From an uncultured Acidimicrobiaceae bacterium (GTDB taxonomy: Bacteria > Actinomycetota > Acidimicrobiia > Acidimicrobiales > RAAP-2), in contig CAWCFG010000008.1 in the NCBI GenBank assembly GCA_963794875.1, forward strand, positions 872-64,871: a stretch of 64,000 bases of DNA. Reading direction: 5' to 3'. The position numbers were made by a program, and so were the translations under genes. Below the pieces are notes generated by a model that made no database searches, was not told the origin of the DNA, and saw only the letters and a list, made by a program, of their open reading frames with translations. This document shows, one piece after another, positions 1 to 64,000 of this stretch; the first letter of the stretch is position 1, and each line of letters opens with the position of its first letter.

Positions 1-168
1 TTCGCGAAGTTTGGCAAGGTGCTTCGTCTGATGGAGGAGCGCAAGCACCTCACGGTTTCCGGTTTGATTGAAATCGGGGAAATAGCGCAGACGATGAATC
101 ATCAAAAGCCATCTGAAGTCCTGAGAATCCTCAGAGACCAAACGCCGACCACCTCACAGGAAATATAG
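1..168 (+). CDS. Intron-encoded LAGLIDADG-type homing endonuclease, C-terminal 55 codons only (5' partial)
   Basis: Frame 1 is open from base 1 to TAG at 166-168: FAKFGKVLRLMEERKHLTVSGLIEIGEIAQTMNHQKPSEVLRILRDQTPTTSQEI. The KHLTxxGLxxIxxIxxxMN and SExxRxxxD pattern matches C-termini of rRNA-intron LAGLIDADG enzymes (I-CreI-like) as I remember them. The ORF runs into the intron core and stops in the P8 loop. Confidence 0.55.
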   Translation, partial: FAKFGKVLRLMEERKHLTVSGLIEIGEIAQTMNHQKPSEVLRILRDQTPTTSQEI

Positions 169-285
169 GTAGTCCCTGTGAGATGAAGTTATGGTCCGGT
201 CCCTACGGCGACGTAGGGAGATCAGCGGAAACGACTGGTCCGCTAATCACTCGAATAACTTTGAGTGATTGGTTGTAACAGCTTG
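1..285 (+). mobile_element. Group I intron, 3' part (5' end outside window), inserted after the equivalent of E. coli 23S U1931
   Basis: Non-rRNA sequence runs up to G285 and is followed by exon agcgaaattcc (A1932 onward by my own count from helix 69). Group I core elements are present: R-like cctcagagaccaaac (128-142), S-like gaagttatggtcc (185-197), P8 hairpin ctcacagg/cctgtgag (153-182), and a GCGA-tetraloop hairpin ccctacg-gcga-cgtaggg (201-218). The terminal nucleotide is G. Confidence 0.75.
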
Positions 286-332
<47 letters not shown>

Positions 333-590
333 CGACTTTCCTACTGTCTCAACCACAGACCCGGCGAAATTGAAGTACGAGTAAAGATGCTCGTTAGCTG
401 CATCAGGACGGAAAGACCCCGTGGACCTTTACTACAGCTTGATGTTGAGTTTTGGTACTATTTGTGTAGGATAGGTGGGAGACTTTGAAGCGTTGGCGCT
501 AGCCAGTGTGGAGTCAACCTTGAAATACCACCCTTTTAGTGCCGGGACTCTAACCTCGGTCCGTGATCCGGATCAGGAACAGCGTCAGGT

Positions 591-622
<32 letters not shown>

Positions 623-841
623 ATGTAACGGAGGCGCCCAAAGGTTCCCTCAGGCTGGTTGGCAATCAGCTGTCGAGTGCAATGGCAAAAGGGAGCTTGA
701 CTGCGAGACCTACAAGTCGAGCAGGTGCGAAAGCAGGGCATAGTGATCCAGCGGTTGCTTATGGAAGCGCCGTTGCTCAACGGATAAAAGGTACCCCGGG
801 GATAACAGGCTCATCTTCCCCAAGAGTCCATATCGACGGGA

Positions 842-887
<46 letters not shown>

Positions 888-888
888 C

Positions 889-924
<36 letters not shown>

Positions 925-958
925 TACGCGAGCTGGGTTTAGAACGTCGTGAGACAGT

Positions 959-1239
959 GGTTTAAACCGCGCTGTCTATAAACTTGGCTATATGCTGGAA
1001 ACACCGAAGTATCCTGCGCTACTCGTTCTCTATAAAGGAGAGCAGTGAAAATGTGTCAGGTGCGGTCAATCAGCAGGAAAGACTGGAATCTATGTGATTC
1101 CAGAATCCTCAGAGACCATATGCCAAGCACCTTCGCAACCTTGTGAAGGTGAAGATATGGTCCGATCTGCATGGCGACATGCAGAGCCAGGCAGAAATGT
1201 CCTGGCCCCCGGCCGATTTGGTCGGTGGTAACAAGAATG
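959..1239 (+). mobile_element. ORF-less group I intron (281 nt) in 23S rRNA between gagacagU and Ucggtccc (about E. coli U2604/U2605 by my count)
   Basis: The two exon halves are contiguous in other bacterial 23S genes. The 5' exon ends in U958 and the intron ends in G1239. P1 pairs exon agacagt (952-958) with intron gctgtct (971-977), giving a U-G wobble at the splice site. R cctcagagaccata (1108-1121) pairs with S gatatggtc (1154-1162) to form P7. A P8 hairpin lies at 1128-1151 and a GCGA tetraloop hairpin at 1167-1184. Confidence 0.8.
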
Positions 1240-1640
1240 TCGGTCCCTATCCGATGCAGCCGTAGGAGATTTGAGAAAGGCTGTCCCTAGTACGAGAGGA
1301 CCGGGACGGACGTAGCTCTCGTGTGCCAGTTGTCCTGCCAAGGGCACGGCTGGTTTGCGACCTACGGGTGGGATAAGCGCTGAAAGCATCTAAGTGCGAA
1401 GCCCGTTTCGAGATGAAATCTCCCACAGGGTTAACCTGGTAAGGCCCGTGGCTAGACGACCACGTTGATAGGCCGGAGGTGTAAGTGCAGCAATGCATTC
1501 AGCCGACCGGTACTAATCGGCCGAGGGCTTGGAGACCTACTCGCTCGTGCTCGCTTTGGAACGCTCAGGGGCTGCGGAAACGCAGCCTCAGGCGTGGCCC
1601 TGCCCGTGATCGGGTGGTCGTGCCCCGCTGAGTGCAAGAT

Positions 1641-1758
1641 TTCCGGTGGCCATGGCGGCGGGGAAACACCCGTTCCCATTCCGAACACGGCAGTTAAGCC
1701 CGCCCGCGCCGATGGTACTTGGGGGGAGGCCCCCTGGGAGAGTAGGTCGCCGCCGGGA
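1641..1758 (+). rRNA. rrf: 5S rRNA
   Basis: ttccggtggccatggcggcggggaaacacccgttcccattccgaacacggcagttaagccc...gggagagtaggtcgccgccggga matches the bacterial 5S consensus, and the 5' and 3' ends pair as helix I. Confidence 0.92.
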
Positions 1759-1764
1759 TTTCTC

Positions 1765-1803
1765 ACGAAACCCCCTCTGAGCTTCGGCTCGAGGGGGTTT
1801 CGT
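1765..1803 (+). terminator. rrn operon terminator hairpin
   Basis: A 13-bp stem acgaaaccccctc/gagggggtttcgt encloses a gagc-ttcg-gctc mini-hairpin, immediately after 5S. Confidence 0.6.
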
Positions 1804-1931
1804 ACGTTCAGGGCCCAGATTGCACCCCGGTTCGCTTGCCGATCGCCGAGGGGAGTTCGCTCCGCTGCGATACTGCCGCCCATGCGGAGCGTGTCGGAGC
1901 CGGGGGCATGCTCCACGAAGGAGAAGCCCGC

Positions 1932-3140
1932 ATGACGAGTCGGCGCTTGCGCGTGCTGCCGATGAGGCCGCGGGATGTCGACGAAGCGCACCGGGCCTCG
2001 ACCCCGCTCGAGCTCTTGTTCGACCTCTGCTTCGTGGTGGCGGTGTCCCAGGCGGCCGACCAGCTCCACAACGCCCTGCTGGCCGGCCACTTCCACACCG
2101 CCATCGTCGGGTACCTCACGGTGTTCTTCGGCATCTGGTGGGCCTGGGTCAACTTCACGTGGTTCGCCTCGGCCTACGACGTCGACGACCTGCTCTACCG
2201 CCTCCTGACCTTCGTGCAGATCATTGGCGTCCTGATCCTCGCCGCCGGGGTCGAGAGTGCCTTCACCAGCGGCAACTACACGGTCATGACGATCGGCTAC
2301 GTCGTGATGCGCATCGCCATGGTGGCGCAATGGCTCCGGGCCGCCTCCGGTGACCCCGCGGCTCGGCCGGCCGCACTGCGGTATGCGGCGGGCATCGCCG
2401 TCCTTCAGGTCGGCTGGGTGCTGCGACTGTTGCTCCCACCGCAGGCGGGCCTCTGGGCCTTCTACGTGCTGGCGGTGTGCGAGATGCTCGTCCCCGCCTG
2501 GGCCGAGAGGGCCGGGAACGGGGCAGGCACCCCATGGCATCCCGGCCACATCACTGAGCGCTACGGGCTGTTCACCCTGATTGTGCTCGGCGAGTGCATC
2601 GCCGCGGTGACGGTGGCCATCCACGGCGCGAGCTCGGCGCACGGGGTGTCGGCCGGCCTGGTGGCGGTGGTGATCGGGGCCGTGCTCCTCGTCTTCTCCA
2701 TCTGGTGGTGGTACTTCGAGAACCCGGCCGAGGACGGGCTGCGCATGTCGCGCCAACTCTCCTTCGTCTGGGGCTATGGCCACTACGTCGTCCTGGGGTC
2801 GCTCGGGGCGCTGGGGGCCGGCCTCGAGCTGGCGGCGGATGGCGCCCACGGAGCGGTGTCGTCCACGATCGCCACCACGGCTGGACTGGCCGTGGCAGTT
2901 CCGGTGGCGGCGTATCTCGTCGTGACCGGCGTGCTGCAGGGCGGGCTCGCGTCGCAGCGGGCAGGGCGGGTCACGATAGTCGTGGTCGCGTCCGCCGCGG
3001 TGCTGGTGCTCGGCGGAACGGCCAGCGCGCTGGGCGTTGGGGTGGTCACCCTCCTGATGGGCGTCGTCGTTGCCGCTCTCGTGGTGACGGACGAGCTCCG
3101 CGGTGACCTTCGGCCGCCGAGAGGCGCAGGCGTCGTGTGA
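1932..3140 (+). CDS. Low-temperature-requirement A (LtrA) family integral membrane protein
   Basis: ORF 1836..3140. ATG 1932 gives MTSRRLRVLPMRPRDVDEAHRASTPLELLFDLCFVVAVSQ, the LtrA-type N-terminal motif, followed by many TM segments. Confidence 0.7.
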   Translation: MTSRRLRVLPMRPRDVDEAHRASTPLELLFDLCFVVAVSQAADQLHNALLAGHFHTAIVGYLTVFFGIWWAWVNFTWFASAYDVDDLLYRLLTFVQIIGVLILAAGVESAFTSGNYTVMTIGYVVMRIAMVAQWLRAASGDPAARPAALRYAAGIAVLQVGWVLRLLLPPQAGLWAFYVLAVCEMLVPAWAERAGNGAGTPWHPGHITERYGLFTLIVLGECIAAVTVAIHGASSAHGVSAGLVAVVIGAVLLVFSIWWWYFENPAEDGLRMSRQLSFVWGYGHYVVLGSLGALGAGLELAADGAHGAVSSTIATTAGLAVAVPVAAYLVVTGVLQGGLASQRAGRVTIVVVASAAVLVLGGTASALGVGVVTLLMGVVVAALVVTDELRGDLRPPRGAGVV

Positions 3141-3207
3141 CACCGCCATGCCAGGTGCGCCCTGCGGCGACACGGGTGCCCGCGACCTGGACACGTAGAA
3201 TCACCTG

Positions 3208-4728
3208 ATGCCGCAGAACTCCTCCCAGCCGAATCGCCGCGCCTCGTCGGCGCGGTCGGGCGGCTCGGCTCGTCCACCGGCCCGGTCAGGCGGCGGGGGG
3301 CAGGGGAGTCGTGGCGGTGCGGGCCGACCGTCCTCCCGTAACGCAAGTGGCGCCGGAGGTGCTGGCGGTGGGGCGCGGCGCCCTGCCAAGAGCGGCGGCA
3401 CCCGGAGTGGTGCGCCGAGCCGTGGCGCCACTGGCGGTACCGGCGGCACCAGAGGTACGGGAGGACGAAGCAGCACAAGCAGTGCCGGACGCACGGGCGG
3501 CGCCGGACGCAGTGCAGGGGGAGCACCGGCGCGGTCGTCGGGAAAGAGCGCCGGCCAGGCCGGACGGCCCAGTTCAGCGAGATCACGACCAGACGGCCCG
3601 CGCTCGGGTCCGGCGCGCTCGAGTTCCCCCAGGTCGAGTTCCCCGAGGACGGGCGCGGGCAGATCTGGGCCACCAGCCCGGAGCGGCGCCCCCCGCAGCA
3701 CGGCCACCCCCCGCGACGAGCGCCCTCCGTTGCCCCGCAAGGCGGCGGGCTGGGGCAACGTCGCCCGCCGGGGCGCCCACCAGGTCAGCAAGCGGGACGG
3801 CGAGGAGCGGGGCCGGGACGAATCCGACGAGCGAGAGCGCCGCCGTGGTGCGCCGCGACCGAAGGCACAAGCACAATGGAAGCGGGACGACGGCGCCCCG
3901 GAGTGGGAGGACCTCGACGCACCGACCCGTAAGGGCAAGGCACGCGGGCGACTCGCCACCGGCAGCGCCGTCGAGGCCATCGCCACCCTCACGCAGCGTC
4001 ATTCGCTGCCACCCGAGATCGCCGCCGATATCCGCAACGCGGCCGACATCGCGACGGTCCGCCACCGCGAGCATCTCGTCGAGCGGGCCGAGTCGGCCTA
4101 CGGCGCCTACGAGCGCGGCCGCTTCCAAGATGCGATGCGAGCCATCAAGCCGGTGGCCGACGAGGCCCCCGGCGTGGCCGCCGTGCGTGAGCTGGCCGGC
4201 CTCGCCGCCTACCGGTGTGGTCGCTGGCGCTCGGCCGCCGGCCACCTCGAGGCGTTCGGGCGGATGAGCGACTCGGCGGAGCACCTCCCGGTCCTCATGG
4301 ACTGCCAGCGGGCGCTCCACAAGCCGAAGAAGGTGGCCGCCCTGTGGGCGGAGCTGCGGCAGAGCTCGCCCGATCCCGACGTCCTGGCTGAAGGGCGGAT
4401 TGTGGCGGCGGCGTCGTTGGCTGACTCGGGTGACCTCAACGGGGCCATCGCCATGTTGTCGACCGCTGGCGCGTCCAAGGCACTGCGCAACCCCTCGGAA
4501 CGCCACGTCCGGCAGTGGTACCTGCTGGCCGACCTGTACGAACGGGCCGGCGACGTCCCTAAGGCGCGGGAGTACTTCGAGCGGGTGTTTCGCACCGACG
4601 CCGAGGCCTACGACGTGGCCGAGCGCCTGCGCGGCCTCGGTCCCGAGCGCAAGCCCAGGGCGCCCCGGCGCACCAAGGCCAAGACGTCGAAATCGACCAA
4701 GACCGGCCCGCCCATCGACAAGGGCTGA
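3208..4728 (+). CDS. Hypothetical protein with an Arg/Gly/Ser-rich disordered N-terminal half and a TPR-like helical C-terminal half
   Basis: 506-aa ORF. The N-terminal ~250 aa are RGG/SRG low complexity. The C-terminal region (AYRCGRWRSAAGHLEAF...LADLYERAGDVPKAREYFERVFRTD) looks like TPR repeats. Confidence 0.6.
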   Translation: MPQNSSQPNRRASSARSGGSARPPARSGGGGQGSRGGAGRPSSRNASGAGGAGGGARRPAKSGGTRSGAPSRGATGGTGGTRGTGGRSSTSSAGRTGGAGRSAGGAPARSSGKSAGQAGRPSSARSRPDGPRSGPARSSSPRSSSPRTGAGRSGPPARSGAPRSTATPRDERPPLPRKAAGWGNVARRGAHQVSKRDGEERGRDESDERERRRGAPRPKAQAQWKRDDGAPEWEDLDAPTRKGKARGRLATGSAVEAIATLTQRHSLPPEIAADIRNAADIATVRHREHLVERAESAYGAYERGRFQDAMRAIKPVADEAPGVAAVRELAGLAAYRCGRWRSAAGHLEAFGRMSDSAEHLPVLMDCQRALHKPKKVAALWAELRQSSPDPDVLAEGRIVAAASLADSGDLNGAIAMLSTAGASKALRNPSERHVRQWYLLADLYERAGDVPKAREYFERVFRTDAEAYDVAERLRGLGPERKPRAPRRTKAKTSKSTKTGPPIDKG

Positions 4729-4799
4729 CAGCTGTATAGACCCACTAGACACCTAGTGGGTCTGTACAGTCCCCCGCAGCTTCGCCGGTCGCCGGTCGT

Positions 4800-6138
4800 T
4801 CAGGGCGCCGGCGCCGCCGGAACAGTCGTCGCGGTCGCTGGAGCCACTGGTGCAGTGGTCGTCGTCGCCGGGGGAGCGGTGGTCGTCGTCGTGGTCGTGG
4901 GTGGCGGTGCGGTCCCGAGGTCCGGTCCGATCACCGTCACCAGGGTGCCGATCGGTGTGAGCGGCCAGACCAGCGCCGCGTTGGCGTAGCTCATCTCGAC
5001 GCAGCCGTTGCTCTGGGGGGTCCCGTAGGAGGACCGGATGAAGCCGTGCAACGCATCGCCGCCGTTGAAGTAACTGGCGTAGGGGACGTTGGGGTCGTCG
5101 TAGGTGGAGCCGTCGACGTTGGTCCCCTTCATTTCCGAGTACCGCACGTGCTCGAAGACGGCGTAGGTGCCGTCGGTGGTGTCGGCGCCGGGCGCGCCGC
5201 TGTTGATCGGCACGGTGTACTGGACCGTCCCGTTGTTCCAGAGGGTCAGGGTTTGGGGGACCACTTTGTTCACGAGGACGTAGACGTAGGGCGTAGCGCT
5301 CGGCTTGTTGTTGATGACGTCGTTGAGCAGTGAGGTCCAGACGGTGGGGCCGGGGATCCCGTCCACGCCGATGCTGTTCTGGGTCTCGAAGGCCTCGACC
5401 GCGGCCTTGGTGATCTGGTTCATGGTGCCCTGGGTCCACTGCGAGGTGAGCTGTGTCGGCAGGTTGGGCCAGCGCCAGGTGAAGGCGCCCGCCTGGTCCT
5501 CTGCCAGGTCGGCATTGGTGGGAGCCGGGCCGCTGGGGGAGAAGCGCGACCGGCAGGTAGTCGAGCTGGGCCAGGAGCTGTTGGAGCCGGAGGGCATCGC
5601 CGGCCGCCACCTCGAAGGCCACCGAATGCGAGGAAGGCAGTGTGGCTCCGCCCGTCGACTGCAGCCCGTTCGTCCCGCCGGGGATGGTCACCACGACCTG
5701 GGAGGAGGGGATGAGGGGGGAGTCGAGGGCGTAGGTCAGGGTGGTGGCGCTCGTCTGGACCCACTTGCCGGCGATGGCGGGTGTCAGCGTCGGCGCCGCT
5801 TTCTTCAGCGAGACCGGGGCCGAGAATTGCAGCGAGATGCTTGTGTTCGCCGCCACGTTCTGCGTCCCCGCTGCGGGGGTGGTGGACTTCAAGAAGAACG
5901 AGGCCGAGCTCGCGCCACCGGAGCCCTTTGCTGCCGCGCCAGACCCGTTCGCGCTCGAGGCGCTCGTGGGGCCCGACTGCTTCGGTGTGGACCCACTGGT
6001 GACAATGAGCGCCACCACGATGACCACGACGACCGTCGCCGCGCCGACCACGAGCACCCACAGGCGCAGAAGCAACGGCCGGCCGGCCCGGGACTCGAGA
6101 ACGTTCATGGCCTCCACTTGCTCAAGACGTCGCCTCAC
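4800..6138 (-). pseudogene. L,D-transpeptidase (YkuD domain) with N-terminal TM anchor, split by a 1-nt frameshift near 5547
   Basis: The N-terminal part lies in ORF 4753..6138 (TM segment, Ig-like region, LRLQQLLAQLDYLPV). The C-terminal part lies in ORF 4800..5597 (FSPSGPAPTNADL...HGFIRSSYGTPQSNGCVEM, the catalytic H/C motif). Confidence 0.8.
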
Positions 6139-6287
6139 TCGAAACTGGCTCCATCAGCGTATGGGCCGCACCGTGGCGCGATGCGTCATGGGTGGCAGAA
6201 TTGCGACGAATTCCAGGCGTCGTCGGCGTGACACACGGGGTGCGGATCGACGGGCGCCCCAGGGGAGTGCGTTGACCCTCCGGTAGC

Positions 6288-7367
6288 ATGACCCCCATGA
6301 GCACGAGCACATCGAGCACCGACCTCCAGGCGCTTCTCGGCGCCGATGCGGACGCCCTCCTCGGCTACACGGCCAAGGCGTTCCCGTCGGAGCACCTGAC
6401 CCTCCCGGGCCCCGACTACCTCGACCGGGTCTTCACCGACAGCGACCGCAATCCGACCGTGTTGCGCAACCTGGGCACGCTGTTCAACCACGGTCGACTC
6501 GGCGGCACCGGCTACGTCTCCATCCTCCCGGTCGACCAGGGCATCGAGCACTCGGCGGCGGCGAGCTTCTCAAAGAACCCGGCCTACTTCGACCCGCTGA
6601 ACATCATTGAGCTCGCGCTCGCCGGCGACTGCAACGCGGTCGCCACCACGCTGGGCACGCTCGGTCTGGCCTCGCGCAGGTACGTGCACCGGATCCCTTT
6701 CATCGTGAAGCTGAACCACAACGCCTTCCTGCACGTGCCCAACACCTACGACCAGATCATGTTCGGCTCCGTGAGTCAGGCCTTCGATCTGGGGGCCGTC
6801 GGGGTGGGCGCCACCATCTATTTCGGGTCCGACGACATGGACCGCGAGCTCCAGCAGGTATCCGACGCCTTCGCCGAGGCCCACCAGCTCGGGATGTTCA
6901 CAGTGCTGTGGTGCTACCTGCGCAACGCAGCCTTCACGAAGGATGGCGTCAACTACGAGGTCTCGGCCGACCTCACCGGCCAGGCCAACCATCTGGGCGT
7001 GACGATCGAGGCCGACATCATCAAGCAGAAGCAGCCGGAGAACAACGGCGGCTACACGGCCGTTGGCTTCGGCCGGACCGACCCTCTCGTCTACGACGAG
7101 CTCACCACGGACAACCCGATCGACCTCACCCGCTGGCAGGTCGTCAACTGCTACGCCGGCCGCATCGGCCTCATCAATTCCGGCGGGGAGTCCAAGGGCG
7201 ACAGCGACCGGGCCCAGGCCGTCCGCACCGCCGTCATCAACAAGCGCGCCGGCGGCATGGGCCTCATCGTCGGCCGCAAGGCCTTCCAGCGGCCGATGGC
7301 CGAGGGCGCCGCCCTGATCCACACCATTCAGGACGTGTACCTCGACAAGGACGTCACGATCGCCTGA
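6288..7367 (+). CDS. fbaB: Class I fructose-bisphosphate aldolase (FbaB/DhnA type)
   Basis: 359 aa, collinear with E. coli FbaB as I recall it ([69 protein letters not shown]). Confidence 0.9.
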
Positions 7368-7554
7368 CCCCGATTGCCTGATCCCGATCGCCCGCCCTCC
7401 GGCGTCCGATTTCCGGGACCCACCGCGACCGCGGTCCTACATGAACAGTGAATGAAGATAACCCTGTCCGGGCCGGGGTTAGGATTGTCAGGAACGAGCA
7501 ATTCGGACGCAGAGTGCCGCGCGCCGTCGCGGCGGAGCGTGCTGGCCCGCTGGA

Positions 7555-9477
7555 GTGAGCCAAGACTCTCGACGTCCACGAGACGAGACGAGGCAGCCCG
7601 TGGCATCGGGAACGCATCACGAGACAGAGATATTGGACCAGGTCATCGTGCGTTTTGCCGGTGACTCGGGCGACGGGATGCAGCTCACGGGGGACCGTTT
7701 CACCACGAGCAGCGCCCTGCTGGGCAACGATCTGTCCACCTTCCCGGACTTCCCCGCCGAAATCAGGGCCCCCGCCGGCACCGTCAACGGGGTGTCCGCT
7801 TTCCAGGTGCACATTTCGGACCACGACATCCTCACGCCGGGCGACTCGCCCAACGTGCTGGTGGCCATGAACCCGGCGGCCCTCAAGGCCAACATCGAGC
7901 TGATGGCCAAGGGCACGGTCCTGATCGTCAACAGCGACTCCTTCGAGGAGCGTGACCTGACGAAGGCCGGCTATGCCGAGAACCCCCTGACCGACGGCTC
8001 CCTGGCCGCCTACACGGTGTACGAGGTGCCTATGACCTCCATCACCAAGGAGGTCTGCAAGGAGGCCGGGGTCAAGCCCCGCGATGCCGAGCGTTCCAAG
8101 AACTTCTTCGCGCTGGGCCTGATCAGCTGGATGTACACGCGTCCGGTCGAGCCCACCGTCGACTGGATCGGGGAGCGGTTCGGCAACCGGCCCCAGGTGG
8201 CCGACGCCAACACGCGGGCATTCCGCGCCGGGTACGACTTCGGTGAGACGGCCGAGCTCTTCGAGTCCAACTACGAGGTCCGCCCTGCCACCTTCGAGAA
8301 GGGCGAGTACGTCCAGGTCACCGGCAACCAGGCGCTGGCCTGGGGCCTCATCGCCGCCTCCCGGTTGGCCGGCCTGCCCCTGTTCTTGGGCAGCTATCCG
8401 ATCACCCCCGCCTCCGACATCCTCCACGAGCTGAGCCGGCGCAAGGAGTTCGGCGTCCGCACCTTCCAGGCCGAGGACGAGATCGCCGGCATCGGCGCTG
8501 CCCTCGGCGCGGCCTTCGGCGGTGCCCTCGGGGTCACCACGACCAGCGGCCCCGGCCTCGACCTCAAGTCCGAGACGATCGGCCTGGCCATCAACCTCGA
8601 ACTGCCGCTCGTGATCGTCGACGTCCAACGCGGCGGGCCGTCCACCGGGCTTCCCACCAAGACCGAGCAGGCCGACCTGCTGCACGCGATGTACGGCCGG
8701 CACGGCGAGGCGCCCCTTCCGATTCTGGCGCCCAAGACGCCCAGCGACTGCTTCGCCATCGCCGTCGAGGCCGTCCGCCTGGCGGTGAAGTACCGCACGC
8801 CGGTGATCGTGCTCTCCGACGGCTACCTGGCCAATGGCGCCGAGCCCTGGCGCCTGCCCGACCTCGATGCGCTCGGAACGATCGAGCCGGGCTTTGCCAC
8901 CCGACCCAACCACGTGGACGACGACGGGACCGAGACGTTCTGGCCCTACGTGCGTGACCCCGAGACCCTGGCCCGCCCCTGGGCACCACCCGGCCTGCCG
9001 GGGTTGGAGCACCGCATCGGTGGGTTGGAGAAGGCGGACGGCACGGGGAACGTCTCCTACGACGGCGTCAACCACGAGCGCATGGTCCACCTCCGTCGCG
9101 ACAAGATCGCCGGGATCGCCGGTGACATCCCGCTGACCCAGGTGGACGACGAGACCGGGGACGCCCAGCTCCTCCTCGTGAGCTGGGGCTCCACCTATGC
9201 CGCCGTGGCGGCGGGCGTCAAGCGGATCCGGGCTCGCGGCATGAAGGCGGCCCACGTCCACCTGCGCCATCTCCACCCGCTGCCGTCCAACCTGGGCGAG
9301 GTGCTGCACCGTTACTCCCAGGTGCTGGTCCCCGAGGTGAACCTCGGCCAGATGAGCCGCATTCTGCGGGCGGAGTACCTGGTGGACGCCCAGACCATGT
9401 CCAAAATGCAGGGTGTGCCGTTCCGCGTCGGAGAGATCGAGGCAGCCATCACGGCGCTGCTCGGAGGGAAGTCATGA
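7555..9477 (+). CDS. korA: 2-oxoglutarate:ferredoxin oxidoreductase subunit alpha
   Basis: 640-aa ORF with VIVRFAGDSGDGMQLTG and a PFOR alpha/gamma domain pattern. It overlaps korB by 4 nt. The exact start is uncertain. Confidence 0.85.
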   Translation: MSQDSRRPRDETRQPVASGTHHETEILDQVIVRFAGDSGDGMQLTGDRFTTSSALLGNDLSTFPDFPAEIRAPAGTVNGVSAFQVHISDHDILTPGDSPNVLVAMNPAALKANIELMAKGTVLIVNSDSFEERDLTKAGYAENPLTDGSLAAYTVYEVPMTSITKEVCKEAGVKPRDAERSKNFFALGLISWMYTRPVEPTVDWIGERFGNRPQVADANTRAFRAGYDFGETAELFESNYEVRPATFEKGEYVQVTGNQALAWGLIAASRLAGLPLFLGSYPITPASDILHELSRRKEFGVRTFQAEDEIAGIGAALGAAFGGALGVTTTSGPGLDLKSETIGLAINLELPLVIVDVQRGGPSTGLPTKTEQADLLHAMYGRHGEAPLPILAPKTPSDCFAIAVEAVRLAVKYRTPVIVLSDGYLANGAEPWRLPDLDALGTIEPGFATRPNHVDDDGTETFWPYVRDPETLARPWAPPGLPGLEHRIGGLEKADGTGNVSYDGVNHERMVHLRRDKIAGIAGDIPLTQVDDETGDAQLLLVSWGSTYAAVAAGVKRIRARGMKAAHVHLRHLHPLPSNLGEVLHRYSQVLVPEVNLGQMSRILRAEYLVDAQTMSKMQGVPFRVGEIEAAITALLGGKS

Positions 9478-10517
9478 GCGAGTCCAACGGCTCCACCGCC
9501 ACCGCCATTCCCGTCACGGCCCGCAAGGACTGGACCAGCGACCAGGAGGTGCGTTGGTGCCCGGGCTGCGGTGACTACTCCATTTTGGCCGCCGTCCAGA
9601 TGTTGATGCCCGACCTCGGCGTGCGGCGCGAGAACACCGTGTTCCTCTCGGGGATCGGCTGCGCGGCCCGCTTCCCGTACTACATGAACACCTACGGCAT
9701 GCACTCCATCCATGGGCGGGCCCCGGCGATCGCCACCGGGTTGGCCACCTCGCGACCGGACCTCGACGTGTGGGTCATCTCCGGTGACGGCGACTCGCTC
9801 TCCATCGGCGGCAACCACCTCATCCACGCGCTGCGCCGCAACGTCCGGCTGAACATCTTGATGTTCAACAACCAGATCTACGGGCTGACCAAGGGCCAGT
9901 ACTCACCGACGTCGGAGGTGGCCAAGGTCACCAAGTCGACCCCGTTCGGGTCCGTCGACACCCCGTTTAACCCGGTGTCGCTGGCGCTCGGTGCCGAGGC
10001 CACCTTCGTGGCCCGGACCCACGACATGGACCGGGCGCACATGCAGGAGACCTTCCGGCGGGCGCACCAGCACAACGGCGCCGCCTTCGTGGAGGTCCTG
10101 CAGAACTGCAACGTCTTCAACGACGGCGCCTTCGAGAAGATCACCAGCCGGGACGCCCGGGCCACCATGCTCATCCCGCTCCAGCACGGCCAGCCGATCG
10201 CCTTCGGCGCCGAGGGCGAAGAGCGCGGCGTGATTCAACGAGCCGATGGCAGCCTCGAGATCGTGTCGGTGGCCGATGTGGGTCCCGACGCCCTGCTCGT
10301 CCATGACGAGAAGCGGGACGACCCCGGCCTCGCGTTCGCGCTGTCCCGGCTGGCTCGTGGCCCCTACGAGCCGACCCCGATCGGCGTCTTCCGGGCCGTC
10401 GAGCGCCCCGAGTACGGGACGCAGATGTCCGAGCAGATCACGGAGGCCCAGGGCAAGCGTGGGCTGGGCGACGTGGCGGCGCTGCTCCGGTCCGGCTCGA
10501 GTTGGACGGTCGAGTAG
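9474..10517 (+). CDS. korB: 2-oxoglutarate:ferredoxin oxidoreductase subunit beta (TPP-binding)
   Basis: Contains RWCPGCGDYSIL and GDGDSLSIGGNHLIHALRRN motifs. Translationally coupled to korA (ATGA). Confidence 0.88.
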   Translation: MSESNGSTATAIPVTARKDWTSDQEVRWCPGCGDYSILAAVQMLMPDLGVRRENTVFLSGIGCAARFPYYMNTYGMHSIHGRAPAIATGLATSRPDLDVWVISGDGDSLSIGGNHLIHALRRNVRLNILMFNNQIYGLTKGQYSPTSEVAKVTKSTPFGSVDTPFNPVSLALGAEATFVARTHDMDRAHMQETFRRAHQHNGAAFVEVLQNCNVFNDGAFEKITSRDARATMLIPLQHGQPIAFGAEGEERGVIQRADGSLEIVSVADVGPDALLVHDEKRDDPGLAFALSRLARGPYEPTPIGVFRAVERPEYGTQMSEQITEAQGKRGLGDVAALLRSGSSWTVE

Positions 10518-10526
10518 TCAGAGGCT

Positions 10527-10562
10527 GGTCACTTCGCTGAGCGACTCCTCGCTCAGCTGACC
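10527..10562. terminator. Hairpin between the convergent korB gene and the 10553 gene (possible bidirectional terminator)
   Basis: A 9-bp perfect stem gctgagcga-ctcc-tcgctcagc (10536-10557) is flanked by ggtca/tgacc. There is no clear U-tract. Confidence 0.4.
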
Positions 10563-11203
10563 ACTTCGCCCAGGCGGGTGAAGGTATTGCAGTAGAACAG
10601 CCGTCCGCCCGGCGGCCGCCAGTCGGCCCAGTCCGCATAGGCCGGGCTCTCGGTGCCGCCCAGGCGGGGCGCCACGTGGGCGATCATGGTGGCGAAGGTG
10701 GCTTCGGCCTCCGCGTTGTCGAACTCGTAGAAGTGCATGTACAGGGGGTCCGCCTCGGCCGTGTTCTCGTAGACGGAAATCTGCGTGAAGCCCGGGATGG
10801 CGGCTGCGGCGATGTGGCGGATGTGCACGAAGTCGCCCCAGTCGCGCAGGCGGCGGGCCAGGTCCGGGGTCCGCGGGCTGATCCAGACGATCGCCAGGCC
10901 CAGGGTCGGCCCGCCGGTGAGGATGCCCTGGCTCGGACGGGGATACCGGCGAAAGCAGTGGGACTGCGAGACCTCGGGCGGTGGCGGTTGAGGCACGTAC
11001 CCCTCGGCGGCCTCGACGACGACGAGGGACCGGCCGTCACGTATCCGCATGGGTAGGTCGGTGCGCTCGAAGGCAGCGTTCTCCCACCAGGTCACCCGCT
11101 CGACGCCCTCGGCTCCCGCCAACGCCTCCGCTCTGCGCGCACGGCTCGCAGGCGAAGCGTCGCCGAGTTCGAGGTGCAGGAGCGTGCCGGGGCGGTCTTC
11201 CAT
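10553..11203 (-). CDS. Hypothetical protein
   Basis: Inner ATG 11203 of ORF 10553..11395 (MEDRPGTLLHLELGD...). Its start abuts the stop of the upstream SRPBCC gene. No family recognised. Confidence 0.5.
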   Translation of the reverse strand: MEDRPGTLLHLELGDASPASRARRAEALAGAEGVERVTWWENAAFERTDLPMRIRDGRSLVVVEAAEGYVPQPPPPEVSQSHCFRRYPRPSQGILTGGPTLGLAIVWISPRTPDLARRLRDWGDFVHIRHIAAAAIPGFTQISVYENTAEADPLYMHFYEFDNAEAEATFATMIAHVAPRLGGTESPAYADWADWRPPGGRLFYCNTFTRLGEVVS

Positions 11204-11205
11204 GA

Positions 11206-11673
11206 CTAGGCCGCTGGTTTCTCCTGCACCTCGTCCCGGATCCGCTCGAGCGTCGTGCGCATCCCCTTGCGATTGACCTTGCCCCGGGACCACCCCCACA
11301 GGGTCCAGTAGAGGCGGAGGCCGAACGTGGGGCTGAGGGTGAAGGACTCGGTGACGTCGCAGCCGTTCTCGGCTGGTGTGATCTCGTAGCGCCACACGTT
11401 CAACGGGGGCTTTCCGGGGCTCCCCACTCCGAAAGCAAAGGTCTTCCCGGGCTCACACTCGGTGACCGTGCAGGTCGTCCAGTAGATCGGGCCGATGCCG
11501 TTGCGCTTGACGTGGCCGCGGAAGCGGGCGCCGACGGCGGGCCCGGTGGCCCCCTCGACCCACTCGGCCTCGAAGGTCTCGGGGCTGTAGCTCCCGATCC
11601 GAGTGACGTCACTCACCAGGTCCCAGACCGGTTGAGGCGACGCCGTCATGTGGATGGTCACAGAGTCGTGCAC
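11206..11673 (-). CDS. SRPBCC (polyketide cyclase/dehydrase-like) family protein
   Basis: 155 aa. The pattern SPQPVWDLVSDVTRIGSYSPE...W.YEI.P...GC.VTESF is typical of SRPBCC proteins. Confidence 0.7.
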   Translation of the reverse strand: MHDSVTIHMTASPQPVWDLVSDVTRIGSYSPETFEAEWVEGATGPAVGARFRGHVKRNGIGPIYWTTCTVTECEPGKTFAFGVGSPGKPPLNVWRYEITPAENGCDVTESFTLSPTFGLRLYWTLWGWSRGKVNRKGMRTTLERIRDEVQEKPAA

Positions 11674-11682
11674 GTGGTCACC

Positions 11683-12888
11683 TCAGGGGAGATCGAGGGA
11701 CCGGAACACCATGCCGGTCCGGGGCTTGGGACTGAAGAAGGTCGTCTTGGGTGGCATGCGCCGCCGCTCGTTCGCCCATTCGTCGATCTGGGCGACGGTG
11801 ACCGGCCGGAGGAGGAAGGCCGCCTGGCCCTCGCCGTCGCGGAGGGCCTCCATCGCCTCGGCCACGCTGTGGCGGTGCATGACCTCGTGGGGCGGGAGCG
11901 TGGCGAGCACGCTGGCCACCAGGTTGGAGTCGAGGTCGTTGCCCGGCTGTTCCTGGACCTCGGCGTGGGCGAGGAGCAGGTACGCCTGGCCGCCGGTAAC
12001 CAGGGCCAGAGAGTGCGAGTCGGCCAGTGCGCCGAGGGTCCGGTCGTCGGCCGCGCCGGCCCGGACGACGTCGAACCACGGAGCCAGGGCGGCCACCAGG
12101 TCGAAATCCTTGGGCAGGCCGCTGACCGTGCGCTGAATGGCGCCGACGGTGAGCTGGTCCTCGGCGAGCTCGACGACGAGCGCCATCACGAGGTCGTAGG
12201 ACCCGGGCGCACCGCCGTTGGCCTGGCGGCACTCGGCCTGGTAGGTCCGGGCGGTCTCGTAGCGGTGGTGCCCATCAGCGAGAACCACGGGAGCCTTGGC
12301 CAGGGCTGCACCGACCGCAGCGACGGTGTCGGCATCGTGCAACACCCAGAGCTGGTGACGGACCCCGTCGTCGTCGTGGACATCGGCGACCGGGTCGTCG
12401 TCGGTGGGGTCGAAGGTGGCCGTCACGCCGGCGGCCATGGAGAGGCCCCAGATCGGGGACAGGTTGGCCCGCGTCGCCCGGAGCAGGTCGAGCCGGTCAC
12501 TCTTGGGCTTGGGGAGGGTCTGCTCGTGGGGGAGGATGTCGCTCTCGGTGCCCGGCTCACCGAGGCCCAGGGCGCCAATGACGCCGGTGGTGGCCCTCCC
12601 GGACGGGTCGGTCATCCGGTAGGGATAGAGGCTCGGGACCGGATCGGCCACGAGGATCCCCTTGGCTTGCCATCGGGTGAACAGTTCGGTGGCCACGGCG
12701 TAGCGGTCGCGTCGACCCGAGAGATCGGCTTCGGGAAGTTCGACCAACACCGCGTTGGCCCGATGGCGCGAAGCCAGCCGCGAACGCTCTGTAGCCGAGA
12801 TCACGTCGTACGGCGGGGCGATGACCTGGTCAAGTGGTGCGACCTCGGGTCGGTAGCGCAGGCCCTGGAACGGTTCGAAGCGCGGCAC
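11683..12888 (-). CDS. DUF1015 domain-containing protein
   Basis: 401 aa starting MPRFEPFQGLRYRP...VIAPPYDVIS, with LPHEQTLPKPKSDRLDLLRATRANLSPIWGL, the DUF1015 signature. Confidence 0.75.
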   Translation of the reverse strand: MPRFEPFQGLRYRPEVAPLDQVIAPPYDVISATERSRLASRHRANAVLVELPEADLSGRRDRYAVATELFTRWQAKGILVADPVPSLYPYRMTDPSGRATTGVIGALGLGEPGTESDILPHEQTLPKPKSDRLDLLRATRANLSPIWGLSMAAGVTATFDPTDDDPVADVHDDDGVRHQLWVLHDADTVAAVGAALAKAPVVLADGHHRYETARTYQAECRQANGGAPGSYDLVMALVVELAEDQLTVGAIQRTVSGLPKDFDLVAALAPWFDVVRAGAADDRTLGALADSHSLALVTGGQAYLLLAHAEVQEQPGNDLDSNLVASVLATLPPHEVMHRHSVAEAMEALRDGEGQAAFLLRPVTVAQIDEWANERRRMPPKTTFFSPKPRTGMVFRSLDLP

Positions 12889-12947
12889 TGCGCCACTCTC
12901 GCACAGGTCAGACGAGGTCGCCGCGAGGCACTCCCTAGACTCTGGGC

Positions 12948-13541
12948 GTGGACGAGCAAGGGTTGGACCGGATCCTCACCGCCCCCAACGTCATCACCCT
13001 CGTGCGGCTCCTGTGCATCCCCCTGTACCTGTGGCTGCTCTTCGGGGCCCATCGCCAGACGGCCGCCGCCGTCCTTCTGGCAGTGCTCGGCGCGACCGAC
13101 TGGGTCGACGGGTTCGTGGCGCGGCGCTACGGCCAGGTGTCGACGTTCGGCAAGGTGCTCGATCCGACGGCGGACCGGATCCTGGTGGGAACGGCGGTGA
13201 TCTCCATCATGGTCTACGGCGCCGTGCCCCTCTGGTTCGGCCTGGCCACCATTGCCCGTGAGGTCTTGGTGTCGGTGATGGTGCTGCTGCTGGCCAGCAT
13301 GGGCGCGGCGCGCATCGATGTGTTGTGGGTGGGCAAGGCGGGCACATTCGGACTCATGTTCGCCTACCCCACGTTCCTCCTCGGCTACGGGACGGCTGCC
13401 TGGCAGGAACCGATCCGGATCATCGGCTGGGTGACGGGTCTCATCGGGCTGACGCTGGCCTGGTGGGCGGCCGGAAGCTACATCGGACCAGCACGGCAGG
13501 CGTTGCGTCAGGGCCGGGCGGCGCGCCGGAGCACCGTATGA
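12948..13541 (+). CDS. CDP-alcohol phosphatidyltransferase (PgsA / actinobacterial cardiolipin synthase-like)
   Basis: 197 aa with the DWVDGFVARRYGQVSTFGKVLDPTADR motif (DG..AR...G...D...D). Confidence 0.8.
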   Translation: MDEQGLDRILTAPNVITLVRLLCIPLYLWLLFGAHRQTAAAVLLAVLGATDWVDGFVARRYGQVSTFGKVLDPTADRILVGTAVISIMVYGAVPLWFGLATIAREVLVSVMVLLLASMGAARIDVLWVGKAGTFGLMFAYPTFLLGYGTAAWQEPIRIIGWVTGLIGLTLAWWAAGSYIGPARQALRQGRAARRSTV

Positions 13542-16030
13542 AGGCCGTGATCATGGCGGGTGGCGAGGGCACCCGGCTTCGCCCGCAGACCTCGAACCTG
13601 CCCAAGCCGATGCTTCCGCTGGTCGGACGACCGATGATGGAGCACATCGTGTCGCTGCTCCGGCGCCACGGCATCACCGACATCGTCGTCACGCTCGCCT
13701 TTCTCCCCAATGCGATCCGCAGCTACTTCGGCGACGGCAGCGAGCTCGGGGTCTCGATGGTGTACGCCACGGAGGAATCGCCCCTCGGCACCGCAGGATC
13801 GGTTCGCAACGCGCGCGAGCAGCTGACTGAGCGGTTTCTCGTGATTTCGGGTGACGTCCTCACCGATATCGACCTGACGTCGGTGATCGACTTCCACGAG
13901 AAGAACGAGGCGCTGGCCACGATCGCCCTGTGTGCCGTCGAGAATCCCCTCGAGTTCGGCATCGTGATCACGCGGGAGGACGGGACGATCGAGCGCTTCC
14001 TCGAGAAGCCCGGCTGGGGCCAGGTGTTCAGCGACACCATCAACACCGGCATTTACGTTCTGGAACCCGAGATCTTCGACCACATCCCCGAAGGCCGTTC
14101 CGTCGATTTCTCCGGAGAGGTGTTCCCCTCCGTCCTCCAGGCACGCCAGCCCCTCTACGGCTACGTGGCCGACGGGTACTGGGAGGACGTCGGCACCACC
14201 GCCGCCTATCTCAAGGCCCACGAGGACATCCTCGACGGCAAGGTGGATGTGGACATCGCCGGCTTCGAGCTTCGCCCCGGCGTCTGGATAGGCAAGGGCT
14301 CCACCATCGACCCGTCGGTGCGGATCGACTCGCCGACGTTCATCGGGGAGAACTGCACCATCGACGAGGATGTCGTCCTGGCGGGCTACACGACAGTGGG
14401 CGCCAATGCCCAGGTGGCGGCCCGGGCGGAGCTCCAGCGCTCCGTCATCGGCGAGAATTCCTACCTGGGGCCGGCCACCCGCGTGGAGGGTGCCGTGCTC
14501 GGGCGGTCCTGTGACCTCCGGATCGGGGCCCGGATTGAGCCCGGAGCGGTCGTCGGGGAGGGCTGCCTGGTCGGCGCTCACGCCGAGGTCCGCAGCGACG
14601 TCAAGGTGTATCCCTACAAGGTCGTTGAGGCCGGGGCCCAGGTCAACGCCTCCATCGTGTGGGAGTCGGGCGGGTCGCGGACCCTTTTCGGCCCGGAGGG
14701 CGTCCAAGGCATCGCCAACGTCGACATCAGCCCCGAGCTGGCGGTCCGTCTGGCCAAGGCCTGGGCGTCGGGCTTCGAGAAGGGGTCGTTCATCACCGCC
14801 TCGCGGGACACGAGCCGGGTCGCCCGTGTGCTGAAGCGCGCCCTGATGGTCGGGTGCAACTCCGTCGGTGTGAACGTCAACGACTTGGAGTTGGCGACGG
14901 TGCCCGTGACGCGGCATCACGTGCGCATGCGCGGCAACCGGGCCGGGCTCACCGTGCGGCTCAGCCCGGACGACCCCCAGTCGGTGGTCATCCGCTTCTT
15001 CGACGAACGCGGCATCGACCTCACCGAGAGCGATCAGCGACGGGTCGAGCGCACGTATCACCGAGAGGAGTTCCGTCGGGTCACTGCCGGCGAAATCGGT
15101 GACATCGACTTCTCGCCCCGGACGATCGAGCTCTACACCGAGGATGTCGTCGAGGCGTTCCAGCTACGGCGGGTCGTGGGCCACCAGGTGAAGCTCGTCC
15201 TCGACCTCTCGTTCGGGGCGGCCAACTTCGTCATGCCCAGCCTGCTCTCGAAGGTCGGTGCTGACGTGCTCAGCATCAATCCTTATGCGCAGACGCCGGG
15301 CATGATCGCGGTCGACCGTGCGGCGAGCGAGGCCCGGGTGGCGGACGCCGTGCGTGGATCGGGGGCCGACCTCGGTGCCGTCATCGATGCCGGAGGCGAG
15401 CGCCTCACCCTCATCGATGGGATGGGCCGCGTGCTGTCCGACGACGAGGCGATCATGGCCTTCATCGACCTGTCGACTGCGGCGGGTGAGACGGGACGCG
15501 TTGCACTCCCGGTGACTGCCAGTGACCGCACGGTCCGCCGCTGTCGAGAGCGCGGGATCGAGTTGATGCTCACGCCGTTGTCGCCGTCAGGGCTGCTGCA
15601 GGCCGCGGCGTCAGGCGGCGTCTCGTTCGCCTCGGACCGGCGAGGAGGCTACGTCTTCCCGGCCTTTCTGCCGGCCTTCGACGCCGCGGCCGCGCTGGCG
15701 CGTTTGGTGTCGCTGCTCGAGGACAGCCCGAGGACTCTGGCAGAGATCGTCGACGCCACCCCGTCGATGCCCATCTCGGAAGGCGAGGTGCCGACGCCGA
15801 TGGAACAGAAGGGTCTGATCATGCGGACCCTGATGGAGCAGCTGACCGACGAGGGGGCCGAATTGGTCCTGGTAGACGGCATCAAGGTGGTATCCGACCA
15901 GGGGTGGGCCCTGGTGGTGCCGGACCCCGCCGAGCCCGTCACGCACGTCTGGGCCGAGGGGTCGGACCCGGTCTCCTCCGAGGCCCTGGTGGCCACGTAC
16001 AGCGAGCGGATTGCCGGCATGCTCCCCTGA
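13538..16030 (+). CDS. Fused sugar-1-phosphate nucleotidyltransferase (mannose-1-P guanylyltransferase-like) and phosphomannomutase/phosphoglucomutase-like protein
   Basis: ATG 13538 gives MKAVIMAGGEGTRLRPQTSNLPKPMLPLVGRPMM, followed by left-handed beta-helix repeats and then a PGM/PMM-like C-terminal half. The upstream part of ORF 13325.. overlaps the preceding gene. Confidence 0.75.
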   Translation: MKAVIMAGGEGTRLRPQTSNLPKPMLPLVGRPMMEHIVSLLRRHGITDIVVTLAFLPNAIRSYFGDGSELGVSMVYATEESPLGTAGSVRNAREQLTERFLVISGDVLTDIDLTSVIDFHEKNEALATIALCAVENPLEFGIVITREDGTIERFLEKPGWGQVFSDTINTGIYVLEPEIFDHIPEGRSVDFSGEVFPSVLQARQPLYGYVADGYWEDVGTTAAYLKAHEDILDGKVDVDIAGFELRPGVWIGKGSTIDPSVRIDSPTFIGENCTIDEDVVLAGYTTVGANAQVAARAELQRSVIGENSYLGPATRVEGAVLGRSCDLRIGARIEPGAVVGEGCLVGAHAEVRSDVKVYPYKVVEAGAQVNASIVWESGGSRTLFGPEGVQGIANVDISPELAVRLAKAWASGFEKGSFITASRDTSRVARVLKRALMVGCNSVGVNVNDLELATVPVTRHHVRMRGNRAGLTVRLSPDDPQSVVIRFFDERGIDLTESDQRRVERTYHREEFRRVTAGEIGDIDFSPRTIELYTEDVVEAFQLRRVVGHQVKLVLDLSFGAANFVMPSLLSKVGADVLSINPYAQTPGMIAVDRAASEARVADAVRGSGADLGAVIDAGGERLTLIDGMGRVLSDDEAIMAFIDLSTAAGETGRVALPVTASDRTVRRCRERGIELMLTPLSPSGLLQAAASGGVSFASDRRGGYVFPAFLPAFDAAAALARLVSLLEDSPRTLAEIVDATPSMPISEGEVPTPMEQKGLIMRTLMEQLTDEGAELVLVDGIKVVSDQGWALVVPDPAEPVTHVWAEGSDPVSSEALVATYSERIAGMLP

Positions 16031-16076
16031 TACTTCGGGTGCGGCATCTGGTGGTCGTCCGGTATGGTCGCCCCCC

Positions 16077-16457
16077 ATGAACATCCCAGAGGACCTTCGA
16101 TATTCGGCGGAGCACGAGTGGGTCCGCGTCGAAGGGACGACGGTACGGGTCGGCATCACGGACTACGCCCAGGACGCGCTGGGTGACATCGTGTTCGTGG
16201 ACTTGCCCTCCGTCGGGGCCGAGGTCGAGGCCGGAGGACAGCTTGGCGAGGTCGAATCGACCAAGTCGGTGTCCGAGCTCTACGCGCCGCTGGCGGGCAC
16301 CGTCACGGCTGTCAACGACTCGCTCACGGAGGGGCCTGAGAGGATCAACCAGGATCCCTACGGCGAAGGATGGCTCTGCGAGCTGGAGCTCGCGAAGGGT
16401 GCGGACCCGGCCGCTCTCCTCGACGCGGTCGCCTACGGTGACCTGACTGCGGACTGA
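16077..16457 (+). CDS. gcvH: Glycine cleavage system protein H
   Basis: MNIPEDLRYSAEHEWVRVEG...LGEVESTKSVSELYAPLAGTV contains the lipoyl-lysine motif. Confidence 0.9.
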   Translation: MNIPEDLRYSAEHEWVRVEGTTVRVGITDYAQDALGDIVFVDLPSVGAEVEAGGQLGEVESTKSVSELYAPLAGTVTAVNDSLTEGPERINQDPYGEGWLCELELAKGADPAALLDAVAYGDLTAD

Positions 16458-16498
16458 CCTGGCGTTCGAGGGTGTGATGGGGGCAGGAGAAGTCAGTC

Positions 16499-16993
16499 GT
16501 GGGGTGGGGTACCGTGGACGTCGTGTTCTGTCACAATTGCGGGCACCGGAATCCCGAGGGCGTCAACTTCTGTTCGTCGTGTGGTCATGCGCTGCTGGCG
16601 GACGGCGATGACGCCACCATCACGCTCCACCCAACCGATGAGGGGGAGACGACGGAGGACTATCCGGATGTCACCTCGGTCGAAGTGCCGCATGGCGCCG
16701 GCGTGCTTGTCGTCACCCGCGGCCCCAACATCGGCGCGCGCTATCTCCTCGGTGAGCGCGTCGTGAAGGCCGGGCGCCATCCCGAGAGCGACATCTTCCT
16801 CGACGACATCACGGTGTCGCGGCGTCATGTGGAGATCGGCCCCGCCAACGGGGGGTACACAGTCCGGGACGTGGGGTCGCTGAACGGCACGTACGTCAAT
16901 CGTGAGCGTATCGACGAGGTCCCGCTCGCCCCGGGCGACGAGGTGCAGATCGGCAAGTTCAAGCTCGTCTACCTGGTGGCTGGCAACGAGTGA
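16499..16993 (+). CDS. garA: FHA-domain regulator, GarA/OdhI-like, with an N-terminal zinc-ribbon
   Basis: The C-terminal 100 aa are close to GarA as I recall it ([22 protein letters not shown]...[12 protein letters not shown]...[14 protein letters not shown]). The N-terminus carries [20 protein letters not shown]. An AGGAGA RBS precedes GTG 16499, and the synteny with gcvH and merR matches Mycobacterium. Confidence 0.8.
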
Positions 16994-18186
16994 GCAGCCG
17001 CACCTACCTTTCCATCGGTGACGTTCTGACCCTCTTGCGGGAGGAGTTCCCTGACGTCACGATCTCGAAGATCCGCTTCCTCGAGAGCCAGGGCCTGGTC
17101 AATCCGGAGCGTTCGCCCTCGGGGTACCGCAAATTCTTCGACCACGACGTGGAGCGCCTGCGCTGGGTCCTGCGCCAGCAGCGGGAGCACTTCCTTCCGC
17201 TCAAGGTCATCCGGGACCGGCTGGCCGATGGGGACCTCGGCGAGGACCTCGAGCAGGAGCGTCCGAACGGCAAGGAGGTCGAGCCCGCGGTCGCGGTCGC
17301 GGTCGGGGTGGCATCGGGGCACGCGCACGAACAGCCGACCAAGGCCGACGAGGAGGCGATGGCGCGCATCCTTGCTGATGCGTCGCGCCGCGCCGCCCGG
17401 CTCCCCGAGGAGAAGAAGACGCGCCCCGGTTTGCAGGTGGTGGTCGAGGCGGATGTCGCACCACGCATCACGGCCGAGCCCGCGGTGCCACGTGAAAGCG
17501 TGAGCGCCGGGCCGCGCCGCGTCGCCGCCGACGATCGGGCGGGCGATCCAGCCCCGGTCGGCGCCGGAGGTCAGAGCGCGCCGCCGCCGGCATCGGCGAC
17601 GGCCCCAGCGTCGCCGCCGACGGCCGCAGGGCGCGGCAACGGGACGTCGCTCCCGCGCCAAACAGAGACAGCAGAGACGACAGAGACAGCAGTGAACCCG
17701 CGCGTCGTGCCACCACACAGCGACGCACACACGCGCAAGGGCGAAGCGAAACCACGCGAGGGCACCGCAGGGAGCGCGCCGAGTGCCGCGCCCGCCGTGG
17801 TGACCGGCGCGAGCCTGTCAGCGGACGAGTTGTGCGCTGCCAGTGGCCTCTCGCTCGAAGAGCTGGCGGGGCTCAAGGGGTTCGGCCTCGTGGAGTGCGT
17901 CTCGGTGGCTGGTATCGAGACCTACGACGAAGATGCCCTCACCGTGGCCAACCTGGCCGCAGCGTTCCGGGCCTTCGGGATTGAGCCGCGCCACCTGCGG
18001 CTCTACCGAAACGCTGCCGACCGCGAGCTGGGCCTCATTGAGCAGGTGGTGATCCCCCTTTTGCGCCAGCGGAACCCCGAATCCCGGCAACGAGCCGTCG
18101 ATGGGGCCGATCAGCTGGCTGCGCTCGGACAATCGATGCGAGCCACCCTTCTTCGCCAGGCTCTCCGCCGCCACCTGGGGGGGTGA
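16990..18186 (+). CDS. MerR family transcriptional regulator (Rv1828-like) with a long disordered linker
   Basis: The N-terminal HTH is [43 protein letters not shown]. The start overlaps the garA stop by 4 nt. Confidence 0.8.
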
Positions 18187-18219
18187 CGCAGGCCCGCAAT
18201 CGGGCGCTACATTTCAAGC

Positions 18220-18720
18220 ATGGTCCGTGTGCTTCTTCGTGCCGTCAGGGTGGACCTGCAATCAAACACGCCGGTGCTCCTTCTGCAGGAGACCGAGGGT
18301 GAGGGGCGGACACTGCCGATCTTCATCGGGAGCCCCGAGGCAACGGCCATCGCCTACGCCCTCCAGGGCGTGACCATGCCGAGACCCCTGACTCACGACT
18401 TGATGAAGGACATGCTCGGTGCCCTCGACATCAGCGTCGAACGGGTGATCATCACAGAGTTGCGGGCGTCCACCTACTATGCCGAGTTGCACCTCATGCG
18501 CGGGGACGAGCGGACGATCGTCTCGAGCCGACCGTCCGATGCCGTCGCGGTGGCCGTGCGTACCGAGTCGCCCCTGTTCGTTTCCGATGAGCTCATGGAG
18601 TCCGAGGGAATCATTCTTGCGCTCGACGCCGAGGAGGAGGAGGATGACACGCCCGACGAATTGGTCGGCCAGTTCCGCCAGTTCCTCGACTCGGTGCGCC
18701 CCGAGGATTTCGAGGCGTGA
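18220..18720 (+). CDS. Bifunctional nuclease family protein (DUF151, Rv1829-like)
   Basis: 166 aa: VRVDLQSNTPVLLLQE...LPIFIGSPEATAIAYALQG...RPLTHDLM...AELHL. Confidence 0.8.
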   Translation: MVRVLLRAVRVDLQSNTPVLLLQETEGEGRTLPIFIGSPEATAIAYALQGVTMPRPLTHDLMKDMLGALDISVERVIITELRASTYYAELHLMRGDERTIVSSRPSDAVAVAVRTESPLFVSDELMESEGIILALDAEEEEDDTPDELVGQFRQFLDSVRPEDFEA

Positions 18721-19328
18721 CGCAACACCGCTGGGCGCTCGCCCTTCTTGCGGGCGCAGCGGTGGCACTGGCCGCGTGCAGCAGCGGTCCGAGCACGCCG
18801 AAGCACGTCACGACCACGACGCGCGCTGCCACCACGACGACCTCGTCATCCACCACCACGACAACGTCTGCTACGACGACGACATCAACGTCGGCGACCT
18901 CGTCCGCCTGTACCCACATCACGGCCTCGCCCGGGCAGGGCCAGGGTGCGGCGGGGACGATCACCGGAACCGTCACCGTCACCAACGCGGGAACCGCTCC
19001 GTGTACCGTCAGCGGCTACCCGTCGATGGCACTCTTCTCCGGGAGTGGCGCTCCGCTCACGGTCACGATGGTGGACGGGTTGACGGTGACGATCTCGAGC
19101 GCGGCGAACGCTCCACCGTCGTCATTCTCGCTGGCGCCCTCGTCCAGCGCGCAGTTCGCTTACCAGTACTCGGACGTGCCCGTCGGCTCCGAGACGAGCT
19201 GCCCCACTTCCGAGTCCGCCTCCGTGACCATGCCGGGGACGACGACGGCCTCTCCGAGTTTCCAGTTGGCCGTCGGGCCCTGTGGCAACGGGACCATCAG
19301 GGTCTCGCCGGTCTACGCCGGCGCCTGA
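18717..19328 (+). CDS. Lipoprotein with Thr/Ser-rich linker and a DUF4232-like domain
   Basis: Lipobox LAACSS, then a poly-T/S linker, then GTVTVTNAGTAPCTVSGYPS...C...GPCGNGTIRVSP. Confidence 0.65.
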   Translation: MTQHRWALALLAGAAVALAACSSGPSTPKHVTTTTRAATTTTSSSTTTTTSATTTTSTSATSSACTHITASPGQGQGAAGTITGTVTVTNAGTAPCTVSGYPSMALFSGSGAPLTVTMVDGLTVTISSAANAPPSSFSLAPSSSAQFAYQYSDVPVGSETSCPTSESASVTMPGTTTASPSFQLAVGPCGNGTIRVSPVYAGA

Positions 19329-19331
19329 CCT

Positions 19332-20321
19332 TCAGGCAGTCGGATCGACGAGGATCCGTCCTCGCACCGCAGCATCGAGCACCCGGTCGAGCGCGGCCGT
19401 GAGCCCGTTGAGGCCGATCTCCTCGTTGACCATCTCTTCACAGTGCTCCAGCGGGAACGCGTCGACCATGTCGTTCCAGAGTGCGCGTCGCTCATCGATC
19501 GGTGTGGCCACGGTGTCGATCCCCAACAGGGCGACGCCACGCACAATGAAGGGATAGACCGTGGTGGCGAGGTCGTTGCCTCCCGTCAGGCCGCTGGCTG
19601 CGACCGCTCCGCCGTAGCGAACGGTGCGCAGCGCTTCGGCCAGCGCCCTCCCGCCGACGCAGTCGACGACGCCCGCCCACAGCTGGGGCCCCAAGGTACG
19701 GCCGTCGTCCTCGGTGAACTCTCGGCCGACCACGCGGGAGGCCCCGAGCCCCTTGAGGTAGTCGTGCTCCGTCGTCTTGCCCGATGAGGCCACGACCTCG
19801 AATCCACCGCGGGCCAGCAAGGCGACGGCGGCGCTTCCGACGCCCCCGGACGCGCCCGTGACGAGAATGGGCCCGTCCTCGGGCGTCGTCCCGTGATGGA
19901 CGAGACGACGGAGCGACAACAGGGCGGTGCAACCGGCCAACCCGATGATCGCCGCGGTACGACACGTCAGGCCGTCGGGCAGCGGCACCACCCAATCGGC
20001 CGGCACACGTGCATAGGCGGCGAACCCGCCGTGACGGTCCACACCGAGCTCGTAGCCCTGCACCAGAACACGCTGGCCCGGCGTGAAGTCGGGATTCGTG
20101 CTCTCCTCGACACTGCCTGTCAGCTCGACGCCGGGCACGAGTGGGAAGACACGGGCCACGCGGTTTCCCGGGCGGGTGACCATGGCGTCCTTGAAGTTGA
20201 TGGCGGACCATTCGACCCGGACGAGCACCTCGCCCTCCGGGAGGTCGGTGTCGGCCAGCTCGACCACGGCGGGACGGATGACCGCGCCCGCCTTGGAGAG
20301 CAGGTAGGCCGCGAAACGCAC
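19332..20321 (-). CDS. YhdH/AcuI-type NADPH:quinone / acrylyl-CoA reductase (MDR superfamily)
   Basis: EGEVLVRVEWSAINFKDAMVT...FPLVPGVELTGSV...VTGASGGVGSAAVALLA. The start is set at GTG 20321, and the ORF extends to 20396. Confidence 0.75.
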   Translation of the reverse strand: MRFAAYLLSKAGAVIRPAVVELADTDLPEGEVLVRVEWSAINFKDAMVTRPGNRVARVFPLVPGVELTGSVEESTNPDFTPGQRVLVQGYELGVDRHGGFAAYARVPADWVVPLPDGLTCRTAAIIGLAGCTALLSLRRLVHHGTTPEDGPILVTGASGGVGSAAVALLARGGFEVVASSGKTTEHDYLKGLGASRVVGREFTEDDGRTLGPQLWAGVVDCVGGRALAEALRTVRYGGAVAASGLTGGNDLATTVYPFIVRGVALLGIDTVATPIDERRALWNDMVDAFPLEHCEEMVNEEIGLNGLTAALDRVLDAAVRGRILVDPTA

Positions 20322-20388
20322 GGGTTCACTGTAGGGCGCGGTGCCGACACGTTCTGGCGGGACGGGTTGCAACGGGTACGTTCGGACC

Positions 20389-22376
20389 GTGACCACAATT
20401 GCACGTTATGGGGGCTGGGCTTCGCCCCTCGCGGCGGGGGACGTGGCGCGGGCCAAGGTATCGCTCTCGGAGATCTGCTCCGACGGAGAGGCGCTCTACT
20501 GGCTCGAGTCCCGCCCAGCCGAGGCGGGCCGGACCGTGGTGGTGCGGGCCGATGCTCGCGGCCTGACCGACCATTCGCCGGAGACGGTGAGTATTCGGAG
20601 CCGGGTCAACGAGTACGGCGGCGGCGCGCTCAGCCTCGTGCCGGGACGAGCCGCCGGCGCCTTCGCGTATGTCGACCTGTCGGACCAACGGGTCTGGTTC
20701 TGTGATGGGGCGGGAGCCGCGTCCGCCGCGGTGGCACCGGTGGCGCCGGTGGCATTGAGCGCACCGCCTCCGCCGGGCGAGATCCACAATCACGGTGGGC
20801 TCAGCGCCACCGCGGACGGCCAATGGGTACTGGCCGTGCGGGAGATCCATCGCGAGGGGTCGGCGAGGCCCCTACGGAGCGTCGTCGCCCTGTCGACACG
20901 GACCGACTCGCCCTGCGAGTCGGTCTTGCTCGACGGGCATGATTTCTTCGGTTCGCCCCGGCCGCACCCGGCCGGTGACCGTCTGGCCGTGGTCGCCTGG
21001 GATCATCCGGACATGCCGTGGGACGCTTCGACGGTCCTGTTGCTGCCGCTCGGTCTGGGTTCCTGCGGTTCACACGACCACGAGGTGCTGCTCGCCGGGG
21101 GGCCGGCACGGCGTGTGGCCGGTGGGAGCGGGGAATCGGTCGGCCAACCGGACTGGGGTCACGACGGGTCGTTGCGATTCGTCTCGGACCGGGAAGGGTG
21201 GTGGCAGCCCTACCGCCACCCGGGTCGCATCGGCGCAGACGAGGAGCCCATGGCCCTGACTGCGCTGGAGGCCGAGTTTCACGGACCGGACTGGGTGCTC
21301 GGCCAGCGAACCATGGCGGAGATGACCGACGGGACTCTGGTCACCCGGATGACGCGCGCCGGGCGCGACAGGCTCGTCGCGCTGCACGCTCTCGGTCACG
21401 CGGGGACGCCGCCGCCGCTCGCGCCCGCGCAACCGTGCGTCTCCATTGCCGCGGTGTGCGCGCACGGGAACGGCGTTGCCCTGATCGGCAGCACGCTCGA
21501 CACGGCCTCCACCATTTGGACATGGAGTCCCGAGACGGGGCGCGGCCGGTCCGTCCTCACGCCGGGGTGGTCCTCGAACACGGGGACGTCGCCGTGGGGG
21601 AGCCGTTCACGCTGGTCGGGCGGTCAGGCCGTGCGGTGCACGGCACGCTGTTCCGTCCCACGCTGCGCGCCACGCGCGGTCCGGAGGTGGTCGCGCCTCC
21701 GTTGGTGACGTGGTGCCACGGGGGCCCGACGTCGTCCTGCCAGGCGGGGCTCGACCTCACGTTGCAGTTTTTCGCGACGCGCGGCTTTGCTGTGGCGTGC
21801 GTGGACTACGCGGGGAGCTCGGGTCATGGGCGGGACTACCGGTGCGCCCTATGGGGTCAATGGGGCCTCGCCGACTCGGAGGACTGCCTCGATGCGGCGC
21901 GGTACCTGGCGGACCGAGGCGAGATCGACCCGCAGCGGATGGCCGTGCGGGGCGGCAGTGCGGGAGGGATGACGGCCCTCAATGCGCTGGCTGCTGGAGA
22001 GGGCTTCGCCGCCTGCGTCTCCTGGTACGGCGTCACGGACCTGCTGGCTCTCGTCGCGACCACCCACGATTTCGAGGCCCACTACACCGACCGTCTGATC
22101 GGGCCGTTGCCCGAGGCGCGTCGGCTGTATGAGGAGCGTTCGCCCGTCCACCGCGCCGGGGCCATGGGCGGTTCGGTGCTCCTGCTCCAGGGGACCGAGG
22201 ATGCCGTGGTGCCACCCGCCCAGGCTGAGGGCATGCGGGCCGCCCTCGATGCCGCCGGGACCCACTGCGACCTGGAATTCTTCGAGGGGGAGGGACACGG
22301 ATTCCGACGGGCGGACACCTTGACTGCGTGCCTGGAGGCCGAATTGGCGTTCTACGTCCGCCACCTCCACCTTTAG
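20389..22376 (+). pseudogene. S9 family (prolyl oligopeptidase / acylaminoacyl-peptidase-like) serine peptidase, frameshifted at the G4 run 21537-21540
   Basis: The beta-propeller half lies in ORF 20341..21708. The alpha/beta-hydrolase half lies in ORF 21018..22376 (VRGGSAGGMTAL with the catalytic Ser, then GEGHGF). The frames join at ...WSPETG/ARPVRPHAGVVL. Confidence 0.8.
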
Positions 22377-22432
22377 GATCATCCAGGGGTTCCTTCACGC
22401 GATCCCCCTGTGTGCGAGGCTTTTGCGAGGCC

Positions 22433-23833
22433 ATGCTGAACGATTCCCCCACAGTGATCCCGAGTTGGGCGACGCCCTGGGCCGACTGGTGGTCACGCGT
22501 CTGGGGGCGCATCAAGCGGATAACCCCAGAGGTCGGCGACGCCTTGTTGTACGGCGCCAGTGCCCTCTTCGCGCTCCTCACCATCTTCACGTCGACCAAC
22601 GCGCTCTACCAGGTGTGGGGCCGCATGGCATTGATCCCGTTCGCGTTCGGCGCGGTGGCGTCAGCCGTCCTGGCCGGCGCCCTGCGGCGTGCCCGCCGCC
22701 GGCAGGCCGGCCATGCGCTCACGAAGCGCCAGCACCGGCGCGCCTGGCTGACCCGCATTGTCGTCGCCGCATGCGTGTTCGCCGGCTCCCTCGCCATCCC
22801 GATGGGCTTTGAGGTCCTCTGGCGGTTCGATCACGTGGCCGGATCCCACCAGCAGCCCGAGGTCGTCACCGTCGAGGTCGGAGGTCAGGACCTCGTGCAC
22901 GGCACCGATCCGTACGTCGTGCCGGTGCGCCTCCACCATGCCGTGAGGTACCACCCCCCGGGCCAACCGGACTTCGAGGGATTCTTGCCCTACCTGCCGC
23001 TGATGGCCGTTGCCGGCATTCCGAGCGAGATCTGGCCGAACAACGGGCTGAGCGACGCCCGGATCTTCTTCTGTCTCACGACACTCGCCGTCGCGGCTGT
23101 CGCGCTGTATCTCTGTCGGGCTGACGGACGACGAAAGATCCGGGCCGTACAGGCGCTCATCATCCTCCCGGTCGCGTCGTTGCCGCTGGCCACGGGGGGA
23201 GATGACATACCCGTGGTGGCCTTCCTGCTCCTGGCCGTGGTCCTGGCGCAGCGCCAGAGACCCTTCGCATCGGGTGTCGTCTTCGGCATCGCCTCGGCCA
23301 TGAAGTTCACCGCGTGGCCACTCGCGGCCCTGGCGCTGTTCGCGGCGCGGGGACGAAACGGCGAGCGGCGCCCGTTCTCCATGCTGGCCGGCATGATCGT
23401 CGTCGCCGTGCCCACCATCTTCCCGTTCGCCCTCCGCGGCCCGTTCGCGCTCATCGACGACGTCATCCTCTTCCCGCTCGGCCTGAGCAAAATCCCGACG
23501 ACGGCCGCCAGCGCGCTGCCCGGTCATGTGCTGGTGAGCGAGTTCCCGTCGCTGAGTCGGGCGCTGCCCCTTGCGGTCGGCATCGTCTTGGCGGTCCTCC
23601 TGACCCGGCACCTCTACCGCCACACGCCGGGGACCGCGGCGGAGGTCTGCATGATCGCCGGTGTCGTGATGTCCGCGCTGATCTTCCTGGCCCCCGATCC
23701 GCGCGTGGGCTATCTGCTGTACCCGATCAACTTCTTCGTGTGGGCCTACTTGCTGGCTCAGCCGGTGTCCGGAAGGGAAGGCGAAGAGCTGCTCGAGCCG
23801 GTGGACGCATCGATCGGCTCCGCATCGAGCTGA
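22433..23833 (+). CDS. Polytopic membrane protein, GT87/DUF2029-like glycosyltransferase (tentative)
   Basis: ATG 22433 (MLNDSPTVIP...), about 12 predicted TM segments and a loop pattern reminiscent of polyprenol-phosphate-dependent glycosyltransferases. Confidence 0.45.
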   Translation: MLNDSPTVIPSWATPWADWWSRVWGRIKRITPEVGDALLYGASALFALLTIFTSTNALYQVWGRMALIPFAFGAVASAVLAGALRRARRRQAGHALTKRQHRRAWLTRIVVAACVFAGSLAIPMGFEVLWRFDHVAGSHQQPEVVTVEVGGQDLVHGTDPYVVPVRLHHAVRYHPPGQPDFEGFLPYLPLMAVAGIPSEIWPNNGLSDARIFFCLTTLAVAAVALYLCRADGRRKIRAVQALIILPVASLPLATGGDDIPVVAFLLLAVVLAQRQRPFASGVVFGIASAMKFTAWPLAALALFAARGRNGERRPFSMLAGMIVVAVPTIFPFALRGPFALIDDVILFPLGLSKIPTTAASALPGHVLVSEFPSLSRALPLAVGIVLAVLLTRHLYRHTPGTAAEVCMIAGVVMSALIFLAPDPRVGYLLYPINFFVWAYLLAQPVSGREGEELLEPVDASIGSASS

Positions 23834-23865
23834 ACGCAACGAGCCGATGGCGCACCACGGCGCGC

Positions 23866-24471
23866 CTATTCGGGATCCGGCACCTGGAAGAGCCGCACCG
23901 TGAAGTGGGTCGTCCCTCGGGCGGGGCCGTCCGATCTGAATGTCGTTGCGTTGACCGTGGCGCCCATTTCCCAGTAGTAGCCGTCGGAGCCTGCGAGCTT
24001 GCCCAGGACCTGAAGGGCTCCCGGGTCGTTCCTCGCCGCACCCTGGTCCGAGATCTGCCAACCCTCGAGCTTCATGTCCGCGGCGTAGAAGGCAAGCAGT
24101 GCGGCCTGGGATTCACCGGACCCGAAGGTCACCTGGGAGTCGTATTGACCGGCCCCCGCGCTGTTGTTCTGGTGCGAGATCCGAACCGATCCCACCGGGA
24201 CCGAGACGGCATTGAGGATGTTGTTGGGCGGCTCGCCGGCGCTGACGATCGGCGAGAGCAGCCCGGCGGCGGGCACGGCCCGCAGGGTGACGCCGGGGAC
24301 ACCGACAGCGGTATCGGAATGCTTGACCGCAGCCGGGGATTGGGTGGACACAATGCCGATGGTGACGAAGAGGACGAGGATGAGCCCGGCCAGGCCCAGC
24401 ACGATCATGGCCGGTCGCATGGAGATCCCTGTGGGCGAGGGTGGCCGCCGCGGTTCGAGCACATCCGTCAT
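23866..24471 (-). CDS. Hypothetical membrane-anchored protein
   Basis: 201-aa ORF with a single N-terminal TM (AMIVLGLAGLILVLFVTIGIV). It lies directly downstream of thiD on the same strand. Confidence 0.5.
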   Translation of the reverse strand: MTDVLEPRRPPSPTGISMRPAMIVLGLAGLILVLFVTIGIVSTQSPAAVKHSDTAVGVPGVTLRAVPAAGLLSPIVSAGEPPNNILNAVSVPVGSVRISHQNNSAGAGQYDSQVTFGSGESQAALLAFYAADMKLEGWQISDQGAARNDPGALQVLGKLAGSDGYYWEMGATVNATTFRSDGPARGTTHFTVRLFQVPDPE

Positions 24472-24483
24472 GACGCTCCAAGC

Positions 24484-26232
<1,749 letters not shown>

Positions 26233-26260
26233 CGGCCGGGGTAGGGAAGGCGAACGTCAC

Positions 26261-27328
26261 ATGCGATGGAAAAGGGCGTCGAGCTCGGAGAACGCCGCAA
26301 AATGTCGGCGAGGAGCGCGGGCCGGCCTGGCGGTCGTCGCGGGCGCCATCGTGCTGGCGGGATGTTCCTCTTCCGGCTCGACACCATCTGCGAAGGCGTT
26401 GACGCTCTACTCGGGACAACACGAGCAGACCACGCAGGCCCTGGTCGCCGCGTTCGAGAAGCAGACCGGCATCACGGTCAACGTGCGCAACGACGACGAA
26501 GACGTGCTGGCCGATCAGATCGTCACGGAAGGATCACGGTCACCCGCAGACGTGTACTTCACCGAGAACACGCCGCCGTTGCAGGAGTTGGCTTCCAAGG
26601 GCCTTCTGGCCAGCGTTGCACCAACCACCCTGGCCAACACGCCGTCGCGCTTCAACTCGCCCGACGGCAAATGGGTGGGGGTGACGGCCCGCGTGAGCGT
26701 CATGGGGTACAACACGTCCCTCCTCAACCCGAGCCAGCTCCCGACGTCGGTGATGGATCTGGCCGATCCGAAGTGGAAGGGGAAGATCGGCATCGCCGGT
26801 TCCGAGACCGACTTCCAACCGATCGTCACCTCGATCGCCCGGACCCACGGCGATGCGGCGGCCTTGGCGTGGCTGGAGGCGGTCAAGGCGAACGCAGGCA
26901 GTCACAGCTATCCCGACAACGAGACCCTCGTCTCGGAGATCAATCGCGGGCAGGTGGCGCTGGGCGTTATCAACCAGTACTACTGGTACCGTGAAAAAGC
27001 GCAGGTCGGCGACTCGGGGCTCCACTCGGCCATCGCCTACTTCGCCCCGCACGACCCCGGGTACGTGATCGACGTGTCCGGCGCCGGCATCTTGAAGTCG
27101 TCGGGCCAGCAGGCCGACGCCCAGCGCTTCCTGGCCTTTTTGACCTCGAAGGAAGGTCAGGAGATCATCGGGCACAGCGACAGCTACGAGTACCCGATCG
27201 CGTCAGGGGTCACGACCGCGAAGCCGGAGACTCCCTTCGACCAGCTCCAGCCGAACAGCATCACCATCCCCGAACTGGGCACGGGCGCCGCCGCGATCAA
27301 GCTGCTGCAGGAGGCCCAACTGCTGTGA
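26261..27328 (+). CDS. Fe(III) ABC transporter substrate-binding lipoprotein (FbpA/AfuA-like)
   Basis: Lipobox LAGCSS, then LTLYSGQHEQT...VYFTENTP...YYWYR, the typical iron-binding SBP pattern. Confidence 0.8.
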   Translation: MRWKRASSSENAAKCRRGARAGLAVVAGAIVLAGCSSSGSTPSAKALTLYSGQHEQTTQALVAAFEKQTGITVNVRNDDEDVLADQIVTEGSRSPADVYFTENTPPLQELASKGLLASVAPTTLANTPSRFNSPDGKWVGVTARVSVMGYNTSLLNPSQLPTSVMDLADPKWKGKIGIAGSETDFQPIVTSIARTHGDAAALAWLEAVKANAGSHSYPDNETLVSEINRGQVALGVINQYYWYREKAQVGDSGLHSAIAYFAPHDPGYVIDVSGAGILKSSGQQADAQRFLAFLTSKEGQEIIGHSDSYEYPIASGVTTAKPETPFDQLQPNSITIPELGTGAAAIKLLQEAQLL

Positions 27329-28944
27329 CGCCTGGCGAGGCGGCTCCCGGTCGCCGCGGCGGTCGGCGCCGTTTGCCACCGATCCTCACGACCGGGGCCG
27401 TGCTGGTGTCCGTGGCGGTGCTGCTGCCGCTCGTGTTCCTCGTCGTGCAGGCGGTGCAGGTGGGTTGGCCGGACCTGCACCAGCTCCTCTTCCGGAGCCT
27501 GACCGCGACGCTGATCTGGAACACCGTCTCGCTTGTCGTCGTGGTGACCGTCTTGAGTGTCGTCGTCGGCACGTTGGCGGCCTGGTTCGTCGAGCGGACC
27601 GACGTCCCGTGTCGTCGCCTCCTGGCGATCCTCGTCGTGATCCCACTCGGCATCCCGGACTTCCTGGTCAGTTTCGGATGGAAGGCCATCTTCCCCTCCA
27701 TCGCCGGCTTCTGGGCCGCCGTGCTGGTGATGACCCTCGCCGTCTATCCGTTGGTCTTCCTTCCCGTCGCCGCCAGCCTGCGGTCGGCGGACCCGGCGCA
27801 GGAGGAGGTGGCGCGTTCCCTCGGCCTGGGCCGGGTCCGGACGTTCTGGACCGTCACGGTGGGTCAGGCGCGGTTGGCCATCTCCGGGGGTGCGGTCCTG
27901 GTCGGCTTGGTGGTGCTGGCCGAGTTCGGCGCTTTCGAGATCCTCGGCTACCAGACCCTGACGACCGAGATCTACAACGAGTTCCAGGTCGGCTTCAACG
28001 AGCCGGCGGCCTGTGCGTTGTCCGTCATTCTGGTGCTCCTCGGCGGCCTGCTCCTGGCCGGCGAGAGCGGCGTCCGGGGCCAGGTCCGGACGTCGCGGCT
28101 CGGCGCCGGCGCGGCTCGCCAGCTCCGCCCCGTTGCGCTCGGGCGCGGCAGACCGCTGGCCTTCATCGGAGTGGCCCTGCTGGTCGTGCTGGCGCTGGGC
28201 GTCCCGGTGGGCGCCGTGATCTACCTCCTCATCAAGGGGGGGAGCAGCACGCTGCCGGCGGCTTCGTCCCTGGCCGATGCGACGCTGAACACGTTCGGGT
28301 ATGGGGCGGCAGCGGGAGTGCTGGCCACCCTTGCTGCGGTCCCGATCGCCCTGCTTTCTGTCCGTTTCCCGCGGCGGACGGTGCTGAGCCTCGAGCGATC
28401 CAACCTGGTCGTCCTCGCGATACCCGGTCTGGTCATTGCGTTGAGCCTCGCCTACGTGACCGAGCACTTCTTGCAGGGCCGCTTCTATCAGACCAGTTCG
28501 TTGCAGGTGGTCGCCTACGCCATCATGTTCTTCCCGCTCGCGGTCGTGGCGGTCCGGTCCGCCGTCGCCCGTGCGCCCGTCGGACTGGAAGAAGTGGCGG
28601 GTTCACTCGGCGTCAGTCGACGCTCCGTCATGTGGCGCGTCACCTTGCCGCTGGTCGCCCCCGGCCTGGCGGCCGCCTTCGCCCTGGTCTTCCTCGAAAC
28701 GGCCACCGAGCTCACTGCCACGTTGGTCCTCCATCCGACGAATGTGCAAACCCTCGCCACCCAGTTCTGGGCCTACGAGTCGAACGTGTCCTATTACCAG
28801 GCGGCCATCTATGCGGGCGTCATGATCCTCATCGCGGCCGTGCCCGGCTACGTGCTCGGTCGCTGGTTCGACCGCCAGCCGGCGCGGATGGCTGCCGTGG
28901 GCCAGAGTGCACTCGACGCATCGACCACACTGGTCTCCGCATGA
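27325..28944 (+). CDS. Iron ABC transporter permease (duplicated FbpB-type)
   Basis: 539 aa with 12 TM segments and two EAA-like loops (EEVARSLGLGRVRTFWTVT and EEVAGSLGVSRRSVMWRVT). Confidence 0.85.
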   Translation: MTPGEAAPGRRGGRRRLPPILTTGAVLVSVAVLLPLVFLVVQAVQVGWPDLHQLLFRSLTATLIWNTVSLVVVVTVLSVVVGTLAAWFVERTDVPCRRLLAILVVIPLGIPDFLVSFGWKAIFPSIAGFWAAVLVMTLAVYPLVFLPVAASLRSADPAQEEVARSLGLGRVRTFWTVTVGQARLAISGGAVLVGLVVLAEFGAFEILGYQTLTTEIYNEFQVGFNEPAACALSVILVLLGGLLLAGESGVRGQVRTSRLGAGAARQLRPVALGRGRPLAFIGVALLVVLALGVPVGAVIYLLIKGGSSTLPAASSLADATLNTFGYGAAAGVLATLAAVPIALLSVRFPRRTVLSLERSNLVVLAIPGLVIALSLAYVTEHFLQGRFYQTSSLQVVAYAIMFFPLAVVAVRSAVARAPVGLEEVAGSLGVSRRSVMWRVTLPLVAPGLAAAFALVFLETATELTATLVLHPTNVQTLATQFWAYESNVSYYQAAIYAGVMILIAAVPGYVLGRWFDRQPARMAAVGQSALDASTTLVSA

Positions 28945-30014
28945 AGGACCTTCGCATCTCGGGCGTGGCCAAAGCCTTCGGGCCCCAGCCCGTCTTGCGC
29001 GGCGTGGACCTGTCGGTGCCGAGCGGTTCCTTCACGGCCATCCTCGGCTCTTCGGGGAGTGGCAAGACGACGCTGCTGCGGATCGTGGCAGGGTTCGAGC
29101 GGCCCGATGACGGAGAGATCCGTATCGGGGAGGGCCTCGTCGAGGATGCCGCTCGTCGCTTCGTTCCCAGCGAGCGTCGGCGCATCGGCTACGTCCCGCA
29201 GGAGGGCGCGCTGTTCCCGCACCTCAGTGTCGGCCGGAACGTCGCGTTCGGCCTGCCTCATGGTCCCGATCGCCGCCACCGCGTCGACGAGCTGCTCGAA
29301 CTCGTGGGGTTGTCGGGGTACCGCCGGCGCTACCCGCATCAACTCTCCGGGGGGCAGCAGCAGCGGGTCGCACTCGCCCGGGCCTTGGCCGTCGGGCCCG
29401 AGGTGGTCCTGTTGGACGAGCCTTTCTCGTCGCTCGATGCAGCGCTGCGGTCCTCCGTCCGTGCCGACGTCCTCGCGGTTCTCCGTCAGGCCGGCACCAC
29501 GTCCATGTTGGTGACCCACGACCAGGACGAGGCGCTGTCCATGGCCGACCAGGTGGCGGTGTTGCGGCACGGCGTGATCGCGCAGGTGGACACTCCGGCG
29601 GGTCTCTACGGCCGGCCCGGCGATGTCGAGCTGGCGCAATTCCTGGGCGAGTCGAACGTCCTGGAGGGTGAGGTCCTCGGCGGCACGGCGGCCACGGCGC
29701 TGGGGGACCTTTCCGTGGACGCCGGCAGCGGCGCTCCCGCCGGCGGGCGGGCCCGGGTCATGGTCCGCCCCGAGCAGATCAGGCTCCACGAGTCCATCAA
29801 CGGTGGGGTGCTGGCGGTGGTGCAGAGCTACGAGTACTACGGCCACGATGCCGTGGTGCGGGTCCGGCCCGAGGACGGGCGCCTGCCCGACCTCGTCGTG
29901 CGGGTCAGTGGGGGCTCGCCCGTCGAGCCCGGGCACCGGGTCGGGCTCTCGGTGCTCGGCCCCGTCGTGGTCTGGCCCCAGGAGCCCTCGAAATCCAGCA
30001 TTCCTCCCGAATGA
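28941..30014 (+). CDS. Iron ABC transporter ATP-binding protein (FbpC-like)
   Basis: ATG 28941. Walker A GSSGSGKTT, signature LSGGQQQRV, Walker B VLLDEP. Only the C-terminal third of ORF 27465..30014 is real. Confidence 0.88.
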   Translation: MKDLRISGVAKAFGPQPVLRGVDLSVPSGSFTAILGSSGSGKTTLLRIVAGFERPDDGEIRIGEGLVEDAARRFVPSERRRIGYVPQEGALFPHLSVGRNVAFGLPHGPDRRHRVDELLELVGLSGYRRRYPHQLSGGQQQRVALARALAVGPEVVLLDEPFSSLDAALRSSVRADVLAVLRQAGTTSMLVTHDQDEALSMADQVAVLRHGVIAQVDTPAGLYGRPGDVELAQFLGESNVLEGEVLGGTAATALGDLSVDAGSGAPAGGRARVMVRPEQIRLHESINGGVLAVVQSYEYYGHDAVVRVRPEDGRLPDLVVRVSGGSPVEPGHRVGLSVLGPVVVWPQEPSKSSIPPE

Positions 30015-30103
30015 CGCACTCGTAACTACGGCGGTGTCGTCCCCCGTGCACTACAGTGTCCGGTTGGAGTGGTAGCGCAGGAGTGGGATTGCAGGGAGGT
30101 GTG

Positions 30104-30607
30104 ATGGTCGACGACGCCGTAACTCGTGTCGGGGGGTTTCATGGGCCGCAGGTATGCGGCCTCGTGGGAATCTCGTACCGGCAGCTCGACTACTGGGCCC
30201 GAACGGGCCTGCTTCAACCATCGGTGGCGACCGCCAAGGGCAGTGGTTCCCGACGCGTCTACGCCTATTCGGACGTGCTCGAGCTCAAGGTGATCAAGCA
30301 GTTGCTCGATTCGGGGATCTCCCTGCAATCGGCGCGACGAGCCGTCGAGTGCCTGCGGGAGGATTTGGGCTCGGACCTGGCGTCGGCCAACCTCGTCCTG
30401 ACCGGGACCAGCTCGGTGCTGGCCCGTTCGAACGGCGAGGTCGTGGACCTCCTGGCCGGGGGCCAAGGCGTCTTCAACATCGTGCCGCTCGCCGGCGTGG
30501 TCGAGGAGCTGGACGCGGACATCGTGAGTCTCGACGCCGCAGCCAAGGCCGCCCCCGCCAAGGAGCGGCCCACCCGAGTGCAGGTCGCACGGGCCTCGGG
30601 GGAGTGA
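30104..30607 (+). CDS. MerR family transcriptional regulator (Rv1830-like)
   Basis: VCGLVGISYRQLDYWARTGLLQPS...RRVYAYSDVLELKVIKQLLDSGISLQ. Confidence 0.8.
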   Translation: MVDDAVTRVGGFHGPQVCGLVGISYRQLDYWARTGLLQPSVATAKGSGSRRVYAYSDVLELKVIKQLLDSGISLQSARRAVECLREDLGSDLASANLVLTGTSSVLARSNGEVVDLLAGGQGVFNIVPLAGVVEELDADIVSLDAAAKAAPAKERPTRVQVARASGE

Positions 30608-30993
30608 CCTCGACGGACCCAGCGCGTGTCGGGCGCAGTCACCATCCGGCATGTGTGCCCGCGGGGCAGGTCCGTTTCGCCCATCCCTCCGAGCGCGTGT
30701 TCGCCACCCTCCTCGATCTGTCGGGCGAGCGGTGGGAGTACGAGCCCGTGGAGTTCCCGTTGGCCTGGGACAGCAGCGGTTCGCCCGTTGCCGGCTTCCG
30801 ACCGGATTTCTATCTGCCCCGTCGCGGCGTCTTCATCGAGCTGACCACCGCGGACCAACGGCTGGTGACACGAAAGAACCGCAAGGTCCGCCGCATGCGT
30901 GAGCTCTATCCCGAGGTGCCGATCTCCATCGTGTACCAGCGGGACTTCGCGTCCCTGATCGCGTCGCACGGTTTGCTCTCTGGGGCGGCGTAG
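30604..30993 (+). CDS. Small conserved hypothetical protein with a possible PD-(D/E)XK-like motif
   Basis: GTG 30604 overlaps the merR stop. It contains ERWEYEPVEFPL...GFRPDFYLPRRGVFIELT. Its position corresponds to the small gene preceding gcvP in mycobacteria. Confidence 0.5.
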   Translation: MTSTDPARVGRSHHPACVPAGQVRFAHPSERVFATLLDLSGERWEYEPVEFPLAWDSSGSPVAGFRPDFYLPRRGVFIELTTADQRLVTRKNRKVRRMRELYPEVPISIVYQRDFASLIASHGLLSGAA

Positions 30994-31002
30994 TCTGAAT
31001 CC

Positions 31003-32100
31003 GTGAGCCCCGACGGCAGCGCCGATGACCCGCTGCGCGCCTCACCGCTCGCTGCGGAGCACCTCGCACTCGGGGCCAAAATGGTCCCGTTCGGCGGCTG
31101 GGAGATGCCCCTGGCCTATCCCAGCGGAACGGTGGCCGAGCATCGGGCCTGCCGCACCTCGGCAGTGGCCTTCGACGTCAGCCATCTCGGCACGGTGCGG
31201 GTCCAGGGCGCCGACGCCTTCGGCCATCTCCAGCACTCGCTGAGCAACGACCTGACCCGGATCCACCCGGGGCGGGCCCAGTACACGCACCTCCTCGACG
31301 ACGACGGGTTCGTGGTCGACGACATCATCGTGTGGTGGGTCGACGAGGACCGGTTCGACGTGATGCCGAACGCCTCGAACACCACCGGTGTCGTCGCGGC
31401 CATCGGGGGCAGCGACGTGACGGACGAGCGGGCGGTCATCGCGGTGCAGGGGCCCGAGGCGCGTGCCCTGCTGGCGCGGGTCTCGGCGGAGGCAGCCGCC
31501 GTCCACCGCTTCGCCGTCGAGCGGTTCGAGTGGAGCGGCGCGACCTGCCTGGTGGCGGGAACGGGATACACGGGTGAGGACGGCGTCGAGTGCGCAGTGC
31601 CCGCGGACGTGGCGGGCGCGTTCTGGGAGGCCGTGCTCGGACAGGGGGTCGTCCCGGCCGGCTTGGGCGCCCGCGACACGCTGCGCCTCGAGGCGGGGCT
31701 CCCGCTCCACGGCCACGAGCTCGGCCCCGGCATCACGCCGCTCCAGGCCGGCCTGGGCTGGGTCATCGGCTGGGACAAGGGGGATTTCATCGGTCGCGCC
31801 GCGCTCGAGGAGGAGAAGGCGAACGGTCCCGCCCGTCGCCTGCGTGGCGTGGTGGCCGAAGGTCGCCAGCCCCTGCGCGATGGCTCACTCCTCTGCGAGG
31901 GCTCGGACCAGGTCGGCATCCTGACCAGCGGCAACTTCTCGCCCATGCGTGAGCGCGGGATCGGGCTCGGCTTCGTCGATGCCGACGCCCGCCTGCTCGA
32001 AGGCGACGCCATCACGATCGTCCAACGCGGGCGTGAGCTCCCGGCTCGTCTGGTGCGCCCACCCCTGTGGCCGATCCGCGAGGAAGAAGAGAGCGAATAA
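31003..32100 (+). CDS. gcvT: Glycine cleavage system aminomethyltransferase T
   Basis: MVPFGGWEMPLAY...EHRACRTSAVAFDVSHLG...GYTGEDGVE...ARDTLRLEAG. Confidence 0.9.
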   Translation: MSPDGSADDPLRASPLAAEHLALGAKMVPFGGWEMPLAYPSGTVAEHRACRTSAVAFDVSHLGTVRVQGADAFGHLQHSLSNDLTRIHPGRAQYTHLLDDDGFVVDDIIVWWVDEDRFDVMPNASNTTGVVAAIGGSDVTDERAVIAVQGPEARALLARVSAEAAAVHRFAVERFEWSGATCLVAGTGYTGEDGVECAVPADVAGAFWEAVLGQGVVPAGLGARDTLRLEAGLPLHGHELGPGITPLQAGLGWVIGWDKGDFIGRAALEEEKANGPARRLRGVVAEGRQPLRDGSLLCEGSDQVGILTSGNFSPMRERGIGLGFVDADARLLEGDAITIVQRGRELPARLVRPPLWPIREEEESE

Positions 32101-32117
32101 CTCGTCCCCGGCAGCCG

Positions 32118-32161
32118 GGCCACCAGGGCCCGTGCCGGAGAGGCCACCAGGGCCCGTGCCG
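32118..32161 (+). repeat. Tandem direct repeat (2 x 20 nt, 24-nt period), each copy able to form a GGGCC/GGCCC hairpin
   Basis: ggccaccagggcccgtgccg occurs at 32118-32137 and again at 32142-32161, identical. Confidence 0.85.
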
Positions 32162-32196
32162 TATAGTGGGTCACACAACTGAATACGCCGTTTGAA

Positions 32197-32390
32197 CCGG
32201 AGCGCCAGAGTCCCCGCAGCACGCAGTCGAGGGGACGCCGGAGGAGCAACTCTCCCCGAGAAACTCTCAGGCCGACATACCGCTTCGGTGAGGCAACTCT
32301 GGAAAGCGGATGCCTTTTGGTCCGCACCGAAGGTGGAAGCCGTGTGCAGGGCACGGTGAGGCTCTCAGGTCCAGTGACAGAGCGGGGAGG
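32197..32390 (+). ncRNA. Tandem glycine riboswitch (two aptamers)
   Basis: Aptamer 1: cggagcgccagag...gacgccggaggagcaa...ctctcaggccgaca. Aptamer 2: ctctggaaag...gcaccgaaggtggaag...ctctcaggtccagtgacagag. Both match the gcvT-motif consensus (CUCUGGAGAG...ACCGAAGGGGCAA...CUCAGG), and the element lies directly upstream of gcvP. Confidence 0.85.
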
Positions 32391-32438
32391 ACGTCCAACT
32401 AGTTCGGCGCGAGGCGCAGAACGCGTGAGGAGATCCCC

Positions 32439-35315
32439 GTGAACGACCAACGTCCAGGCGACCCGTCCGAATCGCTCGAGCCCTTCGAGCAGTTCCTCCG
32501 ACGTCACGTGGGCCCCTCCGACGAAGAGCGGGAGGGGATGCTCAAGGTCCTCGGCTACGAGACGCTCGACGCGCTCGTCGACGCCGCCGTGCCCGGCAGC
32601 GTACGCAGCCTCGGGACGCTCGACCTCCCGCCGGCCGTGACCGAACAGCAGGTTCTCGACGAGCTGCGCCGACTCGCTGCCGCCAATGCCATCGCCGAGC
32701 CGATGATCGGCCTCGGGTACTCCGGGACCGTCACGCCGGGCGTCATCCGGCGCAACGTCTTGGAGAGCCCGGCCTGGTACACCGCGTATACGCCCTACCA
32801 GCCCGAGATCAGCCAGGGCCGCCTCGAGGCCCTCCTCAACTTCCAGACGATGGTGAGCGACCTCACCGGTCTCGACACCGCGAATGCATCGTTGCTCGAC
32901 GAGAGCACGGCCGTGGCCGAGGCGGTCACGCTGATGCGGCGCCGCGCCACCAGCGGGTCGGCCCGGGTGGTGGTCGATGCCGACTGCCTGCCGCAGACGA
33001 TCGCCGTGCTGGCGACGAGGCTGGCGCCGTTGGGCATCACCCTCCATGTGGTCGACCTCGACGCGGGCCCGCCAGAGGGCGACTACTTCGGCATGGTGCA
33101 GCAGTACCCGGGGTGCTCCGGGGGCATCCGTGACTTCGAGGCGTTGACCGAAGCGGCCCACGCCAAGGGGGCGCTGGTGACCGTGGCCACGGACCTGCTC
33201 GCGCTCACACTGCTGCAGCCGCCGGGGGAGTGGGGTGCCGACGTCGCGGTCGGGTCGTCCCAACGGTTCGGCGTGCCTCTTTGGTACGGCGGTCCGCACG
33301 CGGCGTTCATGGCGATCAGGGGAGGGCTGGAACGCGATCTGCCCGGCCGCCTGGTCGGGCTGTCGATCGACGCCGAGGATCGTCCCGCCTATCGGTTGGC
33401 ACTCCAGACGCGCGAGCAGCACATCCGTCGGGAGAAGGCCACCTCCAACATCTGCACGGCCCAGGTCCTTCTGGCGGTCGTGGCCTCCATGTACGCCGTG
33501 TACCACGGCGCCGACGGATTGCGCGGCATCGCCCGCCGCGTCCACGGCCGCACGTCCCTCCTGGCTCACCACCTCGAGAAGGCGGGCTTCTCGCTCGTCC
33601 ACCGGGCCTTCTTCGACACGGTGGTCGTCGAGGCGCCCGGTCGGGCGCGTGCGATCGTGACTGACGCCGCCGCGCGCGGCGTGCTCCTGCGGCTGGTCGA
33701 CCAGGACCACGTCGGGGTCTCGTGCGGCGAGACCACGACCACGGCGCATGTCGCGGCGGTGCTCGAGGCCTTCGGCGCCTCCGCCGGCGTCGAGGGTGCC
33801 CTGGGCGACACCGACTCGGCCCTGCCACAGGCGCTTCTGCGCCGAGGCCCGATCCTCACCCACCCCGTGTTCTCTGAACACCACTCCGAGACGGCGATGC
33901 TGCGCTACCTGCGCCGCCTCTCCGACAAGGACTTCGCTCTCGACCGCGGCATGATCCCGCTCGGTTCCTGCACCATGAAGTTGAACGCCACGACCGAGAT
34001 GGAGCCGGTCGGCCTGCCCGGGTTCGCCGACATCCACCCCTTCGCCCCGCTCGAGTCCACGCCGGGCTATCTGTCGCTCATCGACGAGTTGGAGGGATGG
34101 CTGGCCCAGGTGACCGGGTACGCCAAGGTCTCGGTGCAGCCCAACGCGGGGAGCCAGGGCGAGCTGGCCGGACTCCTGGCCATCGCGGCGTATCACCACG
34201 CACGGGGCGACGAGGGTCGCAACGTCTGTCTCATCCCGTCCAGCGCGCACGGCACCAACGCAGCCTCGGCGGTCATGGCGGGCATGCGCGTCGTGGTCGT
34301 GGCCGCGCTGTCTGACGGTACGGTCGATCTCGAGGACCTCCGCCGCAAGTGCGAAGAGCACAGCGAGAACCTGGCCGCCATCATGGTCACGTACCCCTCC
34401 ACGCACGGCGTCTACGAGGAGGGCATCACCGACATGTGCGCGCTGGTCCACCAGCACGGGGGCCAGGTCTACATCGACGGGGCGAACCTGAACGCGTTGC
34501 TCGGGCTGGCCGAGCCGGGACAGTTCGGCGGCGATGTGTCGCACCTGAACCTGCACAAGACCTTCTGCATCCCCCACGGCGGGGGAGGACCCGGCGTGGG
34601 GCCGGTGGCCGTCGCCGCTCACCTGGTGCCGTTCCTCCCATCGCATCCCCTGCACCCGCGCCCGGCACAGCGAGAGGGGATCGGACCGGTCAGCGGGGCG
34701 CCCTTCGGCAGCGCGGGGATCCTGTCCATCAGTTGGGCCTATATCCGCATGCTGTCGGGGGAGGGCTTGGCCCATGCCACCAAGTCGGCCGTGCTGGCCG
34801 CCAACTACGTGGCGGCTCGACTCGCGCCGTCGTTTCCCATCCTCTACACCGGGAAGCACGCCCTGGTGGCCCACGAGTGCATCCTCGACCTGCGACCCCT
34901 GACCAAGGCGACGGGCATCACTGTCGACGACGTGGCCAAGCGCCTCATCGACTACGGCTTCCACGCGCCGACCGTGAGCTTCCCCGTGGCGGGAACGCTG
35001 ATGGTGGAGCCCACCGAGAGCGAGGATCTGGCCGAGCTGGACCGTTTCTGTGACGCCATGATCGCCATCCGCAAAGAAATCGACGAGGTGGCGGCGGGCC
35101 GCTGGGCCGCCGAGGACAGCCCGCTGCGCGGGGCACCGCACACCGCCGCCGGACTCGTCTCGGCGTGGGAGCGTGCCTACGACCGTGAGACGGCGGTCTT
35201 TCCGTCGGGGCAGAAGGCGGCCAAGTACTGGCCGCCGGTGGCGCGGATCAACCAGGCCTACGGGGACCGCAATCTCATGTGCTCCTGCCCACCGCCGGAG
35301 GCCTTCGCCGACTGA
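32439..35315 (+). CDS. gcvP: Glycine dehydrogenase (decarboxylating), single-chain P protein
   Basis: 958 aa starting at a GTG preceded by GAGGAG. Contains [34 protein letters not shown] and [16 protein letters not shown]. Confidence 0.93.
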
Positions 35316-35360
35316 CGATCTCGGGTTTCACGACCGATGCGTGCCGGCGCAGGCCGACGG

Positions 35361-35753
35361 TCAGGCCCACGCCGTGAGTGCGATGCCGGCCGCGGCGGCA
35401 CCGAGGCAGACGCCAAGTCCCCCCACCGTGTAGAGCACGGCTGTGGTGCGATGCCCGGTGTGGAGGAGGTGGATCGTCTCCCAACTCGCGGTCGACCAGG
35501 TGGTGTAGCCCCCGCACAGCCCCGTCCCGATGATGGCGAGGAGATGGGTCCCGAGGCCGTGGTACAGGGAGAGGCCGGTCAGGATCCCGAGCAGGAGCGA
35601 ACCCGAGGCGTTGACCAGCAGCGTGCCGAGCGGCAGTGGATCGGACCGCCGGATGCCGACATGGTGGATCACCAGCGCGCGCAGGACGGCTCCGGCCCCG
35701 CCGGCCAGGGCCACGATGAGTGCGAGCCCGAGAGTGGGGGAGTGGGCGCTCAT
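35361..35753 (-). CDS. crcB: Fluoride channel CrcB (second subunit)
   Basis: ATG 35753. Contains PLGTLLVNASGSLLLG and GLCGGYTTWST. Confidence 0.85.
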   Translation of the reverse strand: MSAHSPTLGLALIVALAGGAGAVLRALVIHHVGIRRSDPLPLGTLLVNASGSLLLGILTGLSLYHGLGTHLLAIIGTGLCGGYTTWSTASWETIHLLHTGHRTTAVLYTVGGLGVCLGAAAAGIALTAWA

Positions 35754-36241
35754 GCCGCCACCAGGCGGCGCCCGAGCGCGTGGCCGGCCACGACGAGCAG
35801 CAGGCCGCCGATGACCGTGGCCGCCAGATACGCCACGCAGGTCACGACGTCCCCGTTCTTGGCGAGCAGTGTGGCCTCGACGGTCAGGGTGGAGTAGGTG
35901 GTCCACCCCCCGAGGAAGCCGACGACGAGGAGCGGCCGCAGCTGGGGCATCCGCGGCCCGACGTGCTCGGTCAGCGGAATCAGGACCCCGATGGCCATGG
36001 ACCCCGAGAGGTTCACCACCAGGGTGACCCAAGGGAATGCACCGGTGGCGATCGGGTGGTGCGCCTCCAGCAGGTAGCGGCAGACGGTGCCAGCGGTGCC
36101 TCCGATGAAGACGGCCAGCAGCGTCGCCACCGACAGGGAGATCGGGGGGAGCAACGGCTCGTCGAGGAGATCAGGCTCGGGCCCTCCTCGCTCGGTTTCG
36201 AATGGCTGTTGCGGGTCTTCGTCCATGGCCGGGCCTCCCAT
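35750..36241 (-). CDS. crcB: Fluoride channel CrcB (first subunit)
   Basis: Contains PWVTLVVNLSGSMAIG and GFLGGWTTYST. It overlaps the downstream crcB by 4 nt. The start may instead be ATG 36226. Confidence 0.85.
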   Translation of the reverse strand: MGGPAMDEDPQQPFETERGGPEPDLLDEPLLPPISLSVATLLAVFIGGTAGTVCRYLLEAHHPIATGAFPWVTLVVNLSGSMAIGVLIPLTEHVGPRMPQLRPLLVVGFLGGWTTYSTLTVEATLLAKNGDVVTCVAYLAATVIGGLLLVVAGHALGRRLVAA

Positions 36242-36247
36242 GCCGCC

Positions 36248-36300
36248 GCTCAGGAGCCATCAGCCATGTCGGTTCGGCGGTTCAGGGCATCGCCCCCCGG
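36248..36300 (-). ncRNA. Fluoride riboswitch (crcB motif)
   Basis: The minus strand reads ggggcgatgccctgaaccgccgaaccgacatggctgatggctcctgag. This matches GGCGAUG...AACCGCC...CUGAUGnnUCCU as I recall it, and it lies immediately upstream of crcB. Confidence 0.75.
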
Positions 36301-36360
36301 CGGGACCCATCGCCGGCGCAACGATCGTAGCCACCGACGCGCCCCGCGCCCGGCATCTCC

Positions 36361-37110
36361 TCAGTCGAGGCGCGGTCCCGGCGCACGGCGGAACTCGAAG
36401 GGCTCGCTGTCCCGCCCGGCGACGACATACCAGCACTGGCCGGTCGAGTCGGCGTCGAGGATGCGCTGGAACGCCGTCACGACGTCGGCCACCGCAATGA
36501 TGGGAAATCCCATGTCGAGCAGCGTCTGCTCGGAGCCCTTGATGATGTTGGTGTAGGCGAAGGACGGGCACAGCGCGTGCACGCGGACACCGTCGGGCTC
36601 GTAGACCTGACCCAGCGAGCGCGCCAGGCCGACCACGGCATGCTTGTTGGCCGCGTAGATCGGGTCGAAGGGAGTGGCCACCAGGCCGGCCATCGACGCG
36701 GTGGCCACGATCGTCCCGCCGCCGCTGGCGATGATGGCCGGACGGGCCGCCGCAATGCCGTAGACGACGCCGTCGAGGTTGATGGCCATGGACCGCCGGT
36801 AGGCCTCGGGGTCGAAGTCGTCGCCCATGCCGCACCAGGAGGTGACGCCGGCGTTGAGGTGCGCAATGTGGAGCCCACCGAACGCTTCGACCGCCGGCGC
36901 GACCGCGGCGGTGCTGGCCGCGGCATCGGTCACGTCGGTCCGAATGAACCGGCCCCCGATCTCGTCGGCGACCGACTTTCCCCGGGCGACATCGATGTCG
37001 GCGATGACGACGCGGGCCCCGCGCTCCGCCAGATGCCGGGCGACGCCCTCACCGATGCCGTTGCTCCCTCCGGTGATGAGGGCGACCTTGCCGTTGACGT
37101 CGAATGCCAT
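36361..37110 (-). CDS. SDR family oxidoreductase
   Basis: KVALITGGSNGIGEG...NAG...S...YAANKHAV, the classic SDR motifs. Confidence 0.85.
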   Translation of the reverse strand: MAFDVNGKVALITGGSNGIGEGVARHLAERGARVVIADIDVARGKSVADEIGGRFIRTDVTDAAASTAAVAPAVEAFGGLHIAHLNAGVTSWCGMGDDFDPEAYRRSMAINLDGVVYGIAAARPAIIASGGGTIVATASMAGLVATPFDPIYAANKHAVVGLARSLGQVYEPDGVRVHALCPSFAYTNIIKGSEQTLLDMGFPIIAVADVVTAFQRILDADSTGQCWYVVAGRDSEPFEFRRAPGPRLD

Positions 37111-37139
37111 GCGCCGATGGTAGGGGACCGGGGCGGCGG

Positions 37140-39167
37140 TCAGCCGAGCAGGGGGGCGGGGAGCGGTTGGGCGTGCACGACACTGAGGTGCTGAATCGGT
37201 CGGGTCATGGCCACGTAGAGGAGGCGGAGCCCTCGTCGGTCGGCGCCGGCGATGGCGGCGGGCTCGACCACGACGACGGCGTCGAACTCGAGGCCCTTGG
37301 CCGCTGGGGCCGGCACGATGGTTATCGGCCGGGTCATGGCGTCACGCTCGAGCACGCCGACCTGGGCGTTTCGTCGCGCCAGCCGGGTCACCTCGGGCAC
37401 GAGATCTTCGGGTACGACGACGGCGACCAGGGCGTGGTCGCCGGCCAGCGCTCCCGCCTCCTCCAGTGAGGTCGGAGGCGAGCTCGTCCTCGGGCACCGT
37501 TCGGACGACCGGGTCGCTGCGGCCCGCTCGTATCGAGGTGGTGGGGCGCACGCCGGGGGCGGCGAGGGGCAGGAGCCGGGAGGCGAAGTCCAGGACTCGG
37601 CCCGGAGCCCGGTAGCCGAGGGTCAGCTCGTCATGGTGCGGGACGCCCGCATCGGGGAGATGGAGGCGGATCTCGTCCCAGCTCTCGTAGGTCCAGGGTC
37701 CCGTGGCCTGGGCCAGATCACCCAGCACGGTCACGGAACCCGACGGGGAGCGTCGGGCGATCATGCGGAACTGCATGGGAGTCAGATCCTGGGCCTCGTC
37801 CACCACGATGTGCCCGTACGAGCGACTCCGACCCCCGATGAGGAACGCGGCCTCGTCGAGCAGAGCCAGGTCGTCGACGCTCCACGCGGTCGACGAGACC
37901 GTGGTGCCACGGTTCCGGAGCAGCACCGGCCACTCGTCGGGGGAGAACAACCGCGGGCGGCGCGCTCGAGTTGCCCGCGCGAGGACAGAAGCTCACGCAC
38001 CAGGGCGGTGGGGGAGACGGTGGGCCAGAGGGTGTCCAAGAGCGCACCGAATTCCTCCGACGAGGTGAGCTCACCCTCGAACCAGGCCTCGTCGGCTCCG
38101 AGACGACCCGAGGAGCGGAACGCGGATCGCGCCTCGCTGACCAGGCGCGCCCGCAGCGCCACCCGACCCGATTTGTACGGGCCCGGGCGTGCGACGATGG
38201 AGGCGACGAGGTCGTTGACCCGCTCCCGGCTCAGGGTCGCCCGAGCGAACCGCACTCGCAGGCTGACGTCCTCTTCGAGCGGACGGCGGCGGCCATGGAG
38301 CGCCCGGCGCAGGAGCTCGCCCATCCGGGCGTCCGCCTTGACTCGGCGGACCTCCATCGGCTCCTCGACGCGCACCTTCGCTTTGGGGGCGATGTCGCCG
38401 ATGGTCGTCTGCACGACCGCTTCCTCACCCAGCGCAGGCAGGACCTGGGCGATGTAGCGCAGGAACGCCCGACTCGGGCCCAGCACCAGCACGCCCTCGC
38501 GGCTCAGCCCGGGGTGGTTGTAGAGCAGGAAGGCCGCCCGGTGCAGGCCGACCGCCGTCTTGCCCGTGCCGGGCCCGCCCTGCACCGTCAGGAGCTCATC
38601 GAGCGGGGCCCGGATGATCTCGTCCTGCTCGGCCTGAATGGTGGCGACGATGTCGAGCATCTCGCCGGTACGGGCCCGTTCGAGCTCCGCCAGCAGCGCA
38701 TCGCCCCCTCGGAGGCGGGTGCCGGAGGTCTCGTCCCCGCCGACGCCGAAGAGATCGTCGGCGACGGCAATGACCGCACTCCGGTCGACCATGATCTGGC
38801 GGCGCCGGGCCAGGCCCAGGGAATCCTTGATGCTGGCCCGATAGAAGGGCACGGCAACCGGGGCTCGCCAGTCGATGACCACCGGGTCCGATCGTGCATC
38901 CTCCACGTGGCGACGGCCGATACGCCAGGTCGGGCCGTCCGCCTCGTCGATCCGCCCGAAGAGAAGGGGCCGTGGGCTGTCCGCCAGGAGCGACACCCGA
39001 CGCGAGAGAGCGGCCACGTAATCGAGATCGGGATTCCCCGCGGCGATCAGATCCTCCAGCAGCTTCTCGGAGCGCTGCCGCATCGTCGCCAGCGAGGAGA
39101 GCGCGTGGTCGAGGGCCGCTTGCTCTGCCGCCATCTCGGGATCGGACGGGGGAGTGGCCGCACTCAT
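37140..39167 (-). pseudogene. helD: HelD / helicase IV-like UvrD-family ATPase, broken by two frameshifts (about 37950 and 37440-37480)
   Basis: Three consecutive minus-strand ORFs (37782..39212, 37342..37950, 37140..37400) together give one collinear protein. It contains DPVVIDWRAPVAVPFY, Walker A GGPGTGKT, VVDEAQDL, and the C-terminal GLEFDAVVVVEP...LYVAMTRP. Confidence 0.75.
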
Positions 39168-39210
39168 CTCGGACCACCCTCGGTCAAAACACGCGCAAAA
39201 GCGCCCGCGC

Positions 39211-39235
39211 AAAAGTCCCCGGACATCCCGGGGAC
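39211..39235 (-). terminator. Intrinsic terminator / attenuator hairpin 44 nt upstream of the helD start
   Basis: The minus strand reads GTCCCCGG-gatgt-CCGGGGAC, followed by TTTTGCGCGGGCGCTTTTGCGCGTGTTTT. Confidence 0.6.
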
Positions 39236-39824
39236 AGTAACCGATTTAGACCTCTACATCAAGACCCTCAGCTGGGACTTCGCCTTCTCGTCCGCTTGAA
39301 CTTTGAACCTTAACCGAGGGGCCTTAGTGCCGGTCACTTTAGTCAATTCCGACGAATATGGCAAGACCTTTTCCGACGTGCCGGCGTCGGAAGCCGCTGC
39401 GCGGATCCTCGACCTCCGGCGCCCCTGGGCTCCGTGCAACTCAGCTCCCCAGAGCCTTCAGGGGTCCTGAACATGCGTGTCGGTAGGTGAGGAGCCAACG
39501 ATTCGTCGGCGGATGACGGCCGCGCACCGACATGCCACCGCGAAGCGACAGGCACCGTCGGGTTCAGATCCCGGCCGACTCGGTCGCGTGACGATCTCTC
39601 GGCACGACAATCGCATCGCCCAGTCGCCGTACCGGTCCGGCGGGCCCGTCCGGGTTTCAGCCCCATGTCCGGCGGTACCGGAGGAGCGGCCTTGCCACCG
39701 GTCCGGGTGATCCACCCTCCCCGGATTTATGTCTGACTTAACATAATGAACATTATCGGCGGAACGCCAGGAACAGGGGGAGTGGTCCGGCGTCGTGACC
39801 TGGGGCGACGAGGCCCGCGGTCGG

Positions 39825-40286
39825 TCAGCTGCCGGGTGGCTCGGGCTCGAAGAGGAACTGCATGACGTCGCGCATGGAGCCGTCGACCAGTTCCATGCGA
39901 ATCCCGAGATCGTTGTCCCGGTGGTACGCGAAGGACGTCGGCGTGACGCCGCCGGCCTGGCCGCACAGCTGCAACGGGCACCCGGCGGCGCTGAAGGCTT
40001 TGCTCTGTTCGGGCAATGAGTCGCTCCAGAATCCGATGTGATGCAGGTTGCTGGACTCGTTGCGGACCCAGGGCGACCCCGGCACTTCCAGAATGAGCTC
40101 CAGGCAGGGTGTTCCCGTGGAATAGCGCATCGTGGTGGGCAGGATCACGTCTTCTCCCGCCTCGTTCCGGTACTCCACGGCGTCGAGGCTCATGACCGGC
40201 CCCCAGGTGATGCCGAGGAGGCTGCTCAGCTTGGCGCTGGCGGCGTCAATGTCGGTGACGACGATGCCGACGTGGTAATGGTCCAT
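39825..40286 (-). CDS. VOC (glyoxalase/bleomycin-resistance/dioxygenase) family protein
   Basis: MDHYHVGIVVTDIDAA...LELI...HHIGFW. The gap to the upstream gene is 3 nt. Confidence 0.75.
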   Translation of the reverse strand: MDHYHVGIVVTDIDAASAKLSSLLGITWGPVMSLDAVEYRNEAGEDVILPTTMRYSTGTPCLELILEVPGSPWVRNESSNLHHIGFWSDSLPEQSKAFSAAGCPLQLCGQAGGVTPTSFAYHRDNDLGIRMELVDGSMRDVMQFLFEPEPPGS

Positions 40287-40289
40287 CGG

Positions 40290-41556
40290 TCAGTGACTCC
40301 CCCAATGTTCGAGCTGCGTACGCAGCCATCCGTTTTCCCAGAAGCTGGTGTCCCCGCCGTGGTCGAGCAGAAAGCGGTGGGCGGCGACGAGCAGGGCGCG
40401 GGCGCGCGGCGAGTCGAGTTCCGTGGCGGTGACGGCCTCGGCCAGTCTGATGGCGAGTGGCGCGTCGCCACGGGCCAGTGCGGCCTCGGCCCGGGTCAGA
40501 GCCGCCTCGGGGCCGGTCGCCTCCGCCAGTTCGGCCAGGGCTCGATCGGCACTGTCGGGGTAGAGCTCTGTCGTCGACTGCAGCTTGAACCAGCCGACGT
40601 AGCTCTCCCAGAGGGTGCGCACGGCCCAGGAGACCTTGCCGTAGCCCTCGCCCACACGGAGCTCGGGGGGCAGCCGGATCTCCTCCATCAGCGTCCAGAC
40701 GTCGACACCGGCATTGAACCCCTCGAGCGCCTTTTGGTGGACGTAGTCCACGGCATCGTGGAGGCGGGTCAGGCTGGCGTCGATCAGTTCCTCGCCGATG
40801 ATCGGGTCATGTCGTCCGGTGATGAGGATCTCGGGGCGGAGGGCGCGCAACGTGTGAACACTCTCCAGGTATGGCTCGACGAAGCGGTAGTGGTCCCCCC
40901 GCAGCGTGTTGAAATTCGGAAAATGCGGGAAGAGCGGCCCGAGGAGGTTACTGATCAGCGCGGTGCGGCGCTCGGGGAGCCAGACGATGGCACTGTCGAT
41001 CGTCTCCCCCACGGCGGCGTGGAGCTCCAGGCGCAGGCCGTCGACGTCGATCTCGAGGAGCCGGTCGAAGGTGACATCTGGCACCGGCTCGGCCTGTCGC
41101 ATGGACACACCGGGATTCTCGGCGGCGATGCGGCGGGCATCGGTACCGAGCGTGTCGAACCAGATGCCGGCGGTGCGCATCCGCAGGGCGCGGATCCGCG
41201 CGTCGTCGGCCTGGCAGAGCTGGTTGTTCTGCTGGGCGATGTACTGGGTGCCCTCCTCTTTGAAGAGATCCACGCCGCCGACGTGGTCCACGTGGGCCTG
41301 GGTGGTGATGATGTAGTGGGTCGGGCCGAGCCGGACGGCATCGAAGACCCTCTTGTGGTGGGGCGCTTCGAACCCCATGCCAGTGTTGACGATGACGCGC
41401 CCGTTGTCCGTCAACAAGAGGTAGGCCGCGGTACAGCCACCCGAGCGGTAGATGCCGTCGGCAACCGCATGGGCCGGGTCGTCGTAGACGGCCTGCATGA
41501 GCTCCCGTCCCGGCCGCGTATCGAGGAGGCGGTCGACCTGGTCCTGGGCGGGCATC
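40290..41556 (-). CDS. MBL-fold metallo-hydrolase, alkyl/aryl-sulfatase-like
   Basis: ATG 41556. Contains ITTQAHVDHVGG (HxHxDH) and a C-terminal region resembling the alkyl-sulfatase dimerisation domain (KVSWAVRTLWESYVGWF). Confidence 0.65.
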
Positions 41557-42805
41557 AGACCTCGATCCGAACGGGGAAGGTCGCGAGGTAGTCCCCGAAA
41601 CGCCCCCGCACCTCTTCGGGCGTGACGCCGAAGTGGTTGCGGAGGTCGTAGGCCACCCTCCCCTCCCTGCCACGGGGATGGGCGATCTGGTAGTCCGAGA
41701 TCTCGGTCCGTGCCTGCTCGGTGAGTGCGATGCCGGCGCAGTCGTACACCCGCTCCAGGGTGCCGAGTTCGTCCGCCATGTACTCCTCGAAGAAGACATC
41801 CACCGTGCGATCTTCCGCCAGCAGGTGCCTGTCGCGCAACGAGGCGTCGAGCAGCGTGCCGATGCGCTCCGTCCAATAGTCGCGATACCAATCGGGCCGT
41901 GTCGTGCGGTAGGTCGTGCGTGCGCCGTAGCACGCCATGGTGATCGTCGACTGGACCACGGCCACCGGGTCGCGGTGGGTCACCACGACGGTGGCGTCGG
42001 GGAAGGTGCGCAGGAGCGGCCCGAGTTGCTCGAGATGCTGGGGCGATTTGAGGACCCAGCGCTCCTTGGGCCGGGTCCACTGCAGAATCTGGAGCACCGA
42101 TTTCATGTAGGCGTAGTGCGGCGTCTGGTCGTGGGCGAGGTAGTGGTCGCGCCACTGCGGGGCTCGCGCCACCCACTCGAGCGTGTAGCTCGAGAAGTCG
42201 GGCACCTGCAGTTCGATCTCCTCGTGCACGTGGTCGGGCTCCATGGGGTGCATGGCCGCCACGAGCGGAGCCGCGGCCTGCATGGCCTCCCAGGTGCCCT
42301 GGCAACGGGTCCACCGTGGGTCGGCCCCGTCAACCGCGGTCGGCTCCTTCGGGTTGCGCACTGGCTCGTAGGACTCCCACAAGGGCATGGAACGGAAGCG
42401 CGTGTCCGCAGCCAGCAGGTTGACGAGGTGCGTGGTGCCCGAGCGGGGCAGCCCGACCACAATGACCGGCCGGGTGATGGGGATGTCGAGGATCTCGGGG
42501 TGGCGGGTCAGCAGATCGTGGACGAGGAGGCGGTTGGAGGCAGCGCGGACGCAGTCGGCGAACATCACGAGCCTCCCGATGCCGGTTCGCTCGTCGTCGG
42601 CGTCCATCTCGGCCAGCTGCAGGCCGAGCCGCACCGCGAAGCCCTCGTCTCCGAAGTCGGTCAGACCGGTGCGGGCCCCGGCGGCGTCACACACCGCGTC
42701 GACGGTGAGGTCGGTCGTCTTGGATTCTCCGTAGTCGATGGCCATCCGCTGGACGTCGTTGAGGACCGGGGCGCCCAGGTCGTGGATCTCTATGACGTCA
42801 CCCAT
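41555..42805 (-). CDS. Sulfotransferase family protein
   Basis: The PAPS 5'-phosphosulfate-binding loop VVGLPRSGTTHL, then WVLKSPQHL and VVTHRDP. An ATGA overlap links it to the downstream gene. Confidence 0.75.
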   Translation of the reverse strand: MGDVIEIHDLGAPVLNDVQRMAIDYGESKTTDLTVDAVCDAAGARTGLTDFGDEGFAVRLGLQLAEMDADDERTGIGRLVMFADCVRAASNRLLVHDLLTRHPEILDIPITRPVIVVGLPRSGTTHLVNLLAADTRFRSMPLWESYEPVRNPKEPTAVDGADPRWTRCQGTWEAMQAAAPLVAAMHPMEPDHVHEEIELQVPDFSSYTLEWVARAPQWRDHYLAHDQTPHYAYMKSVLQILQWTRPKERWVLKSPQHLEQLGPLLRTFPDATVVVTHRDPVAVVQSTITMACYGARTTYRTTRPDWYRDYWTERIGTLLDASLRDRHLLAEDRTVDVFFEEYMADELGTLERVYDCAGIALTEQARTEISDYQIAHPRGREGRVAYDLRNHFGVTPEEVRGRFGDYLATFPVRIEV

Positions 42806-42814
42806 GGCACCTCT

Positions 42815-43564
42815 TCAGTTGGCGAGATAGCCGCCGTCGACGGCCAGAGTCCCGCCCGTGATGAAGGCCGCCCCCTCGCTCGAGAGGAAGAGGACGGCCG
42901 CCGCGACCTCCTCCGGCGTGCCCATACGCGGCAGGATCGCACGGGCCAGCTCGCTTTCCAGCAGCTGCGGAAAGGCCTGCATCGGTGCCGTCATCGGCGT
43001 GTCGATCAGACCCGGGGCCACGGCATTGACCCGAATGCCGTCACCGGCCCAGTGGGCGGCCAGGTTTCGGGTCAAGGTGAGGAGGGCCGCCTTGGCGGCG
43101 GCATAGCCGGGCACGATGGTGGTCGAACGAAAGGCCGTCATCGACACGAGATTGACCACGCTGGCGCCCCCCGCCATGGCGCTTGCGCCCAGCGCCGCTC
43201 GCAGGCCCGTCGTCAGGCGCATGGCGCCCTCCACATTGAGGTCGAGTGCTGCGGCGAAACCGTCGGGATCCCACTCGTCCCGCCCGTCGGGGAAGTTGGC
43301 TCCGGCGTTGTTGACCAGCACGTCCAGTCTGTCGAACGTGTTCGCCAGCTCCTCCACGGCGGCGTGGTCGCGGACGTCGAGCGGACGGTAGGCAAAGGAG
43401 GTCAGGTCGACGTCGTACTGCTCTGTATCGGGGCGCGTCCCCGTGACGGTCACCTTGGCGCCGGAGCGGGCGAAGGCTGTGGCGGTGGCGTGTCCGATGC
43501 CGCTCGTGCCGCCGGTCACCAGGACAGAGGTGCCCGCGAAGTCGAACCGGAGTCCGTTGGTCAT
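42815..43564 (-). CDS. SDR family oxidoreductase
   Basis: ATG 43564. Contains VLVTGGTSGIGHA, NNAG and YAAAKAAL. An ATGA overlap links it to the upstream ADH. Confidence 0.85.
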   Translation of the reverse strand: MTNGLRFDFAGTSVLVTGGTSGIGHATATAFARSGAKVTVTGTRPDTEQYDVDLTSFAYRPLDVRDHAAVEELANTFDRLDVLVNNAGANFPDGRDEWDPDGFAAALDLNVEGAMRLTTGLRAALGASAMAGGASVVNLVSMTAFRSTTIVPGYAAAKAALLTLTRNLAAHWAGDGIRVNAVAPGLIDTPMTAPMQAFPQLLESELARAILPRMGTPEEVAAAVLFLSSEGAAFITGGTLAVDGGYLAN

Positions 43565-44568
43565 TCGTCGACTCCGAAGGTGATCAAGACCTTCCCGCAA
43601 TCCTTCGAACCCTCCAGGAGGGCCAACGCCTGGTCGAACTGTTCGAGCGGCAGCGTGTGGGTGATCAGCTCCGACAGGTCGCGTCGCGCCAGGAGCTCAA
43701 TGGCGTCTTCGAACCTCGGGGGGTACTCGAAGGAGCCCCTGATGGTGAACTGCTTCATGAGGACCTGGACGAAGTTCGTCGGCACGGGCGCGTAGTGCAG
43801 CGCCACGAGCGACATGCGTCCGCCGTAGCGCCCGTGTTCGAGGATCTCGCCGAGGAGCCGGTCCGATCCGGATGCCTCGATGAAGACGTCGGTAGCCGGA
43901 GTCGGTCCGAACATGAACGGCGCCGTGCCGTGCAGGCGTGCGAGGTCGTCCCACATGTCGACCTCGAGCGGGTTCACGACATGAGCGGCCCCGAAGTGCT
44001 GCGCCAACTCGAGGCGCCGTCGGCTGGTGTCGATGGCCACCACGTCGCGGATGCCCCGGTCGGCCATTGTGGCGATGGCCAATAGCCCGATCGGGCCGCA
44101 CCCGACAACGGCCACCCGGTCCCCCGGTGCTACCTCGCCCTGGTTGACCGCCTGCATGCCGACGGCGGCCGGCTCGGCCAGCGCGGCGACGCGGAGGTCG
44201 ATGCCGTCGGGGACGGGGAACAGCCGCCCGCCCTTGGCCGCCTCTCTCACCAAGAGGAGCGGCGTGAGCCCGCCCTCTGGTGCGCCGCTGCCCAGCCGGC
44301 CCAACTCCTCGTCGGCGGGATGGACGATGACCCGGTCACCGACCGCGACGCCGTCGACGTCGCCGCCGACCCACTCGACCACACCGGCCATCTCGTGGCC
44401 GAGCGCCATGGGTCGCCCGGTGATGCCTCCCATGTGGACGAAGGAGACATCGGTGCCGCAGATCCCACACGCCGCCGTGCGGACGAGGGTGTCGCGAGGG
44501 CCCGGATGCGATGCCGGGACATCGTCGAGGCGAACGTCGTTGGGGCCGTGGACCCGGATCTGCCTCAC
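43561..44568 (-). CDS. Zinc-dependent alcohol dehydrogenase (MDR family)
   Basis: GTG 44568. Contains CGICGTDVSF, GHEMAGVV and VVGCGPIGL. The upstream 85 codons of ORF 43561..44823 look non-coding. Confidence 0.8.
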   Translation of the reverse strand: MRQIRVHGPNDVRLDDVPASHPGPRDTLVRTAACGICGTDVSFVHMGGITGRPMALGHEMAGVVEWVGGDVDGVAVGDRVIVHPADEELGRLGSGAPEGGLTPLLLVREAAKGGRLFPVPDGIDLRVAALAEPAAVGMQAVNQGEVAPGDRVAVVGCGPIGLLAIATMADRGIRDVVAIDTSRRRLELAQHFGAAHVVNPLEVDMWDDLARLHGTAPFMFGPTPATDVFIEASGSDRLLGEILEHGRYGGRMSLVALHYAPVPTNFVQVLMKQFTIRGSFEYPPRFEDAIELLARRDLSELITHTLPLEQFDQALALLEGSKDCGKVLITFGVDE

Positions 44569-44921
44569 CGGCTCGGGCCCGCCTGGACTGGTCGCCCGCT
44601 CCCCTCCCCCACGGCTGCCTCCCTCACGGCTGCGCAGTATGCCGTGCCGGCGCACGCTGCGTCGGATTGACCGGGCGGCGCTCTTCGAGGCGCCGGGGTG
44701 CGCGAGGCCCGACGTCTCGAAGGTGGCGCTGCAGCCGCCCGACCGGGGGTGGGGAGGTGGAGGCTTTCGCACTCCATCGGACCGCTGACTGGTTCCCATC
44801 ATGCGCTTCGCGTTATGGGGCAAGGTCGGGCTCAGCTGTATGGGTTCTGAGAGGTCCAGACAGTCCCATCACGCTCTGAGCTGGCTTTTTAAGATGGATT
44901 TAGAGAGAACCCCAAGCGGAC

Positions 44922-44948
44922 TCACAGCTGGAATTCTGCTGACTGTGA
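44922..44948. promoter_or_regulatory. 27-bp imperfect palindrome (candidate operator) 24 bp upstream of the adaptor gene start
   Basis: TCACAGctggaattctgctgaCTGTGA is centred on GAATTC, in a lower-GC intergenic region between divergent operons. Confidence 0.3.
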
Positions 44949-44971
44949 CATCACCCGTCTGAACTGGGCTC

Positions 44972-46342
44972 ATGGCGAAAACGGAAGCAGTCGAGGCGCC
45001 GGAGAAACCAGTGGATCTGACAGAGGAATTGCCGCTCGACGACGAGAACGTCCTGGCGGCGGAGCCGCCTTCGGTCTGGCGCCGGTACCGCTGGCCCATT
45101 GTCGGCGCGGTGGTGGTCCTCATCGCCGGGGCGGTGGGTCTGACGCTGTGGCTGACGTCCAGCTCGACACCGGCCACGGGCCTGACCGTGACCACCGCCA
45201 CGGTGAGTGCCACGACCGGCACCATCCAACAGACCGTGGCCAGCTCGGGCACACTCGAGCCGGCCAGCCAGGCCGATCTGAACTTCGCCGTGTCGGGCAC
45301 CGTGACCGGCGTGAACGTCAAAGCCGGCCAGACGGTGACCGCCGGGCAGGTGTTGGCTACGGTCGACACCACCGCCCTCTCCGACGAGGTGACGGCGGCC
45401 CAGGCCCAACTCACTGCGGCGGAGGACCGGCTTTCGAGTGACGAAGCCTCGGGCGCCTCGACCAGTTCGATCGATTCGGACCAAGCGTCGGTGACCTCGG
45501 CGGAGTCCTCGTTGTCCACGGCGCAGACCAATCTCAACGACGCGTCCTTGACCTCGACCATCTCGGGCACCGTCGCCTCGGTCGATCTCCAGACCGGCCA
45601 ACAGGTGACCGGGACGGGTTCGGGCTCGGGCGGCGCCGGCAACAGCACCGGCGCGGCCTCGAGCGCGGCCAGCACGGCGGCCTCGACCGGGAGCGGGTCG
45701 GGTTCGTCCACCGGCCAGATCGTGGTCATCGGGACGGACTCCTACATCGTCAACGCGACGGTCGACGACACAGAGATCGGTGAGATCGCCGACGGCGACC
45801 AGGTCGACATCACCCCGAGCGGCGACACCACGCCGGTCTACGGTACGGTCGGATCGATCAGCCTCATTGGCAGCGCCAGCTCCGACGTGACCACCTTCCC
45901 GGTCGTCATCGACGTGACGGGGAATCCCACCGGCCTCTTCGCCGGAGCGACCGCTGACGTCAGAATCATCGTCAAGCAGCTCAACAACGTGACCGAGGTG
46001 CCCACCGGGGCCATCTCCTATGGCACGAACGGTCAGGCCACCGTCACGAAGGTCGTCAACGGGAACCACGTCGTCACCAACGTGACTGTCGGCGCCGCCG
46101 AGAACGGCGAGACGCAGATCACGAGTGGGGTCAAGGCCGGCGACAAGCTGCTCGAGCGCGAGATCACCTTCAAGGCCCCGGGCGGTGGCGCCGGCAGTCT
46201 CTTCGGCGGCGGCGGCACCGGGACGCGTCGCTTCGGCGGGGGCACCGGCGGGTTCGGCGGCACCGGTGCGGGCGGCTTCGGCGGCGGTGGCGGCGGCATC
46301 ACCGGTGCGGGCGGCTTCGGCGGCGCGGGAGCCGGTGGATGA
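44972..46342 (+). CDS. HlyD/MacA-type periplasmic adaptor (membrane fusion) protein with a Gly-rich tail
   Basis: N-terminal TM, then ASSGTLEPASQADLNFAVSGTVTGVNVKAGQTVTAGQVLATVD, a coiled coil, beta-barrel regions, and the C-terminus [34 protein letters not shown]. Confidence 0.8.
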   Translation: MAKTEAVEAPEKPVDLTEELPLDDENVLAAEPPSVWRRYRWPIVGAVVVLIAGAVGLTLWLTSSSTPATGLTVTTATVSATTGTIQQTVASSGTLEPASQADLNFAVSGTVTGVNVKAGQTVTAGQVLATVDTTALSDEVTAAQAQLTAAEDRLSSDEASGASTSSIDSDQASVTSAESSLSTAQTNLNDASLTSTISGTVASVDLQTGQQVTGTGSGSGGAGNSTGAASSAASTAASTGSGSGSSTGQIVVIGTDSYIVNATVDDTEIGEIADGDQVDITPSGDTTPVYGTVGSISLIGSASSDVTTFPVVIDVTGNPTGLFAGATADVRIIVKQLNNVTEVPTGAISYGTNGQATVTKVVNGNHVVTNVTVGAAENGETQITSGVKAGDKLLEREITFKAPGGGAGSLFGGGGTGTRRFGGGTGGFGGTGAGGFGGGGGGITGAGGFGGAGAGG

Positions 46343-47076
46343 CCGTCACTGACCCTCAGGGGACGCGCCCCGTGCGGGACACGGTGATTGAGCTGGAGCG
46401 GGTGACCAAGGTCTACCGAACCGGCACCATCAGCGTGGCCGCACTCCGGGGTGTCAGCCTCTCCATCGAACAGGGCGAGTACGTCGCCATCATCGGGCCC
46501 TCGGGCTCGGGCAAGTCGACCCTCATGCACATCCTCGGCTGCCTCGACGTCCCGAGCTCGGGTGGCTACCACCTGGCTGGTGAGGACGTCAGCCACATGA
46601 GCGAGACCGCGCTGGCCGAAGTGCGCAATCGGCGCATCGGCTTCGTCTTCCAGCAGTTCAACCTGCTGCCGTCCATGACGGCCTGGCAGAACGTGGAGCT
46701 CCCGATGGTCTACGCCGGTGTGCCGCGCTCCATCCGCAAGGAGCGAGCCATGGAGGCCCTGGCCCGCGTCGGCCTGGCCGGCCGCGTCAACCACCGGCCC
46801 GGCGAGCTCTCCGGCGGCCAGCAGCAGCGTGTGGCGGTGGCCCGGGCCCTCGTCACCGAGCCGGACCTGATCCTGGCCGACGAGCCCACCGGGAATCTCG
46901 ATTCGAAATCGGCCGCCGATGTCATGCGCCTGATGGGCGAGCTGCACGATGCCGGCCGCACGCTCGTCCTCATCACGCACGACGTGGAGGTGGCGGGAGC
47001 CGCCGGCCGCGTCGTCGGCATCCGGGACGGCCTTCTGACCGAGAACGACTCGCGCTACCTCGAGAGTGTCCGATGA
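46339..47076 (+). CDS. MacB/LolD-type ABC transporter ATP-binding protein
   Basis: [36 protein letters not shown]. Confidence 0.9.
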
Positions 47077-48317
47077 ACTGGCTCGAAACACTTCGTACCG
47101 GCGTCAACGGTGTGCGCAGCCACCGGCTGCGCTCCTTCCTGACTGTCCTCGGCATCCTGATCGGCATCGCCGGCGTGATCATCGCGGTGGGTCTGGGCGA
47201 GGGCGCCTCGGGGCAGGTCACCTCGGAGATCAACGCGCTGGGCTCGAACGTCCTGACCATCACGCCGGGCAGCACGACCTCGACCTCGGGTATCCGCGAG
47301 GCCTTGGGGTCGGCTTCCACGCTGACCATGTCGGACGTGGCGGCGCTGGCCTCCCCCATCGACGCACCCGATATCAAGGCCGTGGCCGGCATCACCTCGT
47401 CCTCGGAGGTTCTGACGGCTGGCAGCGAAACGGCAACGACGACCGTGCAGGGCACCACGCCGTCGTGGTTGACGGTGCGTGGACGCACGATCGCCCAGGG
47501 CCGCTTTCTCGACAATCAGGACGTGAAGGACCTCTCGGCCAGTGTTGTCCTCGGTGAGACGACGGCCTCCGAGCTGTTCAGCCGGGCCGACCCGGTGGGC
47601 CAGACCGTCGACGTGAACGGCGTCCCGCTCACGGTCGTCGGCGTCCTCACGTCGACCGGGTCGTCCACCTCGTCGTCGAGCACCACGGACCCCGACGACA
47701 CCGCGATCATCCCCATCACGACGGGCGCCGAGCGCATCTTCGGTGGCACCTCACGCAACGCGGTGAGCTCCATTGCTGTGCAGGCCCGTTCGTCGGCGGA
47801 CCTGACCGGCGCCTACCAGGAGGCGGACCACCTCCTGCTGCAGCTGCACGGCATCACCGACACCGCCGACGCGGACTTCACCATCACCTCGCAGGCGTCC
47901 CTCATTGCGGCCAACACGTCGGTGGATCACACCCTGACCATTTTGCTCGGCGGGATCGCCGCCATCTCGCTCATTGTGGGCGGCATCGGCGTCATGAACA
48001 TCATGCTGGTGTCGGTCACCGAGCGCATCCGCGAAATCGGCCTGCGCAAGGCGCTCGGCGCTACCCCGCGGGTCATCCGCCGCCAGTTCCTGGTGGAGGC
48101 ATCGGTGCTCGGTCTGGTGGGCGGGCTGTTGGGTGTGCTGGCGGGACTGCTCGGCGTCGTCTGGCTCCCCGGCCTCATCGGGGATCCGATTTCGATCAGC
48201 CCCACTGCCGCCGTCGGCGCGCTGGTCATCGCACTGGCCATCGGTGTCCTCTTCGGGGTCTACCCCGCCAGCCGCGCGGCCACGCTCGCACCGATCGACG
48301 CTCTCCGCAGCGAGTGA
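47073..48317 (+). CDS. MacB/FtsX-type ABC transporter permease
   Basis: [36 protein letters not shown], a large extracytoplasmic domain, and a C-terminal FtsX 3-TM bundle with TERIREIGLRKALGA. Confidence 0.88.
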   Translation: MNWLETLRTGVNGVRSHRLRSFLTVLGILIGIAGVIIAVGLGEGASGQVTSEINALGSNVLTITPGSTTSTSGIREALGSASTLTMSDVAALASPIDAPDIKAVAGITSSSEVLTAGSETATTTVQGTTPSWLTVRGRTIAQGRFLDNQDVKDLSASVVLGETTASELFSRADPVGQTVDVNGVPLTVVGVLTSTGSSTSSSSTTDPDDTAIIPITTGAERIFGGTSRNAVSSIAVQARSSADLTGAYQEADHLLLQLHGITDTADADFTITSQASLIAANTSVDHTLTILLGGIAAISLIVGGIGVMNIMLVSVTERIREIGLRKALGATPRVIRRQFLVEASVLGLVGGLLGVLAGLLGVVWLPGLIGDPISISPTAAVGALVIALAIGVLFGVYPASRAATLAPIDALRSE

Positions 48318-48406
48318 GCGCCATGCACAGAACGCCATGCATCAACACACAAGATCATCAGCACACGAGAAAAGAAACTCAAGGAAAAGAAAGAGGAACC
48401 AGGACG

Positions 48407-49396
48407 ATGCAGTCACTGACCAGCCGAACCAGCAGCGGTCGGCGCTTCATGCGTCTGGCCGGCACGGGCGCCACGGCACTTCTCGCCGCGACGGCGGTGG
48501 CCTCGGCGGCCGGAGCAGCCACCACGCCGGCCAACGCCCCCGCCGGCGCCTCGGGCAGCGTGGCTTCTCTCAGCGGATCGAGCATGGAGGTCCAGAACGC
48601 GAGCTCCGGGCAGACGACGGTGAACTGGAGCACGACCACCACGTTCTCCAAGACTGTGACCCAAGCGGTGAGCACGCTGGCCGCCGGCGACTGCGTGACG
48701 GTGAACGGGACGCCGTCCAAGAAGTCCAAGACGACGATTGCGGCTCGCACCATCACCGTCACCACGGCCAGTTCCACAGGAACGTGCACGCAGGGCGGTC
48801 GCACCGGAACTGCAGCCGGCGGCGCCGGCGGTGGCTTTCCTGGCGGCGGTTTTCCCGGTGGTGGCGCCGGTTTCCGGGGCGGCGGTGCCGCGCGCACGGG
48901 TGCCGGTAGCGGCAGCGCCGAGGGCGGGACGCGTCCGAGCTTCGGTGGGAGCGGATCGTCGAACTTCCGCAAGGCCCTGGCCAACGTGGCCATCGCCTCG
49001 GGCAAGGTGACGGGTGTCAGCGGGTCCACCGTGACGGTGTCGGGTATCAGCATCAGTCCGGGGTCGTTCACCCGTCCCACCACGAACTCCTCGTCGAAGA
49101 CCAAGAAGCCCACTGCGCCCAAGACCAAGACCGAGACGCTCACGATCACGACGTCGAGCTCGACCACGGTGAGCGCCACCCAGACCGCAGCGTCGACCGA
49201 CCTCGCTGTCGGTGATTGCGTCAGCGCCTTCGGTCCGGCCGCGACCAACGGGTCGGTCACGGCGACCACGGTCCGGATCACCGCGACCAGCGGGACCTGC
49301 AGCTCCGGATTCGGTGGATTCGGCCGCGGCGGTGGCTTCGGCGGTCCCGGGGCCGGAGGTCCCGGCGGAGCCGGAGGCGGGGGTACCGGTGCCTAA
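48407..49396 (+). CDS. Secreted two-repeat protein (DUF5666-like, tentative) with GGFPGG/GGFGG linkers
   Basis: ATG 48407 follows a purine-rich RBS tract. The signal peptide is GRRFMRLAGTGATALLAATAVASAAGA. Two similar beta-rich modules (…GDCVTVNGT… and …GDCVSAFGP…) are each followed by Gly-rich segments. Confidence 0.6.
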   Translation: MQSLTSRTSSGRRFMRLAGTGATALLAATAVASAAGAATTPANAPAGASGSVASLSGSSMEVQNASSGQTTVNWSTTTTFSKTVTQAVSTLAAGDCVTVNGTPSKKSKTTIAARTITVTTASSTGTCTQGGRTGTAAGGAGGGFPGGGFPGGGAGFRGGGAARTGAGSGSAEGGTRPSFGGSGSSNFRKALANVAIASGKVTGVSGSTVTVSGISISPGSFTRPTTNSSSKTKKPTAPKTKTETLTITTSSSTTVSATQTAASTDLAVGDCVSAFGPAATNGSVTATTVRITATSGTCSSGFGGFGRGGGFGGPGAGGPGGAGGGGTGA

Positions 49397-51124
49397 GTCG
49401 GGCGCAAGCTCTGGCTGGGGCCGGGCCGGCCACCGGCGCGCCGTTTTGATCGGCGTGGTCGTCGCCGCCGTCGTGCTCGGCGGCGGTGCGGCCGCCTGGG
49501 CCGAAGTCGGGAACGGCGGCGCCGGGTACCGCATGGCCACGGTGACCCGGGCCGACATCGGCACGACACTCGGTGTGGTCGGCACCGTCGAGCCGGTCAG
49601 TGACGCCGCGGCCTCCTTCCAGGTGGCCGGTCAGGTCGCGACGGTGACGGTCACGCCCGGCCAGGTCGTCACGGCCGGTCAGACGCTCGGCACGCTCGAT
49701 ACGACCGCCCTGAGCGAGTCCGTCTCGTCCGCGCAATCCACTGTGGCCGCCGACCAGGCGAAGCTGGTCGAGGACGAGGAGAGCCAGACCAGTTCGGCCT
49801 CGGCCTCGGCCGCCAAGACGCCGACCTCGACCCCCTCGTCCACCACCACGACGACCACGCCTTCACGCAGCACGACGGCCGCCCAGAGCGCCACCGTCAC
49901 GGCCGCCCAGACCGCGCTGACCGGCGATCAGTCCACGCTGTCGACCGACCAGAACAAGGAAGCGGCCGACCTGACCCAGGCCCAGAGCGACTGCACCAGC
50001 GCCAACACCGCCACGCCGTCGGGCCAGGCGACGTGCGAGGCCGCACTCCAGACGGTCTCGGCCGACGAGCAGCAGGTGTCGAAGGATCAGACCGCGGTGT
50101 CCAAGGACGAGACCGCCCTCGGCCAGGCCCTTGATGCCCAATCTTCGGGCGGGACCACCTCGACGACCACGCCCGGTTCGACGCCGACCCAGGGCAGCCA
50201 CGCCGTTGATGCCGCGAGCTTTACCGGCGACTCGGGCACCGGCTCTACCTCCACCAGCACCGGTTCAACCGCATCCGGCGCCGGCGGATCGGGCTCCACC
50301 GCCAACGGGACGGGCTCGAGTGGTGGTGACAGCGACACGCCGGAGCAGATCGCGTCGGATCAAGCCGCCATCGATTCGGCCGAGGCCGATCTTGTCAACG
50401 CAGAGCAGTCGCTCACCGAGGCCACCCTCGACAGCCCCATCAGCGGGACGGTCGTCTCGGTCGACATCGCGGCGGGCGACACGGTGAGCGCCGACTCCAG
50501 CACCGACATCATCACCATCATCGGCACCAAGTCCTACGAGGTCGAGGGCACCCTCACCAGTGCACAGGTCCCATCGGTCAAGGTCGGTCAGAGCGCCACG
50601 GTGCAGGTCGACGGCAGCACCGGCTCCCTCGACGGCACCGTCTCCCAGGTCGGTCCCGTGCAGTCGAGCGACGGGGAATACAGCTACCCCGTCGTGGTCG
50701 ACCTGCCCCCCTCCAACGACACGCTGTTCACCGGTTCGACGGCCAACGTCGTCATCGAGACCGGATCGGTGACCAACGTGCTGGCCGTGCCGACCTCGGC
50801 CGTCGAGACGACCGGCACCAGCTCCTACGTGCTCGAGACGGACCAGGGCGAACTGACCCGGAAGGTCATCAAGGTCGGGATGGTGGGTGACACCTACGCC
50901 CAGGTCCTGTCAGGGCTGCACGACGGGCAGAGCGTCGTCCTGGCCGACTACGGCGAGGCAGTCCCGTCGTCGAACACCGATCTGACCAATGCCCTCGGTG
51001 GCGGCGGTGGTGGCGGCTTCGGCGGCTTCGGCGGCGTGGCCTGGGCGGTGGCCTGGGCGGTGGCGGTACCTTCCGGCAGCGCATCAGCGGGGCGGGCGGC
51101 GGAGGCTTCAGCGCCGGCGGCTGA
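49389..51124 (+). CDS. Second HlyD-type adaptor protein; the C-terminal Gly-rich tail is probably frameshifted near 51035
   Basis: GTG 49389 overlaps the preceding stop. Contains TM, VGTVEPVSDAAASFQVAGQVATVTVTPGQVVTAGQTLGTLD and a long coiled coil. After GGFGGFGG the annotated frame turns into VAWAVAWAV and runs into the next gene. The alternative frame gives GLGGGLGGGGTFRQRISGAGGGGFSAGG and a stop at 51122-51124. Confidence 0.65.
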
Positions 51125-51180
51125 CCCCTGGAGGCAGGGTGGCGCGGCGGTGCGCCGGCACAGGGCGGTACGGTGGCCAC

Positions 51181-51615
51181 GTGGGAGCGATCCGGTTCGA
51201 CCAGGTCAATCTGGTGGTGCACGACGTCGCCGCGAGCCGCGCCTTCTATTCCCGGCTCGGCCTGCCCTTCGGTGACCCTGCCGACCCGGTCTGGGACGCC
51301 CATCACGTCTCGGCCCGCCACGACGACACCACGCCGCTCGACGTGGATCTCGACAGCGAGAGCTTCGCGGCCAAGTGGAACAGCGGCTGGTCCGGCGGCA
51401 GCGGGGCCATCCTCGGCTTCAAGGTGGAGTCGCGGGACGAGGTCGACGCCCTGGTGACTTCTTTGGCGGCCGACGGCGTCGTGGTGCAGCAGGCGCCCTA
51501 CGACGCCTTCTGGGGCGCCCGCTACGCCGTGGTCAGCGATCCGGACGGCAACGGGGTCGGCATCATGAGCCCGATCGACCCCGCACTGAAGCGCGACGAG
51601 CCCGCCCCCTCGTGA
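51181..51615 (+). CDS. VOC (glyoxalase/bleomycin-resistance) family protein
   Basis: GTG 51181 gives VGAIRFDQVNLVVHDVAASRAFYSRLGL...GARYAVVSDPDGNGVGIMSP. Confidence 0.75.
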   Translation: MGAIRFDQVNLVVHDVAASRAFYSRLGLPFGDPADPVWDAHHVSARHDDTTPLDVDLDSESFAAKWNSGWSGGSGAILGFKVESRDEVDALVTSLAADGVVVQQAPYDAFWGARYAVVSDPDGNGVGIMSPIDPALKRDEPAPS

Positions 51616-52118
51616 GTCCTCCTCCGAACGAGGCCATCGACGTCGTCGTCGAGATCCCCACGGGGAGCCGCAACAAGTACGAGTACGACCACGAGAAGCA
51701 CGTGATCCGGCTGGACCGCCGGCTCTTCACCGCCACCACCTATCCGGCGGACTACGGCTTCGTGCCCGACACCCTCGCCGGCGACGGCGACCCACTCGAC
51801 GCGCTGGTCCTCGTGACCGACCCCACCTTCCCCGGCTGTGTCGTGCGGGTGCGCATTCTGGGCATGTTCTCCATGAGCGACGAGAAGGGAGTCGACGCCA
51901 AGCTGATCTGCGTCCTCGAGCACGATCCCCAGTGGGACGGCGCCAACGACATCAATGACGTGCCCGAGCACCTGCGCAACGAGATCGCCCACTTCTTCAG
52001 CATCTACAAGGACCTCGAGCCCGAGAAGTCGGTGGAGGTCCAGGGCTTTGCGGACCGGGCCGCGGCGCTGGCGGAACTCCAGTCGTGCCAGATCGCCTAC
52101 CGTGCGGTCGAGACCTAG
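51612..52118 (+). CDS. ppa: Inorganic pyrophosphatase (family I)
   Basis: VVVEIPTGSRNKYEYDHE...DYGFVPDTLAGDGDPLDALVL...DEKGVDAKLICV...HFFSIYKDLEP. Confidence 0.92.
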   Translation: MSPPPNEAIDVVVEIPTGSRNKYEYDHEKHVIRLDRRLFTATTYPADYGFVPDTLAGDGDPLDALVLVTDPTFPGCVVRVRILGMFSMSDEKGVDAKLICVLEHDPQWDGANDINDVPEHLRNEIAHFFSIYKDLEPEKSVEVQGFADRAAALAELQSCQIAYRAVET

Positions 52119-52136
52119 GAGAGGGAGGGACCGGCG

Positions 52137-52640
52137 ATGCCATTTCCGCGTGACGAGGTGCAGGCAACCGTGGAGCGCTACCACACGCTGCGTGAGCGCA
52201 TCGACGAGGGACTCGAGCCCGACGCCTTCGGTGTCCTGGCCGACTTCTACACCGAGGACGCGGTGTACATCGACGGCGCCTGGGGCCGCATTGAGGGTCG
52301 CGACGCCATCGCCCATTGGCTGGTGGACTCCATGCTCGGCATGGAGGACTGGAAGTTTCCGATCGAGTTCACGGCCATCGAAGGCAACGACGTCGTGGTC
52401 AAGTGGACCCAGATCATGCCGAGGACCAGGCCGGACGGGACGTCCTACCGGCAATCCGGCTACTCGCGCCTGATCTACGCCGGCGACGGGAAGTTCTCTT
52501 ACGAGGAGGACACGTACAACATGGCCCACGTGCTCGAGGACATCGAAGCCAGCGGGTGGACGCCGAACGGCTCCATGAATGTGCCGCCCGCCCACCCCGA
52601 CAGGAACTTCGACATTCCGCCGGGCGCCGTCGTCAACTAG
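52137..52640 (+). CDS. SnoaL/NTF2-like family protein
   Basis: 167 aa. The pattern FYTEDAVYIDGAWGRIEGRDAIAHW...VVVKW is typical of NTF2-like folds. Confidence 0.6.
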   Translation: MPFPRDEVQATVERYHTLRERIDEGLEPDAFGVLADFYTEDAVYIDGAWGRIEGRDAIAHWLVDSMLGMEDWKFPIEFTAIEGNDVVVKWTQIMPRTRPDGTSYRQSGYSRLIYAGDGKFSYEEDTYNMAHVLEDIEASGWTPNGSMNVPPAHPDRNFDIPPGAVVN

Positions 52641-54277
52641 GGCGTTCCTCCGGAGTTCCCGAAGCCCGGGAACCCGCCCCCACCGAACGGGTTGGTCGAC
52701 CCGGAGTTGCCGGAGTTCCCGGTCGACTGCTGCTGTTGGGCCTCGGCCTGGCTGCCGAGGGTGGCCGTCGTCGTCCGCTTGCTGTCCCCCACGTAGTAGG
52801 TGATGGGGACGGACTGACCGGGTTTGGCATTCTGCACCACCTTGGCCAGTTGGTCGGCCGACGTGATGTCCGTGCCGTTGATGTTGACGATCACGTCGCC
52901 CTGGACCAGCCCGGCCTTGTCGGCTGGGGAACCGGGGACCACACTGAGGATGACGGCTCCCGAAGTTGGTGTGAAGCCGTACTGCTGGCGCAAAGCGGGC
53001 GTCAGCGTCGTGTCGTCGACGCCCAGGTAGCCCCCGCCGTTGCCGGCCTGGCCGCCCTTCTCGAGCTCGGAGATGAGCGCCTCGACCGAGGCGGCCGGGA
53101 TGGCGAAGCCGATGTTCTGTGACGACGTCCCGTCGCCCAAGCTCCCGGCCACGGCGGTATTCATGCCGATGACCTGACCCGATGTGTCGATGAGCGGTCC
53201 CCCCGAGTTGCCGGGGTTAATGGCGGCATCGGTCTGGATCATGTTCTGGAGGGTCTCGGTCTGCGTGCCCTCTCCCCCCGTGGTGACCGAGCGCCCCAGC
53301 GCCGAGATGATGCCCTGGGTCACCGTGGGGGTGCCCGCGGCGAGCCCCAGCGCGTTGCCGATGGCCACCACGGCGTCACCGACGACCGCCTTGGCCGAAT
53401 TGCCGAAGGTGACGGTCGGCAGGTCGGACGCATCCGTGATCTTGAGCAGGGCGACGTCCTTGGACTGGTCGTAGCCGACGAGCGTCGTCGGCAGCGCTTT
53501 GGTCTGGCCGTACTCGGTCACCGTGATGGTGCCTTTGTCGCCGCCCTGGCTGTAGAGCTCAATGACGTGGTTGTTCGTGATCACTTCACCGTCGGAGGTG
53601 ATGATCATCCCGGTCCCCTCGTCCTCCTCCCCGTTCGACTTGACGTCGATGGAGACCACGGAGTCGATCACCTTGTCCACCAGTTGCGGGATGGTGACAT
53701 CGCCGCTGAGCACGGCCGCCCCGGGTGCCGCGCTGCTCTCGTGAATGGTCACGTTGGCGCCGCCGCTGCCGCTGTCGTTGTTGTCGGCCAGTGCCGTGAC
53801 GCCGGCGCCGATGCCGCCACCGACGAGGGCCGCCACAATCGCCACGGGGAGCCAGGCCCGAATCTTGCCCGGCGCGCTGCGGCCTGTGCCCGCAGGCGTC
53901 GAGCCGGGGTAGGTGGCGTCACCCGAGGCGGGGTACGAGAAGGGGATCGCCGTCGGGGTGACCGGGGTTGCGGGTCCGGTGTCAACGGACGGCGGAGCCC
54001 ACGAGCCGGGCGGGGGCGGAGGGTAGGACGAGCCCTGGCCCGGAGATGAAGAGGGGGCCGGTCCGGGCTCTGTGGCGTCGTTGACACCGGCGGGTGTTGC
54101 ACCGCTCTCCCCTGCTCCCCTTCCGGGCTGCGGCAGGGGCGCCGCGGCGTCGCCGGAAGACGCTGCGGGGCCCGAGGCCTCGACGGGTGCCGTTGTCGCC
54201 TCGGTGGGAGGCGAGGCGGGGGCTTCGGGTGTGCCGGCAGTGGGATCCGACCCTGGCTGCTCGGTGTCCTCACTCAT
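52637..54277 (-). CDS. htrA: HtrA/DegP-type S1C serine protease with a PDZ domain and a Pro-rich N-terminal region
   Basis: ATG 54277. Contains TM, ITNNHV, DVALLKI, GNSGGPL (catalytic Ser), and a C-terminal PDZ (GSPADKAGLVQGDVIVNING). Confidence 0.88.
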   Translation of the reverse strand: MSEDTEQPGSDPTAGTPEAPASPPTEATTAPVEASGPAASSGDAAAPLPQPGRGAGESGATPAGVNDATEPGPAPSSSPGQGSSYPPPPPGSWAPPSVDTGPATPVTPTAIPFSYPASGDATYPGSTPAGTGRSAPGKIRAWLPVAIVAALVGGGIGAGVTALADNNDSGSGGANVTIHESSAAPGAAVLSGDVTIPQLVDKVIDSVVSIDVKSNGEEDEGTGMIITSDGEVITNNHVIELYSQGGDKGTITVTEYGQTKALPTTLVGYDQSKDVALLKITDASDLPTVTFGNSAKAVVGDAVVAIGNALGLAAGTPTVTQGIISALGRSVTTGGEGTQTETLQNMIQTDAAINPGNSGGPLIDTSGQVIGMNTAVAGSLGDGTSSQNIGFAIPAASVEALISELEKGGQAGNGGGYLGVDDTTLTPALRQQYGFTPTSGAVILSVVPGSPADKAGLVQGDVIVNINGTDITSADQLAKVVQNAKPGQSVPITYYVGDSKRTTTATLGSQAEAQQQQSTGNSGNSGSTNPFGGGGFPGFGNSGGTP

Positions 54278-54441
54278 GTGGATCCTCCTGAAGGGGACGT
54301 GACATGCCCGCACCGTTGCGCGGTGGGGTGGCCCGTCCCGGCGGCTCCCGCAGTCCAGCGGACGTCCGGGACCATGTTACGGGATGGCGATCGCGGCTTG
54401 GCATCGGGGAGGGGTGCCAGGCGAGGTAGCGTGTCCGCCGC

Positions 54442-55695
54442 ATGTCACGCCACATCGACATTGAATTGACGAGTCAGACGGGCGACGGATCATGGACGTG
54501 GCGCGCCGCAGGTGCCCGCCAGCCCAAAGGGTCCGTCGACGCAGCGCTCGTGCCGTCCGGAGGGACCGTCGGAGCAGTGCTTCGAGCCGAGGTCGAAATC
54601 GGCCTGGAGGGCATCGACATCCTGTCGCTGACTGCGGCGAAGCCTGCTCGCTCGCCGGAGAAGGCGGAAGGGCGGATTGAGGTCAAGGGCACGCCGAGGC
54701 GCGCCCCCGACGTGTCGGTCATCTTGGCGCCGGGCTCGGACAAGCGACGACGCGACGACGACGGCGAGCGTCGAGACCGCCGCGGCGGGCGCCGCGGTCC
54801 CGACGGAGAAGGTCGGCGCGACGAGCGCGGCGGTGACCGGCCGGCGCGCGGTGCCGGCGGGCCCCGACGGCCCGGCAGTCGACGCCCCGGCGAGGGTGAC
54901 GGCCGTCCGGCGCGCGGTGAACGCCCGGTCGCACCGACGTCCACGGTGCACCGCAACGCCATGTTGGGAGCCTTGCGGCCGGAGCAGATCCCGGTGGCCG
55001 AGCAGCTCCTGCGCGGCGGCCTGCAGGCAGTCCGGCAAGCCATCGAAACGCAGAACACCTCGAACAAGGCCGCGGGGAAGCCTCCGGTGGCATCCGATGC
55101 GCTCCTGGCCATGGCCGATGAGCTGCTGCCCGCGGTGCGCCTGGCCGACTGGAAGGACCGTGCATCTGTCGCCCAGTTGACGGGCAAGGACTACCGACTG
55201 CGTGAGCTCCGGGCCGTCGTGGCCGCTTCTCGCACCGTCAACCTCGACGAAGAGGGACGCACAATGGCCAAGGCGCTCCAGGAGTCGCTGGACCAGCGGA
55301 CGACAGCGTTGCGGGAAGAGTGGCTAGCCCGCATCACCAACGCGTTGAACGATGGCAGGGTGCAACAGGCGGTCGAAGCCTCCATCCGGCCGCCCGAGCC
55401 CGGCACCCGGTGCCCGGCCGACCTGGCCGTGCGGTTGGCCGCTGCAGCCGGGGAGGCCATGACGGCCGAGCTGGCCCCCGAGGACTGGATGCGCCTGCTC
55501 GACGCGGTCGTGGCGTCGCCGGTGCGCCGGACCGTCAAGCCTGCCGGCATCCCCGATGACGAGGTGGCCAAACAGGCCGCGCGCAATGCCGCCGGCGCCG
55601 TGCCGGCCCTGGCCAAGCTGCTCGGACTCCGCATTCCGCCGCCACCGCCGCGGCGGGTCAACGCGGAACGCCGGTTCAGTCCAACCGGCGGCTGA
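54442..55695 (+). CDS. Conserved hypothetical protein with a central highly charged R/D/G-rich segment
   Basis: 417-aa ORF with coding-like composition and ordered N- and C-terminal domains. No family recognised. Confidence 0.55.
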   Translation: MSRHIDIELTSQTGDGSWTWRAAGARQPKGSVDAALVPSGGTVGAVLRAEVEIGLEGIDILSLTAAKPARSPEKAEGRIEVKGTPRRAPDVSVILAPGSDKRRRDDDGERRDRRGGRRGPDGEGRRDERGGDRPARGAGGPRRPGSRRPGEGDGRPARGERPVAPTSTVHRNAMLGALRPEQIPVAEQLLRGGLQAVRQAIETQNTSNKAAGKPPVASDALLAMADELLPAVRLADWKDRASVAQLTGKDYRLRELRAVVAASRTVNLDEEGRTMAKALQESLDQRTTALREEWLARITNALNDGRVQQAVEASIRPPEPGTRCPADLAVRLAAAAGEAMTAELAPEDWMRLLDAVVASPVRRTVKPAGIPDDEVAKQAARNAAGAVPALAKLLGLRIPPPPPRRVNAERRFSPTGG

Positions 55696-56134
55696 GCGTC
55701 AGGAGGCGGGCGGTGAATCCCGACGCCTCCAAGCGCTGTTTCGTCGTCCGGTCCCCCGGGAGCGCCAGCGCGTCGACCGTTTCGCATCCTCGCTCACTGC
55801 ACCAGTCCACGGCGGCGTCCATCAGCGTCGTGCCGACGCCGACGCCACGGGCCGCCGTCTCCACGTAGCAGCACTCGACGAGGCCGCTCCGCACGCCACG
55901 GGGACCGTGGGCCGTGGTGACGGCCAGAAGACCGACGACGGCGCCCTCGTACTCCCCCACCATCAGGAGTGCGCTGTCTCCGGGTTGGGTCCACCGCTCC
56001 AGCAGCGACACGGTCGAGGCCGTACCGACGAGGGCAGCGCCGCCCCGCATCGACTCGGCCGCCACGAGGGCCTGGGACAGCAGGCGTGTACAGGTCTGGC
56101 GGTCCTCGGCGCGGGCTGGACGGGCCAGCTCCAT
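55676..56134 (-). CDS. GNAT family N-acetyltransferase
   Basis: CCYVETAARGVGVGTTLMDAAVDWCSERGCETV is the acetyl-CoA-binding motif A (R/Q-x-x-G-x-G/A). Confidence 0.75.
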   Translation of the reverse strand: MELARPARAEDRQTCTRLLSQALVAAESMRGGAALVGTASTVSLLERWTQPGDSALLMVGEYEGAVVGLLAVTTAHGPRGVRSGLVECCYVETAARGVGVGTTLMDAAVDWCSERGCETVDALALPGDRTTKQRLEASGFTARLLTLSRRLD

Positions 56135-56139
56135 CGCTC

Positions 56140-56676
56140 CTACCCCGCTGACGGCTCGTTCGACTGCTCGTCGAGCAGCTGACCGGCCCGATTCAGAATT
56201 GTCCGACGATTGCGCGTTGAGGCCTCGTAGCGCCGCACGGCATCAAGCTCCTCGGGACCCAGGCTTTCGAGCCGGCGGACCACCTGGGAGGCACTGAGGG
56301 TGTCATAGTCGGCCAGCGCTCCGTCGACGACGGCGGCGGCCGCCGGATCAGGCGCCGGTCGTTCGGGGCTGGGCGGCGTCGGTGCGGGATCGGCCATGCC
56401 GTTCGTCCCGGTCGCCTTTGTCGGGGTGGTGTTTCCCAACAGCCCGTCGAGGCGCGCCGAGAGCTCCCGTTGTTTCTTTGTCACCACGAACCGGCCGACG
56501 AAGAGCGCGTTGCCGAGTTCCAGCTCGAGACGGCGGCGCCCCTCGGCGAGCAACTCGGGGATCTCCTCGACTACCGACACCGCAACGCCGATCGGGGCAA
56601 CGAAGCAGACATCGAAGGTGCGGTGCAGCGGGCTCTTGTGGGACTGCCCGCCATCGGAGCCATCGTCCTCAGACAC
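56140..56676 (-). CDS. Hypothetical protein (conserved C-terminal YDxLSASQVVxRL...RRYE motif)
   Basis: 178-aa ORF that overlaps the upstream DUF4193 gene by 8 nt. Confidence 0.5.
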   Translation of the reverse strand: MSEDDGSDGGQSHKSPLHRTFDVCFVAPIGVAVSVVEEIPELLAEGRRRLELELGNALFVGRFVVTKKQRELSARLDGLLGNTTPTKATGTNGMADPAPTPPSPERPAPDPAAAAVVDGALADYDTLSASQVVRRLESLGPEELDAVRRYEASTRNRRTILNRAGQLLDEQSNEPSAG

Positions 56677-57178
56677 AGTCCCGGCAGAGCATCTTCTTCT
56701 GGTCTGCCAGTTGACTGGGGTGTTTGACCAGGAAGCACGAACGGCACACGAACTCGTCGGGCTGCTTGGGCAGAACCCGCTCGTTGCCCTCTGTCTTGTC
56801 CTCTTGGTCCGTCGCTTCCTCGTCCTCGGGCTCGTCCTCGACGACCAACCGTTCTTTGAGGATCACGTCGAGACTCGCCTCGACATCCTCGTCGTCGGGC
56901 TCCTCTTCTTCCTCTTCCTCCTCGCCGTCGCCGGACTTCTCGACCACGGCGGCGGGAGACGGTGTCAGGATCTCGGCGACCTCGTCCTCTTCGTCGTCCT
57001 CTTCATCGACGATGTCGACGACCACGTCGTCGTCGTCGTCCTCGAGCGCGTCGACTTCGAGCTCGTCGACATCGTCGATGTCCACGTCGAGCTCGTCCTC
57101 TTCGACGGCATCCGCATCGTCTGTTTCGGGGGCCTCTGCCACCGCTTCTTCGGCCTTGGCCTTCTTCTTAGTCGGCAT
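56669..57178 (-). CDS. DUF4193 family protein (very acidic, with a C-terminal CxxC...CxxC zinc ribbon)
   Basis: The C-terminus EFVCRSCFLVKHPSQLADQKKMLCRDCV is the DUF4193 signature. The N-terminal ~130 aa are Asp/Glu-rich. Confidence 0.75.
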   Translation of the reverse strand: MPTKKKAKAEEAVAEAPETDDADAVEEDELDVDIDDVDELEVDALEDDDDDVVVDIVDEEDDEEDEVAEILTPSPAAVVEKSGDGEEEEEEEEPDDEDVEASLDVILKERLVVEDEPEDEEATDQEDKTEGNERVLPKQPDEFVCRSCFLVKHPSQLADQKKMLCRDCV

Positions 57179-57531
57179 TGTGCCACGGGAGCATAGACGG
57201 TTCCGCGAGGCCGTTCAATCGCTCTGAAGGAGAACCCCCGCCGGCATCCCTGATCATGAAATCCGGGGAAGGGGCGGGAGGGCCCTGGGGTCTTTGGCGC
57301 CATCTCGCAGGCCTGGGTCGCCAGGCAAGCAACACGTTCTCTACTCGACCCCCAGGGCCAATCACCGCCTCTCACGGCACATCCCCACCTGCAGCTGTGC
57401 AGCGGCGCTGTTGCGCATCTGCAGCGTCCTCAGGGGCGTCGGGGACTGCGCCGTACATTAGGCAATTTCGGGGTGGGGTCGTCAAGATACGCAAGGGTGT
57501 CGCTACCAGGGAGAACGACGGTAGTTCCTGG

Positions 57532-59171
57532 TCAATGGGTTGCGGATTTTTCCGACCGGCGCCGCTCGGCCCGGCGCTCTGATTCGAGGCGCTCGAGGTC
57601 GGTGGTCCCGTGGTCGACGAAGGTCATCGCCTCGGCCAGGGCGCGGTGCCCCGCCACCTCGGCAATGGCCCGGTGCATCTGCTGGGCCGCCCTCCGGTAC
57701 GCGGGGTGACCCTGCGCGCCCGAGCGCAACTCAATCAAATGCATGGCCTCACACGCGTTGAACTGCATGACATAACGGATGCGATGCGCCAGCGCGACCA
57801 CGTACGACGCTTGCTCGGGGAAGTCCGGGAGCAGCGAGCGGTACAGCTCCTCCGCCCGGCCGATGGCTTCGTCGTAACGATCGGCGAGTCCCGCGTCGGC
57901 GACGAGCTCGGGCATGTCGTAGCCGAGCGAGATCCCGAGTCGCTGCCATTCCATGGTGAGCATCCGGTGACGTTGCAGGTCGCGGAACGCGCCGTAGTCC
58001 GTCACGAGCTCGAAGCGGTAGTCCGTGCGCTCGAAGGCGCGCCCGGGCCGATGCCGGCGATTACGCCGGTCGCCCACGTACGCCGCCAACAGGGCAACCC
58101 GGTCGTCGTGGCCGAGGAGGCGGACGCGGCGGGTGGCATCCCGCTCACTGCATCCCAGCTGCGAGAAACAGGCTGCCACCAGGACCTTTTCCTCTCCGTC
58201 GGGATCGAAGTCGAGGAGCGTGACCTCGGGCTCTGCCTCGGTGCGCGCGTGCGGCCCGTCCATCGGTCCGAGCTCCGGCCACAAGCGCGATACCAGGCGG
58301 GCCGTGCGATCGCGGGTTGACGCCAGGTACTCGGACCACTCGCCACCGCGCGCCGGGACGTCCACGCGCTGCAGGAACGAAGGGATCACCTTGCGCAGCT
58401 CGTCCAACATCATGTCGGCGTAGTGACGTGCTTCGGGGAGCGGGTGCGCGCGCATGCGGAGCAGTAACTGCTCGTACGCCTGGCCGGTCCCATAGATCCC
58501 TATGTTCGACAGCGACGCCGCGGGGAGGAGGCCGCGCAGCGCGTCGAGCGACTTGGCGCGGGTGGCTTGGCGGTACACGAAGTCACTGTCACCGGCCTGT
58601 TGCGGAAAGCGCTCCGCGATCCACGCCTGCATCTGGGGCAGGAGCGCGCCGTAGGTGTCGAAGACGCGATCCATCTCCCCGACGAAGCGGGCCCCGTGTG
58701 ACGAATCGAGGATTCCGGCGGGCGGAAGTAGCGGTACTGCCCGTTCTCGAGCCGCTGGTTGTACGCGATGTAGCGCGTCGACTGCTCGAGATAGGCCATG
58801 AGACGACCCCACTCGAGGACTTTGGACAGCACGTTCGACGCCTGCTCGCACGCGAGGTGGACACCCCCGAGCTGGGCGACCGAATCGTCGCCGTATTCGA
58901 CGAAGACCTTCTCGTAGAGCTGCTCCGCCCGCGCCAGCCCGACGGTGGCGTCGACGCTGGCGTCGCCGGTGATGTCGAGCTCACCGACGAACTCGTCGAG
59001 GAACAGCCGGCGCAGGCTCTTCGGTGATCGCGAGTAGCGGGCGAAGAGCGCCCCCTTGACGACTTCCGGCAGGTTGACCAGGGCAAAGACCGGCTGGTCC
59101 AGGTTGGTGACGTAGCGCCGGAGTACGGCTTCCTCTTCGGCGGTGAACCGCTCCTCGAAGTACGGGAACAT
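57532..59171 (-). pseudogene. Long-form ThyX-like (Thy1 domain) FAD-dependent thymidylate synthase-like protein, frameshifted near 58715-58725
   Basis: The N-terminal part lies in ORF 58500..59171 (…ALFARYSRS…QYRYFRPP). The C-terminal part lies in ORF 57532..58851 (GILDSSHGARF…AFRDLQRHRMLT…). The family assignment is from memory. Confidence 0.6.
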
Positions 59172-59218
59172 GCCCGGGTAACCATAGAACGAGGGTGACG
59201 CGGCGGTCGCGGATGGGC

Positions 59219-61330
59219 TCAGAGGCCCGGCAGGCCCCCGGCGACGACGCCCCGGAGGACGAGGTCGACGGCCTCACGGGCGGCCCCGGCGACCTCTGTG
59301 TCGACCGCCGAATGGGAGACCTGCTGGGCCAAATCGGCCACGGACTTCATCGTCCGGACGAAGTCGCCCGGCGCCAACTCCCCGACATCCCGGGCGGCGA
59401 CCCCCAGAGCGGTCGAGAACGACGCGCCCCGGGTCCACGAGGCCACGGCGGTGGCCAGCCCGGGCGCTGGTTGGCGGGTGCGGGGGACGAGATGCAGCTC
59501 CTCAATGGCTCGGATGCGCTCGGCCAACACGGCGAGGGCGTCGCTCCGCCAGGAAAGCTCGGACCGTCGCTTGTCGCCCAGCCGGTCCTGCAATGGGCGG
59601 CGCTGCTTCTCCCGCCGGGGGCCCGGCTGCGCGGGGACGCGCCGGGCGCGGCGGGGCTCGAACACGACGGCCGAGAGGACGCCTGCCAGCACGGCGGGCT
59701 CGGCGCCCGCCAGCACGTCGGCCCCGAGCGCCTCGGCGATCAGGAGATCGGCCTCGTGGTAGATGCGGGACAGCCGACGGCCCGACGGTGTCACGCTCCA
59801 GCCCTGCAGGTAGCCCATTCGTTCGAGCACGGCGACCCGGTGGTCGAGTTGCTGCAGCAGCAGATCGGGTATGCGGGCCTGCCACTGCGCGAAGGACCGC
59901 TCCAGCACAGCGCTCGCCGTCTCGCGGTCGAAGCGCGAGACGAGGTTGACGGCCAGGTTGTACGTCGGGCGGAAGGCCGAGCGCAGGTCCGGCGGAGGAG
60001 CCGAGGCCACCCGAGCAGCCTCGGCGAAGGTGGTCTCGCTGGACCAGGCGACGACGGCGTGCCCCTCCTCGTCGAGTCCTCGGCGCCCGGCACGGCCGGT
60101 GAGCTGCAGGTACTCCCCCGAGGTCAGGGTGGCCCGTCCGGCACCTCCGTACTTGGTGAAGCGCTCAATGACGACCGAGCGGGCCGGCATGTTGATCCCC
60201 AGCGAGAGGGTCTCGGTGGCGAAGACAACCTTGAGCAGCCCCGCCGCGAAGCACTCCTCCACCGTCTCGCGAAAGACCGGGACGAGTCCAGCATGGTGCG
60301 CCGCCACACCACGTTCCAGGCCCTCGAGCCACTCGTCGTAGCCCAGGACGCGCAGGTCGTCGTCGTCAAGGGGCTCCACCCGGCGCTCGACGACCGCGCG
60401 GATGGCGGTGCGCTCGTCGGAGTCGGTCAGGCGGACGCCGTCGCGCACAACCTGGTGCACGGCATCGTCGCAGGCAGCGCGGCTGAAGATGAAGAAGATG
60501 GCCGGAAGCATTTCGAGTGCGCCGAGCTCTTCGACCATCTCGGTCCGCCGGGGCGCGCGGAAGGGCAGGGTGGACCCCTCCCCCGCCCCTGCCAATGGGC
60601 CGAGCGACCTCCCTGCAGAGCCCGGCGCACCGCCTGGTCGATGCGAAGACCCTCACCTCCGGGGCGTCCGTTGTCGAGGAGGAGGGGGCAGAGGAGCGTC
60701 TGCTCGTCTGCCCGCCGATGCGCGGCGAAATGGTGTCGCAGGACGATCGGGCGCTGGCGCTCGACGATGACCGACGTGTCGCCGCGGACCGAACGCAGCC
60801 ATCCGCCGAGCTCCTCGGCGTTGTTCACGGTGGCGGACAGGCAGACGAAGCGAACCTCGGGCGGGCACAGGACGAGGACTTCCTCCCACACTCCGCCCCG
60901 GTAGGGGTCCTGAATGAAATGGACCTCGTCGAGTACCACCGTGTGCAGGCTCTCGAGCAGATCGGAGCCGGCGAGCAGCATGTTGCGGAGCACCTCGGTG
61001 GTCATGACGACGACCGGCGCCCGGGGGCGCAGCGTCGTATCCCCCGTCAACAGCCCGACGTGCTCCTCTCCGTAGGAGGCCACGAGCTCGGCGTACTTCT
61101 GGTTCGATAGTGCCTTGAGCGGCGTCGTGTAGAACGCCTTGCCGTGCGCCGCCAGGGCCCGGTGCACCGCGTAGGCCGCCACCAGCGTCTTACCCGACCC
61201 GGTCGGGGCGGACACCAGCACCGAGTGCCCCGAGTCCAGGGCATGGAACGCCTCGTGTTGGAAATCGTCGAGGGCGAACGGGAGATCGGCCTCGAACGCC
61301 GCCGCCCCGGCCGTTCCCTGGGCCCGACCC
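59219..61330 (-). pseudogene. helY: Ski2-like DEAD/DEAH-box helicase HelY, frameshifted near 60590-60640; no start codon identifiable
   Basis: DLPFALDDFQHEAFHAL, APTGSGKT, VLDEVHF, SAT, then in another frame LPAIFFIFSRAACD, HHAGL, TETLSLGINMPA and TGRAGRRG. It lies downstream of tatC, as in mycobacteria. Confidence 0.8.
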
Positions 61331-61339
61331 GGGAACGCG

Positions 61340-62147
61340 GTCGACGCCCGAACAGCTTCCCGATGCCAATGGAGAGGAAGTAGAAGAAGATCAGCGGGCC
61401 GGCAAGGGCGAACATGGAGAAGGGATCGGAGCTCGGCGTGAAGACGGCGGCGACCACCACAATGATGATGACGGCCCAGCGCCAGGAATGGAGTAGGCGG
61501 GCCGGGGTGACCACGCGGGCCAACTCGAGCGAGACGAGGACGACCGGGAATTCGAAGGTCAGGCCGAAGATCGTCATCATCAAGAGAATGAGGCCCAGAT
61601 ACGGGATGGGGTCGTAGATCGCCTGCAGGTTCGGCCCTCCCACCGACTTCAACCAACCCAGCGCGTGGGGCAGGGTGACGTAGGCCGTGGCGGCCCCGAC
61701 CAGGAAGAGGACGAAAGCGCTCACGACGAATGGGATGGCATAACGGCGCTCTCTCGCCTTGAGGCCGGGCGTCACGAAGCGCCAGATCTGGAACAGGATG
61801 ATCGGTGACGCCAGGACCAGCCCCCCGAAGATGGCGATCTTGACCCGGAGCGTGAGGCCGTCGAGCGGTGAGGTCACGAACAGATTGCAGGTGCCGTTGG
61901 AGGCGATGATGAGGGACGCCGTGTTCTTGGCCGTGTGGTGCGTCGTCGACGCGTCCACGCTGCACAGCGGGCGCAGCAAGAAGTTGAGGATCGGCTGGTA
62001 GGCGAAGACGGCGATGGTCGCGGCGACCACGAATGCGATGACGCAGATGATCACGCGGCGGCGGAGCTCGCCGAGGTGCTCTCCGAGCGTCATGTTGTCC
62101 GGCGACGGCCGGCTCTTGCGTTTGCCCGTGAAGGGAAGCGTCACCAC
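61340..62147 (-). CDS. tatC: Twin-arginine translocase subunit TatC (3' end unresolved: no stop codon before the helY coding sequence)
   Basis: MTLGEHLGELRRR..., six TM segments and FTPSSDPFSM. The ORF as given runs on to 61047 through helY in the wrong frame. Confidence 0.8.
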
Positions 62148-62158
62148 GGTTGTGCCGT

Positions 62159-62707
62159 TCAGTTCAGCGTCGGGTCGCCGGGAACGACGACGCCGGACGG
62201 CTGGGGAGCCACAGGCAGACGCTCGACGTGTATGGGCGCCGGCGTGGATGGTGGTGTCGGTGACTGCGTCGGCGATTGCGATTGCGACGGTGGCGGTGGC
62301 GGCTCCTGCGAGGCAACGGCGTGCAGGTCTGACCCGGCCGGGGGCTCGCCGTTGGCCTGGGTTGCGTCAGCGGGAGCGCCGGCGGCCGCTGCCTCTGCCA
62401 TTCCGTTCTCGCTGGTCAGGTTGGGAGGTTCGAAGGAGCCGTCGGGCTCCTCGTCGGAATCCGACGACATGGTCGACAGGTGGTTGAGCAGGGCGGACGG
62501 CGAGCGGGCCAGGCGGGCGATCTCCGAGGTCGGAGGGAGGTCGGGCATGGTGTTGCGCACCTCTGACTCCATGCGGTGCCGGAACTCGTTGAAGGAGCGC
62601 CAGGCTCCGCCCAACTGGCGGGCGACCTGGGGCAGGCGGTCAGGGCCCAGGAGGATGATCGCCACCACGCCGATCACGAGCAGCTTGCCTGGGTCGAGAT
62701 TCAACAT
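62159..62707 (-). CDS. tatA: TatA/TatB-type twin-arginine translocase protein with a long Pro-rich C-terminal extension
   Basis: MLNLDPGKLLVIGVVAIILLGPDRLPQVARQLGGAWRSF is the TatA/B TM plus amphipathic helix. Confidence 0.8.
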   Translation of the reverse strand: MLNLDPGKLLVIGVVAIILLGPDRLPQVARQLGGAWRSFNEFRHRMESEVRNTMPDLPPTSEIARLARSPSALLNHLSTMSSDSDEEPDGSFEPPNLTSENGMAEAAAAGAPADATQANGEPPAGSDLHAVASQEPPPPPSQSQSPTQSPTPPSTPAPIHVERLPVAPQPSGVVVPGDPTLN

Positions 62708-62730
62708 GTGCCTTCAACTCTACGGTGCCG

Positions 62731-64000
62731 CTACAAGGACTGGATGAGCCGCTCGACCCGCTCGTCGTGGGACTTGAAGGGGTCCTTCAGGAGCACGGTG
62801 CGTTGCGCCTGGTCATTCAGCTTCAGGTGGACCCAGTCCACCGTGAAGTCCCGCCGGCGCTCCTTGGCCCGCTTCACGAAGGCGCCCCGGAGCCGGGCCC
62901 GGGTCGTCTCGGGTGGCTTGGTCATTGCCTCGGTGATGGCGTCGTCGGTGCAGGTGCGATCCATCTCGTCACGCTGCTGCAGCTTGTAGAACAACCCCCG
63001 GCTGCGATCCACGTCGTGGTACATGAGATCGACCATCGCCACCTTGGGGTGGGCCAGCGAGACGTCGTGGCGTGCCCGCACCTGCTCGACCAACCGGTAC
63101 TTGGCGACCCAGTCGCACTCGCGCGACAGGGACGTCGGATCCGCCTCGAGGCCCTTGAGGCAGTGCTCCCACATGTCGAGCGCGCGGTCTTCCTCCGGCG
63201 AGAGCCCACGCCTGTCGCGGAATTTGATCGCCCGTTCGAGATACTCCGTCTGAATGTCCAAGGCGCGCATTTCACGGCCGTTGGCCAGCCGGACCCTGCG
63301 CTGGCACGTGATGTCGTGGCTGATCTCGCGGATGGCGCGGATCGGGTTCTCCAGCGTCAGGTCGCGCAGAACCGTCGAGGAATCCTCCAGCATGGCCAGG
63401 AGGATGGACGTGGTGCCGACCTTCAGGAACGTGGCGTACTCGGACATGTTGGAATCGCCGACGATCACGTGCAGGCGACGGAAGCGTTCGGCGTCGGCGT
63501 GCGGCTCGTCGTGTGTATTGATGATGGGACGGCTCCGCGTCGTGGCCGAGGACACGCCTTCCCAGATGTGCTCGGCGCGCTGGCTCAGGCAGAACACTGC
63601 GCCCCGCGCCGTCTGCAGGACCTTTCCCGCTCCGGCGTAGATCTGTCGGGAGACCAGGAACGGGATGAGCACCTCGGTGTAGCGGTTGAACTCGTCGTTG
63701 CGTTCGGTCAGATAGTTCTCGTGGCAGCCGTAGGAGTTGCCGACCGAGTCCGTGTTGTTCTTGAAGAGGTAGACCTCGCCGCGGATCCCCTCCTCGCGCA
63801 GGCGCGCCTGCGCTCCCGTGACCAGCTGGGCCAGAATCCACTCCCCCGCCTTGTCGTGGACGACGACGTCGCTGATGCGATCGCACTCGGGGGTGGCGTA
63901 CTCGGGGTGGCTGCCCACGTCGAGGTAGAGACGAGCGCCGTTCTCCAAGAAGACGTTCGACGAACGCCCCCACGAGACGACGCGTCGGAACAGGTAGCGC
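62731..64000 (-). CDS. pafA: Pup--protein ligase PafA (5' end outside window)
   Basis: Collinear with mycobacterial PafA as I recall it: [75 protein letters not shown], and the C-terminus [24 protein letters not shown]. The frame stays open to the window edge. Confidence 0.88.

Follow-up and report, generated by a model that had tools for sequence, protein, structure and literature searches.

The first 285 nucleotides of the DNA analysed here, a stretch of 64,000 nucleotides from an uncultured Acidimicrobiaceae bacterium (the window), are very probably the 3' end of an L1931 group I intron that carries a LAGLIDADG_1 endonuclease gene in its P6 loop and resides in an Acidimicrobiaceae-like host. 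The element is a known kind of mobile element at a known site; the host lineage is new, the mechanism is not. To our knowledge, the group I introns of bacterial rRNA genes had long been regarded as restricted to a few thermophiles and intracellular bacteria and, more recently, the CPR. With a 22-nt degenerate core pattern applied to species-representative genomes, we found at least 119 species-level genomes with the L1931 intron family, almost exclusively MAGs of soil Acidimicrobiia, and located both exon borders in 107 of these stretches. Judged by comparison of these sequences, the L1931 family in Acidimicrobiia is made of genuine group I introns, of which the window carries the last 285 nt of one copy.

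The insertion site was placed with the rrlH gene of E. coli K-12, which is the reference for the E. coli numbering used here. In rrlH, the string CCTAAGGT terminates at U1931 and AGCG begins at 1932. BLAST of rrlH against the window aligns positions 286-958 with E. coli 1932-2604 and positions 1240-1517 with E. coli 2605-2884, and the 3' exon of the 23S rRNA resumes with agcgaaattcc at window position 286, equivalent to E. coli 1932. Hence A1932 is the base that immediately follows the insertion, which belongs to the L1931 site class, that of insertions between positions 1931 and 1932 of the E. coli 23S rRNA. The initial annotation had reached the same site, with a 5' exon ending in U1931, by counting from helix 69; the alignment gives A1932 as well, and base 285, where the non-rRNA stretch was said to end, is indeed a G. 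The RF02541 match spans positions 1-1536, of which 1-285 are not rRNA, and a 5S rRNA lies at 1642-1758. Alignment to complete relatives of 776-783 nt puts window base 1 at intron position ~493-495. The intron region of the window is 90-93% identical to those of loci L121, L001 and L032, and its exons are 97-99% identical to those of Acidimicrobiia/Acidimicrobiaceae MAGs. The intron, its open reading frame and the adjoining exon are as follows.

1-285, + strand: group I intron, last 285 nt (about 37%) of ~780 nt (exon resumes at 286; alignment to relatives)
1-168, + strand: 3' end of a single-motif LAGLIDADG ORF, 55 codons and the stop TAG at 166-168, residues ~121-175 of ~175 aa (translation; phmmer; relatives)
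286-958, + strand: 23S rRNA exon, E. coli 1932-2604 (rrlH BLAST, 79.8% identity; RF02541 match)

The 3' half of the intron can be described as a series of group I core helices followed by two peripheral hairpins and a short tail.

123-131, + strand: P6a'/P6' (GAGAAUCCU), the 3' strands that close the ORF-bearing P6 loop (P6 AGGA/UCCU and P6a in the RNAalifold consensus)
134-140, + strand: 5' strand of P7, with G134, bulged A135 and G136-A140 (pair counts in 104 relatives; single-sequence fold)
144-149, + strand: 3' strand of P3, GCCGAC, whose partner GUCGGC lies upstream of the window (29 of 29 ORF-less relatives; compensatory change)
150-185, + strand: P8 hairpin, 150-158 with 177-185, and its 18-nt loop 159-176 holding the ORF stop (covariation; Rfam alignment; single-sequence fold)
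186-197, + strand: J8/7, AAGUUA, and the 3' strand of P7, UGGUCC (Rfam alignment to the conserved GAAGAUAUAGUC with high posterior probability; P7 pair counts)
198-218, + strand: J7/9, GGU, which is the P9.0 partner, and the P9 hairpin, 201-207 with 212-218, with a GCGA loop (pair counts; J7/9 covariation)
221-273, + strand: P9.1, 221-227 with 232-239, with a GAAA loop, and P9.2, 242-252 with 263-273 (covariation; single-sequence fold)
274-285, + strand: 3' tail UGUAACAGCUUG, whose last base, G285, is the terminal guanosine and marks the 3' splice site (GTAACAG motif and a variable tail of 4-6 nt in relatives)

RF00028, the model with which the initial annotation had proposed to verify the intron, was run on the window with permissive thresholds and matches positions 15-218 with 42.4 bits (E 4e-9). 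This is below the gathering score of 50 bits, because this copy lacks the 5' half and the model has to be aligned across the ORF. Its best-aligned part starts at about base 120 and comprises J6/7-P7, P3', P8, J8/7, P7' and P9. ORF-less relatives of the window intron score 60.1, 57.0 and 56.5 bits, all above 50. Folded alone, the segment 121-285 forms P7, P8, P9 and two more hairpins, with an energy of -65.8 kcal/mol and a z of -6.25 against shuffles.

Covariation was followed in an alignment of the 3' part of 104 distinct relatives and in an RNAalifold consensus of 29 ORF-less relatives. The five predicted pairs of P7 are formed in all 104 relatives; among its single pairs, one is G-C in 103 and G-U in 1, another is A-U in 81 and G-U in 23, and a third is C-G in 104. 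G136 pairs with C196, and this is the predicted guanosine-binding pair, which we take to be the counterpart of G264-C311 in Tetrahymena. P8 shows compensatory changes at several pairs, one position being AU in 56 relatives, GC in 22, GU in 12 and CG in 8. The pairs of P9 are kept in 102-104 of the 104 relatives, with UA-to-CG and CG-to-UA changes, and P9.1 covaries in the same alignment. The consensus of the 29 ORF-less relatives recovers P9.2 and P4-P6, has a covarying P2, and contains a P1 in which exon GGU and intron AG pair with CUGCC, the U1931-G wobble being present in 29 of 29. P3 also forms in all 29, with the compensatory change CGGC:GCCG (58 copies) to TGGC:GCCA (11 copies). The guide sequence GCTGCC is found in 89 of 106 relatives, and exon AGC, which follows G285, can pair with GCU of the guide GCUGCC known from the relatives. 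P3, P7, P8, P9 and the guanosine-binding G-C pair are thus all recovered, with their 3' strands or hairpins at 134-218 of the window. Taken with the match of the partial copy and the ORF-less relatives above threshold, the covarying 3' half bears out the original assignment to group I.

Frame 1 of the window is open from base 1 to the TAG at 166-168, as first annotated, and encodes the 55 residues FAKFGKVLRLMEERKHLTVSGLIEIGEIAQTMNHQKPSEVLRILRDQTPTTSQEI. An open frame of 55 codons is expected by chance with a probability of (61/64)^55 ~ 0.07 and is weak evidence alone; the significance of the ORF comes from its homology and not from its length. With the 55 residues as query, phmmer finds 57 PDB chains under E 10, nearly all of them LAGLIDADG endonucleases aligned over their C-terminal (or domain-terminal) helices, the best being I-OnuI variants with E 4e-6. 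The alignment pairs residues 3-34 of the fragment with the final ~32 residues of I-OnuI-type chains, with E 4e-6 to 1e-4, and I-PanMI is also matched. The fragment is therefore homologous to the C-terminal helices of solved LAGLIDADG enzymes, the likeness noted in the initial annotation. The window codons keep the conserved residues KHLT..GL..I..I..TMN and have neither stop nor frameshift. In a large protein collection the ORF tail has 27 homologues (P0001-P0027, E 2e-22 to 1.5e-7), all of them 42-97 aa long. Gene callers systematically under-call intron ORFs inside rRNA genes; P0005, for example, lies on the contig of L039, where the genomic frame has ~175 codons. Longer frames, of which only pieces were called, explain why the database homologues are short.

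In the genomic relatives, the frame equivalent to that of the window runs on upstream into a full PF00961 (LAGLIDADG_1) domain, which spans residues 22-127 of 175 and scores 83.2 and 78.2 bits in the two full-length proteins searched (cut-off 23.1). The initial annotation had named both PF00961 and PF14528 as candidate families. PF00961 was recovered in these full-length relatives; PF14528 had no match in the relatives' proteins, and Pfam and NCBIfam gave no LAGLIDADG match on the 55-residue fragment. The fragment escapes Pfam because the PF00961 model ends ~7 residues into the window. That the open frame and its LAGLIDADG resemblance are chance features of a structured non-coding RNA might be argued from the ~7% expectation and from this missing family match; the PDB alignments and the upstream continuation into PF00961 refute it, and we give this reading practically no weight. 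The relatives carry the motif GW(I/V)xGFVDGEGCF upstream of the part equivalent to the window, as a single motif. Single-domain LAGLIDADG proteins are expected to act as homodimers, and the product of the ORF, with one LAGLIDADG domain, is probably a homodimer too.

The coding sequence and the ribozyme overlap, as the initial annotation had it. The P6 loop accommodates the bulk of the ORF, whose last ~15 codons (LRILRDQTPTTSQ..), from about base 121, double as P6', P7, P3' and the 5' strand of P8, with the stop inside the P8 loop. In the relatives, the first ~15 codons (..ADNQQERL) double as P4' and P6. ORF-less copies keep the flanking codons and still encode ...PSEVLRILRDQTPT..., and several retain ..PSEVLRILRDQ..; such copies therefore arose by deletion from introns with an ORF. 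From GAGAATCC (base 123) on, the ORF-less copy L087 hardly differs from the window, and the two part at the very point where the ORF body starts.

Among the matches listed, the 107 copies with both borders comprise 45 with an intact ORF, 32 with a disrupted ORF and 30 without ORF, a mixture as expected for the gain-and-decay cycle of a homing endonuclease. The intact ORFs have ~165-180 codons from the start codon through the motif to the stop equivalent to that of the window. In the ~780-nt class, 43 of the 59 listed copies are intact. Over window positions 1-122, the closest relatives among the matches listed are L121 (95.9% identical, frameshifted), L001 (90.2%, frameshifted) and L090 (88.5%, intact). 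Locus L035, on the reverse strand, has an exon that reads CCTAGGT for CCTAAGGT, with one A missing, and further single-base indels in its intron and ORF. Since this exon is universally conserved, some of the disruptions are likely assembly indels of long-read MAGs, and such indels likely inflate the count of disrupted genes.

These counts bear on the state of the gene in the window. A sub-case of the reading as an L1931 intron with its endonuclease gene is that this gene is decaying, with a frameshift or truncation in the part that precedes the window; the intron would then splice and no longer be mobile. The two nearest listed relatives, L121 and L001, are both frameshifted, L032, L017 and L030 of the same clade are disrupted too, 32 of the 77 listed ORF-bearing copies are disrupted, and L087 has wholly lost the ORF despite a nearly identical 3' half of the ribozyme. 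Against this stand the uninterrupted 55 codons of the window with their conserved residues, the large intact share of the listed long-class copies and the probable assembly indels among the relatives' disruptions. We give decay a substantial chance, a little under even, and estimate from the relatives that the odds of an intact gene in this copy are even or slightly better.

A terminal guanosine is near-universal in group I introns. In the window copy, G285 directly precedes A286, and the P9.0 pairing, with UU facing GGU, is weak. With exon borders kept constant, 105 listed relatives have A (56), G (30), C (13) or T (6) as the final base of the intron; in the class with a short 3' region (704-720 nt), 15 of 18 copies end in G. 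Most listed L1931 relatives thus lack a terminal G though the guanosine-binding pair (103 of 104), the guide and P9.0 are kept, while the window copy has one. The end of J7/9 covaries with the dinucleotide just ahead of that final base (GU:AC 20, AG:CU 17, GA:UC 13, GG:CC 9), and both P9.0 pairs form in 66 of 105 copies, compared with 21.5 +/- 3.7 in shuffles. Because the covarying pairs are at the position expected for P9.0, the splice register seems right. Neighbouring L1923-type introns, in genomes shared with L1931 relatives, always end in G.

Two other registers were considered and rejected. A 5' exon ...GGUAG with a 3' exon CGAAAUU (site 1933) would make all copies end in G. As a general explanation it fails: it fits only 80 of the 107 listed copies, namely those beginning with AG, it places P9.0 two bases off the terminal G, and it loses the U-G wobble at the cleavage site. 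An AG start showed no association with a missing terminal G (19/29 vs 61/78). The other register takes the G of the conserved GTAACAG as terminal guanosine and leaves an insertion of 4-6 nt in the rRNA; the P9.0 covariation falls downstream of that G.

If the rRNA genes in question are functional, the clade may ligate its exons with a terminal base other than G, or shift the register, or tolerate unspliced or unligated 23S rRNA; we regard this as a tentative and rather unlikely proposal. Were it true, G and non-G states could be compared inside one clade, with the window copy representing G. A further alternative is that the insertion is not self-spliced at all, being either retained in the mature 23S rRNA or excised without ligation like an intervening sequence, which would leave a fragmented rRNA. 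That G is the last base in only 30 of the 105 listed relatives suggests a relaxed or altered chemistry of the second step, and an unspliced L1931 intron is reported for Simkania in the title of Everett et al. 1999, as cited in PMC1995217. However, the window copy ends in the canonical G285, the rRNA around site 1931 is universally conserved, and the guide, the guanosine-binding pair, P3, P7, P8 and P9.0 are kept with compensatory changes in ~100 species, which argues for selection on ribozyme function. We consider an absence of self-splicing quite improbable, and retain the reading as a spliced L1931 group I intron.

For such an intron, the 5' part missing from the window can be modelled on the complete relatives. 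It would contain a P1 of exon GGU and intron AG with the guide GCUGCC and the U1931-G wobble, then P2 and P3-P6, together with the N-terminal two thirds of the ORF, including the GFVDGEG catalytic motif. The sequence expected upstream is ...ACGGTCCTAAGGT, followed by a P1/P2 of the AGAATTCCC type, the GCTGCC guide and P3-P6. The intron would be transcribed within the pre-23S rRNA, and by established group I chemistry an external guanosine would attack after U1931. G285 would then dock in the P7 pocket, and U1931 would be joined to A1932, giving a junction in which ...CCUAAGGU is followed directly by AGCGAAAUU. Homing would start with a cut by the putative endonuclease in intron-less 23S rDNA near 1931, for instance within CGGTCCTAAGGTAGCGAAATTCC, and repair of the break would insert a copy of the intron.

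Single-motif LAGLIDADG genes within L1931 introns have previously been described in Thermotoga, Simkania and Synechococcus (Haugen et al. 2007, PMC1995217, Table 1), which agrees with the initial annotation, where the first two were named as users of this site. The introns of that study, which include Synechococcus C9, S. lividus C1 and copies from green-algal and amoebal organelles, share their insertion site with the window element. In both groups the ORF runs from a peripheral loop into the core, and several introns are possible per 23S gene. The published introns are 654-700 nt long with single-motif ORFs of 143-167 aa, whereas the window family has ~780 nt and a single-motif ORF of ~175 aa. 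Compared by description, the Synechococcus intron is without P2, while the window family has a covarying hairpin between P1 and P3 and both P9.1 and P9.2. The host of the window family also differs, being Acidimicrobiia (Actinomycetota). In the literature library searched, no paper was found that links such introns to Acidimicrobiia.

In the CPR (Patescibacteria), group I introns encoding LAGLIDADG_1 proteins occupy 23S positions 1917, 1931, 1952, 2593, 2604 and 2657 (Tsurumaki et al. 2024, PMC11270868). Of these, the window has introns at 1931 and 2604. The CPR copies L082 and L091 match the core pattern; they are AT-rich and only distantly similar, and the window comes from a host outside the CPR. 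The title of Raghavan et al. 2007, as cited in PMC11270868, concerns the 23S introns Cbu.L1917 and Cbu.L1951 of Coxiella burnetii, one of which is without a terminal G. As far as that title goes, these introns are closely spaced in domain IV of a bacterial 23S rRNA and one of them lacks the canonical G, like most listed relatives of the window intron; they lie at other sites, and the window copy itself has the G.

For the protein, the best matches are the I-OnuI/I-PanMI family (PDB 3qqy, 5esp) and the 170-aa chain 5gkk_A, with 2e-45 for a full-length relative (that of L090, against I-PanMI) and 4e-6 for the window fragment. This family and the full-length relatives of the window ORF share the catalytic motif GFVDxEGCF with its Glu. 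I-OnuI-type enzymes are monomers of ~300 aa with two LAGLIDADG domains from fungal mitochondria, whereas the window protein, with its single domain, would need to form a dimer.

The listed genomes with matches are almost all Acidimicrobiia/Acidimicrobiaceae MAGs, with a few from other Actinomycetota (Nitriliruptorales, Euzebyales, Egibacteraceae, Thermoleophilia) and the two CPR genomes. Two cases of apparent spread across phyla were set aside as probable mis-binning and not horizontal transfer: the rRNA of L036 (Vulcanimicrobiaceae) is 96.3% identical to that of L115, and the rRNA of L031 (Gemmatimonadales) is 99.5% identical to that of L089.

The 23S genes of the family's Acidimicrobiia hosts often have several introns, at L1911, L1923, L1931, L2593 and L2604. 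The window itself has a second one.

959-1239, + strand: complete ORF-less group I intron of 281 nt, inserted after U2604 and ending in G1239 (RF00028, 71.6 bits; BLAST)

This L2604 intron is not found in the close relatives L087, L032 and L039 and is present in L017, L008 and L106; it is therefore polymorphic. In 13 of the 30 ORF-less loci (e.g. L021, L023, L041, L043, L094, L109), the sequence before CCTAAGGT reads ...GTAACAAA(A/T)GTG, which is not rRNA; judged by this flank, another group I intron terminates after U1923, so that the two introns are separated by an exon of 8 nt, CCUAAGGU. Locus L090 (2978-7706), from a single chromosome-level MAG record, has three large 23S insertions: one of ~460 nt near 1911-1913 (RF00028, 53.1 bits), the 779-nt L1931 intron and one of ~381 nt after 2593. 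At L121 (1-150), another intron ends just before A1912.

Other features were noticed elsewhere in the window. On the minus strand, the overlapping frames 4753-6138 and 4800-5597 each look protein-like by eye over part of their length, and the second has an L,D-transpeptidase-like ...SNGCVEM... motif, which suggests a frameshifted gene at 4753-6138 or an assembly indel. Two riboswitches were also found.

32289-32390, + strand: glycine riboswitch (52.8 bits)
36244-36323, - strand: fluoride riboswitch (34.4 bits, right at the gathering score of 34)

In practical terms, rRNA insertions of this kind break rRNA-based annotation, primers and binning. Intact, decaying and lost endonuclease genes occur together in one intron family of the Acidimicrobiia, and this makes the family a natural system for the turnover of introns and endonucleases in an essential gene.

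Follow-up and report, generated by a model that had tools for sequence, protein, structure and literature searches.

Textbooks describe group I introns in rRNA genes as rare in bacteria, where they are known from thermophiles, intracellular pathogens, a few cyanobacteria and, more recently, members of the CPR. The 23S rRNA gene of the uncultured Acidimicrobiaceae bacterium studied here, a high-GC soil actinobacterium, is interrupted by 281 nt in the region of the peptidyl-transferase centre, which raises the question of whether this insert is a functional group I intron, the remains of one, an insertion of another kind or a product of the assembly. The DNA analysed (the window, a whole stretch of 64 000 nt) opens with the 3′ part of this gene at positions 1–1536 (RF02541 in Rfam, 962.6 bits), followed by a 5S rRNA gene at 1642–1758; one 23S and one 5S rRNA gene are visible within the window, the rest of which is coding DNA with a GC content of about 69% (0.690).

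The site of insertion could be placed exactly. Using E. coli MG1655 rrlH as the reference for site numbering, BLAST aligned window positions 286–958 with positions 1932–2604 of the E. coli 23S rRNA and window positions 1240–1517 with 2605–2884. The 5′ exon (286–958) ends in U958, the equivalent of U2604, and the 3′ exon (1240–1536) runs from the equivalent of position 2605 to the 3′ end of the gene. The 281 nt of the insert (959–1239) lie between U2604 and U2605 with no E. coli nucleotide missing, the split point is unambiguous (...gagacagt/gg...aatg/tcggtcc), and removal of the insert restores uninterrupted conserved 23S rRNA, with position 2604 directly joined to 2605. The insertion site belongs to helix 93 of the peptidyl-transferase centre, and A2602 is located 2 nt upstream of U958, the distance proposed in a preliminary description of this DNA, which had also set the end of the 5′ exon at U958 and that of the intron at G1239.

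That description took the insert to be an ORF-less group I intron and recommended a scan with the RF00028 covariance model, which returned a significant match at 949–1184 (71.6 bits against a gathering score of 50; E = 3.5e-16 in the 64-kb window) spanning the full model, from position 1 to 253 of 253. The minimum free energy (MFE) of the fold, −122.7 kcal/mol, is far below that of shuffled sequences (−88.1 ± 5.1 kcal/mol; z = −6.84), and folding of the single sequence produced P1, P4–P6a, either P7 or P3, P8, P9, P9.1 and P9.2. All of the elements described below are on the forward strand. P1 (952–977), read from the sequence and present in the MFE structure, is formed by exon nucleotides 952–958 and G959 with 970–977; the internal guide sequence gctgtct (971–977) pairs with agacagt (952–958) and sets a U958·G971 wobble at the 5′ splice site, just as had been described. 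The P10 guide, accg, is also read from the sequence and is complementary to cggt (1241–1244) in the 3′ exon, as previously noticed, and occupies positions 966–969 rather than 965–968, the sole error in the earlier details; with only 4 bp and an offset of one base from the splice site, this pairing is weak. The intron starts with a 10-nt palindrome, GGTTTAAACC (959–968), in the region of the P1 loop and P10 guide, which is not conserved in relatives.

P2 is absent, being deleted in the Rfam alignment, and the 5′ strand of P3 (983–988) pairs with 1122–1127 according to the centroid fold and the Rfam alignment. The segment 993–1075 comprises P4 (993–998/1070–1075), P5 (1003–1006/1063–1066) and an extended P5a–c arm (1013–1060), and the fold next contains P6 and P6a (1076–1108), with pairs 1076–1077/1107–1108 and 1083–1090/1096–1103, respectively, and a P6a loop of only 5 nt (tatgt, 1091–1095). 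P7 (1112–1163) is formed by G1112 and 1114–1120 with 1156–1163, with A1113 bulged, and encloses P3′ and P8; its two elements, cctcagagaccata at 1107–1120 and gatatggtc at 1154–1162, had been correctly recognized. By analogy with G264–C311 of Tetrahymena, G1114–C1162 is presumably the guanosine-binding pair. The 5′ strand of P7 (to 1120/1121) abuts P3′, which begins at 1122, and P7.1/P7.2 are absent. Both the fold and the Rfam alignment contain the P8 hairpin (1128–1151) and the P9 hairpin (1167–1184), the latter capped by a GCGA tetraloop of the GNRA type, where the preliminary description had placed them; two peripheral hairpins, P9.1 (1186–1206) and P9.2 (1207–1228), were found by folding, and the terminal G (omega-G, position 1239), read from the sequence, directly precedes U1240 at the 3′ splice site.

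This architecture bears directly on the possibility of an intervening sequence or an expansion segment, which would either be cut out by RNase III, leaving a fragmented 23S rRNA, or be retained in the mature molecule. Insertions in 23S rRNA genes are common enough, with 18.5% of non-CPR RefSeq genes carrying insertions of at least 100 bp (PMC11270868). The known RNase III type, however, consists of simple extended hairpins located elsewhere, at 23IS2 and 23IS4, whereas group I introns occupy sites 23IS6–14 (PMC11270868), and the present insert has a full group I core with the P3/P7 pseudoknot, contains a guide able to pair with either exon, ends in G and lies 2 nt from A2602, within the catalytic centre, so that an origin of this kind has an almost negligible probability.

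Comparative evidence for the structure was obtained from an alignment of 30 ORF-less introns at the same site (L2604) from several phyla, each with 8 nt of exon on either side, built with MAFFT without fitting any structure; the pairs scored were the helices of the window MFE together with a hand-placed P3. Standard pairs occupied 92.1% of the cells, compared with 33–37% when the 3′ partners were slid by one to three columns, a difference that is inflated by taking the scored structure from one of the aligned sequences, and two-sided changes, which are less affected, were found at 60 of the 95 pairs (433 cells), numbers that in the slid controls did not exceed 38 and 119, respectively. On every measure, none of 500 shuffles matched the observed value.

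The changes are distributed over the whole structure. All seven exon–guide pairs of P1, U·G included, are invariant in 30 of 30 introns, and the eighth pair (959/970) changes two-sidedly (AU in 17, GC in eight and UA in two). P3 pairs in 100% of the cells, with two-sided changes at three of its pairs and three invariant. Such changes were also observed at three of four pairs in P5, seven of seven in P5a, eight of eight in P6a, two pairs in P7, ten of ten in P8, five of eight in P9, five of six in P9.1 and seven of eight in P9.2, while the presumed guanosine-binding pair is invariant (30 of 30). At the place of P10, 16 of the 30 members have at least three contiguous bases complementary to the 3′ exon, and several others carry (G/A)ACC. 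The column of position 1239 (aligned position 289) holds G in at least 90% of the rows, and in all rows inspected the intron ends at this base. Together, the Rfam match and the covariation in 30 homologues bear out the identification as an ORF-less group I intron.

A group I fold could also belong to a decaying relic that no longer splices, or that splices only with a maturase absent here, in an rrn copy that is a pseudogene or is tolerated thanks to an intron-free copy. Some LAGLIDADG proteins act as maturases, and the endonuclease ORF is gone from the window copy; moreover, with one 23S and one 5S rRNA gene in the window, an intron-free copy may exist elsewhere. An unspliced L1931 intron has been reported in Simkania, to judge by a title cited in PMC11270868. 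Against this, the window copy does not deviate from the consensus at any of the 130 columns in which the other 29 introns are conserved to at least 90%, all core helices are intact and the exons score highly as 23S rRNA (962.6 bits). ORF-less copies are, in addition, common, accounting for 20 of the 50 delimited Actinomycetota loci listed in the genome scan described below, and they keep compensatory changes, which would be unexpected for a pseudogene. Nothing in the aligned positions suggests decay of the window copy, and its intron looks fully functional; a relic is accordingly an unlikely explanation. The reading that we prefer, with a probability of roughly 0.88, is that 959–1239 is a genuine group I intron at U2604/U2605, derived from a mobile intron, from which the endonuclease gene is absent.

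The descent from a mobile intron is apparent from relatives at the same site. Species-representative genomes were scanned for the 5′ exon followed, within 3–33 nt, by a P1-competent guide sequence. At least 120 loci were matched, and all of those listed are MAGs, with no cultured isolate among them. At least 54 of these matches come from Actinomycetota (16 from Acidimicrobiia, 21 from Thermoleophilia, namely Solirubrobacterales/Gaiellales, and 17 not further assigned), which contradicts the earlier framing of such introns as rare, with none known to it from high-GC actinobacteria; position 2604 has, moreover, already been published as a group I intron and LAGLIDADG site in CPR (PMC11270868). 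Other matches listed include at least 15 loci from CPR, 11 from Omnitrophota and 16 from archaea, together with loci from Planctomycetota, Elusimicrobiota, Acidobacteriota, Dormibacterota and other groups. An insert of 240–800 nt was delimited at the same site in 81 of the 120 loci listed, the sizes falling into two classes of about 250–400 nt and about 705–782 nt. Left out of the 120 listed were 27 loci in which the 3′ exon was not found or lay off the locus, four with implausibly short inserts and two with inserts longer than 3 kb. Six archaeal loci were rejected as false positives of the pattern, with no insertion at the site, and two further loci (L022 and L095), mis-delimited by a spurious 3′-exon match inside an ORF, were dropped before the covariation test.

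A ribozyme core that can be aligned is found at one and the same site across CPR, Omnitrophota, Planctomycetota and Actinomycetota, the CPR members that align with the core of the window intron being L020 and L088 (Doudnabacteria) and L028 and L077 (Microgenomates). By identity of the 23S rRNA exons, the nearest genomes among the matches listed are the Acidimicrobiaceae MAGs L109 (96.8%), L037 (95.5%) and L013 (94.7%), and several relatives are similar in the genes downstream of the rRNA, indicating some synteny, which places the host among high-GC Actinomycetota of the Acidimicrobiia type. These nearest Acidimicrobiaceae relatives carry the long form of the intron (743–746 nt), the ribozyme parts of which are 86–95% identical to those of the window. 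The ORF-less form of the window sub-lineage was found in 25 independent contigs of a metagenome scan; the best match (L129) is 91.8% identical over window positions 286–1803, and no identical sequence is present among the 25.

These relatives also serve to judge whether the interruption could be an assembly artefact, produced either by joining the rRNA reads of different organisms into a chimera or by collapsing a variant. Operons of rRNA are hard to assemble from mixed samples, the intron has a GC content of 0.495, much lower than the 0.690 found for the remaining window, and no identical contig exists among the genome and metagenome matches listed. The flanking 23S rRNA exons, however, also have a low GC content (0.54–0.58), and the genes downstream are syntenic with those of Acidimicrobiaceae MAGs of the same rRNA arrangement. 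Independent assemblies of relatives contain a same-site intron with ribozyme parts 86–95% identical, and, since the junctions are exact to the base and the 25 independent metagenome contigs present the ORF-less form in the same exon context, an artefact of either kind is very improbable.

Introns of the long class encode single-motif LAGLIDADG proteins of about 160–185 residues, with a match to Pfam LAGLIDADG_1 of 71.2 bits; the nearest solved structures in the PDB are of the I-LtrI/I-OnuI type, 5gkk (of the 170-residue homodimer type), I-Vdi141I and I-CeuI. The ORF of the closest relatives begins within the P5 extension, and the P6a loop is occupied by the body of the ORF. An alignment of the P6a-loop region with seven loci (L037, L013, L035, L069, L109, L112 and L004) revealed that the window copy lacks some 39 nt from the P5 extension, where the ORF of the relatives has its ATG, and about 460 nt from the P6a loop. 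It has no ORF for an endonuclease of the LAGLIDADG, GIY-YIG, HNH or His-Cys type; on the sense strand of the intron no ORF exceeds 45 residues, the length of the longest. A 37-residue ORF at 984–1097, encoded by the ribozyme core, nevertheless ends in ...ENVSGAVNQQERLESM and matches the N-terminus of the LAGLIDADG ORF of the relatives. An antisense ORF of 99 residues at 1090–1389, which overlaps the 23S rRNA exon, was treated as spurious.

Two observations concern the overlap of coding and ribozyme sequence. The conserved N-terminal stretch of the ORF, NQQERLES, is dual-coded with P4′–P6–P6a in L037, L013, L035 and L069 (window core 1066–1125). The C-terminus is read from the P6a′–J6/7–P7–P3′ sequence, gaatcctcagagacca, in three frames in different lineages, giving ILRDHMP (ILRDH), ESSETIRQ (ESSETI) or NPQRL.

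Between the full-length ORFs and the clean ORF-less form there are intermediates, with truncated ORFs in L069, L109 and L112 and a remnant in L105. Such a series is the pattern expected from the cycle of invasion, ORF decay and ORF loss of homing introns, a cycle cited in PMC1995217. Judging from the distribution of the two forms among relatives, loss of the ORF in the window lineage, rather than its gain in the relatives, would be the simplest reading. Full-ORF, truncated-ORF, remnant and clean ORF-less copies thereby display the life cycle of a homing intron within one clade.

The anatomy suggests how the intron would be removed. Pairing of the guide gctgtct with the exon end agacagU in P1 would present U958·G971, after which an external guanosine, held in P7 at G1114–C1162, would attack after U958. 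P10, formed by accg (966–969) and 1241–1244, would position the 3′ exon, and the terminal G1239 would then take the pocket of the external G; ligation of the exons would restore GAGACAGUUCGGUC, with a predicted junction in which the 5′ exon GAGACAGU is joined to UCGGUCC. We infer from these features that splicing takes place, that it is probably protein-free self-splicing and that the exons are ligated. Because the site lies in the catalytic centre, only spliced rRNA would give a working ribosome, and host selection would therefore be expected to keep the ribozyme intact; that splicing is essential to the host assumes that every rrn copy carries the intron. For the introns of Coxiella, which are spliced, a growth-slowing role has been proposed. 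Devoid of its endonuclease, the window copy would be unable to home alone and would be inherited vertically. Where the intron is present, the target site of the endonuclease would be destroyed, the intron-less site being AACGTCGTGAGACAGTTCGGTCCCTATC.

Position 2604 is a group I intron and LAGLIDADG site in CPR (Tsurumaki et al., 2024, J Bacteriol, PMC11270868), probably corresponding to site 23IS13 from the listed order of sites, and is included among the CPR 23S rRNA sites at which LAGLIDADG_1 ORFs predominate (PMC11270868). The window intron shares its site with these CPR insertions, the members of which are also classed by Rfam as group I introns, and differs from them in being ORF-less, whereas LAGLIDADG_1 ORFs are common there, and in residing in a high-GC Actinomycetota host. 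Intron sites were mapped in that study in CPR and not in non-CPR genomes (PMC11270868). Nothing else relevant to L2604 was found in the literature searched, the coverage of which is incomplete. Nor did this literature yield any publication describing rRNA group I introns from Actinomycetota, a weak negative given that subscription journals were mostly uncovered, and the actinobacterial L2604 introns, although present in public assemblies, seem to be unreported in print as far as this incomplete coverage extends.

Bacterial 23S rRNA sites described earlier are L1917, L1931, L1951 and L2593 (PMC1995217). The L1917/L1931 introns, which have no P2, a complex P5 and ORFs running into the core (PMC1995217), are known from Thermotoga, Simkania and Synechococcus C9/C1 (Nesbo and Doolittle, 2003; Everett, 1999; Haugen, 2007, PMC1995217), and the window intron likewise has a complex P5 and neither P2 nor P7.1/P7.2. 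Their single-motif LAGLIDADG ORFs extend from a peripheral loop into the core, like those of the long L2604 relatives. They are inserted in the H69–H71 region, in contrast to H93 here, and the published examples all carry a full ORF. The L2593 introns, found in Chlamydomonas (Cr.LSU, with I-CreI), Thermosynechococcus and DPANN archaea (PMC6125680), are closer in location, 11 nt upstream in the same rRNA helix, and also encode single-motif LAGLIDADG endonucleases, as do the long L2604 relatives; they are characterized, however, by a short P5, a short P2 and P7.1/P7.2 (PMC1995217) and are classed as IA3, whereas the window intron is without P2 and P7.1/P7.2. In helix layout, as compared with the published descriptions, the window intron fits the L1917/L1931 introns, the like of which were assigned to IB4 by Nawrocki (2018; PMC6125680).

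This likeness extends to a second intron in the same gene, which the preliminary description had missed. The 3′ part of a group I intron at site L1931 occupies positions 1–285 (+ strand), cut by the window edge, and was matched by RF00028 at 15–218 with 42.4 bits (E = 4.7e-9), a score that refers to a window-edge fragment and is below the gathering score. Its terminal G is at 285 and its 3′ exon starts at A286, the equivalent of E. coli A1932, so that the 23S rRNA gene of the window has at least two introns. Over 154 aligned nucleotides of their 3′ halves, the two are 80% identical, with the common layout P7–P8–P9(GCGA)–P9.1–P9.2. Within the L1931 intron, the final 55 codons of a frame 1 ORF (stop at 166–168) are present, and this ORF reads through P7/P3′ (LRILRDQTP); a Pfam search with these 55 residues gave no match, and their resemblance to the C-termini of the long class is what points to a putative LAGLIDADG protein.

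Multiple insertions also occur in relatives. In L037, Rfam reported no intron at the gathering threshold because the ORF splits the ribozyme, and insertions in relatives were therefore mapped by BLAST to the E. coli 23S rRNA, which yields approximate boundaries and, at sites other than 2604, candidates by length. In the 54 Actinomycetota loci listed (among L004–L119), inserts of 150 nt or more were located at about 1917, 1923, 1931, about 1952, 2262, about 2500 and 2604, a single gene carrying as many as three. Close relatives do not always share the same sites, L035 having only the L2604 insertion and L109 both L1923 and L2604. In a metagenome contig (L128; Ga0066790_10002325, 4233–5318) whose 23S rRNA exon is 99.4% identical to window positions 286–947, L2593 is occupied by a LAGLIDADG intron of 739 nt and L2604 by an ORF-less one of 315 nt, and the exon between the two is only 11 nt long, CGTGAGACAGT. 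Several introns per 23S rRNA gene (Cbu.L1917 and Cbu.L1951) are also found in Coxiella burnetii, for which the title of a published paper gives a short inter-intron exon of 34 bp, compared with 11 nt in L128; the sites are different, and the host is an obligate intracellular proteobacterium.

A broader proposition, for which we consider the odds to be even, is that the 23S rRNA genes of free-living, high-GC Actinomycetota of soil and peat (Acidimicrobiia and Thermoleophilia) have been colonized by several related group I introns, at about 1917, 1923, 1931, about 1952, 2262, about 2500, 2593 and 2604. A single gene would contain up to three of them or more, with micro-exons down to 11 nt, an extent of colonization known to date from CPR bacteria and DPANN archaea only, and the L2604 lineage would have crossed at least ten phylum-level bacterial groups. 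An actinobacterial host range of this kind was not found in the searchable literature. If the proposition is true, these abundant but uncultured bacteria would need a ribozyme to splice the catalytic centre of their rRNA in order to produce ribosomes.

Taken alone, the window intron is an ordinary and well preserved member of a family that is abundant in public assemblies. With its relatives, it extends rRNA group I introns to Actinomycetota, at a site where the transcript should be unable to yield an active ribosome unless it is spliced. In these lineages, probes and primers based on 23S fail because of such introns, as does the automated annotation of rRNA genes. Compact ribozymes, as well as new LAGLIDADG enzymes whose target in the 23S rRNA is defined, can also be drawn from the family.

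Other RNA elements were noted in the window. A GC-rich hairpin at 1768–1800 (ccccctc...gaggggg, followed by ttt), just 3′ of the 5S rRNA gene, looks like the terminator of the rrn operon. Farther downstream, Rfam located a glycine riboswitch at 32289–32390 on the + strand (52.8 bits) and a fluoride riboswitch at 36244–36323 on the − strand, the latter with a score (34.4 bits) just at the threshold.
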